Virus record (IMG/VR): IMGVR_UViG_3300025093_000001
DNA length: 64,000 nt
Origin: a virus
Lineage: Duplodnaviria; Heunggongvirae; Uroviricota; Caudoviricetes
Strand: one strand, 5' to 3'
Shown: positions 1 through 64,000 of the stretch, in pieces
Position numbering within the stretch: the first letter of the stretch is position 1
How the letters are laid out: each line of letters begins with the position of its first letter
Translations under genes and position numbers: made by a program
Notes under the pieces: model-generated
The model's database searches: none
Seen by the model: only the letters and a program-made list of their open reading frames with translations
Told to the model about the DNA's origin: nothing

Positions 1-3000
1 CAAAAGTACGTCAAACTTATGATAGAGTATTTGTTAAAGATGGGGTCAGACGCTCTTCTAAAAAACAATTACATGCTACACAGTTGACTATCTATAAACA
101 TGCAGTAGAGCAAGTTACAGGTAAGCCTGTTAAGACTATTGGTATTATGGGTAGCCAGATTACTCAGCTTGGCGAAAACAATAGAATTAATGAGCTAAAA
201 ATGGAAACTCTCTATCTTCATGAAGAGGATAAAACCCTTATGGATATGATGAAAAAACATTCCACTAAGGAAGAGGTTGCATCTAATCTAATGGAGTTTG
301 GTAACACAGAGTTCTTACAAGAAGTAATTGAAGTACTTGAGAAAGAGATTGATGTACTGAAGAAACAAAAGAAGTATGACTCAGTAGGTAAAATTAACAA
401 ACTGATTGAGTATATTCAAACTGGTAATGACTTCAGTCAAATAGCTGAGTTCATTGAGTATATGCATCAAGAGTTTGTAACTGATAAGAACAGTTTAGCT
501 AAAAGATTCCAAGCTTTTGTTGATAGAATTGATACTGATAAGGACATCTCAACTGCTGATATCCTACAACAACTTGACTTATTTAAGTCTGAACAAGACC
601 TATTCAGAGGTATTGTAGAGGAACTACAGAACCTATATGAAAACTCTAAAGATATTCCAAGAGAGGATAATTCCGTATTGGATATGTTAGATAAGATTAT
701 CTCTGAGTTCAATAGAGTTGAGCGTATCTCTAAGAATAGGGTTAATCCTATATTGGCTGAACTCCTTTCAGAACAATTACCTAATCAGGATAAGAAGAGT
801 AATCTTGCTGAAGAGATTGCAATCATCAAAAAGAAACTGACTAATGAGAAATTGTCAGATAGACGTAGAAGGGGATTAGAAAATAGACTAGCTCGTATTG
901 AGGATAAGTACTATGAATCTAAAGAGTCTATTCTTAGAATGCTAAACACTGGTGACTACAAAGACATTTCTATTATGTCTGCTCATCTTAATCCTGCTGT
1001 TAGTGTTAATAACAGTATCATTGCTACGTTTGCTCTGCATATGAAAGAAGCTTTTGATAAGGTTAGAGAGCATCTGTTCGGTGTAGAAAAGATTGCAGCT
1101 AAGGCTTTTGATGAATATGCAAAGAAAGCTGGTGTATCTAGAGATAATGTTAAAGAGTTTAACAAACCATTCTATGAAGTAATTCAGGAGGGAGATAAAC
1201 AATATTACTCATTTGTACAAAAGCTTGATTATAATGCTTACAGTAAGGCAATGAAAGACTTGGCTGTAGAGGCAGAAATAGAAGCTAAAATATTAAAAAC
1301 TACTAACCCTATATATGCAGAAGCAAATGAGATTACTTTAAAATATCAACTACTACAAAAGATGGCAGTAGAAAAAGGATACAGAGTCTCAAGAGAGGCT
1401 GAGGATATCACAATTGATAATCCATATAAGCCTGGTGAAAAAGCTGTACTTATTGAAGGATATCATGCAAAGATTCGTGAAGCAAAAGCATCCACTACTT
1501 CTTATGAAGAGTGGTTCGACAAAAACTTTGTGGTTACTCCTGAAGGAACAAAAGCAGTTGGTAAAGAAGTTACTATGCCTAACTGGGATATGTTCCGTAA
1601 TGAGAAATGGAATGCAGTAATGGATGGTGGAGCTAAAGAGAAATACTATAAGTTCCTATTATCCACTTACTTATCAGGTCAACAAATGATTCAAGATACT
1701 CCAATGATGTATCGCCTACCTGGTATTGAGAAAATTGCCAATGACAGGGTTAGAGAAGGTGATACTAAAGGTTGGTTAAGAAGGACTTGGGAAGGTGCTA
1801 CTAGATTCTTACCTAATGAGCAAGAAGAATACGGTGAGGATAGGAAGATTATTCCTCATCTATATAAGCTTGACTTAGGTATGGAGAATACATCTCTTGA
1901 CCTTATGGGTTCTGTCCTTACTTATTATGCTGCAGCTAATAAACATGCAGCACAGGTACAATTAGAACCTGTAGCTAAAGCTCTATCTAAAACAGTTAGT
2001 GAAAAAGGGCCACTACATTCTGCTGAAGATAAATTAAAAGATACCAAGATTGGTAATAAATTCTTAGGAGAGTACTTCCGTAAGCATAAAGGTAATAATA
2101 CTGCTGCTATGTTGGAAGCTCTTATAGATATGCACATCTACGGTAAGACTCGATTGAAGTCTAATGCTGGTGGTGTCAACTGGAATAAAATAACAGATGC
2201 TCTAATGGGATTTGCATCATTCACACAAATTGGTGGTAATCCTGTTCTTGCTGTGGCGAACTCAATGGCTGCACATATATCTACAGCTATTGATGCTTGG
2301 TCAGGAGAGCATTTTTCAACAAAGACATGGTTCTGGGCTAAGGCTGAATACAGAAAGAATGAGCCTGGCTTTATGTCTGATATGTTGGGTACAGCCAAGA
2401 AGTCTAAGATTGGACAGTTAGCTGAATTATACGATGCTTTACAAGGAGAGTTTATAGATGAATACGGTCGTAAGATGTCTCAAGGTAAAGTAAAGAAAAT
2501 GTGGGGAAGTAAAGGTTGGTTCTCCTTTATGCATAAGGGTGAACACGCTGCCCAAGTTAAAGTGATGATGTCCATCTTAAAAGACACTAAAGTAAAAACA
2601 GCAGGTGGTAAAACCATTTCTCTGTATGATGCTTATAGTGTAGATAAGGATGGTAATTTGGCCGTACAACCTGGTGTAGAATTCCTCAACCACGAAGCTG
2701 AACGAAAAATTCATGCACTGAATAAGAGATTCAATGGTGTATACAATTCATTTGATAGACCATTGATTGAACGTCATAATGCAGGTAGACTACTTATGAT
2801 GTATCGTAAGTTTATTGCTCCCAACGTAAGAAGAAGATTCCAGGGTTGGGGCTATGATTATGAGTTAGGTGCAGAATATGAAGGTTATTACAGAACATTC
2901 TTTGGTAAATTGATTTCAGAAAGAGATGAATTATGGAATCTTCTAACTAATCAGTCACACAATCTTACTAAACAGGAAGTTGCAAATGTTAAAAGAACTG

Positions 3001-3479
3001 CAGCTGAGATAACTTATATGTTACTACTGTCAAGTATAGCTGCATTATTAGCAGCAGGATTAAAGGATGCTGACGATGATGATGAGAGGGGTATTGGAAT
3101 GACTTTAGGTATGAAGTATGCACTGTATTGGTCTATGAGAGCACAATCAGAACTTTCCTTCTACAACTTTGGATTAGGTAGTATCAATACTTGGGGATTC
3201 CCACTAAATCCAGGTGGTACATTGAAGAGTTTCCGTACTCCTTCACCTATCTGGTCAGTTGGGGAAAAATTATTCCGTACAACAGGGCTTATTGGACCAA
3301 CTCTATTTGGTCAAAATACAGCCTACTATCAAAGAAATGAGAACTATAAAACCATCTTTGGAAACCTTGCAGAAAAGGGTGACCCTAAAATCAATGTAGC
3401 ATTTATGAAACTACTTGGTCTTAATGGTTACATGTTGAATCCTGAGAATGGTATTAAGATTTTAGAAATCTACGACTAG
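1..3479 (+). CDS. Large (>1130 aa) mostly helical virion-associated protein, 5'-partial. The frame stays open back to the window edge, and the listed start at 84 is a TTG. Possible internal/ejection or tail protein
   Basis: Long ORF with no in-frame stop between position 3 and 84. Coiled-coil-like composition and one hydrophobic segment (ITYMLLLSSIAALLAAGL). Followed by a strong hairpin terminator. Confidence 0.5.
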   Translation, partial: KVRQTYDRVFVKDGVRRSSKKQLHATQLTIYKHAVEQVTGKPVKTIGIMGSQITQLGENNRINELKMETLYLHEEDKTLMDMMKKHSTKEEVASNLMEFGNTEFLQEVIEVLEKEIDVLKKQKKYDSVGKINKLIEYIQTGNDFSQIAEFIEYMHQEFVTDKNSLAKRFQAFVDRIDTDKDISTADILQQLDLFKSEQDLFRGIVEELQNLYENSKDIPREDNSVLDMLDKIISEFNRVERISKNRVNPILAELLSEQLPNQDKKSNLAEEIAIIKKKLTNEKLSDRRRRGLENRLARIEDKYYESKESILRMLNTGDYKDISIMSAHLNPAVSVNNSIIATFALHMKEAFDKVREHLFGVEKIAAKAFDEYAKKAGVSRDNVKEFNKPFYEVIQEGDKQYYSFVQKLDYNAYSKAMKDLAVEAEIEAKILKTTNPIYAEANEITLKYQLLQKMAVEKGYRVSREAEDITIDNPYKPGEKAVLIEGYHAKIREAKASTTSYEEWFDKNFVVTPEGTKAVGKEVTMPNWDMFRNEKWNAVMDGGAKEKYYKFLLSTYLSGQQMIQDTPMMYRLPGIEKIANDRVREGDTKGWLRRTWEGATRFLPNEQEEYGEDRKIIPHLYKLDLGMENTSLDLMGSVLTYYAAANKHAAQVQLEPVAKALSKTVSEKGPLHSAEDKLKDTKIGNKFLGEYFRKHKGNNTAAMLEALIDMHIYGKTRLKSNAGGVNWNKITDALMGFASFTQIGGNPVLAVANSMAAHISTAIDAWSGEHFSTKTWFWAKAEYRKNEPGFMSDMLGTAKKSKIGQLAELYDALQGEFIDEYGRKMSQGKVKKMWGSKGWFSFMHKGEHAAQVKVMMSILKDTKVKTAGGKTISLYDAYSVDKDGNLAVQPGVEFLNHEAERKIHALNKRFNGVYNSFDRPLIERHNAGRLLMMYRKFIAPNVRRRFQGWGYDYELGAEYEGYYRTFFGKLISERDELWNLLTNQSHNLTKQEVANVKRTAAEITYMLLLSSIAALLAAGLKDADDDDERGIGMTLGMKYALYWSMRAQSELSFYNFGLGSINTWGFPLNPGGTLKSFRTPSPIWSVGEKLFRTTGLIGPTLFGQNTAYYQRNENYKTIFGNLAEKGDPKINVAFMKLLGLNGYMLNPENGIKILEIYD

Positions 3480-3509
3480 AGTTCTATTACACTTCTGCAC
3501 AAAAAGAAA

Positions 3510-3540
3510 GGGGAGCCACTACAGCTCCCCTTCGTTGTTT
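3510..3540. terminator. Bidirectional rho-independent terminator (GGGGAGC/GCTCCCC stem) between convergent genes
   Basis: Perfect 7-bp GC-rich stem flanked by A-run upstream and T-rich run downstream, lying between the convergent genes ending at 3479 (+) and 3558 (-). Confidence 0.5.
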
Positions 3541-3557
3541 AATCAAAAATACTACAA

Positions 3558-3770
3558 TCAATAGTCAAAATCTTCGCCATCTTCTGTGAGGTCATCATAA
3601 GCCATATCTAAATAGGCTTGTTCATTTTGATGCATCTCATCTAGGCATATTTCACACTCTTCATTTTCATTAAGAAAACAAAGGTGTACAGCACATTGTT
3701 TATGACTGTGCTTTCGCTTCTTCTCTGTTGTCGCCATCTCCGTGTAGTGTATTGGTTTCTCTTCGTGCAA
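3558..3770 (-). CDS. Small acidic Cys/His-rich protein (possible zinc-binding)
   Basis: ORF with CxxHxC...CExC pattern; overlaps the start of the upstream gene. Confidence 0.3.
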   Translation of the reverse strand: MHEEKPIHYTEMATTEKKRKHSHKQCAVHLCFLNENEECEICLDEMHQNEQAYLDMAYDDLTEDGEDFDY

Positions 3771-4266
3771 TTAACTTGTCATAGTTTGTCTGTAGTACAG
3801 CACTTACTGTAGAGTTTAAACTAATAATAAGCACAGCCATCATATAACAAATTCTACTTAAGATTTCAGTAATGTCTCCAACTTCTAAGACTTTACCGTC
3901 ACGATAAAACTTCTTAAAACTTTCTGCAAGATATGGTAGAGTGTGGAACTCATTCTCCAAATCATACATAGCTTCTTCTGGTTCAATTCCTTTAGCTGTT
4001 GTTGAAATAACATTAGCTACATTGATACCTAATTCACCACACATGGCAGTTATATACCAATATACATCTCCCAATTCCTTGAGAACATCCTCTTTACTAA
4101 CGGATGTTGGATATACATAGGTCAAGAAGTAATCATGTAACTTATCCATCGCCTCTTGACTTTCACCAAGAAGTCCTAAATAAGTATAGGCTACTCCAAA
4201 CTTATCTACACTAGACGGGTATACTGCCGTCTTACTGATAATATTCTGATAAATTTCTACGTTCAT
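3700..4266 (-). CDS. mazG: MazG-like nucleoside triphosphate pyrophosphohydrolase
   Basis: EExGDxxW-type motif (ELGDVYWYI) and C-terminal NYDKLIARRETNTLHGDGDNRE, typical of the all-alpha MazG family. Confidence 0.6.
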   Translation of the reverse strand: MNVEIYQNIISKTAVYPSSVDKFGVAYTYLGLLGESQEAMDKLHDYFLTYVYPTSVSKEDVLKELGDVYWYITAMCGELGINVANVISTTAKGIEPEEAMYDLENEFHTLPYLAESFKKFYRDGKVLEVGDITEILSRICYMMAVLIISLNSTVSAVLQTNYDKLIARRETNTLHGDGDNREEAKAQS

Positions 4267-4268
4267 TT

Positions 4269-4472
4269 TTATTTCCTTAAAATCTCTCTCACTTTGAGTC
4301 CAAATTCATAGTCATTTGGAAACTCACTTGTCAATCTTTTCAACTCCTCTATTTTACTTTTAAGGTTTGAATATTCCCTAAGCACATCTTCTTGACGTGC
4401 GGTCATACGGGTAAAGGAAACATCCCCCATTTGAGGATGTTCCACCCATACCTTATCCTCTTGTTTAGTCAT
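4269..4472 (-). CDS. Hypothetical small protein
   Basis: ORF, tightly packed with neighbours. Confidence 0.4.
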   Translation of the reverse strand: MTKQEDKVWVEHPQMGDVSFTRMTARQEDVLREYSNLKSKIEELKRLTSEFPNDYEFGLKVREILRK

Positions 4473-4523
4473 TTTGTCTGATGAGTAAAAACAGTAGGAT
4501 TAATATTAATAACCAGCTCATAT

Positions 4524-7058
4524 TTAACATTTACTTGTTCCACAATCTGCACATTTTTGACAACCCTCTTCATATATAATGTGGGTAGAACCGCAGTTAT
4601 CACAAGTGACACCTGTTGCTTCTTCACCCTCTTTGATATACTTCTTAAGGTTTCGTGCAATTACTTTACTGAATGCCTGTAAATCTCCCTCAGCTTTATT
4701 CAACTGCTCAACTACGAATTTAATATCAGCACCATGCCTTAAGGCTGTACTAATCATTCGTGATAAAGCAGCTTCTTCATTGGACATACTGTCTCCAATA
4801 CGCTCAATATCAATGACTTCTGGGATTTTTACAGTATAGTTACTGCGAGATTGTTTAATAATATCTCCTGCTAGAACACCTCTTGGTAGATTGTATTCAT
4901 TATCAACACAGAAGACTTCGTAAGGTTTACCATCTAATAAACCTACTATAATGAGAAACTCTTCTCCATCTTTTACACTTTGATGAACTTCACATGGTAG
5001 TACTTTTGGTCTCTTGGGTGCATCTCTTGTTACGAACTTATCATTATCATCTTCTTTCTCAGTAATTAAGACACCAGAACGTGAACCATCTCTATAGATT
5101 GTAACTCCCTTTAAGCCACATTCATAGGCATACAGATAGATTTCTGCAACCTCTTGTTCTGTAACTGTTTTGGGTAAGTTAATGGTTGATGAGATACTGT
5201 GTGAAGTATACTTTTGAATAATAGACTGAATCCTCACTCTATTCATCCAATCAATATCCTCTGCACAGGCTCCATACCAAGGGGATTTGGCGAACCATTC
5301 GTCCATCTCCTGCTCAGTTAAAAGCTCTACATCTTCCACTCCCTTTATTTCCAGCCAATCTTTGAATGCTCCCATAACAATAGGGTATTCCATCCAATTG
5401 TCTCCATTCTGGTCTACAAAATCTACTCTTACACCATCTTCTCCAGGATTTACCTTCTTCCTACGGATATAGTAGTTCTTGAAGATAGGCTCCATGCCAG
5501 AAGATAGATTGGCATATTTAATAGCCTTAGCTAAGATACTCACACTACCTGTTGGAGCTACAGTAGACCATGATACATTCCTACGTCCAAACTTACACAT
5601 CTTGGAAACTTGACGAGGAAACTCTTTGTTAAGGAATTGGAAGAAGCTGTTAACTCCCTCTCTACCCTCACTTACATGGTAATTGTAATACTCCTTTTCA
5701 GGATGGAATAAAGCAAATGGTCCACGTTGAATTGCCATATCTACAGTAGCATCAAGCTCTGCAGTCATCTTAATCTTCATTACCTTAGCAATGAATCCCA
5801 TGGCTTCTTCTGAATCATACTTTAATCCTAGTGCAGCTAGCATATCACCTAAAGCTGTAAATCCACAACCAGTTCTTCTAGAAGAAGATGCAGTATCAAG
5901 AACCTTGTTCCATAAATGGAGTTCTCTAACCTTAACTTCGTCTGGCTCTGGGTCTAGATGAATCTTATTGATAATCTCGTAGATATGTTCTATCTCTAAG
6001 TCAATAAGGTTATCTGCCAATCTTTGTTGCTCATATGCAACACTATAAAGAAGTTCTTCATCTAAAGATGCTAATTCTTTAAATGGGTCTTTTACTACAC
6101 TAAACAAGTTAAGTGCCATTAGCCTACAGGCATCATATGGACCCATAAAGATTTCACCACAAGGATTAGTAGTTACTCCTTTATACTTATCATAGACAGA
6201 ATCAGGAGAGCAATCCCAATGTCTATCAATGAACATTTGACCTGGTTCAGCATTATCCCATGCATTGTGTACAATCTGGTCATAGATTTCTTTTGCTTTG
6301 ACAGTGGTAACAACCTCTCCATCAAAGATTAAATCAAAATCACCATCATCTTTCACAGCTTCCATGAACTCATCAGTCAACAGTACTGAAATATTAGCAC
6401 CTGTGACTTTAGTTCTATCTTGCTTTGCATTGATAAATTTAACCACGTCAGGATGATTACACATAATGGTAAGCATCAAAGCACCTCTTCTCCCCTTTTG
6501 GGCTACCTCTCTGGTGCTATTAGAGTATCTATCCATAAAGGAAGGAGCTCCTGTTGAGGAACCAGCTGCATTAGTAACTGAAGCATCCTCATAGCGTAGG
6601 GAACTAAGGTCTAGTCCTACACCAGCTCTTCTCTTCATGAGTTGTACCAACTCCTCATCCTTTTGGAGAATCCCTCCATAACTATCATGAGGTTGTCCTA
6701 CTACAAAACAATTAGATAGTGAACCAATTTTGTCACTACCTAAGATTGACATAATAGAACCTTGTGGTATAATATATTTAAAGTCCTTGAATAATTTGTA
6801 GATTGCCTCTTCTACCTCAGTTTGGCTGAAATCACGACTGTCTACAAACCTTTGTTTCCCATAATCAGACAATTCGTCAATTAATGCTGGGTCAAGGTCA
6901 TTCTCTTGTTGCAAGTATTCGTGCTCTATCCTAGCAAAAGGACGAGCTAATCTCCGATGCATATCATCTGGAGTTTCTTCTGAAGGTAATGCATATTTTC
7001 CGCGCCATACACTTGCTGCCATGGCATCCCCTCTAAAATATTCTTCTTCTCTATGCAT
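4524..7058 (-). CDS. nrdJ: Class II (adenosylcobalamin-dependent) ribonucleotide reductase
   Basis: 844 aa; NPCGEI active-site motif and C-terminal CxxC...CxxC zinc ribbon typical of monomeric class II RNR. Confidence 0.8.
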   Translation of the reverse strand: MHREEEYFRGDAMAASVWRGKYALPSEETPDDMHRRLARPFARIEHEYLQQENDLDPALIDELSDYGKQRFVDSRDFSQTEVEEAIYKLFKDFKYIIPQGSIMSILGSDKIGSLSNCFVVGQPHDSYGGILQKDEELVQLMKRRAGVGLDLSSLRYEDASVTNAAGSSTGAPSFMDRYSNSTREVAQKGRRGALMLTIMCNHPDVVKFINAKQDRTKVTGANISVLLTDEFMEAVKDDGDFDLIFDGEVVTTVKAKEIYDQIVHNAWDNAEPGQMFIDRHWDCSPDSVYDKYKGVTTNPCGEIFMGPYDACRLMALNLFSVVKDPFKELASLDEELLYSVAYEQQRLADNLIDLEIEHIYEIINKIHLDPEPDEVKVRELHLWNKVLDTASSSRRTGCGFTALGDMLAALGLKYDSEEAMGFIAKVMKIKMTAELDATVDMAIQRGPFALFHPEKEYYNYHVSEGREGVNSFFQFLNKEFPRQVSKMCKFGRRNVSWSTVAPTGSVSILAKAIKYANLSSGMEPIFKNYYIRRKKVNPGEDGVRVDFVDQNGDNWMEYPIVMGAFKDWLEIKGVEDVELLTEQEMDEWFAKSPWYGACAEDIDWMNRVRIQSIIQKYTSHSISSTINLPKTVTEQEVAEIYLYAYECGLKGVTIYRDGSRSGVLITEKEDDNDKFVTRDAPKRPKVLPCEVHQSVKDGEEFLIIVGLLDGKPYEVFCVDNEYNLPRGVLAGDIIKQSRSNYTVKIPEVIDIERIGDSMSNEEAALSRMISTALRHGADIKFVVEQLNKAEGDLQAFSKVIARNLKKYIKEGEEATGVTCDNCGSTHIIYEEGCQKCADCGTSKC

Positions 7059-7066
7059 TTATTTTT

Positions 7067-7363
7067 CTATTTCTCTTTATTTAAATGTTTATCTGCTGAT
7101 GCTCCTAACTTTTTCTCTATCCACATAGAGATATCCATACCAACAACACTTCCTACTACTGTACCTATTACATAAGGTATTAATAAAATAGGAGTCATAT
7201 CAGCAAGTACTAACTCTCTAAATGTTAAAAACCAGAGAGTATTAGAGCCTATAGCAGCAAATATGTGAAAGGTTTTGTTATCTCGGTTTCTACTACGAGA
7301 AACCAAAGTAAAGCTTATATTTTGAATAAAAGCTAAACAAAGAATTGTTATGATTCTAATCAT
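7067..7363 (-). CDS. Small membrane protein
   Basis: Two or three hydrophobic helices; ATGA start/stop overlap with the next small ORF. Confidence 0.4.
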   Translation of the reverse strand: MIRIITILCLAFIQNISFTLVSRSRNRDNKTFHIFAAIGSNTLWFLTFRELVLADMTPILLIPYVIGTVVGSVVGMDISMWIEKKLGASADKHLNKEK

Positions 7364-7521
7364 CAGGTAATATTTTTTTCTTCATTTTCAGTTAACCATT
7401 GTTCATATTTTTCAAGGTCTTCATAGTAGTCCTTCATACTATCATAATGAGCAGCGTTAGGTCTTTTACGAGCTTTTTCCTGATTCCACTCATCGTTAAA
7501 GTAAACTCTTTTATCCGCCAT
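7363..7521 (-). CDS. Small ORF (52 aa) missed by the ORF track
   Basis: ATG..TGA ORF (MADKRVYFNDEW...) filling an otherwise empty gap, with 1-nt stop/start overlaps on both sides. Confidence 0.3.
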   Translation of the reverse strand: MADKRVYFNDEWNQEKARKRPNAAHYDSMKDYYEDLEKYEQWLTENEEKNIT

Positions 7522-7879
7522 TACCTGCTGCAGGTTTAGAAGTACTTACTTTTGCCTCATGTTCCTTAATAGTTTGAACAATACAGGCTTCTTGAAGAAT
7601 GAAATAATTGATAATGTCACCAATCTTTTCATCTATGTAACTGTAACTCGGAAGGTTACCTTTTTCTATATCATCCAACATATCTTCATATGACATAAGA
7701 TGTTTTAGAAGGTATCCATCCAGAATTCTTTCTCGTGTGCTTCCCCTTCTTTGGGCTGCAACATTGAAGTTATGCAGTCTGTCTCCATTACGGACATACT
7801 CTTTTGCCTTAACTCCAAGTACTTGTCTAGTCTTCTCTAATCTAGAGTTTAAGACCTTATCAAATTGTTCAGTGTTCAT
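7511..7879 (-). CDS. All-alpha protein, possibly DUF1599-like or a MazG/dimeric-dUTPase-like NTP-PPase fold
   Basis: KEYxxxGDRLHNF-type motif; weak family resemblance only. Confidence 0.4.
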   Translation of the reverse strand: MNTEQFDKVLNSRLEKTRQVLGVKAKEYVRNGDRLHNFNVAAQRRGSTRERILDGYLLKHLMSYEDMLDDIEKGNLPSYSYIDEKIGDIINYFILQEACIVQTIKEHEAKVSTSKPAAGNGG

Positions 7880-8052
7880 TAGATAATGTAACCCTTTTCT
7901 TTCAATGCGATGTAGTCTTTACATTCACTGATTGAACCAGTAAATAGTGTAGTGATAGTTTCTGTCTCTGTTTCTACATTAGTAGAGATTTCTGACACAT
8001 GGAATCTGTCACCTAACAATGTTTGTTTAATTTGGATTTTTGTGTTCTCCAT
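7879..8052 (-). CDS. Small ORF (57 aa, MENTKIQIKQ...)
   Basis: Below the track cutoff; ATGA overlap with the downstream gene start at 7879. Confidence 0.3.
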   Translation of the reverse strand: MENTKIQIKQTLLGDRFHVSEISTNVETETETITTLFTGSISECKDYIALKEKGYII

Positions 8053-8201
8053 TAGTATTGATTTTGTCTTACTTTTTCATTTACAAGATTCTTAATCTTA
8101 GAATCTATATTACTCTCTTCAATCAAATCGAGTTGATGAGAGATAGGCCATTGTGCAAACCACATTCTATTAATGCGTTGCTCTACAGATTCTCTCATCA
8201 T
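8052..8201 (-). CDS. Small ORF (49 aa, MMRESVEQRIN...)
   Basis: TAATG overlap with the next ORF. Confidence 0.3.
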   Translation of the reverse strand: MMRESVEQRINRMWFAQWPISHQLDLIEESNIDSKIKNLVNEKVRQNQY

Positions 8202-8341
8202 AATAACTCGATTTCTTCGATTGATACTGGAAACTTATTTGCTGGTTGTGTACCTATATAAGCTTCCCCCTCTGTACGGTCAAACAAAAAGTAGTAAGTA
8301 CCTTTGTACTTGACCTTTGGATAATTGTTATGTCTTGGCAT
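8198..8341 (-). CDS. Small ORF (47 aa, MPRHNNYPKVKYKG...)
   Basis: ATGATGA overlap with the next ORF. Confidence 0.3.
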   Translation of the reverse strand: MPRHNNYPKVKYKGTYYFLFDRTEGEAYIGTQPANKFPVSIEEIELL

Positions 8342-8483
8342 TTCTGTTCATACATTTAACATGTGCCATCTCAGTCTTCTCAATGGTAAAATGACTATCT
8401 GGAGTAAAAGATTCAACTATTGCCTCACCCTTATTGAACTCCTCATAACCTATAAATTTACCACAGTATTCACATCTCATCAT
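8328..8483 (-). CDS. Small ORF (51 aa) with CxxC..HxxC zinc-ribbon-like pattern
   Basis: MMRCEYCGKF...HVKCMNRNAKT; start abuts the stop of the upstream gene at 8480. Confidence 0.3.
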   Translation of the reverse strand: MMRCEYCGKFIGYEEFNKGEAIVESFTPDSHFTIEKTEMAHVKCMNRNAKT

Positions 8484-8785
8484 GATATATAATGATTTTC
8501 AATCTCATACTCTGCAAAATCACTAACATCATACTTATTATGTATAACAAAGAAGAAATTTCCATATTCCATAATTTTAAGATAGCTCCAGTCTGATTTA
8601 AAGTTCCCTTGCCAATTACTATCATACAACTGATATAAGATATCAACCTTATTCTTTTGAGCATACTTACTCAATCGTTTGATTTCTTTAATATCTTTTT
8701 TAGATAGTATGATTTCTACCTCTGTTGGGGCTTCAGAATATTCTGCACACCAAGTCATAGGTGCATTAATTATTTTATCTACCAT
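8480..8785 (-). CDS. Hypothetical protein (start probably the internal ATG at 8785)
   Basis: ORF 8480..8845 overlaps the upstream phosphatase by 70 nt; an internal Met removes most of the overlap. Confidence 0.35.
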   Translation of the reverse strand: MVDKIINAPMTWCAEYSEAPTEVEIILSKKDIKEIKRLSKYAQKNKVDILYQLYDSNWQGNFKSDWSYLKIMEYGNFFFVIHNKYDVSDFAEYEIENHYIS

Positions 8786-9542
8786 GTTCGTCTGGGTATA
8801 ACTCTTTAACGAGTTCACTTTGCCAATATTCTTTAGTATTAACATCCATGATGGTCAGCTTACCAGAAAAGCCAGCACCTGTATCTAGATTCCACACATT
8901 TGCTGCATGTATAGGGTCAGTTCTATTCCAGTTTATTGTACTAGTATGTCCTATAAAGATTTCCTTGTGTTTGGTAAATCTCTTTTCATGCTCCATAAGT
9001 GCGTGTAAATCAGCACCTTCTGCAAACTGAGCCAAAGACCATAAGTCTCTATCCCAGTAGTAATCTGATGTATATGCTTCATGACCAAGACCTTTTCTAG
9101 AACGAAATCCACCATGTACAAAACCTCTGTTTTGGTCGTCTATATAATAGTTGTGGAGCTTTCTGAAAAAAATTCTATGGTCATCATTGATGTATCCAGT
9201 TCTGATATACGAATCAATAGTAGCTTGACCACCTTGTTTAGTCCATATTAGAGGTTGTTTCCCCATATGAAGCCAGTCGTGACACCATTGGTCGTGATTA
9301 CCCTTAAGGAATATGTGGTCACCAGGAAGTTCAATTAAGAATTGAATTAACTCTGCTGACTCAGACCAACCGTCTACATAATCTCCGAGAAAGATTAGTT
9401 GATCTTCTTCTGGATTTACTCCAGCTCGCTCTAGACACTGATGGAGGGCACGAAGCCCCCCATGAATGTCTCCAATCACAAATCGCCTACTCATAATTTG
9501 ACGTATTTTCTGTTGTCCTTTCCACCATACCAAAGAATCCAA
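8775..9542 (-). CDS. Ser/Thr protein phosphatase (calcineurin-like metallophosphoesterase, lambda-PPase/ApaH-like)
   Basis: GDIHG, GDYVDGW and GNHD motifs in canonical order. Confidence 0.75.
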   Translation of the reverse strand: MDSLVWWKGQQKIRQIMSRRFVIGDIHGGLRALHQCLERAGVNPEEDQLIFLGDYVDGWSESAELIQFLIELPGDHIFLKGNHDQWCHDWLHMGKQPLIWTKQGGQATIDSYIRTGYINDDHRIFFRKLHNYYIDDQNRGFVHGGFRSRKGLGHEAYTSDYYWDRDLWSLAQFAEGADLHALMEHEKRFTKHKEIFIGHTSTINWNRTDPIHAANVWNLDTGAGFSGKLTIMDVNTKEYWQSELVKELYPDEHGR

Positions 9543-9615
9543 CCTTCTTCGGTCTTGTCAAATCTAGGAGATAGGAAAAATTCAATTGCTAATAGTGTTG
9601 TGAATAATAATAACA

Positions 9616-10071
9616 TTACCACTTTACAAATTTAGCTAATCTTAGTGAATAATCCAAACCGTAGTCATGATAATTCACCATAAAATCTATTTTGAAGTGA
9701 GGATGTCCATAATATCCGTATGCTAAGCCTATTGGTGTCTCATAATCTGAGCCAATGTAGCCTCTAAACCATAAGGGATACAGGGTTAAGGTCTGCCCGT
9801 ATGGAGATAGCTTCTTGTCAAGCTTGTATTGAATACCTGCCTGAAACCAAAATTGGTCTTGCAATGTTGTGGATGCACCATAGGAGACCCTATAGTTAAA
9901 TCCAAACAGATTGTTGTGGAAAAATCCTTGATTGTAAGTGTAATGCAGCATCTGTTCTCCTCCAGAGTTAAATACTACATCAACACTTGCGTCTTGGTAT
10001 TCATGGACCCTTACTTGGGCAGAACACATGATACCCACTGCCAACAGCAGCGAAAGAAATAGTGTTTTCAT
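9616..10071 (-). CDS. Secreted small outer-membrane beta-barrel-like protein
   Basis: Signal peptide MKTLFLSLLLAVGIMCSAQ; alternating aromatic/hydrophilic pattern; C-terminal aromatic residue (..AKFVKW), as in 8-strand OMPs. Confidence 0.5.
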   Translation of the reverse strand: MKTLFLSLLLAVGIMCSAQVRVHEYQDASVDVVFNSGGEQMLHYTYNQGFFHNNLFGFNYRVSYGASTTLQDQFWFQAGIQYKLDKKLSPYGQTLTLYPLWFRGYIGSDYETPIGLAYGYYGHPHFKIDFMVNYHDYGLDYSLRLAKFVKW

Positions 10072-10177
10072 TCTTCTTCATGTTAATTAAACTTACGCTA
10101 TGTACAAAATACCAGCTAAAATGATGGCAAATGCTAATAGACCTACTGCAATTGTTTGTAGGGTTTGTTTTGTTACT

Positions 10178-10708
10178 CTATTCATATCTGAAAATCTCAT
10201 CTTTTTCTGTGGGAATAGACATATATTCCTGGTTTTCTGGAATATCTACTCCATAAATTTCACTCATTAATCTTCTCGTAGCCTCACTTTTATTAACAAT
10301 TCCCTTTGCTAATTCGGAATTGTACTTGTCTTTTAAGGCTTGAGAGAATTTAGAGTACTGACCTTTTCTAAATCTTTCTACATCATTGTTATATCTAGAT
10401 GCTACTTTGAATATATGGACAACTGTAGAGTCATCAACATCATAGTAGTCTGTCCAATTGTCAAAACTCCTAAGAGTTTCTTCAATAGATGCAAAATCTT
10501 CAAGAGAATCTACATTAAACACACAATAAAGATAGTAAGCTTCTGGTTCATGATACCACTTCCAATCGAAATGGACTAAACCAAAATCATCTAGGTATAC
10601 ATTTTCCAGCCCTAGTTGTTGTAATCCATTTAGTGAAAATTCTTTACCTTCTCCTGTAGAGATTATAGTAGGAGTTAAGAATTTAGAAGTTTTATTCCAT
10701 TCACTCAT
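10178..10708 (-). CDS. Hypothetical protein
   Basis: ORF with stop/start overlap to the upstream gene. Confidence 0.45.
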   Translation of the reverse strand: MSEWNKTSKFLTPTIISTGEGKEFSLNGLQQLGLENVYLDDFGLVHFDWKWYHEPEAYYLYCVFNVDSLEDFASIEETLRSFDNWTDYYDVDDSTVVHIFKVASRYNNDVERFRKGQYSKFSQALKDKYNSELAKGIVNKSEATRRLMSEIYGVDIPENQEYMSIPTEKDEIFRYE

Positions 10709-11664
10709 ATTGTGACTTGTCCCTTTTGTTCGTACTCAAACTTAGGATAATCCCAAACGTTTTCTTTTAAATGCCATGCCAAAGTATCAAGGCAATTCAT
10801 CCATCCTTCATAATATACACCATCTATTTCGCCACCAAAAGCTCCTACTTTGAGAGCTTCATCTGATAGTGTGTATATCATAGGAGCACCTATACGAGTA
10901 GTGCTTTCTACGAGAATCTTAAATGGTAAAATTGTATAGTCTGGATATGCAAACATCAATGCTGCAGTATAGAAAGCAGCTTGGAAGTCATACCTAAATT
11001 TATAAATAGCTTCATGAAACTTACTGGTATAACCAGCAGTAGTCTTCAAATCCCATGGTTGAATTGTTTTGTTCTCTTCATCAATTTCAATGAAATCAAG
11101 AAGAGACTTTAATTCAATATCATAGTCTTTGAATCTCCAATAGATAGCTACTTGTGTTTCTGTAGCTGATGGTATCACATGACTTGTAAAAGGATGATTC
11201 ATGATAGACTCACAAATCTCATGTGCCTTAGCTAAAGTTTCACTATCTATAACAGTTTTTCCTCGGGCTTTGACTTTATTCTCAAAGTATTGTGCATTGT
11301 CTATTACAAACTTAAGCCTAGTAGCTCTTTTATTCTTTAGTCTGTATCCTTGAGCTTCAATAATGTTATGTAGAAGCTCCTCTTCAATGACTCCTTGATA
11401 GTCAAAATTTCCCAGTACTTCACAGTGTTCGTAAAATTCATCCCATATAGACTTTATTGCTGTAGGTATACTGTTATCCTCTAGCTCAATAAATCTTTCC
11501 TCTAGCTCATTAGGAGTTAGAAGAATACAATCCACGAGGGAGCCCAGCGTTAAAGCTGAACTCTCCCCAAATGGATTATATAGTTTATATGACATTGGAT
11601 GATTACAAATTTTCTTGAGTCTAGTCTGTGAAACTGACTCACTTTCGTAATACTCCTTACTCAT
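10705..11664 (-). CDS. PD-(D/E)XK family nuclease (RecB/Cas4-like fold)
   Basis: WDLKTT (D-x-K) followed by a QxxxY motif (FQAAFY), characteristic of the PDDEXK_1 / RecB-family nuclease core. Confidence 0.55.
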   Translation of the reverse strand: MSKEYYESESVSQTRLKKICNHPMSYKLYNPFGESSALTLGSLVDCILLTPNELEERFIELEDNSIPTAIKSIWDEFYEHCEVLGNFDYQGVIEEELLHNIIEAQGYRLKNKRATRLKFVIDNAQYFENKVKARGKTVIDSETLAKAHEICESIMNHPFTSHVIPSATETQVAIYWRFKDYDIELKSLLDFIEIDEENKTIQPWDLKTTAGYTSKFHEAIYKFRYDFQAAFYTAALMFAYPDYTILPFKILVESTTRIGAPMIYTLSDEALKVGAFGGEIDGVYYEGWMNCLDTLAWHLKENVWDYPKFEYEQKGQVTI

Positions 11665-13528
11665 CGTTTATATCAAAGATGCCAAAATCATCTTGATTTA
11701 CTTGATTTTGATTAACCCTTTGTTGCTCTCTTAGTTCTGCATTCTCTCTTTCCACACGGTGAAAAGCCTCTTCTGCATTTATACGAATTGCCTCCATATT
11801 TACTGCAAATCTTTGTGGTCTCATTCTCTGAGGAGCTTCCCTTTCAGGTTCAACCTCAGGCGGTAGATTTTGGAGAAGTTTAATTCTCTTATCTAATTGA
11901 GCATCACTAAGATTATCAATTTCATATGGAGCATTAGACCTTTCAATTTCAGCATAGATATTATCACCGATGAAATCCTTATGGTATTGCTGACGTTTGT
12001 CATTGATAAAATCAAGGATTTTGTTAGCAAAAGCCTCAGGATATGCAGAACTGATTACATCTTCCAATGTAATTTTCTCTCTATTGTCCCTTACAATATC
12101 TCCGTGGTCTTCTACATAAGATAGAATAGCATTGGAAATGAGTAAGTAATTCAGAGCTGTGTTAAAATCCATTGGAGAATTGAAGATTCTGAACTCTACA
12201 GTCTCTTGAGGAAGGAAGGCATACGGTAAGAAATTAACCCAGAAGTATCTGGAATTAAGATTCCATTTGTTTGCCCCCTCTTTAGGAGAATGTCTGTTAT
12301 CCCAATTGAAACGTTGATTCTCCTTAGAACCTTCAGTCAAGAACTCAAAGAATTTGTTAAACTCTACTTTCATTCTTGCCTTGTTTGTATCAATACGGTC
12401 AAGATTCAGATTCAAGCTTTTCAAAGATTGACAATGGTCTTTTGTCTGTCTCTTACTTGTCCAATATCTATAATCTTTTTTGTATGGTGGAATCATATCA
12501 AACATTTCCTCCTGCAGTCTGTAGCACAGTTTGTACAGTGTGAGAGCATTGAGTTTACTTCTTTCAAATCCACCGAAGTGAACGTGGAAAGAGCACATCT
12601 CATTTACTCTACAGAGATTCTGTATCTCAGTATAGAATTTTTTCATAACTGCAAGACCTTTAGCTCCTGAAAATGGAATTGAGGTATACTCAATACCACC
12701 ATCCAGAGAGCCATCTCTTAGTGGAAGAAATCCTAACTTAGCTAAAGTATCTTCTGGGATTTGTCCAGACACTGTTTCAATCTCTACACCAAATGTACGA
12801 CCTTGTAAATGTTCTGCAACCTCTAAAAGAGTTTTACTTGGTGTCAAAGTGTTAGCTGCATAACCTGCCTCAGCCTTCTTCCTGTAATATTCAGAAGTTG
12901 AAACATTATACTGTAACGCTTTTGTGTAGATGTTTCCTTGGTTGCGAGTAGGTTTTCTGAATAACCTTCTTACAATTTTTGGAAGTGCTGGAACATAGAA
13001 TCCATTGCGAGGTTCCTTGATAGCTCCAGATTTTTCGACTGCTTCACTTGCTATAGGAAGAACATAAATTTCAATTCTTCTACCATAACAATCACACATC
13101 TTCTGAACCTGTTCATCATGGAACATTGGTTTTATAACCTTTGCAATGTAAACACTATTCATTCCAGTAGTATTACCAAAGTTTCCACCATAATACAAAT
13201 CAAAAATATTATCTGCAGCATTCGTTGGTATTTTACTACTATATGCAATCACATATTTACCATCCACAAAGTCTTTGATGTAAGGTCTGGCAGCAGTATC
13301 CTGAAAGAATTTAAATGTACCAGTTGCCTCATCAAAGATTATATTAGGATGATTTACTCTGTACCATTGACCATCTGACATCAGAACACATCCTTTGTCA
13401 ATGATATAGTATGCTCCCTTGATAAACCTAGTTTCAGACCTTGGAACCTTTTGTAGATTCATATTTTGGTCATAGGCTTCCACTTTTGTGAGCTTACTTA
13501 TCTTCTTTGAATTTGTTTCCTTCGACAT
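11657..13528 (-). CDS. Glutamine-synthetase-like amidoligase (Amidoligase_2 / GCS2-type COOH-NH2 ligase) with C-terminal extension
   Basis: GVEIETVSG...SFHVHFGG segment, matching the Glu-rich strand and HxH motif of GS-like carboxylate-amine ligases. Confidence 0.55.
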   Translation of the reverse strand: MSKETNSKKISKLTKVEAYDQNMNLQKVPRSETRFIKGAYYIIDKGCVLMSDGQWYRVNHPNIIFDEATGTFKFFQDTAARPYIKDFVDGKYVIAYSSKIPTNAADNIFDLYYGGNFGNTTGMNSVYIAKVIKPMFHDEQVQKMCDCYGRRIEIYVLPIASEAVEKSGAIKEPRNGFYVPALPKIVRRLFRKPTRNQGNIYTKALQYNVSTSEYYRKKAEAGYAANTLTPSKTLLEVAEHLQGRTFGVEIETVSGQIPEDTLAKLGFLPLRDGSLDGGIEYTSIPFSGAKGLAVMKKFYTEIQNLCRVNEMCSFHVHFGGFERSKLNALTLYKLCYRLQEEMFDMIPPYKKDYRYWTSKRQTKDHCQSLKSLNLNLDRIDTNKARMKVEFNKFFEFLTEGSKENQRFNWDNRHSPKEGANKWNLNSRYFWVNFLPYAFLPQETVEFRIFNSPMDFNTALNYLLISNAILSYVEDHGDIVRDNREKITLEDVISSAYPEAFANKILDFINDKRQQYHKDFIGDNIYAEIERSNAPYEIDNLSDAQLDKRIKLLQNLPPEVEPEREAPQRMRPQRFAVNMEAIRINAEEAFHRVERENAELREQQRVNQNQVNQDDFGIFDINDE

Positions 13529-15536
13529 GTTCTAAAATTTCATATGACATGATAATTAACTTAAGTTGGTCTGTTTCTGTATCAGTAAATACATACCCAC
13601 AGTCATCTCCAATCTCTTGAACTTTCTTGGCTATATAATACGCTGCTTCTAAAAGCTTTGTACTAATCTCATAACCTACTTGGTCAGGTTCAAATAGACC
13701 CATACCTTCTGCATAAGTTTGAACTAGCTGTTCAGCTTGGTCAAGACTTTGTGCAATGGCAATTTCGTCCATATCTGTCCAATCAGAGTTTGTAGTCTCT
13801 GTGAACTTATCCCAACTCTCATTGATAAGGGCATCAACACGCTCCTGAGCTGCTTTCTCCTCTTCTGCACTAAGCTCTGAAGACTGTTGGAGCATACCAT
13901 CCGTAGAGTTCTGCCCAGAAGTCGTAGGTGTCTTCTTCTCTACGGGCTTCTCCTTTTTTGGCTCTAACAATTCTGAAAAAATGTCTTTGAAATCTAAGGA
14001 AGCCTTAGTTTTTTTATTCAAATCCATTCCTTTTAAGAAAGTTTCAAAGAAAGGAGTTCTACTGTCCACAGGTTGTACATCTACCAAGTATCCATTATTG
14101 TACTCAAAGGTGTATAAACTAAATTCTGGCTTAAACTTAGCACTGAAAGTTAGTTTACCGTCCCAAGCAGGATAAGAAGATACTCTATAGTTATCATTAG
14201 TTGATGCTACAAAGGTGATGGGATATATCGAACATTTAGATAAATCACCTAAACGTGTACTATTCTCATCTAACATTGCATTAGCATCATTCATGGCCTC
14301 AAAGTCCTTACACATAATACCTTTTGCAAAGTAATATAGTGAAGCATTGAGTTTATCCTTCTTCTTATTCTTATTGTACTTTTTGCGGAAATCCCTCAAA
14401 CCTTTATTGGCTACAGCTTGAGTCATATACCATCCAAGTTGTTCACCATCTTCGCGAAGAAGCCATATACCATTGATTAAATGACCATTACGGAAGTAAC
14501 GTCCGCAACGGTAATAAATCTTTCCGCCTACGATATGGCTGCCCACGAAATATTCGTTTGGGGTTAAAAGAAGTTGATGAGCCTTGGCTGAACCTGTGAA
14601 AGTGCTGATAGGAATTTGACGTGCTCCTGAATGAGAAACTCTGGCATTAGTTCTCGTAGAAGGAGTTGTTGTTACAGCTGTACTGTTACGAGCATATGCT
14701 GTACTTAATTCCTTGCCTCTTTTTACTTTAAGCTCATTGATAACTTCACCACCTTCAAAAGTAAGGATAGTGTTGTTAGGAACTTCTTTGATGTCTTTAA
14801 GTCCAGCGAACTCAAATGGTTCTTTCATAGAAGATAGATATACACCAGTAACCTTACCTCTACTATTCACATACTGAACATAGTACAGCGGTCTTTCTTC
14901 ATCATCACCCGCTGCCCCCTTAAAGGCATAGAGCCTATCAGGATTATTCGAGTTATAGAAGATAAGAGCTGCAGCTCCTTTATACTCAGACAGAACCTTG
15001 TAGTTCTTATCATGATATAAGCGGTAAAGGAGAGCTTGTGAATCCATATTGACTGTTACCTCTTCAGGAATTTCAATATCCTTTGTAAGGTCTCTCCAGT
15101 CTATGAGACTTCCATTATGTGCTCCAATAAAGTTGTATCCAACCTCTTCATCTGGAACTTCTGGGTCATCAGTATCACACCCAAACCCAAAAGGGTGGGC
15201 ATTCTCTTTAGTGTGTGCACCTACAGTTGCTTTCCTTGTGTGAAGGATTACATTGAAGGTCTTTGTCATCTTAGGAAAGTCAAAGTCTTTGACAAAATTC
15301 CTAAAACGTGCAATACTTCCTACTCCTACATCAATGAAATTGTTGACAGCAATTCCGCAAGAGTGTATACCTCTTTCTTCATTGTATTGTCCAATAACTT
15401 TGAGAAGGAGTTCGTTTGGCTTTACTTTACCATTATATGCGCCTAATCCGCAACTTAACACATTACTCTTACCCTTAAATATTAGGAGTGAAATAAAATT
15501 CACTAAGGCAAAAGCAAAGATAAATAAACTTAACAT
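13494..15536 (-). CDS. Class II (Ntn-type) glutamine amidotransferase domain protein with an about 28-aa hydrophobic N-terminal propeptide and a long C-terminal extension
   Basis: ..LSCGLGAY.. places the nucleophile Cys at position 29, followed by GATase-II-like spacing (HSCGIAV, HTRKATVG, NGSL); 680 aa. Confidence 0.55.
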   Translation of the reverse strand: MLSLFIFAFALVNFISLLIFKGKSNVLSCGLGAYNGKVKPNELLLKVIGQYNEERGIHSCGIAVNNFIDVGVGSIARFRNFVKDFDFPKMTKTFNVILHTRKATVGAHTKENAHPFGFGCDTDDPEVPDEEVGYNFIGAHNGSLIDWRDLTKDIEIPEEVTVNMDSQALLYRLYHDKNYKVLSEYKGAAALIFYNSNNPDRLYAFKGAAGDDEERPLYYVQYVNSRGKVTGVYLSSMKEPFEFAGLKDIKEVPNNTILTFEGGEVINELKVKRGKELSTAYARNSTAVTTTPSTRTNARVSHSGARQIPISTFTGSAKAHQLLLTPNEYFVGSHIVGGKIYYRCGRYFRNGHLINGIWLLREDGEQLGWYMTQAVANKGLRDFRKKYNKNKKKDKLNASLYYFAKGIMCKDFEAMNDANAMLDENSTRLGDLSKCSIYPITFVASTNDNYRVSSYPAWDGKLTFSAKFKPEFSLYTFEYNNGYLVDVQPVDSRTPFFETFLKGMDLNKKTKASLDFKDIFSELLEPKKEKPVEKKTPTTSGQNSTDGMLQQSSELSAEEEKAAQERVDALINESWDKFTETTNSDWTDMDEIAIAQSLDQAEQLVQTYAEGMGLFEPDQVGYEISTKLLEAAYYIAKKVQEIGDDCGYVFTDTETDQLKLIIMSYEILEHVEGNKFKEDK

Positions 15537-16366
15537 TATGATTTGTGATTGAGTCCGTATTTATGATTCATGAGTTGCGGTAAGTGTTCGAGATACATCA
15601 AAGTAGTCTTCTCACCAAATGAAGGAGCTGAATTAGTCTCCAAGATTTGAAAGTCTCCTTTAGTGTTAACTCTAACATCAACTGCTCCGACATCAAGCCC
15701 TACCGCAGATAAAGCTTTCTGTGATTGTGCTACAATTTGGCACCAAGTAGTTGGTTTATTGAATTGTTCAGAATCCACATTAGTGAATTTTACGAAATTC
15801 CCATCCTCATCCAACTCTTGTTCTTTCTCTGTAGCCCAGATACAGTTGTTTGAATTGAAATACCATCTCTCTTCAGCATCAGATTTTCTAAGCTTACGGC
15901 AAGCATAGAAGCATCCAAGTGCTGAAACATGTAAACGATACTCTCTAGCTCCTGAAAAGTATTGCTCTAAGTAGTATCCTTGAGTATTACCATTAAAGAA
16001 TTGTAGTAATTGCTCTTCATTCTCAATGAACTGCATACCCCGTCCCCTACTACCAAGAACTTTCTTAGCTACTAATGGATATTTTTCAATCTCAGCAGTA
16101 TTAAAAGGGTCTGTAATGGTGTACATCTTTGGGCTTTGTATCTTACCATTCTTGAAAGCTTCTTTCATCTTCAGTTTATTTGAAGATACTTTAACAGCTT
16201 CAACGGTATTGATTTCGTGAGGAACATCTACCTGCGTAGTGCTGCCAAGACGAAATACAGACTTTCCATCAAATCTTAAGGAAGGATTCTTTCTTAAAAC
16301 TTCATGTGATGGGTGTCTTGAACGTATTCTAACGTATTTAAATTTAGGCGTCTTCATAGTTTCCAC
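15536..16366 (-). CDS. ATP-grasp ligase (RimK-like)
   Basis: PLVAKKVLGSRGRGM glycine-rich ATP-binding loop and downstream YYLEQY...EYR motifs. Confidence 0.65.
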   Translation of the reverse strand: METMKTPKFKYVRIRSRHPSHEVLRKNPSLRFDGKSVFRLGSTTQVDVPHEINTVEAVKVSSNKLKMKEAFKNGKIQSPKMYTITDPFNTAEIEKYPLVAKKVLGSRGRGMQFIENEEQLLQFFNGNTQGYYLEQYFSGAREYRLHVSALGCFYACRKLRKSDAEERWYFNSNNCIWATEKEQELDEDGNFVKFTNVDSEQFNKPTTWCQIVAQSQKALSAVGLDVGAVDVRVNTKGDFQILETNSAPSFGEKTTLMYLEHLPQLMNHKYGLNHKS

Positions 16367-16697
16367 TTTCTACAACAGGGAGACCTCTTTCTCCATCCAT
16401 AAAATACAATTCTGCAGTTGTTTCTTCTCCAGAATCAAGTATTACTTGTATGGGTCTTCTTTGATACCAATTTGGGTGTCCCTCTAACCCATCTACTCTT
16501 GGTACATCTTCTTCAGGAACATCGAATACTTCTACATGAATATTAGATGTAGGCTTATGTGATGATACAAAAGGTATCCCACTAGCATACATAGTATACT
16601 TCTCCTTTGTTTTTCCTGCGTCAACAAACTTTGAGTCTGCTAATAAGCGATTGTTTCCCCAACCTCTTCGCAGTGTTCCATATACAGCAATTCTCAT
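16344..16697 (-). CDS. Gamma-glutamyl cyclotransferase (GGCT/AIG2-like)
   Basis: N-terminal YGTLRRG motif and downstream ...LEGHPNWYQR, typical of the AIG2/GGCT fold. Confidence 0.7.
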   Translation of the reverse strand: MRIAVYGTLRRGWGNNRLLADSKFVDAGKTKEKYTMYASGIPFVSSHKPTSNIHVEVFDVPEEDVPRVDGLEGHPNWYQRRPIQVILDSGEETTAELYFMDGERGLPVVESGNYEDA

Positions 16698-17449
16698 GCG
16701 TAATCTGCAATTAATTCCCTAGCCAATTCTGGCTGTTCAAATGCCTGAAAGACTTCATTGTCATCAGGTAAAAATATTCCTTCATTGTGGTAGTCTTCGA
16801 CAATCCTCTCCACACTATCCCATACCCACTCAATCTTGTCGTTACTTTGTAACCATTCACATGAAGGGGTGCGATACTCAAAACCATAAGAGGTAGTTCT
16901 ATAAGTGCCTGGAGCACCATAGATATCTCTCCTAGAGAGTTCTGTACGAGGTTCAGCAGCAGCCAAAGGCAATCCAATATGCAGGTCAAAGAGCTTAATC
17001 ATCTTTTTGAGATTATTAATCTTCATTCCTACATGAATATGTCCACCTGCAAATCTCACGTTTGGTGGGAAGTCATCGGGACATAACAGCATAATGTTGT
17101 ACATGTTCTCTTGTGGAGCACATCCAAACATATTAGCTGTTGGGAATTGCAATGCTTTATCACTGAACACTGCCGAGTTGTTGAACCTGATTTCTACCTC
17201 TTCTGGTAGTTTTTGTTGGATAAATTCAATAGCTTGGTTCAAATTAGCTACAAAATCCAACTTTGTACTTGCTGGCGGGATGTTAAATTCAACCATTAGA
17301 TTATCACATAATACGGCATAGCCTGGTGCTAAATCTTCTGGCTCATCCTTAGTGCCATGAAAATACAACTCGGAAGGAACATACATCTCCAGGTCTGTAT
17401 TATACAGAAATGCTTCTGGGTCTGCTCCTAATGTGAATATATTATTCAT
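16694..17449 (-). CDS. Second COOH-NH2 ligase (phiEco32-like / GCS2-like GS-fold ligase)
   Basis: GADPE N-terminal motif and FAGGHIHVG HxH motif. Confidence 0.5.
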   Translation of the reverse strand: MNNIFTLGADPEAFLYNTDLEMYVPSELYFHGTKDEPEDLAPGYAVLCDNLMVEFNIPPASTKLDFVANLNQAIEFIQQKLPEEVEIRFNNSAVFSDKALQFPTANMFGCAPQENMYNIMLLCPDDFPPNVRFAGGHIHVGMKINNLKKMIKLFDLHIGLPLAAAEPRTELSRRDIYGAPGTYRTTSYGFEYRTPSCEWLQSNDKIEWVWDSVERIVEDYHNEGIFLPDDNEVFQAFEQPELARELIADYA

Positions 17450-18407
17450 AAATGTTCTTAATGAAATTTAAAAGTTCAGTTTGCCCGTAGTCTTTAACAT
17501 AGTCTGACGGGTCTTTTGGAAATCCAGTTGGAAAACTAATGGTCTCCCAACCATATTTATCACTTAGTTTGTCTGAATACTTAATACCTGCTTTATCATT
17601 ATCAAACCAAAGAATGATTTTACCAAATCTCTGATTCAATAATGCTGCAGCATTTTCAGATACAGGAGATGATTCAGACCTAACTGCTACAGCAGCATAG
17701 CCTAACTCATGTAAAGTCATCACATCTTTCCTAGACTTAGTGACAATCAGAAGATTGCCCTTATCAGGAAGTTGTGACCACCCTTCTAATACGCCACCTG
17801 ACATATTAGTTCTCCACTTATAACGTTTATCTGCCAATGGTCTGTACAGTTTGAACTTATCTTGTTCTTTGTATCTATACATTGGGTCATAAGCTTTGTA
17901 TTCATGGTAAAAGTCTCCATTAATCCAAGCGCGATAGACAGCCCTGACATTGTAATTAACTAATGTCTCTAGGCTAATCCCAAATTGAGCCCAATAATCC
18001 AAATCAGCCCGTTGAAAGGGTTGATTCACTACTTTGATTACTGTCTCTTTCTCTACTTGCGTAGGTTTGTTCAGGACAAGTTTTTTTCTTGTCTGAGGCG
18101 TTACAATTTCTTCATCTAATGATTCAATTTTATGTAAGCCTAGACCAAAGTCCTTAGAGATGATAGTTAATACCTCATAGAATGATATATCAAAGTATTC
18201 TTGAATGAACCTAAAACAATCCATATGTGTAGGGTCTCCCCCAAAATCTACAAACATCAATCTGTCATTGATATATGTAAAATAACAATCTGGATTTTTA
18301 TCAATTCTAGTAGGATTACAATACCTTGTCTGGAGTGCTATCTCATCAGGAAAGTATCTGGCATAGATATCCTCCTGGGTTATTCGCTTAAGTATTTGGT
18401 CTTTCAT
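17442..18407 (-). CDS. DNA primase (DnaG-like TOPRIM domain)
   Basis: TOPRIM signature (E...VRSESS...WFDNDKAG) in the C-terminal half; N-terminal Cys/His cluster. Confidence 0.65.
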   Translation of the reverse strand: MKDQILKRITQEDIYARYFPDEIALQTRYCNPTRIDKNPDCYFTYINDRLMFVDFGGDPTHMDCFRFIQEYFDISFYEVLTIISKDFGLGLHKIESLDEEIVTPQTRKKLVLNKPTQVEKETVIKVVNQPFQRADLDYWAQFGISLETLVNYNVRAVYRAWINGDFYHEYKAYDPMYRYKEQDKFKLYRPLADKRYKWRTNMSGGVLEGWSQLPDKGNLLIVTKSRKDVMTLHELGYAAVAVRSESSPVSENAAALLNQRFGKIILWFDNDKAGIKYSDKLSDKYGWETISFPTGFPKDPSDYVKDYGQTELLNFIKNIYE

Positions 18408-18460
18408 ACAAAAAAAGGGACTCCTTTTGAGAGTCCCTGATTAAGTACTTACTGTTCAGA

Positions 18461-19237
18461 TTAGAATGGTAATTCATCACCTCCATCTCCACTAGCAGCA
18501 AATTCTACTTCACCTTCCATTGTGTCAGGTTCTGCAGGTTTCACATACTCTTGGAAATCAGTGGTGAAATCATGATTTTTCCATTGAACTTTATTGAATT
18601 TCTTGTTAAAAGTGCGACCAAAGTCCTTAGCATACATTGCTTGGTATTTACCTTTAGTTACTCCTAACAGTCCCACGAACTCTTTGTCACCAAATCGTTC
18701 TAAAGCTCCTGTGAAAACATCAATATTTCCATTGGCAATATCTTCGTAAGGAAGGACAAATTTACCCTTCTCTGCGTCAATATTAATCCAATTAATGAAG
18801 AAAGCATAAAGCTCCTCTTCTCCATTCTTGGCAGGTCTCAAACCTGTTCTAGAGAACCAATCTAACTCAGATGTGTCATCTGGATTAGCAAGATAAGCAG
18901 TTCTACCATACTGGTTGATATACTTAATCTTACCGTTTCCTGCAGGTGGTACATCATCACCATCTACAAAGAATGCAATCTTAGTTGTGATGTTATGCTC
19001 TTCATTTTTAACATAAACATCAATCCTACCATCATAAGTAGGGTCATTAGTTCTCTCTGGGTCTAATCCTAGAAGAGCACAAAGCTCATCTTTAGTTGGA
19101 TTAACCGCTACCACTTTTACTCTACACGGTCCTGTGTAAAGCTTTCTTTCTTGTCTGAATTCTATATTATCCCAATTCATAGTCTTAGTCTTTAATTTCA
19201 ATAATTTCTCCTTCTTCAGTTCGAACCGCTTGGACAC
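18461..19237 (-). CDS. Putative single-stranded DNA-binding protein (start may be the internal Met near 19180)
   Basis: Acidic C-terminal tail ending ..DGGDELPF, as in SSB tails; sits in the replication module. Confidence 0.4.
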   Translation of the reverse strand: MSKRFELKKEKLLKLKTKTMNWDNIEFRQERKLYTGPCRVKVVAVNPTKDELCALLGLDPERTNDPTYDGRIDVYVKNEEHNITTKIAFFVDGDDVPPAGNGKIKYINQYGRTAYLANPDDTSELDWFSRTGLRPAKNGEEELYAFFINWINIDAEKGKFVLPYEDIANGNIDVFTGALERFGDKEFVGLLGVTKGKYQAMYAKDFGRTFNKKFNKVQWKNHDFTTDFQEYVKPAEPDTMEGEVEFAASGDGGDELPF

Positions 19238-19778
19238 CTTCCATATGGTCGAACAATTCTTCTGTGCAGTACAGACCTAATAGAAAATCTGCCCCAACTC
19301 TGTTAGCACCCTTTGATAAACAACGAGCCCATAACATGAACTTTGGCATCTTTTTCCAATTGTCCTTGGTGGTAAGTCCCATTCCTGTAGCCTCTTTCCA
19401 AGTAAAAGAACAAGTCTCTTCCTTGTCATTGCGATAGAAAACAATAGTTGTTCTCCTATCTACAGGTTTGTCATCACCTTCTTTGGGATACTCACTCGTA
19501 GTCCCATCACTGTAAACATACACTCCATCTTCAGTAGTGACAAATTCTACTCCTCCTTTACGTAATAATGCACCAATACCCTTAGCTGATAAACTCAGCT
19601 TTCCTTGGATAGGAATGATATAATGGAATGACTGCATTGCAGCGAATCCTAATTCCTTTCCCATTTGAGCAATTGTAAATGCATCTTCTACACTTTTCAC
19701 ATGACCAGGTAGTTTCTTGCTATCAATCAACGTTTGCAAGAAGTCCTTATGGTCTTCCATCTTCACTAATTCTGTCAT
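19185..19778 (-). CDS. RecT-like single-strand annealing protein
   Basis: C-terminal KKMPKFMLWARCLSKGANRVGADFLLGLYCTEEL resembles the RecT family conserved region. Confidence 0.4.
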   Translation of the reverse strand: MTELVKMEDHKDFLQTLIDSKKLPGHVKSVEDAFTIAQMGKELGFAAMQSFHYIIPIQGKLSLSAKGIGALLRKGGVEFVTTEDGVYVYSDGTTSEYPKEGDDKPVDRRTTIVFYRNDKEETCSFTWKEATGMGLTTKDNWKKMPKFMLWARCLSKGANRVGADFLLGLYCTEELFDHMEGVQAVRTEEGEIIEIKD

Positions 19779-20893
19779 TAACTTTTTTCTCTGTTATAAA
19801 AATTTTCGATTTCACTAGAATTGGGTGGTGGTAACTCCATGAACTCATTTACTTTTCCATCGAAAAATAAACCAGCCTTGAGGTTTGGTCTACCCAATCT
19901 GTTTTTTAACACTTTAAGAGCCCTATAATTATCTCCTAATATAGAAGTATCATACTTTAGGTGTCTCTTAATTTCGTACCTATCAGGTGCGTACAGTGCC
20001 AATACTACAAAAGCATCACGCTGAGTTAACTTGTTGTCAGCTAGTCCATCTAAAGATGGTTCGAGTTTAGCTTCTACGCTGTTACCTCTGTAAAATTCCT
20101 GCTTCTCTTTCTCAGCAGCTTGCTGTTGTACATTAACAACTGTATATCCAAAATTCTTGGATATTTGTTTTCTGCAATAGTCTGCAGACCATTTGCTAAT
20201 AGTCTGGTGTTTGTTCATCATATGACCAGTTTCCCTATCTTTCTCCTCTTGTAGGAGACTAACATGGTCTGTAATTACAATTACAAACTCATTTGGGTCA
20301 TCAGGTTCATAGTAGTCATATATCTTATGAACTTTACCACCGTACTCTACATCTCTAAAGTGATGCGTACCATTTCTATCAGCATATTCTCTCACATGTT
20401 TATACAAACCTGTTGGATTATACACCGTATCTATAACCTCAACATACTTTTCAAAGTCTTCAAAGTACTCTTGGCACTCTTCAATCTTATCAATAATGTT
20501 TTGGTCGAGTCTGTCAGTGAATGATTGTAACTCAATTACACTAACATGGATGTTATAAACCATAGCAAGTCTGTTACTAATGAGACCTAACATAAACTCT
20601 TCTTTACTTTCTTCTAAAGCGAAGTACATAATCTTGAGTTTAACATCAGATTTACATTCCTTAACAAACATGTAAGGTTCCAATACGAACAATCTCTTGG
20701 TAAACTGGGTTTTCCCAATACCACTAGATGCCGTGACTATATAGTATAAGCCTTTAACAATTCCTGGAACATGACTAGCTAATTTTGGAAAGCTAGCAAA
20801 TGGGATATTGTTAATAAGACCCTTGTCCAAATTTTCTGCAGATTGCCTAATTTTACTTAACGTATCCTTAAACATACTACATTGTTTGTTCAA
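19778..20893 (-). CDS. Replicative DNA helicase (DnaB/SF4-like RecA-fold)
   Basis: Walker A SGIGKTQF and Walker B VIVITDHVSLL; adjacent to the primase. Confidence 0.6.
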   Translation of the reverse strand: MNKQCSMFKDTLSKIRQSAENLDKGLINNIPFASFPKLASHVPGIVKGLYYIVTASSGIGKTQFTKRLFVLEPYMFVKECKSDVKLKIMYFALEESKEEFMLGLISNRLAMVYNIHVSVIELQSFTDRLDQNIIDKIEECQEYFEDFEKYVEVIDTVYNPTGLYKHVREYADRNGTHHFRDVEYGGKVHKIYDYYEPDDPNEFVIVITDHVSLLQEEKDRETGHMMNKHQTISKWSADYCRKQISKNFGYTVVNVQQQAAEKEKQEFYRGNSVEAKLEPSLDGLADNKLTQRDAFVVLALYAPDRYEIKRHLKYDTSILGDNYRALKVLKNRLGRPNLKAGLFFDGKVNEFMELPPPNSSEIENFYNREKS

Positions 20894-21362
20894 ATGGGTT
20901 TTCAGGCTCTACAAAACCATCTGCAATTTGTTCACACTCTGCAGCCAAATTGGATGCTCCATCTTTTAAAATGAAATAGTGTGCCAACTGCATATACTTG
21001 TAGTTTTCCCTGGCTTTTCTTTCTACATAGCGGTGTGTTGCTTCGAGTATAAGGTCTTTATCATATTCAGGGTATTCTTTCAAAAACTGACGCATCTTTT
21101 TGATGCAAGCTTGTTTAGAACCCTTGACTAGATAACCTCCACTTCTTACTCCTGAAGGGAATAGACTTCTGTATTCATCTATCCATTCAACAACTTCTTT
21201 CAACTTAGGTGTTAACTTTTTAGCATTCACCTCTGCGAGAGCTTCTTCTGCTCTCTTTGTGAAAATTACTTCTCCATCTCCTCTTTCAACATATCCTCTA
21301 TTCTCAAGTTGCCTAAGCACTCCAAGAACATCGCACAATTGAAGTAATTTATCATTATCCAT
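20877..21362 (-). CDS. Hypothetical protein (possible winged-helix replication accessory)
   Basis: ORF in the replication module. Confidence 0.4.
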   Translation of the reverse strand: MDNDKLLQLCDVLGVLRQLENRGYVERGDGEVIFTKRAEEALAEVNAKKLTPKLKEVVEWIDEYRSLFPSGVRSGGYLVKGSKQACIKKMRQFLKEYPEYDKDLILEATHRYVERKARENYKYMQLAHYFILKDGASNLAAECEQIADGFVEPENPFEQTM

Positions 21363-21386
21363 TTTACAAATGTACTCCTTTTTTTA

Positions 21387-21569
21387 CTAATAAACAAAAT
21401 TATTGTACCGTTCAAGGAACATTTGTTCCTCAAATTCATCGCGAAGGTCTTCATCCTGCATATCAAGCATTGCTTGTTCCTTTGCAGCGTCATATTCCTT
21501 TCTTCTTTCTTGAGATTGTCTGATAAAAAACTCATCAACAGTCTCAACCTTTTTACTAATCAGTGGCAT
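21387..21569 (-). CDS. Small acidic protein
   Basis: 60-aa ORF; the alternative overlapping ORF 21266..21547 looks less protein-like. Confidence 0.3.
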   Translation of the reverse strand: MPLISKKVETVDEFFIRQSQERRKEYDAAKEQAMLDMQDEDLRDEFEEQMFLERYNNFVY

Positions 21570-22309
21570 ATGATTTTGGCTTGTGTTGTTATTTTATGGT
21601 CACTAGACCATCCATCAGTTGATTGCTTATACCTCTCATCATTAGCTTCTCTAAGAAATTCCTCTACTGTAAGACCAGTTTTAATTGATTTTGCAGTAAC
21701 ATTAGAGTGATTAAATTCCTCAGTAGTGAATACTCGCTTTTTGTGTAAACAATTATCCCATAGAGTTAGTAAAAAACTCATAGGGTCATGCTTTTCAACA
21801 TCGAATTTAAACAATCCTTTAAAAAACTTAGCATTCTGAAACAAGTGTCTACGACTCTTTCCAGTATCTCTAGGCATATACCAGAGACTTCGAAAGAAAT
21901 TCAATAAAATCAAGTTATGTTTATAACTAAGTAAAAGCTTGTACTTAATCCATACTGTTGACTTTTGAGTGATTATTCCTATTTGATTGTTATAAAGCGT
22001 ATCAAGATGTTTTCCCCAGTTATCGTTAAGTTTATACTCAGGCTTAAGTTTGTTAAAATCTGGTTCAATTATCTCACATGGTGTGATTAAATTGATGATT
22101 TTAACTAATTGTTCAGTTATCTCTGGAGTCTCTCCCCCCTTAGTATGAAAAAGGATTTCCTTCCTATCATCACAATGTCTTTTTATAAAAGAAAAACACG
22201 CTTGTGTTGCAGGATTTGAATCAAACTTTCCCTTTTCATTTAATACACCACCTTCTACTCTAAAATTCCCAGCTTTGCCCATACGAATCTTATTAAAGAA
22301 TTTCATCAA
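21560..22309 (-). CDS. Hypothetical protein
   Basis: ORF. Confidence 0.45.
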   Translation of the reverse strand: MMKFFNKIRMGKAGNFRVEGGVLNEKGKFDSNPATQACFSFIKRHCDDRKEILFHTKGGETPEITEQLVKIINLITPCEIIEPDFNKLKPEYKLNDNWGKHLDTLYNNQIGIITQKSTVWIKYKLLLSYKHNLILLNFFRSLWYMPRDTGKSRRHLFQNAKFFKGLFKFDVEKHDPMSFLLTLWDNCLHKKRVFTTEEFNHSNVTAKSIKTGLTVEEFLREANDERYKQSTDGWSSDHKITTQAKIICH

Positions 22310-22949
22310 ATAGATACTTGTTGATGATGTAACCCATTACTCCCATGACAATTCCATCACTGAGTTGTCTTTCTGGATGTCCTTGAATAGCCAAAGAGTT
22401 ACTTTTTGGATAGTAAACTATCTCAGGCTCATTTTGAACAGTATAGGTTTCTCCATCACCACGCTCATACAAGGAGCTACGGCTTGGTTCTGCCCAAGCA
22501 ACTAATTCATATTCATCCTTTGGTAGATTATATGGATACATCATTTGGTGATGTGTAGAAGTCATGGCAATTTTAACGCCATTATTCTTCTTATTGAATC
22601 TAACTGAGTGCTTTCCAACCATTGCGTGACTGGACACATTTTGCACTAGTTTTCCACCATTCATGACTGTAAGAAACTGCGAACCTCTACAAATACCCAA
22701 CATAGGTATTTTCATAGCTGATGCCATAGCAAAGACTCTTGCCTCTAATTCATCACGTTTTGGGTTTGCATATGTTGTTGGGTGAAACTTTTCACCATAG
22801 TACTTAGGTGACACATCAGCACCACCAGTAAACAGAACTAAATCTGCCTCAGTTAGTACTTTAGTATCTCTAGGCTTAATATCTAAGCCATTTAAGACAC
22901 CTATATAGCTTAAAGCTCCTCCTACAACATAAACGTTCAGTTGTTCCAC
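22293..22949 (-). CDS. Class I glutamine amidotransferase-like hydrolase (peptidase C26 / PuuD-like gamma-glutamyl hydrolase)
   Basis: GICRGSQ nucleophile elbow (Cys) with downstream His...E catalytic positions. Confidence 0.65.
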   Translation of the reverse strand: MEQLNVYVVGGALSYIGVLNGLDIKPRDTKVLTEADLVLFTGGADVSPKYYGEKFHPTTYANPKRDELEARVFAMASAMKIPMLGICRGSQFLTVMNGGKLVQNVSSHAMVGKHSVRFNKKNNGVKIAMTSTHHQMMYPYNLPKDEYELVAWAEPSRSSLYERGDGETYTVQNEPEIVYYPKSNSLAIQGHPERQLSDGIVMGVMGYIINKYLFDEIL

Positions 22950-24054
22950 TAAATGTTTTTTGCATTTATGTATTCAACAGGTCCATCTAAGTCCTGCAAT
23001 GCTTTAGCTACCCATTTCTCATCCTGAGTTTGTAACACCTGCATAATATAAAATTCTGCTTGATGTCCCTCTCTCCATCTTACGATACGTCCAAGACGTT
23101 GGATAAGTTCTCTTGGTTGGCTATTTAATTGCACTACAAGGGCTTTATCGACATTAGGTATGTTAGTACCTTCATTGACCTTATCAGCTACTCCTAAACG
23201 GCTTATTTTGCCCTCTATGAACTTCTTATATGCCTCATCATTAGTCTTAGAATGAAAAGTGTGAGCACACAACTCATCAATTCTAGGAATTGATTTATGG
23301 AATATAAGGATTCGGTCTTCTTTTGGAAGTGAAGCCAATAACCTAGTGGCTACATTATGCTTACTTCTCAAATTATAGATAAATCTCATTCTGTTAAGGT
23401 ATAAGTACTTAGGTACATCCTTACCTGAGAACATTATTCTCCTTATTTGATTAGACAAGTATTGATACTGCTGCATTTCGGTCGTATAAAAACGATTCTT
23501 CTTATTACCAGCTAAGATATACTTCTCTTTATCATCTAAGAAAGACTCTATAATCTTGATTTTATATGGTGCTGCTATTCCTAAAGCAACTGCTTCATCT
23601 AATGGTAAATGGTAAACCACTTTTAAACCAATAGACTCTAACAATGACCTTTTAACCTCTTCATGAGGTGGTGTTGCAGACAAACCAATGGTATTTCCTA
23701 CCTTGTTCTGTTGAAAAAATTGATAATTGTTTTCAGTAATTCTATGACATTCATCAAGAACTACTAGGTCAAATTCATAACCCTCTAGTTTGTTGAGACT
23801 GGCATAACATACGAGATGGACTTTGCTGAAATCAGAACCCCACTTAACAAATTCTTGTTTAATCCCTTCATCTCGGAGTTTCTCTGTGGGTACAACCCAA
23901 AGGATTCTCCTCTTCCCTTGTTCTTTAGCAATTCAACGTAGTCAATTCCTACTTTTGTTTTACCAGTTCCTGTAGCCATAGCTACTAAGCCACTACCGCC
24001 TTGCGACGTGACTGCTTGTAATGCTTCTTTTTGGACTCTATCCTTTTCTTGCAT
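22949..24054 (-). pseudogene. SF2 (DEAD/DEAH-like) DNA helicase interrupted by a -1 frameshift near 23925..23935
   Basis: N-terminal piece (23785..24054) carries Walker A ATGTGKT. After a one-base frame change the reading continues RILWVVPT...DLVVLDECHR...GLSATP and then motif VI QRLGRIVRW into 22949..23683. Confidence 0.6.
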
Positions 24055-24509
24055 ATACCTAAATCAATAACATAGATAGTCACTTTCCTTTTTGAATTAG
24101 GATTGTAACTCTCCTGAATCTTATTTGCAATTTTCCTTACATCTGCTGCAAATTCTGGAGCTTTTATCTCATTATTTGACATGAGAAATTGCCCAGTTGC
24201 CCTTTTCAGTGACCATATATCCTCCATAGGCTTATAGAATTCAGAAAAGATACGTTCTAGAAGACTTTTTGTAGTTCTTCTAGAGTCTAACATAATGTTC
24301 AATCTTTCTGTGTTCATAGCATATTGAGAAATGAACTTTGTACCACATGAACCTGCAAGAGTAGTTATATTAAACCCTATTAACACATCCAAACCTGTTG
24401 TTCCTAGTCTGAATCTGTTTGTTGTTATTTCAACTTGGATTTGTGGATGATACTCTTCTCTGAAATAAGGAAGTATAGCTGCCCTAAATCTTCTACTATC
24501 TCTGCTCAT
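23985..24509 (-). CDS. Hypothetical protein
   Basis: ORF; overlaps the helicase start by 70 nt. Confidence 0.4.
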   Translation of the reverse strand: MSRDSRRFRAAILPYFREEYHPQIQVEITTNRFRLGTTGLDVLIGFNITTLAGSCGTKFISQYAMNTERLNIMLDSRRTTKSLLERIFSEFYKPMEDIWSLKRATGQFLMSNNEIKAPEFAADVRKIANKIQESYNPNSKRKVTIYVIDLGICKKRIESKKKHYKQSRRKAVVA

Positions 24510-25099
24510 TAGAATGGAGAATAATTGTCGTTACATAAAACTGAAACCCTGTTACCAAAGCTATCATAATTTTCTACAGTTCCTAAATCTAACTCTGGAA
24601 TACAATTTAGACTAAGAAAAAATGATGTCTGTGGAATATTCAGGTTGTAACGTTGACCTAAAAATTCTACTTGACACACTTGTTGGTACTTATAATCCTT
24701 AACGCTGCCTTCAAATACTGCTGAAGTAGCTACTAATGAGGTTATTACAATCTCATTAGCAAGCTTTGTTTCATTCAGAAATGCTTGAACTGCATTGCGT
24801 TTCTCGTGGTTAGGCATAAATGTAATAACTTTGTCAGCTGATGTGTACAAAGCTAGCATTAAACCTAATAATCCTATTTGGTCAGTAGTATTCTGAGTGA
24901 CCAAAACAGGCAGATTTGGTTTGAAAGTACTCATTTGTTCATCAAGAACTTTACATAATGAGTACACCATCATAAATTCTTCAAACAGATTAGTGTCGAA
25001 GCTATGATATTTTTCCATTCTTGTCAAAAACTGATTAACAATACCCAAATTAGGGTCTTTAATCAACTTAGATAAGAATTGATTCTGAACATCTAACAT
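24509..25099 (-). CDS. Hypothetical protein
   Basis: ORF. Confidence 0.45.
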   Translation of the reverse strand: MLDVQNQFLSKLIKDPNLGIVNQFLTRMEKYHSFDTNLFEEFMMVYSLCKVLDEQMSTFKPNLPVLVTQNTTDQIGLLGLMLALYTSADKVITFMPNHEKRNAVQAFLNETKLANEIVITSLVATSAVFEGSVKDYKYQQVCQVEFLGQRYNLNIPQTSFFLSLNCIPELDLGTVENYDSFGNRVSVLCNDNYSPF

Positions 25100-27076
25100 T
25101 TAATGTTTCCAATAGGAAGTTATTTGAGGTTCAGCTTGTAGAGGAACTACTTTACAGTAGTAGTTACCTGCATTTTCCATGCATACTTTTAAAAGATTTG
25201 AGACGTGTTCAGCAATTTCTTCAGGGCATTCCACTACAATCTCATCATGAATGAAGTTACAAATCTTAACTGTAAACAGTAAGTTCTGCTCTATCAACTT
25301 GTTGAGAAATAGTATACCTGCTACTTTTGTGATACTCGCTGAAGTTCCTTGAATAGGATAGTTCAATGCTTTTCTCTCAATTGCAGCTTTCTGTCTATAA
25401 AAAGTGCTAACGACTGGTCTTAACTCTCTATGAAAGTATTCATCGTCTTTTTCTTTATGGTATCTGTACTCATCCCAAAATTCTGGAGTGAGTTTCTCTT
25501 GTTCTGTATCAAACCATTGCTTATCAAAGAATAGTTTGGATTGGTCTACCTCATTAAATAGAATATATCCCTTTTTCCATAACTCATCTTTCTTCTTCTT
25601 GAAATAGTCATTTAGACCTGGGAAGGCATCAAAGTAAGCTTTGTATACAGCTTCTCCCTGTTCAATAGGAATAGATAAATTGTTTGATATTGTCCAACCA
25701 TTACCACCATAGTTAATGGCAAAACCTGCAGCTTTAGCAATCTGTCTTAATTCAGGATAATTGGCTTTAATCTCCTTAAGAGATAAACCTTTCAACTCAG
25801 GGAATATCTTAGAAGCAACAAAACTGTGCATATCTCCAAGATTCTGTGCATAGAAATGCAACAATCCCTCATCCATAGACTGATTGGCTAATACAATCTG
25901 CTCTTGTCCTGAATAGTCAGCTACAACAAGAGTATTACCCTCTTCTGCAACAAAGCAACTTCTTACTTCTTCTGCAGCAGGGATATTTTGGAAGTTTAGA
26001 GTCTGTACACCTGTACTAGAATCTTTACCACCAGAACTGAGTCTCATAGTGTCCATTATTTGAGTAAACTGTGTATGCAGTCTACCAGAGGCAGGATTAA
26101 TCTGGTCAGTTACATTAGTACCATAAGTAGATACTTGTTTTTGCAAACCTTTGTACCTAAGATACACAGGTAAGATAGGATGTTTATCCTTTTGAGGTCT
26201 TATTACAGGGGCCTCGATACTTTTGGATTTCTTTCCATCTTTTTCAACTATTAGGTCTAAACCTAAATCCTCAAAGAAGGGAATGACTTGGTGAGAACTA
26301 TTCCAATTGATAGCAGAACCAACAGGTAGGAACATGTCCAACTGTTTTTCTTGATACTTTGGAAAATCTCTTATGATATAATCATCCAACTCTTTTTCAA
26401 CCTTCTCTAGCTTTTCAATATTCCTTTTGTATAGAGATAACCACTTCTCCTTGTCCAATTTAAATCCACAGAATTCACAGTAAGCAAGTACAGGACAATA
26501 GGAATTTTGAAGGCGAATAGCCCTCTCTAAACCTAGTCTCTTTACTTTCTTCATCTGCTCTGTGCGAATTTGATTAAGATACTTAACATCACGTCCCGCA
26601 TAAGTAATTACAGTGTCGTCTAGCCCACGGTAATGAATTTGACCACGCACTTCCTTACTAAGCTCAACGTTGCAGTATCTTTTAACCAAGGCATCAAGAC
26701 TCATTCTAAGGAATCTTGGTTTACCTAAATTAAGCATTCTTTCCACGAGATATGTATCATACACTTTAGTGCAGACAATATTATTCATGAATAAGAATCT
26801 CAAATCAAATTTTGCATTTTGAAATAAGTATGTTTTATCTGACTGTTCAAAAAACTCTTTATAATCAGCAATAGGATAATCCTTTTCACTAATTACAAAT
26901 TGAGTATTTCCGTCACCTATCTGCCAACACAATAGATTTTTAGTCCAAGGGTCAAAACCCTCAGTCTCTGTGTCAACTTCAACAAACTCCTTATCTTCAA
27001 AATATTTTAATGCATCTTCAATAGATGCAAGGGGAATGGACTCTCTCTTCTCCGAATCTCCTACAAAATATATCAC
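25100..27076 (-). CDS. polA: Family A DNA polymerase with 3'-5' exonuclease domain
   Basis: Exo motif EVDTET; motif B RQIAKAAGFAINYGG; motif C IHDEIVVE. Confidence 0.85.
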   Translation of the reverse strand: MIYFVGDSEKRESIPLASIEDALKYFEDKEFVEVDTETEGFDPWTKNLLCWQIGDGNTQFVISEKDYPIADYKEFFEQSDKTYLFQNAKFDLRFLFMNNIVCTKVYDTYLVERMLNLGKPRFLRMSLDALVKRYCNVELSKEVRGQIHYRGLDDTVITYAGRDVKYLNQIRTEQMKKVKRLGLERAIRLQNSYCPVLAYCEFCGFKLDKEKWLSLYKRNIEKLEKVEKELDDYIIRDFPKYQEKQLDMFLPVGSAINWNSSHQVIPFFEDLGLDLIVEKDGKKSKSIEAPVIRPQKDKHPILPVYLRYKGLQKQVSTYGTNVTDQINPASGRLHTQFTQIMDTMRLSSGGKDSSTGVQTLNFQNIPAAEEVRSCFVAEEGNTLVVADYSGQEQIVLANQSMDEGLLHFYAQNLGDMHSFVASKIFPELKGLSLKEIKANYPELRQIAKAAGFAINYGGNGWTISNNLSIPIEQGEAVYKAYFDAFPGLNDYFKKKKDELWKKGYILFNEVDQSKLFFDKQWFDTEQEKLTPEFWDEYRYHKEKDDEYFHRELRPVVSTFYRQKAAIERKALNYPIQGTSASITKVAGILFLNKLIEQNLLFTVKICNFIHDEIVVECPEEIAEHVSNLLKVCMENAGNYYCKVVPLQAEPQITSYWKH

Positions 27077-27085
27077 TAATTCCTC

Positions 27086-27754
27086 CTAACTTTTGTATGA
27101 CAATACGACAATTTCATGCCCAGTGTTTTTGTTTACAAAACTGTCTATTTCTCTAAAACCAAAATAGATTAGGGCATCAATTTGGGCTTTTTGACTATCT
27201 CTTCTTAGATAGACAATGTTGTGAGTCCTCATTTTAGTTATCTCTTCTAAGATTTCACGTTCCTCACTTGTTATCTTACCAGTGCCCCCTTTCACATTAT
27301 GAGCAAAATCTGAAATAACAGTAGCTCCACAACAATCTGGAACTTGTTCAGCAGCAAAATATCTAAGAGTACCCCCTTGTGTAATTTTAGGAGCTAACCT
27401 GTAATTCTGTGAAGTTGTAACACTTGCGAATATACACATATTACGGATAGCTTCTGCCTCAGCCTTAGTTTTAGCAGTGCCTAAGATTACTAAACCATTT
27501 TCAAAAATAGTTTTATCTCGCTCCTCATCATAGTATACTGGACTTGTCTTAAGACGATCGTAAACTTTACCATTTTCGTATATACTTTCTCCATATCCAT
27601 CAGTATCTTCAAAGGTTACTTTATCACCATTAATGTCAATGAGTAACCCTTTAAATACATCATATGCAGTGTCAGAAGCAATTGAGGGATAGATATACTT
27701 ACAAATATACCAATGTCCTACTTTAAGCTTTAAATCACGACAATTTATCTCCAT
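27086..27754 (-). CDS. GNAT-like fold protein, paralog of 28001..28591 (shared CCG-x-V motif)
   Basis: PDCCGATVISDF...VKGGTGKI aligns with GCCGIVVSTG...YRGKGIGT of the neighbouring GNAT. Confidence 0.35.
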   Translation of the reverse strand: MEINCRDLKLKVGHWYICKYIYPSIASDTAYDVFKGLLIDINGDKVTFEDTDGYGESIYENGKVYDRLKTSPVYYDEERDKTIFENGLVILGTAKTKAEAEAIRNMCIFASVTTSQNYRLAPKITQGGTLRYFAAEQVPDCCGATVISDFAHNVKGGTGKITSEEREILEEITKMRTHNIVYLRRDSQKAQIDALIYFGFREIDSFVNKNTGHEIVVLSYKS

Positions 27755-28023
27755 CTTACTACAGTTATGAGGTGAAGCATTTTAGTTCGGAATTTATGTA
27801 GTACATTGACTTCATAATCCAAATTAAGCTCCTTTCTCAGTTCCTTGTTAGAGGTTTTCCAAATAGGCACAATTACATGGCTTTTCTTTCTACCTCTTGT
27901 GATTTTTCTGTTGTTGCCTGTAGGCATCTTATATCTACGAAGCCTCCGCGAGGGAAACTCTTGGCGTAGAATCTGTCCTGGCCTCAGGTGCAGAATGTCT
28001 TCATGTGTTACGGTCCTGTTCAT
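27745..28023 (-). CDS. Small basic protein
   Basis: ORF. Confidence 0.3.
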   Translation of the reverse strand: MNRTVTHEDILHLRPGQILRQEFPSRRLRRYKMPTGNNRKITRGRKKSHVIVPIWKTSNKELRKELNLDYEVNVLHKFRTKMLHLITVVRWR

Positions 28024-28591
28024 TGAGATTGTAAATATGAACTCCTAAATCATTCCCTGTTCTAGGGTTATTGAACGTATTGACGAGTTCCCATTCATTA
28101 CGTTCCAAAATTTTTTGTTGTGGTGTATTACTGAGGATAGTGGTACACATTAAACATCCAAATCCATTAGCTCTCGCTATGTCTTTACGAAGTTCATTAA
28201 GAATAGTACCAATACCTTTACCTCTGTACTTTGGGTCTACAGTAGACCCTGTAGAGACAACTATTCCACAACATCCGGGCATTTGTCTCATGGTAAATTC
28301 TGAAATTACTTTACCACTAAGAGTGAGTAATCTGAAAGTCTGCCTACTTGAGTAATCATACCCATAGTTTAACTTAAAGGTATAACCATTCCCGTAATCT
28401 CTGACAACAGCCCAGCCGTGCCCAAGAATATCAGTTAGTTGTTGTTCATAAGGTTTTAAGACATCTTGTCTTTTACTTGTAACCTGTTTGACAACTCTTT
28501 TGAGCTTTCTAAGCCCTCGATTTAAACTAGCCATTTCATAAGTTTTTAGTGGACCTGAGGGGAGTCGAACCCCCGTCCAGCGTAACATCAA
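28001..28591 (-). CDS. GNAT family N-acyltransferase
   Basis: RGKGIGTILNEL (R/Q-x-x-G-x-G acyl-CoA binding motif) after a beta strand. Confidence 0.55.
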   Translation of the reverse strand: MMLRWTGVRLPSGPLKTYEMASLNRGLRKLKRVVKQVTSKRQDVLKPYEQQLTDILGHGWAVVRDYGNGYTFKLNYGYDYSSRQTFRLLTLSGKVISEFTMRQMPGCCGIVVSTGSTVDPKYRGKGIGTILNELRKDIARANGFGCLMCTTILSNTPQQKILERNEWELVNTFNNPRTGNDLGVHIYNLNEQDRNT

Positions 28592-28954
28592 ATATACAAA
28601 TTATACATGCTTAAAAATTAGGGCTGAATCTGGAATTCAACCTCCACCAGGGTAGTGATAACAGCTAAACCTACGGGTCTTTCAAGGATACTGTCACTCC
28701 AAATTTATACTCTCCTTATCCTTTTTCGAGTTAAATTTTACCCCTTTTCTGTTCCTAGGTAGGGATAACACCTGCTGCATTACGCTACTGCTACTTCACG
28801 CTCTGCAACTACCATAGTTGAGATGAACTCTTCTACAGTAGTGTTAGATAAACTGTTTCCAGTTATTTGTTAATTTACGAGATTCAAGTCAGAGTAAATC
28901 AATCTGACTGCATGTTCATATACTCTCAGATACCTGTCAATTCCAGTCAGGCCC
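28550..28954 (-). ncRNA. ssrA: Candidate tmRNA (ssrA-like), about 405 nt
   Basis: Minus-strand 5' end GGGCCUGACUGGAAUUGACAGG closely matches the tmRNA 5' consensus GGGGCUGAUUCUGGAUUCGACGGG. The 3' end GGACGGGGGUUCGACUCCCCUCAGGUCCA gives a T-arm plus a 7-bp acceptor pairing with the 5' end, including a G3-U wobble. CUCGUAAAU and an internal about 30-codon open frame ending ..VAVA-UAA sit where a tag ORF is expected. Confidence 0.5.
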
Positions 28955-29361
28955 TAAAATAGTTTCTTCTGTAAACTGGCTTCAAAGCCGTATAAGAAGA
29001 TTTTCACATTTAATCCAGCTAAGTTAGCCAGATTTATCATGTGTTTTGTTCCTTTTGAACGTCCGTCCCAAAATACTACCAATGCATCAGCATAGTCAGC
29101 CATTTGTTTGTTACGGATATATCCTGCAGATTTACCATGTTTATCCCAGTCTGCAGGAAACTGACGAAGGGGAATAGAATGCTCTTTGGCAAACTTTTCC
29201 CCCAATCTATCAGCTCCTCTTGCAGTGCCTGAGACAATCTCACTTATCTCAGCAATATCGTAGTTATTTAACAATATATGCTTAAGATGAGCATAGTCTG
29301 TAAAGTCTCTGCTACCTGCAATTATGAGTTTCATTCGAAAGGTATTGAATACTCTTGACAA
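28954..29361 (-). CDS. SLOG-fold protein (DUF2493/YspA-like, LOG/DprA-related Rossmann fold); predicted nucleotide-binding
   Basis: IIAGSRDF...GxARGAD...ALVVFWDGRSKGTKHMI pattern. Confidence 0.5.
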   Translation of the reverse strand: MSRVFNTFRMKLIIAGSRDFTDYAHLKHILLNNYDIAEISEIVSGTARGADRLGEKFAKEHSIPLRQFPADWDKHGKSAGYIRNKQMADYADALVVFWDGRSKGTKHMINLANLAGLNVKIFLYGFEASLQKKLF

Positions 29362-29443
29362 TAATTACAGATATTCATTCCTCCCACATCTGGAGTACCT
29401 GTTGGAACCTAGCCAACAGTGTATTCTTGACAATATGGACAAA

Positions 29444-29752
29444 TCATTCTTTTGGTTTATAAACTGGGTCAAATCTTCTAACTGTAAGGTTAGGAAGATG
29501 GTCTTTGTGAAAGTTCTCAACTCTCATTAAGAAACTTCTGAAAGAAATTCTGACCAGACCTTGTGGTACTGTGACAGATTCTTTCCCTCTAAATTTTCGA
29601 GTCAATTTCTCTACTAATTTAGGAACTTTAGGATAATTCTTGATTCTCCTACGGTAATAGTTCCACTCCGCAACTTGGGCTTTTGTGATTTCCATTAGTT
29701 GTACTTTTCGAAGTTCATTTTGGACATGAATTTTCTCTCTAGTTTTGTCCAT
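29444..29752 (-). CDS. Hypothetical basic protein
   Basis: ORF. Confidence 0.4.
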   Translation of the reverse strand: MDKTREKIHVQNELRKVQLMEITKAQVAEWNYYRRRIKNYPKVPKLVEKLTRKFRGKESVTVPQGLVRISFRSFLMRVENFHKDHLPNLTVRRFDPVYKPKE

Positions 29753-30240
29753 TTACTAGGAGACTTCCATCTACCTCTTGCATAAATATAGCGAGCTTTT
29801 CTCCATGAGCTGTCTCCTAAGAGATAGCAATCTTTGGACATTGCTATACATGCAATCAATAGATTCTTTCTGGTCTTCTTGGTGAGACCTAACCTTTTAG
29901 AGTATATCCTCCATGTGGAGTTTATCATTTGTAAATCTCCGTGAGAAGATTCACCTGGGACATACCATGGCCCTATGATGAAGTTAGAATCATTAGGATT
30001 TCTCCATCCTGATTCATTCATCCCTACATCATAAATGTATTTTTTAGGCACATTAAAACTGTCACAGTAGTACGCTACCTGTTTGAATATCCATCCTTCA
30101 GGTAGGTCAAGTTCTACAGGTTTGAGTATCACTGGAGTAGTGACCTTTGCAGGTTCTACAACCTTCCTGTTTTCTTTGCGGGATGCAAATATAAACAAAA
30201 AACAGAGTAATATCAAACCAATGTTTCTGATTATTTTCAT
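29695..30240 (-). CDS. Secreted lysozyme-like protein (possible lytic transglycosylase)
   Basis: Signal peptide MKIIRNIGLILLCFLFIFAS; NESGW...GDLQMINSTW resembles the SLT catalytic Glu-Ser plus GLMQ region. Confidence 0.4.
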   Translation of the reverse strand: MKIIRNIGLILLCFLFIFASRKENRKVVEPAKVTTPVILKPVELDLPEGWIFKQVAYYCDSFNVPKKYIYDVGMNESGWRNPNDSNFIIGPWYVPGESSHGDLQMINSTWRIYSKRLGLTKKTRKNLLIACIAMSKDCYLLGDSSWRKARYIYARGRWKSPSKWTKLERKFMSKMNFEKYN

Positions 30241-30290
30241 GTTATAACCAATTAGGTGGGTCGTGATTTTCTACATAATTACATGGCATA

Positions 30291-31007
30291 TCAATACACA
30301 TTTGTATTGGCATCATGGTGGTCTACTTCGACTAATTCTTTATTACGAAGTAGTTCCATAATATGAGAATAGCTAATAGGACCATAATATCCAAATTGGT
30401 TGAAAATAGTATCAACTCCTACATCCATAGCTTTACGTTTGTAATAGTCTGGTGTAGTGTGATACATAGAATTGTGGCAATGACCATGAAGATGTATCCA
30501 TCCTTTCATATGACCATTCCACACAAAGAGTGGATAGTGACAAAGTACGAAATTATACTTCTTAGCTTTTTGTTGACGACCATTAACAATTGGTTGAGCC
30601 TCTACAATTGTCAATTCAAGTAATTCATGAACTGATTTGAAAAGATGTTTATAGTGAGCTCTAATCCAATGGTCATGGTTTCCAAATACTAAATGCACAT
30701 TTTTACATAGAATTCGGTCAAGAAAATGAGGAATCTGAGTCTTATCACCAAAAGCAAAGTCACCTAAATGAATAAGAGTGTCATTGGGTTGAACTCTTTT
30801 ATTGATTTCCTCTAGAAGAAGAGTATTCATATACTCTAGATTTTCGTTCATATCACGCATACCACCCTTTTTCCACTTACTGATACCTTTTACAATATTA
30901 GTATGGTTAAAATGAGTATCTGATGTAAACCAGATATTACCATCATTTGTATTTAATCGCATGAGGATTGTTTTGTAGCTTGTGATACATATCCAATTGT
31001 CTTTCAA
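30291..31007 (-). CDS. Calcineurin-like metallophosphoesterase (candidate polynucleotide 3'-phosphatase)
   Basis: SDTHFNH, GDFAFGD, GNHDHW and HGHCH motifs. Confidence 0.7.
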   Translation of the reverse strand: MKDNWICITSYKTILMRLNTNDGNIWFTSDTHFNHTNIVKGISKWKKGGMRDMNENLEYMNTLLLEEINKRVQPNDTLIHLGDFAFGDKTQIPHFLDRILCKNVHLVFGNHDHWIRAHYKHLFKSVHELLELTIVEAQPIVNGRQQKAKKYNFVLCHYPLFVWNGHMKGWIHLHGHCHNSMYHTTPDYYKRKAMDVGVDTIFNQFGYYGPISYSHIMELLRNKELVEVDHHDANTNVY

Positions 31008-31416
31008 GTATCTCTTTGCCTACCTTACGAATACGTAGGGTCTGACGCTCTAATAGAGTACCCATATCAGCATCGAAATACTTGTATTCCACATCAATTC
31101 CCTTATCTTTCAAGACATCATATCTTTTAAGGTATTTGAGTTTTAGATGTGTAGCATCAACAATGACTGTTTTGTTTAGATTAAGAGAGCTGTGTATCAA
31201 TATATTTTCATATATTGTAACTTCTTTCTCTCTTGCAGGAAAGTCATGTCGAAGGTAATACTCTTTAATGTTATCTTCAAGATAACCAAAGAGTAACTCG
31301 CGAATCTTGTCCCTATTGACAATAACAACATTGTTAGGGTCTTTTATATGGGCCTCATGAGCCCAGGTAGATTTACCTGAGCCCGAAGGTCCAATAAGTA
31401 TGATTAACTTAGGCAT
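30943..31416 (-). CDS. P-loop NTPase/kinase (candidate polynucleotide 5'-kinase)
   Basis: Walker A GPSGSGKST at the N-terminus; about 157 aa; adjacent to the phosphatase and RNA ligase. Confidence 0.55.
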   Translation of the reverse strand: MPKLIILIGPSGSGKSTWAHEAHIKDPNNVVIVNRDKIRELLFGYLEDNIKEYYLRHDFPAREKEVTIYENILIHSSLNLNKTVIVDATHLKLKYLKRYDVLKDKGIDVEYKYFDADMGTLLERQTLRIRKVGKEILERQLDMYHKLQNNPHAIKYK

Positions 31417-31811
31417 TATGACATTACGGTTTGTAACTGTTTTAAAACTTCTTTCAGATGTTTGTTATTATCATAGATACCCATGAAGGCATCTTGAGAG
31501 ATATTTTGTCGTTCAAAGAGATTCTTCACAATAAAAGAATCGCTAAAGAACCTAGATTTACATTGAGTAAGTACCTCTGCAAACTCACCATCTGAAGTCA
31601 TAAGTGTACAAAGATAACCATCATTTGTCTTCTTTAGAAGAACATATGGATGATTGAAGATTGGATGCATAAATATATCACCAACTTTGAATTGTTCAGG
31701 TGTACCAAGATGTTTATCTTTTGGAAGAGACTGTATCCAACGAAACAGTTCATCTCTTGTAGGTAAATTTTGCATCTCACGCAATTTCTCTAATAGGTCA
31801 TCACGTTTCAT
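31416..31811 (-). CDS. Hypothetical protein
   Basis: ORF between the kinase and ligase. Confidence 0.4.
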   Translation of the reverse strand: MKRDDLLEKLREMQNLPTRDELFRWIQSLPKDKHLGTPEQFKVGDIFMHPIFNHPYVLLKKTNDGYLCTLMTSDGEFAEVLTQCKSRFFSDSFIVKNLFERQNISQDAFMGIYDNNKHLKEVLKQLQTVMS

Positions 31812-33115
31812 GCGGTATCCTCAATATTAGATTCTCCTGCATCAAGTTGTTTAGTCTCAAATTCAAGAAATTCAAAGCTTTTCAACTTATAAATCTCATA
31901 TTCATAGAGTCTTTCAACTCTGAGACATATACCTTCAGCAGGAACCTTGTTGTTACACCTAAAACATCTTTCACCATTAGCATAGTCATCCTCTAAATTA
32001 GAGATGAATTTTTCATGCCAATACTCACCAGTATGCAGTTGAGGATATAAATCTCTCGCTTTACCTGTAAAATACCTGTAAGATGGATTCAATCTGTTTC
32101 TCAAACAGAACTCAACTATCTGTGGTGTAGACAACTCCATAACTACTCCATTTGGATTAGTATAAGTTATTCTATACACTTCAAGTTTGTGTTCTCCTGG
32201 TCTGCAACCATAATCAAATGGTTTTTGAATGAAATTTCCTTCCTTATCATAGCCTATCATCTCTCCATAGAGAGTAAAGCCTTTAGGAATTTTGTATCCA
32301 ATCTCATCTTTGATGTCTTTCCACAAATCATAGCCATAGAAGTGGTCTTGTCCCTTTGGGTCTTCGAACTGTTTATTCTTAACTACTCGTCTTGAACCAT
32401 AGACCAAATCATACTCTTCTGTTTGTATCTTAACACCAAGATTAAGGAGTACTTTCTCAATCCAATTTAACTTCTTCTTTACTAGCACATTACTGACCCA
32501 CCACGAGGTTCCATGTGTCTTATAGGTAATAGAGATAGTATCTGATGGCTTGATATTAGACATGTATTTTCTGAGATTATCAGTATCTACATGTAAATGT
32601 ACTTGTCCCTCAATCAGTCTTGACAGGGCTGGTTTTTTGCCTTTTTTGTTAGGTGGTCCATCATGTTTGTTGACCTTTTTGATGTATTTCTTGAGAAGCA
32701 ACTTCTCATTGATAGTATCAAACTCAGTATTAACAAAATCTGATGGATTTTTATTGACACCAGCCCATTCAAATACATGATTAGCTGGTACAATATATCC
32801 CATACTCCTCTCACCTCTGAGGCTCATGGCTTTGACTCTACAATGCTTTTCAAAGAACCCACCTTCATCTGGTTCTGTATTGAGAGTCTTGTCTCTAAAA
32901 CTATTAGTCTTAGAAAGAAAGTCTTTATTAATCTGACACTCCACAGGAAAGTATACATAGATATCTCCATCTTTTGCTTTCATGTCAGTGATTACATTTT
33001 GAAAGTCTATGAGACAGGTTTGTAGCCTATCTGCATTAGAATGTTTCTGTAATCCCTTTAGTTTAACAACCTTAGCTAAATAGTTAGGGTTAAACTGGTC
33101 GCTTTTCTTGAGCAT
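31808..33115 (-). CDS. RNA ligase (Rnl2-like nucleotidyltransferase)
   Basis: Motif I YKTHGTS matches the T4 Rnl2 KIHGTN lysine-adenylate motif. Confidence 0.55.
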   Translation of the reverse strand: MLKKSDQFNPNYLAKVVKLKGLQKHSNADRLQTCLIDFQNVITDMKAKDGDIYVYFPVECQINKDFLSKTNSFRDKTLNTEPDEGGFFEKHCRVKAMSLRGERSMGYIVPANHVFEWAGVNKNPSDFVNTEFDTINEKLLLKKYIKKVNKHDGPPNKKGKKPALSRLIEGQVHLHVDTDNLRKYMSNIKPSDTISITYKTHGTSWWVSNVLVKKKLNWIEKVLLNLGVKIQTEEYDLVYGSRRVVKNKQFEDPKGQDHFYGYDLWKDIKDEIGYKIPKGFTLYGEMIGYDKEGNFIQKPFDYGCRPGEHKLEVYRITYTNPNGVVMELSTPQIVEFCLRNRLNPSYRYFTGKARDLYPQLHTGEYWHEKFISNLEDDYANGERCFRCNNKVPAEGICLRVERLYEYEIYKLKSFEFLEFETKQLDAGESNIEDTA

Positions 33116-33128
33116 TCTTAATTAAGTA

Positions 33129-33344
33129 TTAATCCGCTTCAACTATATAATACCAAACAAGTATGATATTCAAGATTATCCAAGTAACAACGGGGACAGC
33201 TTGTCTACCATCAGGAGCACACTCATGCCAACAAAGGACATTAGACTCTCCCCAAGTAATTGAAGCCCCTATCCAAAGGGTTAGGGTAAAGGCTATAAAA
33301 GCAATTATTACCTTTTTTCTAACTAAATTATTACGATAACTCAT
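33129..33344 (-). CDS. Small membrane protein
   Basis: Two hydrophobic helices. Confidence 0.35.
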   Translation of the reverse strand: MSYRNNLVRKKVIIAFIAFTLTLWIGASITWGESNVLCWHECAPDGRQAVPVVTWIILNIILVWYYIVEAD

Positions 33345-33489
33345 AGATTTTTGATTATTGGTTCTTTACCTCCCTCAAAAACTATCCAAATTGTGCAACA
33401 GGGAAGTATATTGATGCACAGTCTTTTGTTGAACTTTGAATAGTGGAGCCCTATCCAGAAACTCCACCATCGAAAAAGAAATCCTGCTT

Positions 33490-33822
33490 TCATGATATAA
33501 AGTATTTCCAATATTCTTTTACTGCTGAGGCAAATTCTTCAAGATTTTTTCCACCAGAAACTGTTCCACCCATAGTTCTACATAAAATACCCTTAATGAT
33601 AGGATAATAATTATCTCCACTATATAGACCATTGTCAGGACTTAAGAAACCATACATTTTCTTATATGAAAAATCTATAGTTCCAATAGAAGAATCTTCC
33701 CAAAAGCTAACACCATTAATTTTAAGTGTTCTTTTACCTCTAAAGTTAAGTTTAGGAGAATAACCTTCCCAAACTCTTTCTTTAAAGTTCAGTTGCCAAT
33801 CTTTTAGTTCTTGTAAAGTCAT
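33490..33822 (-). CDS. Hypothetical protein (start moved to the internal Met to avoid the tRNA)
   Basis: ORF 33490..33879 overlaps tRNA-Leu; the internal ATG gives MTLQELKD... Confidence 0.4.
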   Translation of the reverse strand: MTLQELKDWQLNFKERVWEGYSPKLNFRGKRTLKINGVSFWEDSSIGTIDFSYKKMYGFLSPDNGLYSGDNYYPIIKGILCRTMGGTVSGGKNLEEFASAVKEYWKYFIS

Positions 33823-33836
33823 TATTGTTTTTTTAG

Positions 33837-33922
33837 TGCAGGAGGAGGGAGTCGAACCCTCACGAACATTACTGCTCACAGGATTTTAAGTCCTGCGTGT
33901 CTACCAATTCCACCACTCCTGC
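33837..33922 (-). tRNA. tRNA-Leu (anticodon UAA), type II with long variable arm
   Basis: Acceptor GCAGGAG/CTCCTGC; anticodon stem CAGGA/TCCTG with loop CUUAAAA; T-arm GAGGG-TTCGACT-CCCTC; 86 nt. Confidence 0.6.
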
Positions 33923-34014
33923 ATACCACTAGAGAAAGTATTTCAACTCTCTGTAGGCGACTATATTTATCATCTATAATTATTAAATCCCTACGCCTGT
34001 GCGACCTAGTGTTG

Positions 34015-34088
34015 TACACCCAATAGGAGTCGAACCTATAACCTACAGCTTAGAAGGCTGTCGCTCTATCCAATTGAGCTATGAGTGT
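34015..34088 (-). tRNA. tRNA-Arg (anticodon UCU)
   Basis: Clean cloverleaf: acceptor ACACTCA/TGGGTGT; D-arm GCTC..GAGC; anticodon arm ACAGC-CUUCUAA-GCTGT; T-arm ATAGG-TTCGACT-CCTAT; 74 nt. Confidence 0.7.
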
Positions 34089-34192
34089 ATATAGAGATAA
34101 ACTCTATATGTCTTTTTGCATCCATTTGATTATCTTGCGAATTGCAATGAATACTAGGCAAAGACAGCCTAAATAGATTATACTAACTGTTG

Positions 34193-34567
34193 TTATCCCC
34201 ATAATAGAATCAAATAAACGGTTAGAATAATCCTTATGTTGTGTAGTAATTGGTCAAGACCCATTACATTTACAGCTTCCCACATTCTGTCTTCTTGAAG
34301 ATATCTGGTTGATACACGGCTTGTAATACTATCAATAATGTAGTGAGTTACAAGAGTTATGGGTATAAACAACCACATCCAATGAGTAAAACCTACTCCT
34401 ACAGTAAGAATAAGAATAAGTGGAATATAAGAGAATGAGTAAATACTCACATGTCTTATTAGAGTATCTAGCTGACTAGACTTACTTTGCCTAGTGTCTA
34501 AATCCTGAAGGATATAGTCTGCCAAATAATGATAGACCAAAAATCCAATGATTAATGCTGTATACAT
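34193..34567 (-). CDS. Integral membrane protein
   Basis: Three or four hydrophobic helices. Confidence 0.45.
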   Translation of the reverse strand: MYTALIIGFLVYHYLADYILQDLDTRQSKSSQLDTLIRHVSIYSFSYIPLILILTVGVGFTHWMWLFIPITLVTHYIIDSITSRVSTRYLQEDRMWEAVNVMGLDQLLHNIRIILTVYLILLWG

Positions 34568-34570
34568 TTG

Positions 34571-34597
34571 AAAAAAAGGGGAGACCTAAGCCTCCCC
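34571..34597 (-). terminator. Rho-independent terminator downstream of the NadV gene
   Basis: On the minus strand, GGGGAG-loop-CTCCCC followed by a run of seven T. Confidence 0.45.
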
Positions 34598-34607
34598 TTG
34601 CGACAGT

Positions 34608-36086
34608 TTAAACCAAGGCTGCGACACGCTCCCTGATTTGGGTTAAAGTTGTTGGGTTGAAGAATAGTCCATCCTCATAGATTGTTTGGAGTTCCCCCTC
34701 TCTTTCTTCTAACCAACTTACTTGGTCTTTTAATACAAGACCATCAGCGGTTTTCACAACTTGAAGTAGTCCCTTGGCACTCTTTTTAGTTCCGTCATCA
34801 GTAATAGGGTCTTTGTAGATTTCTCTACCAATTACTTTTCCCTCGGCATCTGTAATTTCTACATAAGTTGCTTTCATAGCAAAACCAAAAGTGTCACGAG
34901 TGTTGAACTGGTAAGTAAAGCTTCCTATGCCCAGTACCACGTTAGTACTTGCAAAGCCTTTCTGTTCCAACCGTTGACATATTTCTTCAGCTCTTTCCAA
35001 GGTGATAGAGTCTCCATAGATTGCTCCAATCTTAGGATTTAGAACTTTGTATCCCTGCTCATTTACAGTTCCACCAAATTCATCCCAAAGGAGTTCAATT
35101 ACACCTTTGTGTTCAGGTAAAGTTTTCATGTCTTCTCGGTCATCCATTACAGTTCCACAAAGGATGTCAGCAGGATTACCAGAATCAGGACGAATGACAA
35201 TTTTACCATCTCTTGCAAGAATTTCATCATGTAATTCAGGCAAATAAGCTGTCAACACTTTCCACAAGTCCCATGTATCAGATACAATGGAGAGAATACC
35301 TTTAGGAAAGATAGACATAAGCCTACGAAATGTGTCAATTTCAGTTTCATGACCACCAGCACACATCACTGAGTGCTCGGTAGCATTTACTGAGTAAATC
35401 ACTCCATCAGGTTCACGATAGTATTTTCTGGCGCCATGTATTGTTGGCAAACTATCAGAACCTAAGAAGCTTGTTGCATGACCTAATCCTGAACTAATGA
35501 CAGCTTCGAGGGAGTCCATGCCTCTCATAGAGAAATCATGTCCTTGAAAATCCACAAAGCCGACATTATCAGCATCGGTCTTGAGTGCCCATTTAGTGAG
35601 TACTTTCTTGAACTCAAGGGCAATTGTTGCGGATGTAATAGGTTTCCACAACAAGTTGGAGATTAAAGTCTCCAGGAAGTTTGTCAACCAGAAGAACTCT
35701 TCATAAGTATTCTTAATGGTTAACACGGGTACACCAATGGGACACAACGTTCCTTCTTCCAAGGCTTTCATTTCAATAGGGAGAAAACCTAAATCCCACA
35801 GGGCTTCGATATGAGAGACATCATAATCCATACCTAGGTACATGGAATACTCGTCTTTAATCTCATTACAGACTGCTCTTTTGGGTTGATTGAAGAAATC
35901 ACGTTGAAAACCATCGTGTATTTGATGCATGACCATTTGGAGTCCAAAGACAACTACGCTGTCTATTCCATTTGGTGCATACTTATTGCTTCGAGGTGTA
36001 AAGTTGGATACAACCAAACTTGTTCCCTCTGGATACATAGGCATGTGACCTGTTTTGTACCCATCAGTTCCTAAAAATGGATTCAT
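34608..36086 (-). CDS. nadV: Nicotinamide phosphoribosyltransferase
   Basis: N-terminal MNPFLGTDGYKTGHMPMYPEGT matches the NAMPT family N-terminus; about 490 aa. Confidence 0.8.
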   Translation of the reverse strand: MNPFLGTDGYKTGHMPMYPEGTSLVVSNFTPRSNKYAPNGIDSVVVFGLQMVMHQIHDGFQRDFFNQPKRAVCNEIKDEYSMYLGMDYDVSHIEALWDLGFLPIEMKALEEGTLCPIGVPVLTIKNTYEEFFWLTNFLETLISNLLWKPITSATIALEFKKVLTKWALKTDADNVGFVDFQGHDFSMRGMDSLEAVISSGLGHATSFLGSDSLPTIHGARKYYREPDGVIYSVNATEHSVMCAGGHETEIDTFRRLMSIFPKGILSIVSDTWDLWKVLTAYLPELHDEILARDGKIVIRPDSGNPADILCGTVMDDREDMKTLPEHKGVIELLWDEFGGTVNEQGYKVLNPKIGAIYGDSITLERAEEICQRLEQKGFASTNVVLGIGSFTYQFNTRDTFGFAMKATYVEITDAEGKVIGREIYKDPITDDGTKKSAKGLLQVVKTADGLVLKDQVSWLEEREGELQTIYEDGLFFNPTTLTQIRERVAALV

Positions 36087-36991
36087 CTGTTATCAGGGTT
36101 AAAAAGTTCAATTACATTCAAATTATCAGGCTTTTCCTCAATAGTACCATCCTCATCAACAACATGCATATAGTAATCATATGTGCTATTGGTGGTGTAT
36201 ACTCTATCAAAGTAACGTACTACTGAATCTTTACCTAAGTTTTGTACAGTCATATGACTGACAGCCAGGAATAATCTTCCTGCATTTCTCTCTCGTAATA
36301 ATTTGGCTAAACCTTTAAAGGTTCCACCATATACGCAAATATCATCAACAATGAGTACATCCTTACCCTTAAAGTCATTGACTGAAAGAATTTGATGTAA
36401 CTTACCATCTACACGAGATTTAGACGCAGAGTGAACCTTACCTCCCCATCTTAGCCTTTTAACTGTATCCATAAGAGGCTTATAACCTCCTGCATCAGCA
36501 GCTAAAAGATGAACAAGAGGATACAGTCTTTCATTTACAGTTGTAATATAATGGTCATGTACCCACTCTGCAGGTAAATGATATACATTTATTGCTAAGT
36601 CTTGAAGTACTTTCTCAATGAAAGTATAATTCTTTAAGATTGCGACATTATTCAAACCCATTTCCACTGCTTGAGGATTGTGTGGATGATAAATAACATA
36701 AATATCTACATCTAAAGAATTAAGAAAATCAAGAACTATCTTGAGACTATAAGAATACCGCCCAAATCTTGAGTCAGCCTGTGCATCAATAAGACGAGGA
36801 AGAGTTACCTGTAGCTTTCTACGATTCATTGAATCATATTGTCTAAAAGCATCAACATACTGTGCTAATTGCCACAGTTGTTCATAGTTTTGGATGCGCC
36901 ATACTATCTCTGATTTTTTAGCATCATCAGTTCTGAAATAAGATGTACCATCAGGATAATTGTGCATCAATATAGGTTTATCACTCATCAT
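36083..36991 (-). CDS. PRTase-fold protein, ribose-phosphate pyrophosphokinase (PRPP synthetase)-like
   Basis: VLIVDDICVYGGT PRPP-binding loop at the position expected in Prs; about 300 aa; translationally coupled to nadV. Confidence 0.5.
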   Translation of the reverse strand: MMSDKPILMHNYPDGTSYFRTDDAKKSEIVWRIQNYEQLWQLAQYVDAFRQYDSMNRRKLQVTLPRLIDAQADSRFGRYSYSLKIVLDFLNSLDVDIYVIYHPHNPQAVEMGLNNVAILKNYTFIEKVLQDLAINVYHLPAEWVHDHYITTVNERLYPLVHLLAADAGGYKPLMDTVKRLRWGGKVHSASKSRVDGKLHQILSVNDFKGKDVLIVDDICVYGGTFKGLAKLLRERNAGRLFLAVSHMTVQNLGKDSVVRYFDRVYTTNSTYDYYMHVVDEDGTIEEKPDNLNVIELFNPDNR

Positions 36992-37370
36992 CTTCTTCTT
37001 TACAAGCTATAAACTTGAATTGTAAGTTACATTCATTGTTGGCTAATACACACTTGTACGGTGAAATGAAAAGTTTCACCTGTGTATCATTTGGGGCTGT
37101 ACCTTTTAGAATAAAATATTCATCTTTAAAGCTGAACATCTTATCTAATGTGTACACTCGTTGTTCACCATTAAAATATAGTGTAAAACTGTCTAAGTCC
37201 ACACTCAGAGTTATTGAAGCTGGTTGTGCTGGTGAACAAGTATCTACACATGATGATTTAACATTAGAGTTAAAACAAAATGCAGTACTATCATAATCGT
37301 ATTGTACGATTTGAGAAAAGCTAGTCCATGTAAAGCAGGACAATAGTAGGGTGAAGAAAAATGCTTTCAT
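36981..37370 (-). CDS. Secreted protein
   Basis: Signal peptide MKAFFFTLLLSCFTWTSFSQ. Confidence 0.45.
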   Translation of the reverse strand: MKAFFFTLLLSCFTWTSFSQIVQYDYDSTAFCFNSNVKSSCVDTCSPAQPASITLSVDLDSFTLYFNGEQRVYTLDKMFSFKDEYFILKGTAPNDTQVKLFISPYKCVLANNECNLQFKFIACKEEDDE

Positions 37371-37382
37371 ACATTCTGAGTT

Positions 37383-37411
37383 AAAAAAGCCCTCATATTT
37401 CAGAGGGCTTT
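37383..37411 (-). terminator. Rho-independent terminator (usable in both directions) after the SPFH gene
   Basis: GCCCTC-loop-GAGGGC with A-run on one side and T-run on the other. Confidence 0.45.
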
Positions 37412-37442
37412 GTCCAATTATGAAACTATTCTATGTATTACC

Positions 37443-38756
37443 CTATTTGGATAAACTTTTCTCGATGTCCATGAGCATTTTAATACCCAAGGCATCCATT
37501 GGTGATGCTCCACCATTGCCTCCACCTGTCACTACGACATTTGGCACTTTTACTTTGGCTAACTCAGCAGCAATACCAACCCGAGTCTTATAGTCCCATT
37601 CAGCCTCTTCCTGAGGCGTGAGACCAGCAGCACGGAGAGCTCGGTTTGCAGCAGCCTTAGCATCTTGCTCTCGTTGTACTTTGAGTGCAATATACTTAGC
37701 CTTTTCTGCATTTTCCTGTTCTACCTGTTTTGCTTTACGAGCCCGAATTACTGACTGTCTCTCATCAGCTTCCTCTTTGGCAGTTACTTCAGCAATAAGC
37801 TTTCGACCCTTTACAATGGCCTCTTGCTCTTCCTGTTGTGCTGTAATGAGTCGCTGTTTCGAGGTAGCTTCATCTGCTGCTGCATCAATCTTATCCTTAA
37901 GCTTAGCATAAATACGCTTGTCATAGCTTACACGGTCAATTGATGCAAATGATGCAAACAGATTGTACTTCTGAATGTCAGATACAGTTCGGAGAATATT
38001 ACCATTTTGGTCACGTTTCTCATCAGTAATGATGTAAGTCTTTGTGGAAGAATCAGGTAATGTCTTCACCTTAGTTTCAGTTACCAAAAGAACCTGTCCA
38101 TTACGGAGTTGGTCTTGGAAATAGTCTTTTAATTGTGACTGTCCTCCAGAATAATGTTCTTCTGATGTCATCCGTTGACATGAGTAACTGGCCGTTTCTT
38201 TCTGATACTGGATAAGAGTAGTTTGTTTTAAGTTATCAATGTTGTTATAAGTTGTGTGTAACTCCAACATGTCAACCTCATTAACAGGTAAATCCCATTT
38301 CACAGTATGAGAAACATAGGCATTATCACCTTCTGCAAATGTAGCGGAGTGTCTTTTCTCCCAATAATCTGCTTCTTGTGACCGTTTATCCTCTGCTGAT
38401 ACTTGTACAGTTACGTTATTAGGCCAAGTAGTTACCTTAGAGAAGAACCCACACCAATACCATCCAGGAGTGAATTTTACCCACAGGTCACCATCGACAG
38501 TCTGAACAACTTGTCTATTACCAGCATCATTGTTAGCTAAGGGGTTTGAAATCCCTGCAACAATTAGTAAGATGGAAGCAAAGAATAAACTTACAATTCC
38601 ACCACGACTTAAGCTAAGACCTCCAAGAACTCCAGGCTTAACCCGTTTACCATTCTCTTCACGTTGGGCATTAGCCTTGTCAATTTGTTTGTTAACTGAA
38701 CTTACAGCCAACAGGAACACTGCAATGAGTAGTCCCAATACACCGAGTAGTGTCAT
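37443..38756 (-). CDS. SPFH/band-7 (prohibitin/HflK-like) membrane protein
   Basis: N-terminal TM helix, long coiled-coil Glu/Ala/Lys region, C-terminal ...PNVVVTGGGNGG typical of the band-7 family. Confidence 0.55.
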   Translation of the reverse strand: MTLLGVLGLLIAVFLLAVSSVNKQIDKANAQREENGKRVKPGVLGGLSLSRGGIVSLFFASILLIVAGISNPLANNDAGNRQVVQTVDGDLWVKFTPGWYWCGFFSKVTTWPNNVTVQVSAEDKRSQEADYWEKRHSATFAEGDNAYVSHTVKWDLPVNEVDMLELHTTYNNIDNLKQTTLIQYQKETASYSCQRMTSEEHYSGGQSQLKDYFQDQLRNGQVLLVTETKVKTLPDSSTKTYIITDEKRDQNGNILRTVSDIQKYNLFASFASIDRVSYDKRIYAKLKDKIDAAADEATSKQRLITAQQEEQEAIVKGRKLIAEVTAKEEADERQSVIRARKAKQVEQENAEKAKYIALKVQREQDAKAAANRALRAAGLTPQEEAEWDYKTRVGIAAELAKVKVPNVVVTGGGNGGASPMDALGIKMLMDIEKSLSK

Positions 38757-38789
38757 ACAATAATTAAATATAGGTTAGAAATTATACTA

Positions 38790-38813
38790 AAATAAGGGGA
38801 GTTACCTCCCCCT
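38790..38813 (-). terminator. Candidate terminator hairpin (GGGGGAG/CTCCCC)
   Basis: GC stem followed by a T-rich stretch on the minus strand. Confidence 0.3.
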
Positions 38814-38828
38814 ACTTCAATACATAAA

Positions 38829-39104
38829 TTACAATCCAAGCAAATCCTTGATGAAATCATCAAATGTATGCTCTGTTACAGGTGGTTCAACAATGGTTGT
38901 AAGCCATGTTCCTGCCATTTTGAGCATGTCAAATACAGGGGTTTTGAGGACTTCAGTGACAGGTCTTTTTTTACCAAAGCCATCATACACACTGATTTTG
39001 AATACTTGCTCATTTGAAACAACATCGGAAGTTGGTTCAGCCACAAATCTATGCCCTTCAAGCACAAATTCATATTCATTCCAGACTAGCCTACTCATAA
39101 TCAT
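38829..39104 (-). CDS. Hypothetical protein (start trimmed to the internal Met)
   Basis: The listed N-terminal K/R-rich stretch looks like an out-of-frame reading of the neighbouring acidic gene. Confidence 0.35.
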   Translation of the reverse strand: MIMSRLVWNEYEFVLEGHRFVAEPTSDVVSNEQVFKISVYDGFGKKRPVTEVLKTPVFDMLKMAGTWLTTIVEPPVTEHTFDDFIKDLLGL

Positions 39105-39306
39105 CAAACCAGTCCTCCTCAACCTCTTCTTGTTCTTGATTACCCTTCTTTTCATCTTCTTTTTTGAAATCTTCAATTGGGTAATAAGGTTTTTCATCCT
39201 TTTGTTGCTCAACAGTGGATGTCTGTTGGTTCTCTTCAGTGGTCTCACCACAAGGAACACATGCTACAGCAAAGAACAGTAGCATTAGTAATGTCAGATA
39301 TTTCAT
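39091..39306 (-). CDS. Small acidic lipoprotein
   Basis: MKYLTLLMLLFFAVAC lipobox-like signal, followed by a Glu/Asp-rich tail. Confidence 0.4.
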   Translation of the reverse strand: MKYLTLLMLLFFAVACVPCGETTEENQQTSTVEQQKDEKPYYPIEDFKKEDEKKGNQEQEEVEEDWFDDYE

Positions 39307-39376
39307 AATCTTAAGAATGGGGCTTAAAGAGTATTCAATAACACTAGAATCCACCCCTTAGAACTCTTGTTCTATT

Positions 39377-39862
39377 CTAAAATTCATGACAATCATATAA
39401 AGGCATGACAATCATATAAAGGTCTGAAAAATATTTAGACGGGTCACTGTCTTTCAATTTACAAACCTCATATAACATTTTAAATTTTTCTTGACCTAAT
39501 GCTGTCAATCCACTTTCATTCCAATGTGCTGATTTATCATGCAATCCTTGTAGATAATTCCAAAACATAGGGTCTGTCAAATGCTTTACGTCTTCTTTGA
39601 GAGTAATCTTTGATATACAACGTGTGGCAGACTTACCCTCCAGTTCTTTCAGTTTTTTGTAAGATTTTGGGTTAACATGACGTGCAAATGCACATTGTTT
39701 GTTGTCAGGACCAAAATATAAACAAACTACCTCTTCTTTTCCGTCATCATCTATATCTGTCCTGGTACTTCTACGAGAAGGGTCTTCGGAATAAAACTCT
39801 ACAGTTTCTTCCAATACTTGTAAGTATGTTTTCTTTTTCATGTTGGTTAATATTAAAGACAA
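39377..39862 (-). CDS. Hypothetical protein
   Basis: ORF. Confidence 0.45.
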   Translation of the reverse strand: MSLILTNMKKKTYLQVLEETVEFYSEDPSRRSTRTDIDDDGKEEVVCLYFGPDNKQCAFARHVNPKSYKKLKELEGKSATRCISKITLKEDVKHLTDPMFWNYLQGLHDKSAHWNESGLTALGQEKFKMLYEVCKLKDSDPSKYFSDLYMIVMPLYDCHEF

Positions 39863-39879
39863 GGGAGCCGAAGCTCCCC
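39855..39879 (-). terminator. Candidate terminator hairpin (GGGAGC/GCTCCC)
   Basis: GC stem followed by a T-rich stretch on the minus strand. Confidence 0.3.
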
Positions 39880-39912
39880 TATCTTAGTTGACATTACTCA
39901 ATAGCATCACTC

Positions 39913-40134
39913 CTATTGAGCAAAGTAATGAGTCAAAAGTTCTCCTATGTAATAGATAGTTAAAAGACCAGAGATAACTGTTAATATGAAAAAGAGTATC
40001 CCTATTCTAACCTCCATAGCTTCATAAAATTTCCGAAGAGAGATATAAAAAGAAATAAAGGTTAGTACTACTATTGCTGAAAATGCAAAGGACATCATAG
40101 TGTCACCTCCCCACCATTTACATGAAGTAAACAT
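39913..40134 (-). CDS. Small membrane protein
   Basis: Two hydrophobic helices. Confidence 0.4.
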   Translation of the reverse strand: MFTSCKWWGGDTMMSFAFSAIVVLTFISFYISLRKFYEAMEVRIGILFFILTVISGLLTIYYIGELLTHYFAQ

Positions 40135-40370
40135 ACTGGTCTGAACTCGTAATCATGGTCAATCATATTAAATTCACCTTCGAGTCTAATTACATCGCCA
40201 ACACTAGTGTTGCGAATACCTAACTTTTTATAGTCAGGATTGTGGTTCTTAGCTTTAGCAAAAGCATGTTTCATACTAACAGCTTTTACTGTTGCCACAT
40301 GATTAAATGTGACATCAAGTTCTTTGTCCTTGTTGAGGACAGATGAGTGAAGAATTGCGTAATGTTTCAT
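40095..40370 (-). CDS. Hypothetical protein
   Basis: ORF. Confidence 0.4.
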   Translation of the reverse strand: MKHYAILHSSVLNKDKELDVTFNHVATVKAVSMKHAFAKAKNHNPDYKKLGIRNTSVGDVIRLEGEFNMIDHDYEFRPVCLLHVNGGEVTL

Positions 40371-40471
40371 TTTATTTTGAGTTTGTGGTTAGATAAAAGA
40401 ATTAAACTGACTGCATGGGATTCCATACCCATATTGACCGTGAGCCACAGTCAGTTCTAAGGGTGATTAAA

Positions 40472-40645
40472 CTAGCAGTCAGCTAATTCAGAAGTTGTTT
40501 TCTTGTATGTATCTCCAAATGTATAGCCACATACTAATCCTGCTAAACAGGCTATGAGCATACTACCCTCTAAGACACACCAAATAAATAATATGATGGC
40601 AGAGAGAGCTGTTATGAGATAAAAGATAAGGTTAAAAGTTTTCAT
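40472..40645 (-). CDS. Small membrane protein (57 aa) missed by the ORF track
   Basis: MKTFNLIFYLITALSAIILFIWCVLEGSMLIACLAGLVCGY...; start lies 6 nt from the upstream stop. Confidence 0.35.
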   Translation of the reverse strand: MKTFNLIFYLITALSAIILFIWCVLEGSMLIACLAGLVCGYTFGDTYKKTTSELADC

Positions 40646-40650
40646 ACTTT

Positions 40651-40965
40651 CTAGTTGTAAGTGATAAATTGGTAATGCTTGTTGGATGAGCCACTCACTA
40701 ATTTGTGATGGCTTTGAGAGTTGTCATAATAAATGGAAATGTCAAAGTTATTTCCAATAATGACAATAGTATCTGTACCTTTAGGCACAGTAGTAGTTAA
40801 ATTGAGGTCACCTCTAACATCAAACCAACCTTGTGAAGTTTTGAGACTGTATGAACTACTAGAGTTCACGATTATCTCTCGCTCCACAAGGTTTGATTCA
40901 ACATTAATATCACCACATGATAGTAACATCATGATGGCACAAAATGAAAGAAACAAGATTTTCAT
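40651..40965 (-). CDS. Lipoprotein
   Basis: MKILFLSFCAIMMLLSCGD lipobox. Confidence 0.45.
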   Translation of the reverse strand: MKILFLSFCAIMMLLSCGDINVESNLVEREIIVNSSSSYSLKTSQGWFDVRGDLNLTTTVPKGTDTIVIIGNNFDISIYYDNSQSHHKLVSGSSNKHYQFITYN

Positions 40966-41396
40966 CCTTTACAGTCTTTAAGTGAAAGTAAGTAATGTCT
41001 TTGAGCTTTCTTATTTCGTTTATCCTGTATCGACTTAAGCTTTTGAGCTTTGATAGATGCGAACACATAGTCTCTAAAGCATACCTTAGACAATCTCTTA
41101 GAGTATTTGTCATAGATATGGTCTTTCCAGAACCAGAAAGGCACAGCATTAAATGTTATTACTGTGTCTTGTTTTTCAGTAAAGTCTATACCATTACCAG
41201 AATACTTAGCAGATGAGATAAATGGACGATGAGTGTTTACATTAACGATTCTGATAAAATACACCTCATTGTCTGGAGATGTTAATGTGAAATCAGAGAT
41301 GAGACCATAGCTTACAAGCCTTAATGTTTGGATGGTTACAAAGATAGTAAATACAAAAATGGCCATATATAATAGCCCTGTTCTAAAGTTTTTCAT
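40962..41396 (-). CDS. Membrane-anchored protein
   Basis: N-terminal TM helix. Confidence 0.45.
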   Translation of the reverse strand: MKNFRTGLLYMAIFVFTIFVTIQTLRLVSYGLISDFTLTSPDNEVYFIRIVNVNTHRPFISSAKYSGNGIDFTEKQDTVITFNAVPFWFWKDHIYDKYSKRLSKVCFRDYVFASIKAQKLKSIQDKRNKKAQRHYLLSLKDCKG

Positions 41397-41436
41397 GAGT
41401 GTGATATTTTGTTAGAGTAATGTAAATGTAAGTGGT

Positions 41437-41464
41437 AAAGAAAGAAAGGGGCTTCACAGCCCCT
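41437..41464 (-). terminator. Rho-independent terminator
   Basis: GGGGCT-loop-AGCCCC followed by TTTCTTTCTTT on the minus strand. Confidence 0.4.
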
Positions 41465-41524
41465 CTCACTTTGTTAACTAAACTACTAACTAATAAGTCT
41501 ACCAACTTACTTGAGTTCTCATTG

Positions 41525-41773
41525 TCAATCAAATGACCACAGTCTAGCTGATGAGATTAATAAATGCATGAGTGCGTCTGCATCAATGTAAAGATTATTA
41601 GAGATTTCTCTCAAAGCACACACATGGGTTAAGCCATGTACTTCACATAGAGACCAGATTAAAGTCTGGCACTTACTACATACTCCATTATAAACTTCCA
41701 TTTCAGCAATGTCCCTTACGAGGCTAATGAGGTGTCCCCCAACCATTAAACTTACTCTTTTCATTTCAATCAA
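41525..41773 (-). CDS. Hypothetical Cys-containing small protein
   Basis: ORF. Confidence 0.4.
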   Translation of the reverse strand: MIEMKRVSLMVGGHLISLVRDIAEMEVYNGVCSKCQTLIWSLCEVHGLTHVCALREISNNLYIDADALMHLLISSARLWSFD

Positions 41774-42383
41774 CTACTTTGCGAGCAGTATCATGCCTAC
41801 ATATTGCAGTAGGATAACTCTATTGTTAGAGCATGTGCGTTAACACTTTGGCTTAGTTGCATAGAATTAAAATTTCTACTCCTATATAAAATCTTGGACA
41901 GGACGTGGTTAACGCTTGTATGTCATGCTATCTTTTGGATAGTTTAGACACCAACGCCCCGTTGTAGCTGTCACACTACGTTAATAAACGAGAGTTACCT
42001 CATCTATTAATGAACACAACTTACCATGCTTGACAACATGTTTCGGTCATATCCTACTGATTACTTATTGATTCACCTTTTGGCTTCACTCACTACCCAC
42101 TGATTCTGAGGGTAGCCATACTCATCTGATAAGACTCTGTATGGATTTCAGCTTGCTTACATGGACTGTGCAGAGTACAGCACAAAGACTTTAATATAGG
42201 AATAGTCTTCATTTTATCCTCATCACTGAGGTTATCCTTACGACAATAAGCTGCCGTGTCATTTAGTAGTCTATCAAGTAGACTTAACGCACACACCATG
42301 AGCATCTAAACTCTGAGGGTATGACAATGTGTGCTTGAAGGGAGAATACTCTCCCTCCCTCACTCAACCAATTGGTAATAAAA

Positions 42384-42647
42384 CTACCAATTTCTTTGTT
42401 TGCCAAACTTCAACACTCTAGGTGAGAAGAATTGAGCAGCCTTCCAAGCTCTTTTGAGTTCAAGGAAGTATGATAGGTCTGTAATGAGGACGAGACCTAT
42501 TAGAATGTATTGTGCATAGTGGTTGTCTAACTCTACAAGGTAGAAGAAGAGATAGATGTAGATAATTGTGATTATCCACAGTATGCAATTGATGAAGAAG
42601 ACAACACGAAACTTCATGTATCTCCATGCATGTTTAAACTTTTTCAT
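42384..42647 (-). CDS. Small membrane protein (holin-like candidate)
   Basis: Two TM helices; overlapping start/stop with its neighbour. Confidence 0.4.
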   Translation of the reverse strand: MKKFKHAWRYMKFRVVFFINCILWIITIIYIYLFFYLVELDNHYAQYILIGLVLITDLSYFLELKRAWKAAQFFSPRVLKFGKQRNW

Positions 42648-42925
42648 GAGGTGTGATGTTTATAGTTAGTCAAGGCAGATTTGGCAAATCCCCAATTGAG
42701 TTGGAGAAGATAGGCAGCAAGAGCTGAACCAAAAAGACTCATGATGATGAAGAAGATTGCATCTCCTGAGAATGGTATTTCTACTAAGAAGATGTAGATT
42801 GTCAAACCAGATAGCATCCACATGAGGATAGCTATGATGGCAACTTGTCTGAACTGTCTAACAGTCCAAGCAAATCTTAGGATTGTGATGAATGTCATAA
42901 TGTCTTTTTTAAAGAAAGAGAACAA
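42644..42925 (-). CDS. Small membrane protein (holin-like candidate)
   Basis: Two or three TM helices. Confidence 0.4.
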   Translation of the reverse strand: MFSFFKKDIMTFITILRFAWTVRQFRQVAIIAILMWMLSGLTIYIFLVEIPFSGDAIFFIIMSLFGSALAAYLLQLNWGFAKSALTNYKHHTS

Positions 42926-43038
42926 GGCGGTAGTGCTCTCTTGTTGTCAATTTTCCACCACTATTCACTCATAATAAATAGTATTGACTTTTGTACAAGC
43001 GTCCTCGTACCCCTATATCTTGAAGTAATTGGGGGTTG

Positions 43039-43245
43039 TCATAGTTCTAACAACCCCAAATTGTTTTCTTGAAATTCTTTCAATTCTTTTTCTGCTTTTG
43101 CCAATCTTTCTAAATGATAAGATGCAATTGTTGTGAGGCCTAATTCAAAGGCTGCGAGATGATGTCTTTTGTAGTACATACATCTGTTAATGAGGGAAGA
43201 TTCTATTTGTCTTGCCTCAATTGAGAGTTCTGTGATAGCAATCAT
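43039..43245 (-). CDS. Hypothetical protein
   Basis: ORF. Confidence 0.35.
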   Translation of the reverse strand: MIAITELSIEARQIESSLINRCMYYKRHHLAAFELGLTTIASYHLERLAKAEKELKEFQENNLGLLEL

Positions 43246-43314
43246 TGGTATAATGTTTATGAGTAATTAGCTATTAATTAGTAGTAGATTAAGATAAGAG
43301 AAGAGATAGAAAAG

Positions 43315-43342
43315 AGTGTAAAAGGGGTTTGGAAATCCCCCC
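43315..43342 (-). terminator. Terminator hairpin (GGGG...CCCC), second of a tandem pair
   Basis: GC stem followed by a T-rich stretch on the minus strand. Confidence 0.35.
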
Positions 43343-43409
43343 AACCACACATCTTCTCTGTCTCCTCTCCACTTTTATCTATCGTGTCTAAGGGTTTCTA
43401 GAGACCAAA

Positions 43410-43427
43410 GGGGTTTATACAACCCCT
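43410..43427 (-). terminator. Terminator hairpin overlapping the stop codon of the 43415..43879 gene
   Basis: GGGGTT-loop-AACCCC followed by TTTGG on the minus strand. Confidence 0.35.
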
Positions 43428-43879
43428 TGTGCATCTGCCAACAGTTGCTGTGCAGCAGCATTGTTGTCAGTTGAAGATTCAATGCCTTGTTTCTGCAATG
43501 CTTGCAGCATGGCAATTGCCTCCTTGCGTCCACCGCCCAATTGTACACCCTTCTCGTGGAATCTGTAGGTATACTGTGGTGTAACACCATCATCCTGCAT
43601 CTTCACGTTGCCATTCTCATCATACAGTAGCACCATGGTGCGGTCGTAGTTGAGTACTTCGTCACCTGATGCATAGGTGTCACCACTGTTGAGTGTTCCA
43701 TCAGTTTGGGCCCAGCCCATTGATGTGTCTGATACTAGTCCCTTAGCAGTAGTCTGCTTGCGAAACTCTGTCCAATGCAGATTTCTCTCTGCAAGTTGTT
43801 TGACCTTGGACAATCCTGTTCTTCCGATTTTAATTTCCATTGAATTAAATAAATTGATTAAACATTTGACCCTATTCAA
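43415..43879 (-). CDS. Hypothetical protein; first gene of the minus-strand block
   Basis: ORF adjacent to the divergent intergenic region. Confidence 0.45.
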   Translation of the reverse strand: MNRVKCLINLFNSMEIKIGRTGLSKVKQLAERNLHWTEFRKQTTAKGLVSDTSMGWAQTDGTLNSGDTYASGDEVLNYDRTMVLLYDENGNVKMQDDGVTPQYTYRFHEKGVQLGGGRKEAIAMLQALQKQGIESSTDNNAAAQQLLADAQGVV

Positions 43880-44016
43880 GGCAGGGGGTCTTCTCCCGCA
43901 CTTTTAAGTAGGGGGGCTGTTTAATTGGCTCCTCTCCATCTCCATTCTCTTTCCAACTTTAAAATTTTTGTATAATTTTTTTCCTTACAACTTCATTTGT
44001 AATTGTAAGAGAGATT

Positions 44017-44211
44017 ATGTATATTTGTAGTATGATTGAATTAAATAAGAAAGATGATAATCCTATTTATGGTGGCACCCTCTCAAGGTATCTTCAAGAA
44101 GGACATGCTAAAGAGGTAAAGTATATTGACTCTAATGGAGACTATGTACTTAAGCATATTATAGATTGGACTCACTTTCATAAATGGAGAGAAGAAAATG
44201 GGTACCTTTGA
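44017..44211 (+). CDS. Hypothetical protein
   Basis: ORF. Confidence 0.4.
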   Translation: MYICSMIELNKKDDNPIYGGTLSRYLQEGHAKEVKYIDSNGDYVLKHIIDWTHFHKWREENGYL

Positions 44212-44343
44212 CCAGTTTTATATAGATATATTCTCAGAGATGTTGCAAAGTAAGGAGCAACAGTTGAGGATGGAGGGGCTCAGAGGAGAAGAACTTAAGA
44301 AAGCCCTGGAAGATTACGAAGAAAGATTGATTAAAGATTATAT

Positions 44344-44748
44344 GTGATGAAAGTGATGGGAGAAACTATAGATGCTAAGTTGGTTAGGATGACTCTGGAG
44401 GAGTATAGTAAGTTTCAAGAGTATTTGCAACAGGAAAAGGTGAAAGAAGATTACCCTTTTCTATTTGAGAAAATGAGTCAAATGATGGATTCAGAAATTA
44501 AAAAGACTCAACAGGAAATAGAGAACTTTAAGAACACTATGGAAGAGTGGAATATGTTTAAGGAAGGAGGAGCACCTAACTTAAATATTACTCAAGATAG
44601 CACTCTTGATGAAGTTAAGGCTCATATGAGGTATTTTTGTCCTGGATTAGAGGATAAGGAGATTTCAGATAAGCTGGCAAAGCATTATAGAGAGAGTCAT
44701 ATTACTACTGTAGGAGATTATGTTTGGTTTGTAGATGAAAAAAGTTAG
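44344..44748 (+). CDS. Hypothetical protein
   Basis: ORF. Confidence 0.45.
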   Translation: MMKVMGETIDAKLVRMTLEEYSKFQEYLQQEKVKEDYPFLFEKMSQMMDSEIKKTQQEIENFKNTMEEWNMFKEGGAPNLNITQDSTLDEVKAHMRYFCPGLEDKEISDKLAKHYRESHITTVGDYVWFVDEKS

Positions 44749-44751
44749 AAG

Positions 44752-45129
44752 GTGGCAAATAGAAATAGAGATAAAGGACATAGATTCGAGCGTTGGTGGG
44801 CGAGGGTATTTAGAGAAGAGTTAGGTTTTAAGTTTTGTAAGACCTCAAGGCAAGCATCCAGATTACTCGATGATTGCGGAGTAGACTTAGATGGAATTCC
44901 ATTTAACATTCAATTGAAGAATGGTTATGTAAAGGGAATTAATTACACTAAACTGTTTGAGGATATTGATGCGAAGCTTAAAGAGAATTACATGCCAGCA
45001 GACCCTAGACATGTATTCCCTTCTATTGTGATTCACAAGAGGGGAAGGAAGGAGAGTGAACACCATGTAGTTATGCAAGCTAAGGATTTTAGAAAATTGA
45101 TAGAGATGGCATTTAAGAATAAGAACTAA
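44752..45129 (+). CDS. Hypothetical protein
   Basis: ORF. Confidence 0.45.
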   Translation: MANRNRDKGHRFERWWARVFREELGFKFCKTSRQASRLLDDCGVDLDGIPFNIQLKNGYVKGINYTKLFEDIDAKLKENYMPADPRHVFPSIVIHKRGRKESEHHVVMQAKDFRKLIEMAFKNKN

Positions 45130-45326
45130 TGTGGTATGCTATATTGAGATTGAGTCTGCTGGGTTTAGTGTTGATACTAGTCATTGGGCAGATATTAGGT
45201 CTCACTATAGCATTATCAGTTTTGTTTGTATTTGTTAGAGTGTTATTGACAGCAATATTCTATATATCAATTCCAAAGATTATACTGTATTTAACAGATA
45301 TGTATGGAAAAAAGAAAAAACACTGA
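45129..45326 (+). CDS. Small membrane protein
   Basis: Two TM helices. Confidence 0.35.
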   Translation: MWYAILRLSLLGLVLILVIGQILGLTIALSVLFVFVRVLLTAIFYISIPKIILYLTDMYGKKKKH

Positions 45327-45963
45327 GAAGAGAGTGCCAAAAGGAGAGATAACATTTAAGTTACAGTTAACAGAAGAGCAAAAAGAAGCTAAGGCTAATA
45401 TCTTGGCTAACACTATTTCAGTTCTAACTGGAGTTGCAGGGAGTTCCAAAAGCTTCCTTGCTTGTCAAGTAGCATTGGATATGTTCTTTAAAAGGCAGAT
45501 TAATAGAATCTCCTTTTGTAGACCTACAGTTGCTACAGAGGATTTGGGTCACCTTCCAGGGACTCTTGAGGAGAAATACTTTCAATGGTGTCTACCTCTT
45601 ATAGATAATATGTATAAGATGTATGACAAGCAGAAGATAGATGAGATGATTCATCAAGGTGATATTATCTTTAGACCTCTGCAGTTTGTTGCGGGAGTTA
45701 CATTTGATGATGAAGTGGCTATTATGGATGAAGCACAGAATGCAACTAAGGAGCAGATGGTGAGATTCCTTACTAGGATAGGGCCAAACGCTAAGGTATT
45801 GATTACAGGAGACCCCGCACAGATAGACCTAAAGCAGAAGAGTCGTTCTGGCTTGCAGAGGTTGATTGATGTGGAGCATAAGATAGATAAACTTTATGTG
45901 GCTCATCTGAAGGGTAACTATAGAAATGATATTGTGAGAGAGGTTTTGACACACTACGCATAA
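45304..45963 (+). CDS. phoH: PhoH-like ATPase
   Basis: Walker A GVAGSSKS and ITGDPAQIDL, characteristic of the PhoH family. Confidence 0.75.
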   Translation: MEKRKNTEKRVPKGEITFKLQLTEEQKEAKANILANTISVLTGVAGSSKSFLACQVALDMFFKRQINRISFCRPTVATEDLGHLPGTLEEKYFQWCLPLIDNMYKMYDKQKIDEMIHQGDIIFRPLQFVAGVTFDDEVAIMDEAQNATKEQMVRFLTRIGPNAKVLITGDPAQIDLKQKSRSGLQRLIDVEHKIDKLYVAHLKGNYRNDIVREVLTHYA

Positions 45964-45974
45964 TTTTTTTCAAC

Positions 45975-46001
45975 TTATTCTTGCATATATCACAAGAATA
46001 A
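45975..46001 (+). promoter_or_regulatory. Perfect 9-bp inverted repeat hairpin (TTATTCTTG-N9-CAAGAATAA) with a TATATTTG -7-like box just downstream
   Basis: Read directly from the sequence; sits at the head of a 320-bp ORF-free stretch. Confidence 0.3.
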
Positions 46002-46285
46002 CTTATATTTGTATATTGTTAGATGCAATACCAGCATTTCAGCTCCGAGGGCCAGAAGGTAGTTAGGGGCTTAGACGTCGGATTAGTAAGCTTAAATAAA
46101 GCTGAGGTTTTCTCCGATACTAACAAAAGGCTTGATAACGAGCAGTAGGTGCGAGACTAGATTAGACATAGGTAAAGGTCTCCTGAATTAACAGGTGTTT
46201 ATTAGTCCCAGGTTATAACGCACTGCCTACTAGCGAAGGTAAAAGCTGAAAAAGACAGGAAAGAGAGATTTCTATAGGGTAGAGT

Positions 46286-46504
46286 ATGTCTAAAGAGAAT
46301 TACAGTAGGGTTGTTGAGATATTTGAATATGTTGTCAACGAATCTAAAGCAGAGTATGTTAGGAAACTGATGAAGGATTTAAAAAGTCCTTTGGCGGAGG
46401 AGGGGATACTGGCTTCGTACAGAATGGATACTAAGACAAACGAATATGTAATTATGCTCTTGGATATTAAAACAAGGCTCAACACTATATTAATAGGACA
46501 ATGA
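46286..46504 (+). CDS. Hypothetical protein
   Basis: ORF. Confidence 0.4.
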   Translation: MSKENYSRVVEIFEYVVNESKAEYVRKLMKDLKSPLAEEGILASYRMDTKTNEYVIMLLDIKTRLNTILIGQ

Positions 46505-46520
46505 AAAATTTAGGCGGGGG

Positions 46521-46850
46521 TTGCGGATGTGGCTCCAAACCAAAACGATAATGAACTTAAGAATTAACACAGTGGAAAAAACTATCGAGGTTTTAGATGC
46601 ACTCAGCTTTGAGGAGTTGACTGCATTTATTGAACTCAATAACTATCGCGACTTTACTATTGTTAGTAGAGCGAGTGATACCATTGTGTCCAGTCCAAAC
46701 TATATCCCCTTTATAGGCGGGAATGGTAATTGGGACCAACTTGATTGGGTTGTAACGTGTGATAATCAACATATTGAACAACTACTCAAGGTGGACACAG
46801 GCGGGCCTTCAATAGAGGAGTTAGAGGATACCTCTACCACTGATGACTAG
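46521..46850 (+). CDS. Hypothetical protein
   Basis: ORF. Confidence 0.4.
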   Translation: MRMWLQTKTIMNLRINTVEKTIEVLDALSFEELTAFIELNNYRDFTIVSRASDTIVSSPNYIPFIGGNGNWDQLDWVVTCDNQHIEQLLKVDTGGPSIEELEDTSTTDD

Positions 46851-46870
46851 AAATAGTCTCTCTATTAGGA

Positions 46871-46897
46871 GCCCCCTCTAACCCAGGGGGCTTTTTT
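46871..46897 (+). terminator. Rho-independent terminator
   Basis: GCCCCCT-loop-AGGGGGC followed by TTTTTT. Confidence 0.6.
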
Positions 46898-46914
46898 GAA
46901 TATTTAAAAGGACT

Positions 46915-47739
46915 ATGAAACTCTCAGTAAACAAAATTCTATATCATTGGTACAGTAAAGTAAATGAGAACTGCAAGTATTGGTATTTTCAATTTAGTCT
47001 TGCACTATTACTTCTAATAAGTGGAGTATTTTCAGCTGGAGCTACTAATTTAGTAGGATGTCCAGATAGTACGTATTGTACAGATAGTATTATTGTATTG
47101 TGTTATGATAGCAATGCTTATCTAGACACTGTTGACCAGGTACAATTCAAAGTTATTGGCACAGGAACTTGGTTTATAGAGAGTGTCGACAGTGTTGTTG
47201 GTGGATGTTTATTTATAAGCAACCCTTCTCTTGATTGTGATACTGATATTTTCTCAAATCTTAAATTTGATGATAAGAATGGTACTCGAATAGGGAGCTG
47301 TAGCGGTCAAAATATACCCTTACCTGTTGAATTAATTAGATTTACTGCGGAAAGAATTGGAACGGCTGTTTTAATAGAATGGGCCACCGCTTCTGAATTT
47401 AATAATTCTCACTTCCTACTTGAGAGGTCTACTGACTATACAGAATGGAAAATAATCAATGTGATACCTTCTGCAAATCCATTCAGCAATCAAGTCTTAA
47501 CTTATAGTTATCTTGATAGAGAAGCGCACAAAGATGTTACCTATTACTATTCTCTTACTCAAGTGGATTTTGATAATACTACAACTAACTATGGATTAAC
47601 TGTAGTCAATGGAAGTGAGTTTGAATATCCTGTAGAACAGTCACTTGTTTACGATATAATTGGAAAAGAACTTAGTACGGCTACTGATTATAGAATTATA
47701 AGAAGGAATGGGAAAGTTAAAATCATTGTTAAACATTAA
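46915..47739 (+). CDS. Secreted Cys-rich protein with a C-terminal beta-sandwich domain of the type found on Bacteroidetes surface/secreted proteins (possibly secretion-system associated)
   Basis: N-terminal hydrophobic signal-like segment; Cys-rich middle; C-terminal ELIRFTAERIGTAVLIEWATASEFNNSHFLLERSTDYTEWKII...YYYSL pattern. Confidence 0.45.
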   Translation: MKLSVNKILYHWYSKVNENCKYWYFQFSLALLLLISGVFSAGATNLVGCPDSTYCTDSIIVLCYDSNAYLDTVDQVQFKVIGTGTWFIESVDSVVGGCLFISNPSLDCDTDIFSNLKFDDKNGTRIGSCSGQNIPLPVELIRFTAERIGTAVLIEWATASEFNNSHFLLERSTDYTEWKIINVIPSANPFSNQVLTYSYLDREAHKDVTYYYSLTQVDFDNTTTNYGLTVVNGSEFEYPVEQSLVYDIIGKELSTATDYRIIRRNGKVKIIVKH

Positions 47740-47777
47740 TAATGAGATATTTTGTATTTGGTGCTTATAACAAAAGA

Positions 47778-47799
47778 AGACCCCACGAGGGTCTTTTTT
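47778..47799 (+). terminator. Rho-independent terminator
   Basis: AGACCC-cacga-GGGTCT followed by TTTTTT; makes the overlapping ORF 47742..47951 unlikely to be real. Confidence 0.55.
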
Positions 47800-47845
47800 A
47801 CGTTATAAGAGAAAAACTTATAAAAAATACTTGCATGGTATTATA

Positions 47846-47853
47846 TTTTATCT
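47846..47853 (+). promoter_or_regulatory. Candidate Bacteroidetes-type -7 promoter box (TATATTTG) 12 nt upstream of the ATG at 47866
   Basis: Matches the TAnnTTTG consensus; position appropriate for a short leader. Confidence 0.3.
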
Positions 47854-47865
47854 TATATTTGTACT

Positions 47866-48084
47866 ATGATTTCAAAAGAGAATCAGAAAAGGTTCAGAAC
47901 AATTGGGGAACAAATCCTAGCCCAAATACAGTGGGAACGAGAAGAAGCTGATAGAAGGGAGAAGAAAAGAAGGAACTGTAATCACGAAGAGTATGACACC
48001 TACACAGAGTGTATTGATTATCACAAGAGAGACTTTGGTACATTTTGTAAAAACTGCGACGCTCTTTTAGATTCAAATGGATAA
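47866..48084 (+). CDS. Small Cys-rich (zinc-finger-like) protein
   Basis: CNHEEY...C...C..C pattern. Confidence 0.45.
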   Translation: MISKENQKRFRTIGEQILAQIQWEREEADRREKKRRNCNHEEYDTYTECIDYHKRDFGTFCKNCDALLDSNG

Positions 48085-48154
48085 TGCGGGGAGAATGAGT
48101 ATTCCAGCTGGTCTCATAAGCCAGCCTCCGTGGGTGCGACTCCCACCTCCGCAA
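48085..48154 (+). other. tRNA-like element (acceptor-like stem TGCGGGG/CTCCGCA, T-arm-like GTGGG-TGCGACT-CCCAC, 8-nt loop hairpin GCTGG-TCTCATAA-CCAGC) lacking a clear D-arm
   Basis: Stems read directly in an 83-bp gap between two + strand CDS. Confidence 0.25.
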
Positions 48155-48167
48155 CTAAAGAAAACAA

Positions 48168-48404
48168 ATGGGAAAACAAAGATATAAACTTAGAATACCT
48201 GCGGAAATTACGGACCAAGGGTATTTTACTCGAAGACCTAATCCCACAAGAATGCATACAGCTTATTATGAGGTGCATATTACAGAAGCCTCAGAGCTGA
48301 CCCCAGACGAATGGATGGCTATTGTAGATAAAATGGCTAACATTGGTGGGATGGGAAATCTGAGAGTAGAGAAGATTGGAGAGGAATATGATACTGAGGA
48401 ATAA
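48168..48404 (+). CDS. Hypothetical protein
   Basis: ORF. Confidence 0.45.
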   Translation: MGKQRYKLRIPAEITDQGYFTRRPNPTRMHTAYYEVHITEASELTPDEWMAIVDKMANIGGMGNLRVEKIGEEYDTEE

Positions 48405-48765
48405 ACAAGAGGTTAGCTTAAAGAATTTTTACAAGGAGTTCTTGAGTCATGTATCCAATAGTCTACCTTCTAATAGGAGATTGACTAAGATGGAGCTTGA
48501 AGTCTTGACTGAATTTTGGGCTCTTGAGGGTGAACTGGTAGAACTTGATAGGTTCTCTACCTCTGTTAAGAAACATATCAGAGAAAATGTCTTCAAGTTT
48601 AAGAATTATACTGGACTTGAAAACTACATAAGTCAACTGTATAAGAAGGGATATATAGTTAAAAAGGATGGAAAGAAGATAATCAATCCTAACTATGACC
48701 TTCCAAAAGAAAGAATTAGGAATCAAGGAAAGTTTACGTTAGTATATGAGTACGAGATTGCATGA
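48376..48765 (+). CDS. Hypothetical protein
   Basis: ORF. Confidence 0.45.
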   Translation: MERNMILRNKQEVSLKNFYKEFLSHVSNSLPSNRRLTKMELEVLTEFWALEGELVELDRFSTSVKKHIRENVFKFKNYTGLENYISQLYKKGYIVKKDGKKIINPNYDLPKERIRNQGKFTLVYEYEIA

Positions 48766-49052
48766 TAGATTTAAATAAACTAGCCGAAAACCTGGAATGG
48801 AGTGATAAGAAAGCAACCTACTTCTATCACTCCCTCTTTCAAATGATTTTGGAGGAGATGAAGAATCCTGAGATGAAGACGATTCATCTGCAGAACTTTG
48901 GTAAGTTCTATGTCAAAAAGAACAGGATTGATAAGGTGATACAAGCTTACATCAAACGTATCAGAAATGGTGAGGGAGATGAAGAGTATAACAAGGAAAG
49001 AATTAGAAGCTTATGGAAGGCTCGGCAAGGTAAAAGTTATAGAAGAATATGA
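48762..49052 (+). CDS. Hypothetical protein
   Basis: ORF with ATGA coupling. Confidence 0.45.
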   Translation: MIDLNKLAENLEWSDKKATYFYHSLFQMILEEMKNPEMKTIHLQNFGKFYVKKNRIDKVIQAYIKRIRNGEGDEEYNKERIRSLWKARQGKSYRRI

Positions 49053-49369
49053 TAGAGGTCAAGATGCTAGTTGATTTTTATGATGATGTTGAGGTAGAAA
49101 TAGAAGTTGAAAATGAAGAAGGTGAGTTGGTAACAGTTACGGAGACACAGGAAGTGATGGTCAAAAAGGATAAGGTAATCAAGAGGATGACTGAACCTTA
49201 TGCACTTTATCCAAGACAATGCTTTAAAAGAGATGGGTCTTTATATAGAGATCGAACAACTGTATATGATGACCTTACCAAGGAGGTATATGTAATTAAG
49301 GGTTCTTATAATAGTATTAAGAAGATGTTAGAAGGAGAATCCACTAAAGTAGGTTTTAAAAAACAATGA
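49049..49369 (+). CDS. Hypothetical protein
   Basis: ORF with coupling. Confidence 0.45.
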   Translation: MIEVKMLVDFYDDVEVEIEVENEEGELVTVTETQEVMVKKDKVIKRMTEPYALYPRQCFKRDGSLYRDRTTVYDDLTKEVYVIKGSYNSIKKMLEGESTKVGFKKQ

Positions 49370-49746
49370 TAAACACAATTGAAGATTTAGTAACAGCACT
49401 GAAACAACTCGAAGTAAGGGCGCACGCATGGGAGTGGAATACTGATAATGCAGCAGAGATTGATGCGATTGATGAATTCTATAACAGTCTACACTCCCAT
49501 CTCGAAGACTTCGTAATTCTATCTATTGGTAGATTCGGGCTGAAGGAAGAAGGAATAGGGTTCGAGGATTTGAGTTATCAGCCGTATTCTCAAGAGTATG
49601 TCGATTGGATATTAGAGAAGCTGGAAGAGTTTCTTATCAATCACTTAAAGAATCCACAAACAGATTTCACTCCAGAGTTGGAAGCTGTAATTGTGAAGAT
49701 GATTCGAGACATTACTAAGTTTAACTATGCAATGACTATTAGCTGA
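49366..49746 (+). CDS. Hypothetical protein
   Basis: ORF with coupling. Confidence 0.45.
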   Translation: MINTIEDLVTALKQLEVRAHAWEWNTDNAAEIDAIDEFYNSLHSHLEDFVILSIGRFGLKEEGIGFEDLSYQPYSQEYVDWILEKLEEFLINHLKNPQTDFTPELEAVIVKMIRDITKFNYAMTIS

Positions 49747-50036
49747 TGAAGTTATCAGACATTACATTAAAGAACGTAAAAGCATTCATCCAGGGCAATG
49801 CCAGACTATTAGGAGATAGGTTTGGAATGGTGGATAAGCATGTGCAGGAGCAAGTAGCTTGGAGAGCAACTTTGTGTACTGACTGTGCAGAAGCTGGAGA
49901 ATGTAAAGTATGCGGATGTTCTGTACCTGGAAAATGGTATGTGAATAAAAGCTGTAATGATGGAGAGAGATTCCCAGATATGATGGATGCTGAAACCTGG
50001 GAGAAGTATAAAAACGAAAACAATATAGAAATATGA
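49746..50036 (+). CDS. Small Cys-rich protein (possible zinc-binding)
   Basis: CTDCAEAGECKVCGCSVPGKWYVNKSC. Confidence 0.45.
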   Translation: MKLSDITLKNVKAFIQGNARLLGDRFGMVDKHVQEQVAWRATLCTDCAEAGECKVCGCSVPGKWYVNKSCNDGERFPDMMDAETWEKYKNENNIEI

Positions 50037-50425
50037 GTATTAGTGAAGATTTACCTATCAGTAGGTTAAGAGGAGACAAGTTGATTGTGCGTAGGTATGA
50101 ATATCCTAAGCAAACAGATTCAGGACTTATTTTACCTGACAGTTATCAAAAGTTGAAGGAAGATGTACATGTGACACACGACTTGCCAAAGTTTCAAAAC
50201 AGGGGAGAAATCATTGCTATTGGAGATGGTGTTGAGGATGGAGTTTATGCGTTAGGGGATGTTGTACATTTCCAACCTAACTTTTATACCCAAGCTATTT
50301 TTGATAAAAGTGACATGGGAATTATCTTAGACAAGAGTCCTTATGTAGACAACGCCGAGGTTATTGTAGATGCTACAAACGGCGTAGACTGGATTGAGAA
50401 AGTAGAATTAGCAAGTGCTGAATAA
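50033..50425 (+). CDS. GroES-like co-chaperonin (phage Gp31/Cpn10-like)
   Basis: GDKLIVRR...SGLILP...GEIIAIGDG...GDVVHF aligns with GroES R.IV.R...SGIVL...G.VLAVG.G...GD.V.F. Confidence 0.55.
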   Translation: MSISEDLPISRLRGDKLIVRRYEYPKQTDSGLILPDSYQKLKEDVHVTHDLPKFQNRGEIIAIGDGVEDGVYALGDVVHFQPNFYTQAIFDKSDMGIILDKSPYVDNAEVIVDATNGVDWIEKVELASAE

Positions 50426-51407
50426 GTTATTAGATATAGAGTTTTATAAACGGACGGGTCATGCAGTATTAGCTTGTGTGACCCTTCTGTATTTAACCGT
50501 AGCCTATATCTTTGGGGTGGATGTAAATATGAGTATCTTTGCAGACCTCACAATTATAGCAGGTTCCTTGGTATTGTTACCAAGAATTAAATTGAGTGGA
50601 GTAGAAAGTTCCTCTCGTCTTGATAGAAATATCTTCGGGTATTTCTTTTTAGGTATTATAGTATTTGTGGCAATAGGAGACTCTCACGGATTCCTCTCCT
50701 TGCCAAAGGATTCAAAGGTTGAGTTCTTTAGTATTATCGCACAAATATGTATGGTTCTTTTCGGAGTATCTAAGTTTGAGGTATCACGAAATGCCATTGA
50801 ATCCGTAAAGGATGCTCTCAACTGGAGAAGAGGATACGCATCCATGATGTCCTCTTATTATGAGGACGTGTCCAATGGTGTTGAGGTAGATGAACCAGAG
50901 GCAGAGAAAGCACAGGTTAAATTGGAGAAAGAAACTGCTGAGATGGCAGAGGGAGTCCCACAAGGTAACCTACTCGCAGCTATGCAGAAGTATAGAGGAA
51001 TGTGTGAGATTAAAGGTGCTGGACATAATAAGAAATTGATTAAGTTAGCTAAGATGGCTGGCTTTGATTGGTACAATAAGGATGAAATTCCTTGGTGTGC
51101 CGTGATGATGAATATCTGTTGTATGATTGCAGGTGTAAGGGGAACTCAATCCGCTATGGCTAAGAGCTTCTTAAGATGGGGACGAGAAGTCTCACTTGAA
51201 GAAGCTAGGAAGAATATAGGTAGAGTAATTGCTGTATTCCATAGAGGCGAGAGTTCCAAAGACCCGTCTGGGCATGTAACTGCTGTAGAGGCTATTGCTC
51301 CTGATGGAAAGAGTATTATTGGTATTGGTGGTAATCAGGGAGACTGTGTAAAGAGCTCTAAGATGCGAATTGATACTTGGAGATTTATTTCATTTAGAAT
51401 GATATGA
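50415..51407 (+). CDS. Membrane-anchored TIGR02594-like (CHAP/NlpC-P60-like papain-fold) putative cell-wall hydrolase
   Basis: N-terminal TM helices; C-terminal NKKLIKLAKMAGFDWYNKDEIPWCAVMMN...SGHVTAVEAI with conserved Cys and His. Confidence 0.45.
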   Translation: MLNKLLDIEFYKRTGHAVLACVTLLYLTVAYIFGVDVNMSIFADLTIIAGSLVLLPRIKLSGVESSSRLDRNIFGYFFLGIIVFVAIGDSHGFLSLPKDSKVEFFSIIAQICMVLFGVSKFEVSRNAIESVKDALNWRRGYASMMSSYYEDVSNGVEVDEPEAEKAQVKLEKETAEMAEGVPQGNLLAAMQKYRGMCEIKGAGHNKKLIKLAKMAGFDWYNKDEIPWCAVMMNICCMIAGVRGTQSAMAKSFLRWGREVSLEEARKNIGRVIAVFHRGESSKDPSGHVTAVEAIAPDGKSIIGIGGNQGDCVKSSKMRIDTWRFISFRMI

Positions 51408-51892
51408 TAGGAGTATATTTGTTTTTAGGAGTATTATTAAGTAGTCTACTTCACATTTATGTAGAGGCTAGATTGGACAAAGCCACCAGAGATAGGGGAG
51501 AATCAGTTAATCATGTACTTGGAGCATCCATTTATTTGATAATGGCGTTACTATTAGGGGTAGTAGTAAAAGACCATACTAACATTCTTACAGGTATAAT
51601 GGGAGCTATTACTTCACTGTCAACGAGATTACTATTCTTTGACCAGATATATAATACCCTGACTGGTAAGCCAAGATGGTACAGAGGTACTGTATCTTGG
51701 TGGGACACTAAATTTTATATTCCAAGGATTCCTAGATATGCTATCTTTTTCTTGAGTACACTATTCTTTGTAGATAGACTTTATGAGATTTATGGAGATG
51801 TAGTATCATGGACATTGGCAGGAATGGTTGCATTAGGAGCTATACTTGGAATGATTGTACATTCAGTAAGACAATTAAATGGAAGAGATTGA
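51404..51892 (+). CDS. Integral membrane protein (holin-like or lysis accessory candidate)
   Basis: Four hydrophobic helices; directly follows the hydrolase. Confidence 0.45.
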   Translation: MIGVYLFLGVLLSSLLHIYVEARLDKATRDRGESVNHVLGASIYLIMALLLGVVVKDHTNILTGIMGAITSLSTRLLFFDQIYNTLTGKPRWYRGTVSWWDTKFYIPRIPRYAIFFLSTLFFVDRLYEIYGDVVSWTLAGMVALGAILGMIVHSVRQLNGRD

Positions 51893-52148
51893 TAAAATGG
51901 TAACGCCAATTAGTAAGGCGATATTAAGAGTAGCTGTATCAGTGTTTCTGATATTCTTAGGATATGCAGTAGTATTGACAGCAAAGAGACCTGTGGTTCC
52001 ACCACAGATAATTGTACCAAAGACATATGATGAAAACGAAAGGAAAATTGTTCAAAAAATGGATAGCATTAGTAAGCTTCCTGTTGATAAGCAGCGTGAG
52101 TTATTCAATGAACTCACAGAGGAATACAGGTCAAGATACCTTGACTGA
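51879..52148 (+). CDS. Small membrane-anchored protein
   Basis: N-terminal TM helix. Confidence 0.35.
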   Translation: MEEIDKMVTPISKAILRVAVSVFLIFLGYAVVLTAKRPVVPPQIIVPKTYDENERKIVQKMDSISKLPVDKQRELFNELTEEYRSRYLD

Positions 52149-52419
52149 TGCATATATCAGCCACATACCTGATACTACTATACACGTTCCTACTGTTGCT
52201 GATAGTATGCTCCTGCCTTGTATTGATTGCTTTCTACGCATTCAGGCTATTGAGGCGGATAAGCAAGCGTGTATTAAAGATAATCTTAGATTAGAGATTG
52301 AGAATGCAGCTTTGTTCACAGACAAGGTTACATTAGAGATGAAATTACGAAGAACTAGAAGAATTGCTGTTGGCCTCGGAGTAGGCGTAGCAACTACAGG
52401 ATATTTATTACTTAGATGA
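52012..52419 (+). CDS. Small protein with C-terminal TM helix (spanin-like candidate). The true start is probably an internal Met near 52207; the 5' part overlaps 51879..52148 in another frame
   Basis: C-terminal IAVGLGVGVATTGYLLL; K-rich N-terminus looks out-of-frame. Confidence 0.3.
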   Translation: MYQRHMMKTKGKLFKKWIALVSFLLISSVSYSMNSQRNTGQDTLTDAYISHIPDTTIHVPTVADSMLLPCIDCFLRIQAIEADKQACIKDNLRLEIENAALFTDKVTLEMKLRRTRRIAVGLGVGVATTGYLLLR

Positions 52420-52952
52420 TATTTGACTTAGTAGATAACGAACCGAAGATAACAATTGAAGGTATACATATACCAGAACTAAAGGAAGTGTGGGAGGCTG
52501 ATGAGACCCCAGAAAAACTCAGAGCCTCTCAACTGCTTCCGTATATTTATCATATGTCAGATTATAAATCTGTGTATGCTAAGTTAGAAACGGAGACAAG
52601 GAAGAAACAAGTAGAAGAAGACTACTTAAAACTTCCCTTGAATGAGCAGGAGCAAGCTATGGTAGATGCAGCTATTGAGAAGTATATGCAACTACAGGAG
52701 ACTCCAGCAATGAGATTACTTAATGGGGCTGAGCATGCAATGAATAAACTGACTCAGTATTTCTATACAGTTGATTTTACTGAAAGAGATATGCAGGGAA
52801 GACCAGTTCATTCAGCTAAAGATGTAACAGCTAACATTGATAAACTAGGTAAGATTGTTATCTCACTTAGAGAATTACGAAAAGAAGTTGAACGGGAACA
52901 AGCTACAACCAAGAAGATAAGAAGGAATGTAGTTCCATCACAAATACTATAA
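52416..52952 (+). CDS. Candidate small terminase subunit (by position)
   Basis: 178-aa helical protein immediately upstream of the large terminase candidate. Confidence 0.3.
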   Translation: MIFDLVDNEPKITIEGIHIPELKEVWEADETPEKLRASQLLPYIYHMSDYKSVYAKLETETRKKQVEEDYLKLPLNEQEQAMVDAAIEKYMQLQETPAMRLLNGAEHAMNKLTQYFYTVDFTERDMQGRPVHSAKDVTANIDKLGKIVISLRELRKEVEREQATTKKIRRNVVPSQIL

Positions 52953-52953
52953 T

Positions 52954-55119
52954 ATGTACGACCCTACCGTAGCGTATAAAATTGAAGATGAAAAAAGCAG
53001 AATACCAGAAGAAGTTCACAACCAAGTTTCTGAACTCTCCCTCTATAATCCTGTGCGTAACCTGGGATTTGATTATCTTTTCTTTACTGACAGTTCGGTA
53101 TTCCGTCCTGCAGCAAATGCCTTCGAGGAAAATGAAAGAAATGGAAACCCATGCTACACAACAGCTATTCCAGGGACTACACAATACAGAAGATTCTGGG
53201 AAAAGGAACTTGACAGATGCATCAACGGATATACCGTCGGCGGGGTCAGGATTACAGGAGAACACTATTTCTATTTAAATTATGGAAGAATTGAAAAGAG
53301 AACAGAGAGAAAGGATGGAACAATCACAAAGACTGAGGAGTTTCCCGACTTCTTGTCTATGGATTACTACTGGTTCCTTACTTTGGAACGTGCAGAAAAC
53401 CCAGTCAAGTATGGACGCTCGCACATGGACAAAAGAGGAATCATCATGGCAAAAGCCCGTAGAAAGGGTTGGTCGTTCAAAAACGCAGCTGGTGCTGCTT
53501 GGATTTACACGTTTTTTGAAAAGTCTAGGGTTGTTATAGCATCTGAACTAGAAGAGAAAGCACTTAACACTTTCTCAATGTTCAAGACGATGCTGAACCA
53601 TTTGAATAAATATACTGAGTTCAGACATCCAACACTTAAGGATACACAGACATTCATTAGGTCAGGATGGATTGAGACAAAGAATGGACAAGATGTTGAG
53701 GAGGGTTATAAGTCTGAAGTCTTCATTTTAACTCTTAAGGATAAACCAGACAAGGCAGCAGGTCTGTCATGTACTAGACTAATCTTTGAAGAGGCGGGAC
53801 TTATCCATCATCTCAAGAAAGCATTTAGATTCGCGGAACCTACAATGCGAGATGGTAAATATTGGGTTGGAATTCCTATTGTGTTTGGTACAGGTGGAGA
53901 TATGGAAGGTGCAACTCAAGACTTCTCTGAAATGTTCTTAGACCCACAACCATTCAACTTGGAGAGATATGACAATATCTATGAGTTGCATGAGATGCAG
54001 ACCAAGTGTGGATACTTCGTAGATGAGATGTGGTATAGACCAGGATGCTCCTATGTAGATGAAAAGGGTGAGATACATTGGTCAGTAGATGACAATGGTA
54101 ATGCTAATAGGTGGGTTGCAGAACTTGACCTTGATGAGGAGAGGGTAAATGCCCTTGGTTCCTCTAAAACAGATTATGACGTACTTATCACTCAAAAGTG
54201 TAAGACTCCTTCAGAAGCATTCTTAACACCTGAAGGTAACGTATTCCCAGTAGCTGAATTGAAAGCTATAGAATTACGTCTAAGAAAGAATGATAGATAT
54301 AAGAAGATTGGAACTCCAGGTATACTAGAGTGGGGTAGAGAAGACACAAGACCTGTGGTATTTAAACCTCGTCCAGACCTGACTCCAAACTACTACTATC
54401 CATTCAAACAGAGTGTAAAGGCTGAGGGTGCAGTGGTAATATACCAATCACCACCAGAGGAACAATATCCTTCTAGTCTTTACAAGATAGGATATGACCC
54501 CGTTAAATTTGATATTGTGAACGGGAAGTCAGTATTTAAATCGTTAGCCTCTATATATGTGTATAAGAGTCTCCAGAAATTTGAGTATGGATACGATGAG
54601 ATTGTAGCAGAATATACAGGTAGGTATGAAGATACTGACCAGATAAATGAGATTGCCCTTAAGCTTTCTCTGTATTATGGTAATGCCAAGATAATGCATG
54701 AGAATGAAATTGGAAAGGATGTAATCTCTTACTTTAAGAGGAAGGGTAAGCTTCACTTGTTGGAGCATCAACCAGATTCGGCTATAGGCAGGGTTATTAG
54801 AAACTCTAAGGTGACAAGACCATACGGTTCACCTATGAATGATAAGATGAAAGCTGCTTGTGAGAAATGGGCTCTTAATTGGATGTGGACTGAAAGAGGA
54901 CACAATGAAGACGGAGAGAAGGTATACAACATGGATTTAATTCCATCCTTAGGATTGATTCAGGAGCTGAAGGCATACAACAGGGATGGGAACTTTGACC
55001 GTGTGATGGCATTCTTCCAACTAATGTTGGTCGTAGAAGAATACAAAGAGGTGGAAGTTGCAAAGACTGAAACCAATCCAATCGCCAAGCAATTATTAGA
55101 AAGACATGCAAGAAAATAA
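52954..55119 (+). CDS. Candidate terminase large subunit
   Basis: 721 aa; first large gene of the morphogenesis block; deviant Walker A-like AKARRKGWS near residue 165 and hhhhSELEE Walker B-like segment. Assignment rests mainly on order and size. Confidence 0.45.
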   Translation: MYDPTVAYKIEDEKSRIPEEVHNQVSELSLYNPVRNLGFDYLFFTDSSVFRPAANAFEENERNGNPCYTTAIPGTTQYRRFWEKELDRCINGYTVGGVRITGEHYFYLNYGRIEKRTERKDGTITKTEEFPDFLSMDYYWFLTLERAENPVKYGRSHMDKRGIIMAKARRKGWSFKNAAGAAWIYTFFEKSRVVIASELEEKALNTFSMFKTMLNHLNKYTEFRHPTLKDTQTFIRSGWIETKNGQDVEEGYKSEVFILTLKDKPDKAAGLSCTRLIFEEAGLIHHLKKAFRFAEPTMRDGKYWVGIPIVFGTGGDMEGATQDFSEMFLDPQPFNLERYDNIYELHEMQTKCGYFVDEMWYRPGCSYVDEKGEIHWSVDDNGNANRWVAELDLDEERVNALGSSKTDYDVLITQKCKTPSEAFLTPEGNVFPVAELKAIELRLRKNDRYKKIGTPGILEWGREDTRPVVFKPRPDLTPNYYYPFKQSVKAEGAVVIYQSPPEEQYPSSLYKIGYDPVKFDIVNGKSVFKSLASIYVYKSLQKFEYGYDEIVAEYTGRYEDTDQINEIALKLSLYYGNAKIMHENEIGKDVISYFKRKGKLHLLEHQPDSAIGRVIRNSKVTRPYGSPMNDKMKAACEKWALNWMWTERGHNEDGEKVYNMDLIPSLGLIQELKAYNRDGNFDRVMAFFQLMLVVEEYKEVEVAKTETNPIAKQLLERHARK

Positions 55120-57505
55120 AGAAACACCAAAGATGTACAGGGAGAGAGTCTCAAAGGGACTAAAGACAAAAGGGTGGCACGTTGCCAGAGCCCAGGAGAT
55201 TGACTCTACCTCCAGCTTTGATTATTTGTATGATAAGGATTCTGTTAACTATGACTTAGTAAATGGTATCCTTAATCAGGCAGACTTTGAATATGTGACA
55301 AAACCTTATGGTATTGCTCCAAAGGCTCACCTGCCAGAAGAGATGCAAAGTTTCCCAATCCTAACCAATAACATCAAATATTTGGAAGGGGAACTTCTAA
55401 AGAGACCTCGTAACAATAGAGTGACTGCAGTTAATGCTGAAGCCATTTCTGAGTTCTCTAAGAAGAAAGCTGAATTAGTATCTCAATTTGTAATCTCTGA
55501 GATTAAGAAAGCTCGTCTGCAAGAACAGATGGAGCAGAATCCAAATATGACTGAAGAGCAGCTCGCGGAACTTGAGCAGCAAATCATGTCACCAGAAGAA
55601 ATTGAAAAGTATATGAGGACTGATTTCAGAGACTCATATGAAACATTAGGAAAAGAAATCTTAGGATATCTGGACCGCAAACTGCATATTAAACAACTGG
55701 AAAGGACTGCGTGGATGCATGGTCTTATTTCAGGACGTGAGATTTATTATGTAGGTATTGAAAATAAGAATCCAATTTTGAGAGTAATCAATCCTCTCAG
55801 GTTTGACTGTGACCTAGACCCAGACCTTATTTTCATTCATGATGCTGAATGGGCAAGAACAGTTGACTTTATGTCTCCTTCAAGAGTAGTAACTCTATAT
55901 GGTGACCACCTGACTAAACAGGAGATTAACATGTTATATGAGAGAGGTCGTAAGGGTAGTGCAGCAAGAACACAGGTAGATGATAAGTGGGAGTTTGAAT
56001 CTGACATCTCTGATTGGGATTTGAATGATAACCACGATGAGTATGTATCTGACAATAAATTAGAAGTAGTACATTATGTCTGGAGAAGTTGGTACAAAGT
56101 TGGTTTCCTTACATTCATTGATGAAGAGGGTATGGAACAAACTATGCAAGTTCCTGAAGGATATACTCTCAATAAAGACAGGGGTGATATTCATATTGAG
56201 TGGGAATGGTGGCCAGAAATTAGAGAGATAACTCGTATTGATAATGATATTTGGATTAAGGATGGAGTACTTGAAGATACTCCTAAAGACCCAGATGACC
56301 CTTATTACTGTCCACTACCTTATACTGGTGTATTACATAATAACCTGAACTCTAAAATTACTGGTCCAGTAGACTTAATGAAGCCTTTCCAGTACTTCTA
56401 TGACATTGTACATAGAATGGTACAAAGGGATTTAAGTTCTGATAAGGGGAGAAAATTGGTTGCTAACATTAATCAGATTCCTGTATCAATGGGAATTGAC
56501 TTAGATAAGTGGCAACACTATCTTGAGGTTGATGATATCATTTGGGTAAACCCTAATGAAGAAGGTAATCAAGGTGCTGACCTTAACTCATGGAAGAATA
56601 TTGATATGACTGCAGCCCAGTCTATTGATAAGAAGGTACAGTTACTAGAATATATTGAGAGACAATGTTCCAAAGTGATTGGTATGAATGATGCCAGATT
56701 GGGACAACAAGGAGGTAGAGAGCTTGTAGGTACTACACAACAACAGATTCTACAGTCTAATTATGCAACAGAACCTTGGTTTGCTACTCACGAGTTGGGT
56801 AAGAAAGCTGCTTTGGAACTGTTACTTAATATGGCTAAGAACTGTTATCATAAGTATCCAAAGACTCACTTGGCTTATACACTCTCAGACCTTTCTAGAA
56901 AAGTAGTAGAGATGGACGTAGATAAACTTCCATTCTGCCACTTCTCAGTGTTTATCTCAGACTCATCTGATGATATGCGTATGTATGAGGAGCTTAAGCA
57001 AATTGCTCATGCTGCAGTACAAACACAATCTGCAACACTCTCTACCATTGCTACTATGATTAGAGCTAACGCATCTCCTGGAGAGCTTATTGAAACACTT
57101 AAGGAAGGTGAAGAAAGAATGCAGCAAATTCAAGCACAACAAGGACAACAGGAACTTGAGCAGACTAAGATGATTGAGGAAGCCAAGCAACAGTTAGAGA
57201 TGATGAAGCTTGAACTTGAGAAGTATAAGATTGATATGGATAATGCTACTAGAGTTGAAGTGGCTAAGATTGGAGCATTTAAGTTCCAAGAAGACCTGGA
57301 CTCTGATGGAAACAATATTCCTGACCCACTTGAGATTGCTAAGTTTGAGGAAGAAGCTAATATGAAGAGAGAAGAATTAGCCCTTAAAGCTACAGAGATG
57401 CAACAGAAGATGGATATTGAGTTAGAGAAACTTAGAGTTAAAGAAGAAGAGATTAAGTCTAAGGAAAAGATAGCTAGGTCAAAACCTAAGCCAACTTCGA
57501 AATAG
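55106..57505 (+). CDS. Candidate portal protein
   Basis: 799 aa; follows the terminase candidate; C-terminal coiled-coil/Lys-rich extension. Confidence 0.45.
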   Translation: MQENKETPKMYRERVSKGLKTKGWHVARAQEIDSTSSFDYLYDKDSVNYDLVNGILNQADFEYVTKPYGIAPKAHLPEEMQSFPILTNNIKYLEGELLKRPRNNRVTAVNAEAISEFSKKKAELVSQFVISEIKKARLQEQMEQNPNMTEEQLAELEQQIMSPEEIEKYMRTDFRDSYETLGKEILGYLDRKLHIKQLERTAWMHGLISGREIYYVGIENKNPILRVINPLRFDCDLDPDLIFIHDAEWARTVDFMSPSRVVTLYGDHLTKQEINMLYERGRKGSAARTQVDDKWEFESDISDWDLNDNHDEYVSDNKLEVVHYVWRSWYKVGFLTFIDEEGMEQTMQVPEGYTLNKDRGDIHIEWEWWPEIREITRIDNDIWIKDGVLEDTPKDPDDPYYCPLPYTGVLHNNLNSKITGPVDLMKPFQYFYDIVHRMVQRDLSSDKGRKLVANINQIPVSMGIDLDKWQHYLEVDDIIWVNPNEEGNQGADLNSWKNIDMTAAQSIDKKVQLLEYIERQCSKVIGMNDARLGQQGGRELVGTTQQQILQSNYATEPWFATHELGKKAALELLLNMAKNCYHKYPKTHLAYTLSDLSRKVVEMDVDKLPFCHFSVFISDSSDDMRMYEELKQIAHAAVQTQSATLSTIATMIRANASPGELIETLKEGEERMQQIQAQQGQQELEQTKMIEEAKQQLEMMKLELEKYKIDMDNATRVEVAKIGAFKFQEDLDSDGNNIPDPLEIAKFEEEANMKREELALKATEMQQKMDIELEKLRVKEEEIKSKEKIARSKPKPTSK

Positions 57506-57567
57506 CTATACATCCAAAAACTTTAAACAAAAAAAATTTGTAAATATAAATAATAAAACTTATAATT

Positions 57568-58734
57568 ATGGAAAACAACGAAGGTAAAATTACTTTTAGT
57601 GACGTTTTGGACGATGCAGGCTCTCCTTGGGAGCTATTAGACGATGAGTCTAGCACATTTATGCCAGATGGATTTGGCGTACCTACGACTCCTCCAACAC
57701 CTACTCCAGCTCCTAAAGATACAACAGAGGAACCTGAGGTAGACCCAACACCAGCTCCAGATACTACATTTGAAGATGAGTTAGAAGAAACTCCAGAGGT
57801 AGTAGATGAGCCAGAGGAAACAGAAGATGATGAGGAAGATGATATCTTCTCTTACATTGGAAATACTCTAGGAGAAAAGGGAATTTTAACAGTGTCAGAA
57901 GACACTAAGTTTGAATCAGGAGATGATATCTGGAATGCAGTGCAGAGTAAGATTGATTCAGAAGTTCAGGCTTACAAAGATTCACTTGGAGAGGATTCTC
58001 GTAAGTACATTGAATACTTAGAGGCAGGTGGTGACCCTAGCAGGTATATAGCGGTCAACGCACAATCAGATTTCTCAACACTCGACATCTCTGATAAAGA
58101 GAATGCTAAGCGAGTGCTTTCTGAGTTTTATAAAGCTAAGGGTTTCTCTGAAGCTAAAATCACTAAGTTGATTGAAACATCTGAGGATTTAGAAGAATTG
58201 GAAATTGATGCTAAAGATGCACAAGAGTTCTTCACTCAAAAGAAAGAAGCTGATAAACAAGCGTTGATTGAGCAAGAGGCTAGAGCACTCGAAGCAAGAC
58301 GTAAACAAGAGGAACAGTTCACACAAAACCTTGAAGACTTCGTACAGAAACAAGAGGCTGTAAGAAACTTCCCTCTAAAAACTAAACAGCAAAAGCAAGA
58401 GATTCTTGACTACATGTTTAAGAAAACAGTACCATTTGAACAGAATGGTCAGACAGTTAAGATTTCTCAATATATGGCTGATAAGATTAAAAGAAATCAA
58501 GATGAGGCAGCTAAAACAGAAGACCTCATTTTTGACGCTTTAATTATGAAGTATGGGTCTGACCCAATTCAAAAGAAAGCAATAACAGACCGTAATAGAA
58601 AGTTGGCTGACTTAGGTAAGAGACACCGTAGTAACAGCACTAGTACTAAACTGTCAGGGTCTGGTGGAAAGAGTAAAAAACCAAGAGGAGGTTCACATTC
58701 ATTCGATGACCTTGATTGGGAAACATTAAATTAA
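57568..58734 (+). CDS. Candidate scaffolding protein
   Basis: Acidic Pro/Thr-rich N-terminus, extended coiled coil, basic C-terminal tail; sits between the portal and capsid candidates. Confidence 0.45.
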   Translation: MENNEGKITFSDVLDDAGSPWELLDDESSTFMPDGFGVPTTPPTPTPAPKDTTEEPEVDPTPAPDTTFEDELEETPEVVDEPEETEDDEEDDIFSYIGNTLGEKGILTVSEDTKFESGDDIWNAVQSKIDSEVQAYKDSLGEDSRKYIEYLEAGGDPSRYIAVNAQSDFSTLDISDKENAKRVLSEFYKAKGFSEAKITKLIETSEDLEELEIDAKDAQEFFTQKKEADKQALIEQEARALEARRKQEEQFTQNLEDFVQKQEAVRNFPLKTKQQKQEILDYMFKKTVPFEQNGQTVKISQYMADKIKRNQDEAAKTEDLIFDALIMKYGSDPIQKKAITDRNRKLADLGKRHRSNSTSTKLSGSGGKSKKPRGGSHSFDDLDWETLN

Positions 58735-58751
58735 TAAATTAACAAACAAGA

Positions 58752-60194
58752 ATGGCAACTGCAAATCTAACGACTAAATTCAGGTTCCGTCCATGGCACG
58801 CTAATGATACAGAAATGAATCACTTGGCTAATGCTGGGTTGGTTACTACTGAGAAATTGTCCCGAAGACTCGAAAGACAGTTCATTTCTAAGAAGAATAT
58901 GTATAACCCTATGCAAGCGTATGGGGCTGCTTCTCCTAAGAATGTTAAGAAAATGACACAAGATGTCATCGAGTGGGAACTTATGGGTGCATCTGACCGC
59001 CCTCTTGTAATCGTTGAGGACGTGAGTCCTACTGACGTTTATAAAGGAAAAGGTCAGTCAATCTTCAATCTGAAGTTTGATACTAACTGGTGGAAAGTAG
59101 GGGACGTAATTGCTCCTGCAAACAAGAAGTACTTACTTCGTGTTCAAGTAGCACCTTACAAAGATGGTAATGGATACATCTATGGTGTACAATTCCTTGA
59201 AGACGACCAAAGCCTTTATCTGCCAAGTTCATATGTAGCTCCTGGTCAACGCTTCGCAAAACTATTCTCTACTTACGGAGAAGGTTCTGACAGCGCAGGT
59301 AGTGTACATTTCGCAATGCCTTTCTCTCTGCAAACTCAAACATCTTTAATCAAGAAAGAATATAAGATTACTGGGGATGCTCATATGAAGGGAGTATTGG
59401 AAATTGCATTGATGGATGAAACTGGAAAGATTCACGATTCAAAATGGATTAACTACGCTGATGCTGAGTTCAAAGCTCAGTTCGCAAGAGAAAAAGAAAT
59501 GCTTCTGTGGTACGGAAGAGAGTCTAACAACACTCCTGACACTACTGGCCGTCCAGTGAGAACTGGTGCTGGTATTGAGCAGCTGATGGAAAGTGGACAC
59601 CTTCACTACTACAACAAGCTTACTACTAAGCTTATCCAAGAATACTTGATGGATATCTTCTACAACCGTGTAGGATTCAATAGCCGTCACGTAATTGGTT
59701 ACACTGGTGAGTACGGTGCATTGGCTCTTCACAGAGCTCTTGCTGACGATGCCAACAAATTCTTAACTATGGATACTAGTATCATCGGTGATGCTGCTGG
59801 TTCTGAGTTCAATGTGAATGCTAAAGAATTTGGTCGTCAGTTTGTAAGATATCGTGGTCCTAATGGAATCATCTTTGATATCGCTTACAACCCATGCTAT
59901 GATGACACATCTAAGCAGTGGTTGATTGACCCTGTAACAGGTAAACCAGCTGAGTCTCAGAAATTCACTTTCTTTGACCTTAGCGATAAAACAGGAAATG
60001 GTAACTTATTCCTTCTGCAAGGAACTAAGAAATCAGGATATGTTTCTGGTCTGACTACACCTTACGGTCCTTCTAATGGAGCTATGATGAGTAACTCTGA
60101 GGACGCGTACACTATGATTGAGTATGAAGAAGCAGGTGTACAAATCGTAGACGTATCTAGATGTGGACAGTTGAGATTGTCTGTATCTGCCTAA
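58752..60194 (+). CDS. Candidate major capsid protein
   Basis: 480 aa; immediately follows the scaffold; followed by a strong terminator. Confidence 0.4.
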   Translation: MATANLTTKFRFRPWHANDTEMNHLANAGLVTTEKLSRRLERQFISKKNMYNPMQAYGAASPKNVKKMTQDVIEWELMGASDRPLVIVEDVSPTDVYKGKGQSIFNLKFDTNWWKVGDVIAPANKKYLLRVQVAPYKDGNGYIYGVQFLEDDQSLYLPSSYVAPGQRFAKLFSTYGEGSDSAGSVHFAMPFSLQTQTSLIKKEYKITGDAHMKGVLEIALMDETGKIHDSKWINYADAEFKAQFAREKEMLLWYGRESNNTPDTTGRPVRTGAGIEQLMESGHLHYYNKLTTKLIQEYLMDIFYNRVGFNSRHVIGYTGEYGALALHRALADDANKFLTMDTSIIGDAAGSEFNVNAKEFGRQFVRYRGPNGIIFDIAYNPCYDDTSKQWLIDPVTGKPAESQKFTFFDLSDKTGNGNLFLLQGTKKSGYVSGLTTPYGPSNGAMMSNSEDAYTMIEYEEAGVQIVDVSRCGQLRLSVSA

Positions 60195-60210
60195 TGAATA
60201 TTAAGAGATT

Positions 60211-60245
60211 GGGGTGGGAATCCTCCCACTCCACTTTCTTTCTTA
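60211..60245 (+). terminator. Rho-independent terminator after the capsid candidate
   Basis: GGGGTGGGA-atcc-TCCCACTCC followed by a T-rich run. Confidence 0.5.
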
Positions 60246-60270
60246 ACTAAAACAAAAACGAAGATATATT

Positions 60271-61074
60271 ATGGATAACAATCAAATCATTGTTATGCCT
60301 GTGGTTAGAAGAAAGCCATGGGTTAACACATCACAGTTCAACAAGAACAAAGTAATGGAGGCGAACACCACAGTACAAGCGTACTCTGGACAGAATGGTC
60401 TCCAAACAGGTTTAGAAGGGAATAAGGAACTTCAAGAGGAGTTTGAAAAAGAACTGGGACTAGCTCCTGGTACATTAGCCCCAACGCTCTCTAATGATTA
60501 TTGGTCAGAAGAGGTCAATATTAAACTTGAGGATGGTCCTACTACATTCAGTAAATCTCATCCAAAGGACAGGCTAAAAATTCTCATTTTACAAAATCAC
60601 CCTCTCGTGGCTAACTCACTTGCTGAGGTATCACCAGAAACTGATTTTTACATTGTAGATGAAGTCCTAGAACAAGAGAAAAAGCTTAACAAAGCAGAGA
60701 AGAAAGAAAGAGCATATGCAATCTTCTCTGAGATGTCACCATCTGAAAAGAGACAATTCCTTAAGATGTTTGGAAAAGGTGGAAACGAGATGTCAGATGT
60801 TGATGTTAAAGCTGAACTCTCAACTATTCTAGAAGACAATGTTGACGACTTCCTCTCTAAATCAGAATTCTCTAAAGAGAAATTAACCATCAGAGCATTT
60901 ATCTTTGATTTGGTACAGTACGGAATCTTGAGAATCCGTGGTGGCCACTACTTCGACTCTGATGAAGATAAAGGAAACTTAGAGGCTCTAACCACTTATT
61001 TCCTTTCACCTAGTAAGCAGGACGCTTATTTGACCTATAAAGAAAGATTAGAACACGCTAAACTCGGTAATTAA
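60271..61074 (+). CDS. Virion structural protein (possible head completion/adaptor)
   Basis: ORF in the structural block. Confidence 0.4.
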   Translation: MDNNQIIVMPVVRRKPWVNTSQFNKNKVMEANTTVQAYSGQNGLQTGLEGNKELQEEFEKELGLAPGTLAPTLSNDYWSEEVNIKLEDGPTTFSKSHPKDRLKILILQNHPLVANSLAEVSPETDFYIVDEVLEQEKKLNKAEKKERAYAIFSEMSPSEKRQFLKMFGKGGNEMSDVDVKAELSTILEDNVDDFLSKSEFSKEKLTIRAFIFDLVQYGILRIRGGHYFDSDEDKGNLEALTTYFLSPSKQDAYLTYKERLEHAKLGN

Positions 61075-61823
61075 TGACAATAGAGGAAATGCATATTGAC
61101 TTCAAGCGGAAGTACAATAAGGTAGACTCGGAGAAATACAGAAACTTTAGACCAGAAGAAATTGATTTATACCTTAATGAGGCTCAAGAACTTCTGATTA
61201 AAAGTAAAGTAAAAGGGTTCGAGGCTTCACAAAAACTTATTGATGACTTACGTCCACTTCTAGTTAAGCATGAAGAAGATGCAGCACAACCTCTTGCGAC
61301 ACCAACAGTACAGGGGAACGCGTATATCTTTGACTTAAGCACACTAGGTACAGTTGATAATAGACTAAAGTACCTCTACCACATGCGCTCAGTAGTAAAT
61401 GCTACTAAGACAGGATGTAACACAGAGGAACTCATCTGTCGAATTGTACAGACTGATGACCTTAGTGAAGCTTTAGTCAGTGAGTTTTACTCACCCTCTT
61501 TTGAGTGGAGAGAAGTTCCAATCTTATTTGCAGGTGACAAGGTGTATGTCTACTCAGACGGAACTTTCACAATTGATGAATTAAAGATAGACTACTTGAA
61601 AAGACCAGTTAGAATGGCTAACCCTAATGCGGTTAAAAATTCAGCAGGTACAATCATAGGCTATAATCATCCAGATGGCACTCCAGCAGTACAACAAGAC
61701 TGCGAGATACAATCTACTTTCTTTTGCCGTGAAATTGTAGATGAAGCTATCAGGATAGCAACTATTGACTTGGGTGACCCAAGACTACAAATGGCAAATA
61801 TTAAAACACAAATTAACAAATAA
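61074..61823 (+). CDS. Virion structural protein
   Basis: ORF; ATGA coupling with the upstream gene. Confidence 0.4.
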   Translation: MTIEEMHIDFKRKYNKVDSEKYRNFRPEEIDLYLNEAQELLIKSKVKGFEASQKLIDDLRPLLVKHEEDAAQPLATPTVQGNAYIFDLSTLGTVDNRLKYLYHMRSVVNATKTGCNTEELICRIVQTDDLSEALVSEFYSPSFEWREVPILFAGDKVYVYSDGTFTIDELKIDYLKRPVRMANPNAVKNSAGTIIGYNHPDGTPAVQQDCEIQSTFFCREIVDEAIRIATIDLGDPRLQMANIKTQINK

Positions 61824-61842
61824 CTTTTAAATTTAAACTAAT

Positions 61843-63180
61843 ATGGAAACTAGAGTATTTAGAGTACTATCAGGACTAGCTAATACTGCTGTAGAAGCTG
61901 CAGGGTCTCCTCTGTACGCTCCTACAACTGGTGCTATTGTTTTACTTCAAGGTCAAATTGGACTGTATGATGTAGACACTCTTACTTCTCAAAACCCAGC
62001 AACAGGGTTAAGTAGCCTTACGCCTGGAAAATATTTCTTCGCATTGGGTACTGACGCTAATGGTGAAATCACTGACACTGCTGCGGTGGCTGAGAGCTTT
62101 GTAAAGTCTCTTATCATCGACACAACACAACCTCTGAAGATGACACAGCAAGCAGCTGTTACTGCTGTTACTCAACAAAAGTCCTTCACTTGGACTTCAA
62201 CAGACTGTGAGACAGAGTATTGTATTAAAGTAAATATCAACTCTCCTCAAATTGCACAAGCAATGGGATGGAACCCATTGTACAAATCTTTCAACGTAAC
62301 TACTGATTGCTGTGATGACAGCTGTGACACTTGTGGTGGTGGAGATTGCGACGCACTTGCTGACCTGATTGTTACTGCAATCAATGATGACAAGGATGCA
62401 TTCTTGACTGCAACTAAGAACACTCAGTATGACTTAGCATGGTCTAGTGTAGACATTAGTGCTTATGCAACTTCTGCTGCTGATTCTAACTTCACATTTG
62501 GTGGCGAAACTTTTGTATTCACTTCAGGTGATTATACTGGTGATGCTGCTGGTGATGCAACAGAATTAGAAGACGAGCTGCAAGCATTTCTTGATGCAGC
62601 TAATCTAGGAGGTACTGTAACTGTTACTCGTAACGGTGCTGGTGACTACGATATTGCTATTGCTGGAACTTATGTTTCTGCAGCTACTTTAGATGCATCT
62701 GGAGAAGATGACGCTGCTACACCAACTGCAACTACTAACGGATGTCCTAATGTATCTGTAATTGCGAACATTCCTGCAATCGCGCAGTACTGTTCAATGC
62801 CTACAAATGTATTGGATGTTGACGTTGTAACCTTCGATATGTACGGAGATTGCGGATGGGATTGTAACTTCACAGAGGTTGAAAACAGAGCTGCAGTTGC
62901 TGCAGAAGGTACAGGAGCTTACGTTCTTGGACTGGAGCAAGAAGCTACTGGCTATGGAAAAGACCACTGGTACAGACTATCTGGAATGTTACGTCCTGAC
63001 ACAGGAAGAAGTACATTGACAGATTCAAGTTTAACACACAAATTATATGTGATTGAACACCAAGACCTTCACGAAGGTGCTCCATCAGGACACTACTTCC
63101 GAAGTGTTTGGAAAACTATCATCGCATGTCCTACTACGTCTACAAGTGCAATCTCAGGATTGGACACAACTGTAGCGTAA
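61843..63180 (+). CDS. Virion structural protein, Thr/Ala/Asp-rich with a Cys cluster (TDCCDDSCDTCGGGDCD)
   Basis: 445 aa, beta-rich composition. Confidence 0.4.
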   Translation: METRVFRVLSGLANTAVEAAGSPLYAPTTGAIVLLQGQIGLYDVDTLTSQNPATGLSSLTPGKYFFALGTDANGEITDTAAVAESFVKSLIIDTTQPLKMTQQAAVTAVTQQKSFTWTSTDCETEYCIKVNINSPQIAQAMGWNPLYKSFNVTTDCCDDSCDTCGGGDCDALADLIVTAINDDKDAFLTATKNTQYDLAWSSVDISAYATSAADSNFTFGGETFVFTSGDYTGDAAGDATELEDELQAFLDAANLGGTVTVTRNGAGDYDIAIAGTYVSAATLDASGEDDAATPTATTNGCPNVSVIANIPAIAQYCSMPTNVLDVDVVTFDMYGDCGWDCNFTEVENRAAVAAEGTGAYVLGLEQEATGYGKDHWYRLSGMLRPDTGRSTLTDSSLTHKLYVIEHQDLHEGAPSGHYFRSVWKTIIACPTTSTSAISGLDTTVA

Positions 63181-63270
63181 TAGATAAGGATTTATATCTT
63201 CAATTGTTTTCGTAATACGGTAGGGGGATGGGTCTAACCTATCCCCTTATTTATTTAAAAATTAACACAC

Positions 63271-63780
63271 ATGAAAGGATTAAACTACGTCCCTGAAAAT
63301 GGGGGCAATATTGACAAAAGACTTCGCAATCTAGAATATGCAGTTGATTGTGTACCATACGCTTCGGGTGTCTTTACTGTTCAAGGACTAGCTTTAACAG
63401 ATGCAACAGCTTCTACGCTTGCTTTTACAGCAGGAGAAAATGATAGAGTGACTGTTGATGCTACTGCTGGCTCTACTAAAATTTTAGCTGCAGGATTCTA
63501 TAAAGTTGATGTATCTGGATTCATCCAGTTTATTACTGATTCTGTTGCTGCTACTGGACAGTTGGATGTTTTGGTTAATGGAACATCAGTACTTACAACT
63601 GGTGATGGAGCTGCTGCTACAACAGCAGGTGCTGTCGTACCTGTAAGTGGTACTATAATTCTAGATTTAGAAGTAAACGACGTAATTACCTTTACTATCA
63701 CTCTTACTGGAGATGATGGTGATACTAGTGCAACTTTGGGAAATGCTTCATTTAGCCTCTTTCGCATTAAAGCAGGGTAA
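63271..63780 (+). CDS. Beta-rich virion protein (Ig-like/decoration or fibre candidate)
   Basis: Gly/Thr/Ala/Val-rich with alternating pattern. Confidence 0.4.
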   Translation: MKGLNYVPENGGNIDKRLRNLEYAVDCVPYASGVFTVQGLALTDATASTLAFTAGENDRVTVDATAGSTKILAAGFYKVDVSGFIQFITDSVAATGQLDVLVNGTSVLTTGDGAAATTAGAVVPVSGTIILDLEVNDVITFTITLTGDDGDTSATLGNASFSLFRIKAG

Positions 63781-63783
63781 TGA

Positions 63784-64000
63784 ATGACTACAGCAGAGTT
63801 CAAGACAAGATTAAATGAGATTCTATTTAATAGGTCTCGTGTAGGTCAATACCAATACGATGAGTTTCGTAGGGTTGACTATGAGGTAGCAAAACTTCTG
63901 GATGAGTATCTCACCAGTTTTGTGTCTGCCCCTGTCTATGCATACATTGCTGTAACTACAACATACACAGTCTTAACGACTGACTATATAGTTGACTGTA
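63784..64000 (+). CDS. 3'-partial ORF running to the window edge
   Basis: ATG at 63784 opens a frame (MTTAEFKTRLNEILFNRSRVGQY...) with no stop before position 64000. Confidence 0.4.
   Translation, partial: MTTAEFKTRLNEILFNRSRVGQYQYDEFRRVDYEVAKLLDEYLTSFVSAPVYAYIAVTTTYTVLTTDYIVDC

Follow-up and report, generated by a model that had tools for sequence, protein, structure and literature searches.

The window (the whole 64,000-nt stretch of DNA that was analysed) carries genes for a terminase, a portal and a major head protein, which places everything described here in a phage setting. Positions 41774-42383 are set within a block of minus-strand genes. As the initial annotation had noticed, this stretch contains no convincing gene; only one ORF in it reaches 60 aa, a 70-aa minus-strand ORF that starts with ATG (42093-42305). 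On two identical contigs, L001 and L002, the gene callers placed nothing in 41396-42384, and a third caller, on L003, called short ORFs inconsistently. The stretch had also been described as a GC-richer island. This is correct in comparison with its immediate flanks (39.7% G+C versus 34.8% and 36.4%) and weak in comparison with the window (37.2%), where it stands at the 83rd percentile of 610-nt windows.

A long structured RNA, a ribozyme, an origin of replication and a packaging site had been put forward as possible explanations. We consider it very probable that the ORF-poor stretch is a gene for GOLLD RNA, a non-coding RNA with two domains and a length of about 775 nt, encoded by the minus strand of a crAss-like phage of about 102 kb. 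Of the four suggestions, only the structured RNA is supported. No ribozyme family matches the region in scans with Rfam covariance models. The check originally proposed, an Rfam/Infernal scan combined with a search for covariation in relatives, was the route to the identification. What is found is a member of a known RNA family and not a new kind of element; the member is new and divergent, and the phage lineage that carries it had no earlier listing.

The GOLLD match and the extent of the RNA

GOLLD RNA was reportedly described by Weinberg et al. in 2009. [quoted passage not shown] The Rfam model of the family, RF02032, matches 41962..41565 of the minus strand over model positions 1-416 of 416, with 74.4 bits and an E-value of 5.5e-19 in a 1.6-kb region (2.2e-17 in the 64-kb window), and this is the sole GOLLD match in the window. 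The score is lower than the Rfam gathering score for RF02032, which is 150 bits and is an operational cutoff rather than a feature of the biology. A default scan consequently misses the element: run at gathering thresholds, it reported only a tmRNA and two tRNAs in the window. The published census of the family was gathered by cmsearch at E < 1e-5 (PMC12286853), and the match in the window passes that threshold. In the alignment, 87 pairs of the model carry residues, 77 of them standard (88%) and 10 non-standard, and another 11 are deleted. Of 131 highly conserved consensus positions, 80 are identical and about 39% differ, the junction motifs GAGUAAU and GAGUAG being among those that do.

RF02032 models GOLLD only in its conserved 3' half, so that the 376 nt left over as far as 42338 would represent the 5' domain. 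The two parts (376 + 398 = 774 nt) fit the two-domain architecture and the expected total of about 700-850 nt; counted up to its terminator, the RNA is about 900 nt long. The left boundary first drawn for the non-coding element, at 41774, is thus wrong. The element continues to 41565, running through the 82-aa TTG ORF, and the terminator follows. Of the 774 nt of the RNA, the coordinates originally given take in 565 (about 73%) and leave out the 3'-most 209, and the strand, which is minus, had not been stated. The features of the locus are collected in Table 1.

Table 1. Features of the GOLLD locus, in the order in which they are met on the minus strand
Feature	Coordinates	Strand	Basis and remarks
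Perfect hairpin GGGAGA-GUAU-UCUCCC	42340..42355	-	Read from the sequence; just upstream of the conserved RNA
GOLLD conserved span, 5' and 3' domains	41565..42338	-	774 nt; RF02032, nhmmer, models R1 and R2
5' domain	41963..42338	-	376 nt; homologous to 5' domains of the clade, covariation
H1, three-part stem at the 5' end: GCACAC/GUGUGC, ACC/GGU, GAG/CUC	42289..42334	-	Covariation
Putative long-range closing helix, 5' strand GCGUUAA	42284..42290	-	Probable partner UUAACG at 41979-41984; one GTTAACGC-like copy
H2, variable hairpin GUCUAC-UUGA-UAGAC with one A-A mismatch	42269..42283	-	Alignments
H3, ACGGCA/UGUCGU	42240..42257	-	Covariation; matches the stem that comes first in the env-38 construct used for cryo-EM (GGCCGCUAUGGUCGU)
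H4, hairpin CCUCA-GUGA-UGAGG with a GNRA tetraloop	42218..42231	-	Covariation
3' domain, the universally conserved half of GOLLD	41565..41962	-	398 nt; RF02032 end to end
P14-type hairpin, conserved CAAAAG loop (41932-41937)	41928..41942	-	Rfam consensus
Variable linker without an embedded tRNA	41855..41897	-	43 nt; aligns to a poorly conserved A/U-rich part of the Rfam model
J13/15 motif AAGCCAAAGUGUU, then GUUAACGC	41837..41854	-	AAGCnAAAGU in common with the Rfam consensus
P20-type hairpin, CGCAA loop	41774..41788	-	Rfam consensus CGCAA
82-aa TTG ORF	41525..41773	-	Over the 3' domain and the spacer 41525-41564; judged spurious
Intrinsic terminator, 10-pair stem with 6 G-C pairs, then UUUCUUU	41444..41467	-	Terminator scan

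Relatives and structure of the RNA

A blastn search of 50,697 phage records gave no match at E <= 1e-5, and only chance matches appeared at E <= 10. An exact 20-mer taken from the RNA was unmatched in viral contigs, a first protein-based scan of viral contigs returned nothing, and the adjacent 144-aa protein has no homolog except itself. Eighteen contigs that encode an identical neighbouring protein reduce to seven loci, each of them 100% identical to the window over the covered part of the region; three of the seven span the whole region, and the longest contig is 102,410 bp. Identical copies provide no comparative information, and for this reason nothing can be inferred from them about selection on this copy. 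The SPFH-like protein encoded 3 kb away has many homologs in more distant phages. Of their loci, L008, L009, L012 and L013 were scanned with Rfam and none holds a GOLLD, and the covariance model R1 (see below) had no match at these four or at L014 and L016.

Relatives were instead retrieved by motifs that the RNA of the window has in common with the Rfam consensus. A loose two-part motif occurs at 20 loci in viral contigs, with GOLLD in only six. Two of the six are canonical (305 and 227 bits) and four are below the gathering score (49-102 bits). With a tighter motif, derived from these sub-threshold sequences, 9 viral loci and 34 metagenomic ones were retrieved. When the RNA of the window was used as a single query, nhmmer aligned L038, L040/L056/L062 and L039 from query position 47/48 (about 42336), and the L040/L056 alignment reaches the 3' end of the RNA. 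A profile of the nhmmer-aligned sequences covers most of both domains in nearly all retrieved loci, 35 distinct sequences in total. Some of the relatives sit on contigs of 345-412 kb.

Ten relatives are called GOLLD by Rfam at 45-105 bits, compared with 227-305 bits for canonical GOLLDs fetched in the same way. All ten match the whole RF02032 model except two that are cut off by the end of the locus. With the window included, all 11 of the 11 scanned clade members score in this 45-105-bit range, below the threshold, so the low score is a property of the clade and not a peculiarity of the copy in the window. We read this as a sign that the gathering score of 150 is a conservative threshold that misses a divergent clade. 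A sequence-only profile of the clade gave only weak local matches when compared with canonical GOLLDs; collinear weak matches to env-38 and to L018 are at E-values of 0.01-1 only. PHROG annotation around the GOLLDs of the relatives was uninformative about the type of phage. The clade motif was also searched for in 185,579 species genomes, where no true copy was found. Two matches, in a Flavobacterium MAG and a Bacteroidales MAG, are GOLLD neither by Rfam nor by R1; they were rejected and treated as chance, and no host inference was drawn from them.

The 5' domain of the window is shorter than those of its nearest relatives (412-485 nt). When single strands of the 5' half are folded, only the minus strand beats its shuffles (z = -4.0, versus -1.34 for the plus strand). 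The first 130-145 nt align well between the window and six relatives. Five helices were drawn by eye on these seven sequences: the three parts of H1, plus H3 and H4. Pairing is kept in 96.8% of cells, and both sides change in 10 of 22 pairs. R1, a covariance model of this part of the RNA, matched 25 loci with 18 distinct sequences. In the R1 alignment of the 18 distinct sequences 93.8% of cells pair, compared with 31-41% if the 3' partners are shifted by 1-3 columns, both-side changes occur in 20 of the 22 5' helix pairs and 0 of 500 shuffles reach the observed values, counts that come from an alignment fitted to the model. A leave-one-out model, R2, was built from the six relatives with the window excluded. 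It has a single match in the 64-kb window, at 42338..42207 of the minus strand (78.2 bits, E = 4.4e-13), with no non-standard pairs; R1 likewise matches 42338..42207. RNAalifold, given the whole 5' domains of seven homologs and no Rfam information, predicts 60 pairs; compensatory changes occur in 34 of them.

All 12 pairs of H1 vary across the 18 distinct sequences, 11 of them changing on both sides, and none is non-standard under R2. A hairpin exists at the position of H2 in every relative, with differing sequence and length. Both-side changes are seen in five of the six pairs of H3 and in all four modelled pairs of H4; the comparison of H3 with L018 and with env-38 (Supplementary Table 4, PMC12286853) was made by eye. 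In the relatives RNAalifold pairs columns 57-61 with columns 491-495, with little variation, in a helix that connects the GUUAA directly following H1 with the domain end. The partner of this closing helix in the window is offset in the RNAalifold alignment, and the pairing listed for the window was read from its sequence. The RNA of the window also contains a 12-bp complementarity between the loop of a 5'-domain hairpin and the linker (42190-42205 with 41876-41891); such loop-linker pairing is not established for the 14 clade members compared, where the permutation p of about 0.02 is driven largely by the window.

For seven 3' domains, again with no Rfam information, RNAalifold gives 69 pairs, of which 50 have compensatory changes, and hairpins of the Rfam model reappear in this prediction: those with the CAAAAG and CGCAA loops and those at the 3' terminus. 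The CAAAAG loop is the same as in the Rfam consensus (UCAAAAG) and is invariant across the clade. The GC of the CGCAA loop is complementary to the GC of J13/15 (41842-41854). In addition, GUUAACGC (41844..41837) is complementary to GCGUUAAC (41915..41908), and the two bracket the variable linker. RNAalifold pairs columns 81-92 with columns 205-214, with both-side changes at several pairs. The GCGUUAAC/GUUAACGC helix may close the linker; we propose it tentatively, because it overlaps the P13 stem of the Rfam model. Its strands are two of the repeats that had been noticed at this locus, where GTTAACGC or its reverse complement does lie at 41908 and 41837, as reported, and TTAACGC at 42284. All of these GTTAACGC-like repeats would then be strands of RNA helices, on the pairings proposed here and in Table 1.

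As to the ends of the transcript, the terminator, a strong one, lies about 100 nt past the last GOLLD helix and ahead of the next gene (41396..40962). On the other side, the hairpin GGGAGAATACTCTCCC does begin at 42340, where it had been reported. It has no U-tract and is not conserved in the relatives, whose upstream regions show no similarity; it may be the 5' stem of the transcript or a processing site. No promoter was identified. There is a TAGTTTTA box 48 nt upstream of 42338, where it overlaps the stop codon of the preceding ORF; in relative L072, TATCTTTG is present 21 nt upstream. Both resemble the Bacteroidota -7 consensus, a resemblance that is only suggestive. Co-transcription with the genes at 42384-42925 is equally possible.

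Other explanations of the gene-free stretch

Could the 82-aa (41525-41773) and 70-aa minus-strand ORFs be real small phage genes? Both are on the strand of the neighbouring genes, and versions of them were predicted by one gene caller on contig L003. Neither, however, was called on L001 or L002, and neither has a PHROG match. The homologous RNAs of the nearest relatives have no ORF of at least 60 aa at these positions: the GOLLDs of L035, L039, L040, L053, L062 and L072 contain none, and that of L038 contains only an antisense one. Moreover, substitutions among the relatives preserve base pairs and not reading frames, and we give protein coding practically no credence. An origin of replication or a packaging (pac/cos) site could likewise occupy a gene-free gap such as this one, and the minimum of the cumulative GC skew of the window, at about 42000-44000, would suit an origin, as would a few short inverted repeats. 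Yet gene orientation explains the turn in the skew, which corresponds to the place near 44000, at a distance of 1.6 kb from the RNA, where minus-strand genes give way to plus-strand genes. Iterons, tandem repeats and an AT-rich unwinding element were not found in the region, whose G+C content is slightly above that of its flanks. The repeats that do exist are short, present in two copies and at the level of chance. The CTGAGGGTA pair, for instance, is located where it had been reported (42106 and 42313), but its significance does not hold up, since 5 of 100 shuffles contain at least two copies. The repeats are also accounted for as strands of RNA helices. As the match to an RNA family and the strand-specific folding explain the sequence fully, we regard an origin or packaging site as extremely improbable.

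A different kind of doubt concerns a GOLLD copy that is homologous to the others and no longer folded or used, that is, a non-functional, decaying remnant. The score under the gathering threshold, the loss of several conserved junction motifs, the deleted model pairs and the trimmed 5' domain are what such decay might leave behind, and the window offers no within-population variation for testing selection. Against this, standard pairing persists in 88% of the model pairs that have been retained, no helix of the 5' model contains a mismatch, and CAAAAG, CGCAA and AAGCnAAAG, the key loops, have stayed intact. The low score is a property of a clade in which compensatory change is abundant, and the copy has kept its own terminator. 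We therefore consider a remnant very unlikely, and the reading of the stretch as the gene of a folded GOLLD RNA is the one followed below.

Comparison with RNA cages and the phage setting

The GOLLD RNA env-38 forms a closed 14-mer cage with D7 symmetry, in which the 5' domains make the caps, the 3' domains make the rings and the linker is disordered inside (PMC12286853). The RNA of the window is, like the env-38 RNA of the cryo-EM structure (PDB 9MEE; PMC12286853), phage-encoded, two-domain and about 0.8 kb long. The GOLLD of Streptococcus agalactiae (700 nt; PDB 9L0R) lacks several 5' stems and assembles as a 12-mer, while its 3' domain by itself gives mostly a 10-mer (PMC12990946); cage size thus follows the content of the 5' domain. 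Published members of the family are 10-, 12- or 14-mers. The RNA of the window resembles the S. agalactiae dodecamer in having a reduced 5' domain without several consensus stems. The elements lost are other ones, and the host of the S. agalactiae RNA is a prophage of a Gram-positive bacterium. That RNA shows that trimmed members are functional assemblers (PMC12990946).

If this comparison is a guide, the 5' domain of the transcript probably folds as a 'cap' and its 3' domain as a 'ring', and the transcript probably assembles with its own copies into a closed RNA-only cage. The short linker (41897..41855), which seems to correspond to the disordered, inward-facing loop of env-38, would point to the inside of that cage, and the RNA would be made during lytic growth. 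Contacts of env-38 were mapped onto the window by motif only, with an OCR copy of the env-38 sequence that has 815 of its 833 nt and is thus 18 nt short. In env-38 the adenines of the CAAAAG loop donate the inter-chain A-minor bridge B6, bridge B7 is a kissing pair of residues 617/618 with 546/547, and A34 and A35 of a GAAA loop form the inter-chain bridge B1 (PMC12286853). We infer that the RNA of the window may keep the elements of all three: the CAAAAG loop (B6), the GC/GC pairing between J13/15 and the CGCAA loop (B7), and the GNRA loop GUGA on H4, at the place of the env-38 GAAA loop (B1).

Likeness and difference from env-38 are mixed. The first 5' stems are similar (GGC..GUCGU, AUAAC, the GNRA hairpin and GAUAAA.UG). 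The window has, in contrast, an extra 5' leader (H1, H2) that is absent from the env-38 construct, and neither R1 nor R2 found a match to this leader in the canonical L018 or L032. The 5' domain of the window is also without, among other things, a hairpin with a GGUGGUG loop that is present in the relatives. This hairpin aligns with the env-38 stretch bearing the U339-G341 U-turn and, by motif mapping on the 18-nt-short OCR copy, the same stretch would bear bridge B5. By our own mapping onto that short copy, the window has an L24-type loop CUUAAC, an L21a-type loop GACA and an L21b-type loop GUAA. In the solved members the L24 tetraloop docks on P21 and the L21 loops are self-complementary kissing loops, contacts that differ among the solved GOLLDs (PMC12990946). 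Unlike in env-38, the L24-type loop of the window is not GNRA and its L21a-type loop is without a self-complementary dinucleotide. With two contacts between half-shells apparently altered and the 5' domain trimmed, the number of subunits cannot be predicted; we expect the RNA to self-assemble, in a stoichiometry that is unpredictable.

Compared with canonical GOLLDs, the RNA of the window has a primary sequence similarity near noise, half of the Rfam gathering score and a shorter 5' domain. A more speculative suggestion is that this RNA and its approximately 35 relatives form a distinct GOLLD subtype, with a conserved 5' leader (H1, H2), a 5'-closing helix, a different or trimmed cap and altered inter-shell loops. 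We regard this as possible and, on balance, doubtful. If correct, the subtype might form a cage of a stoichiometry or geometry other than those of the 10-, 12- and 14-mers, and it might hold the linker in a fixed position instead of a disordered one.

Another large ornate RNA of phages and prophages, ROOL (RF03087), is often found near tRNAs and forms RNA-only cages as well. It is unrelated to GOLLD in sequence and secondary structure. Searches for ROOL gave no match in 41300-42900 at E <= 10 and none in the window at E <= 0.1.

Several observations bear on the phage and its host. At 39.6% identity, the major head protein matches that of Flavobacterium phage FpV4 (genus Fipvunavirus), and Bacteroides crAss-like phages, crAssphage and Cellulophaga phages are among its further matches. 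The SPFH-like gene has close homologs in Flavobacteriaceae. Judged from these protein similarities, a host among the Bacteroidota is likely. The published census of 806 GOLLD sequences includes no crAss-like, Cellulophaga or Flavobacterium phage, and what it has from Bacteroides and Flavobacterium genomes is limited to short partial matches (PMC12286853). A literature search gave no report of GOLLD in crAss-like phages. The present copy widens the range of GOLLD to a crAss-like phage, a host absent from the published census of isolate phage genomes.

The clade at 45-105 bits, under a gathering score of 150, also points to a blind spot of annotation: a default procedure would leave unexplained gaps in such genomes or fill them with false small ORFs, of which the 82-aa ORF is an example. 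A naturally trimmed 5' domain combined with changed contact loops makes this RNA a useful comparison for how sequence sets the size of a cage. GOLLD is among the largest non-coding RNAs of bacteria and phages, and this copy by itself brings the function of the family no closer. Regarding tRNAs, none adjoins the GOLLD of the window or lies in its linker; the nearest are at 33836-34088 and 48085-48155, about 7.5 kb away at the closest. In four of the relatives (L037, L042, L059 and L075) a tRNA is directly upstream of GOLLD, and in L022 a tRNA is located in the linker.

Complementarity between the two domains

A hairpin loop in the 5' domain of the window's GOLLD RNA (hairpin at 42190-42214) could form 12 contiguous pairs with the linker of the 3' domain (42190-42205 with 41876-41891, minus-strand RNA). 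In five of the compared metagenomic and viral loci (L038, L039, L040, L053 and L052), loop and linker are also complementary at those two places, where the complementarity is shorter and the sequences differ. A permutation test of cognate against non-cognate combinations gave p ~0.02, to which the window itself contributes most.

The perfect 6-bp hairpin immediately 5' of the conserved RNA (GGGAGA-GUAU-UCUCCC) is without a U-tract and is not kept in relatives.

Features of the window and of the compared loci
Feature	Locus	Coordinates	Strand	Remark
Perfect hairpin	window	42340-42355	-	
Auxiliary genes	window	34608-38756	-	near GOLLD RNA
Auxiliary genes	window	45304-45963	+	near GOLLD RNA
tmRNA	window	28547-28954	-	phage-encoded
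tRNA-Met call	window	48085-48155	+	ARAGORN only
GOLLD	L022	11781-12251	-	
tRNA	L022	12070-12145		embedded in GOLLD linker
RAGATH-1 hammerhead match	L009	11307-11382		directly 3' of SPFH-like gene
Hatchet match	L053	1904-2084		~800 nt upstream of L053 GOLLD
Twister-P1 match	L039	9133-9199		~230 nt upstream of L039 GOLLD; slightly below threshold
Twister-P1 match	L013	511-565		weak

Genes and ribozymes in the neighbourhood

The auxiliary genes near the window RNA encode a nicotinamide phosphoribosyltransferase, a phosphoribosyltransferase-domain protein, PhoH and an SPFH-like protein, the last with homologs in Flavobacteriaceae. The hammerhead, Hatchet and twister-P1 matches in the related phage loci are all to self-cleaving ribozymes. 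GOLLDs of the divergent clade to which the window RNA belongs are also carried by contigs of 345-412 kb, that is, of jumbo-phage size (L028, L037/L050, L041/L048 and L049).

tmRNAs and tRNAs

The window tmRNA scores 78.1 bits with Rfam, exceeding the gathering score, and is absent from the ARAGORN output. The tRNA-Met has no match to the Rfam tRNA model, even at E <= 0.1; the call may be false, or the tRNA atypical. Among the compared loci, L034 and L035 each have a tmRNA adjoining the GOLLD, and L012, which comes from a phage having an SPFH-like gene, also contains a tmRNA. The distance from the GOLLD to the 3' end of an upstream tRNA is at most ~100 nt in L037 and L049, and likewise in L042, L059 and L075, which are smaller loci. 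The L022 GOLLD, whose linker holds a tRNA, reaches only 49.5 bits with Rfam, yet in the 3' domain it is among the closest to the window RNA.
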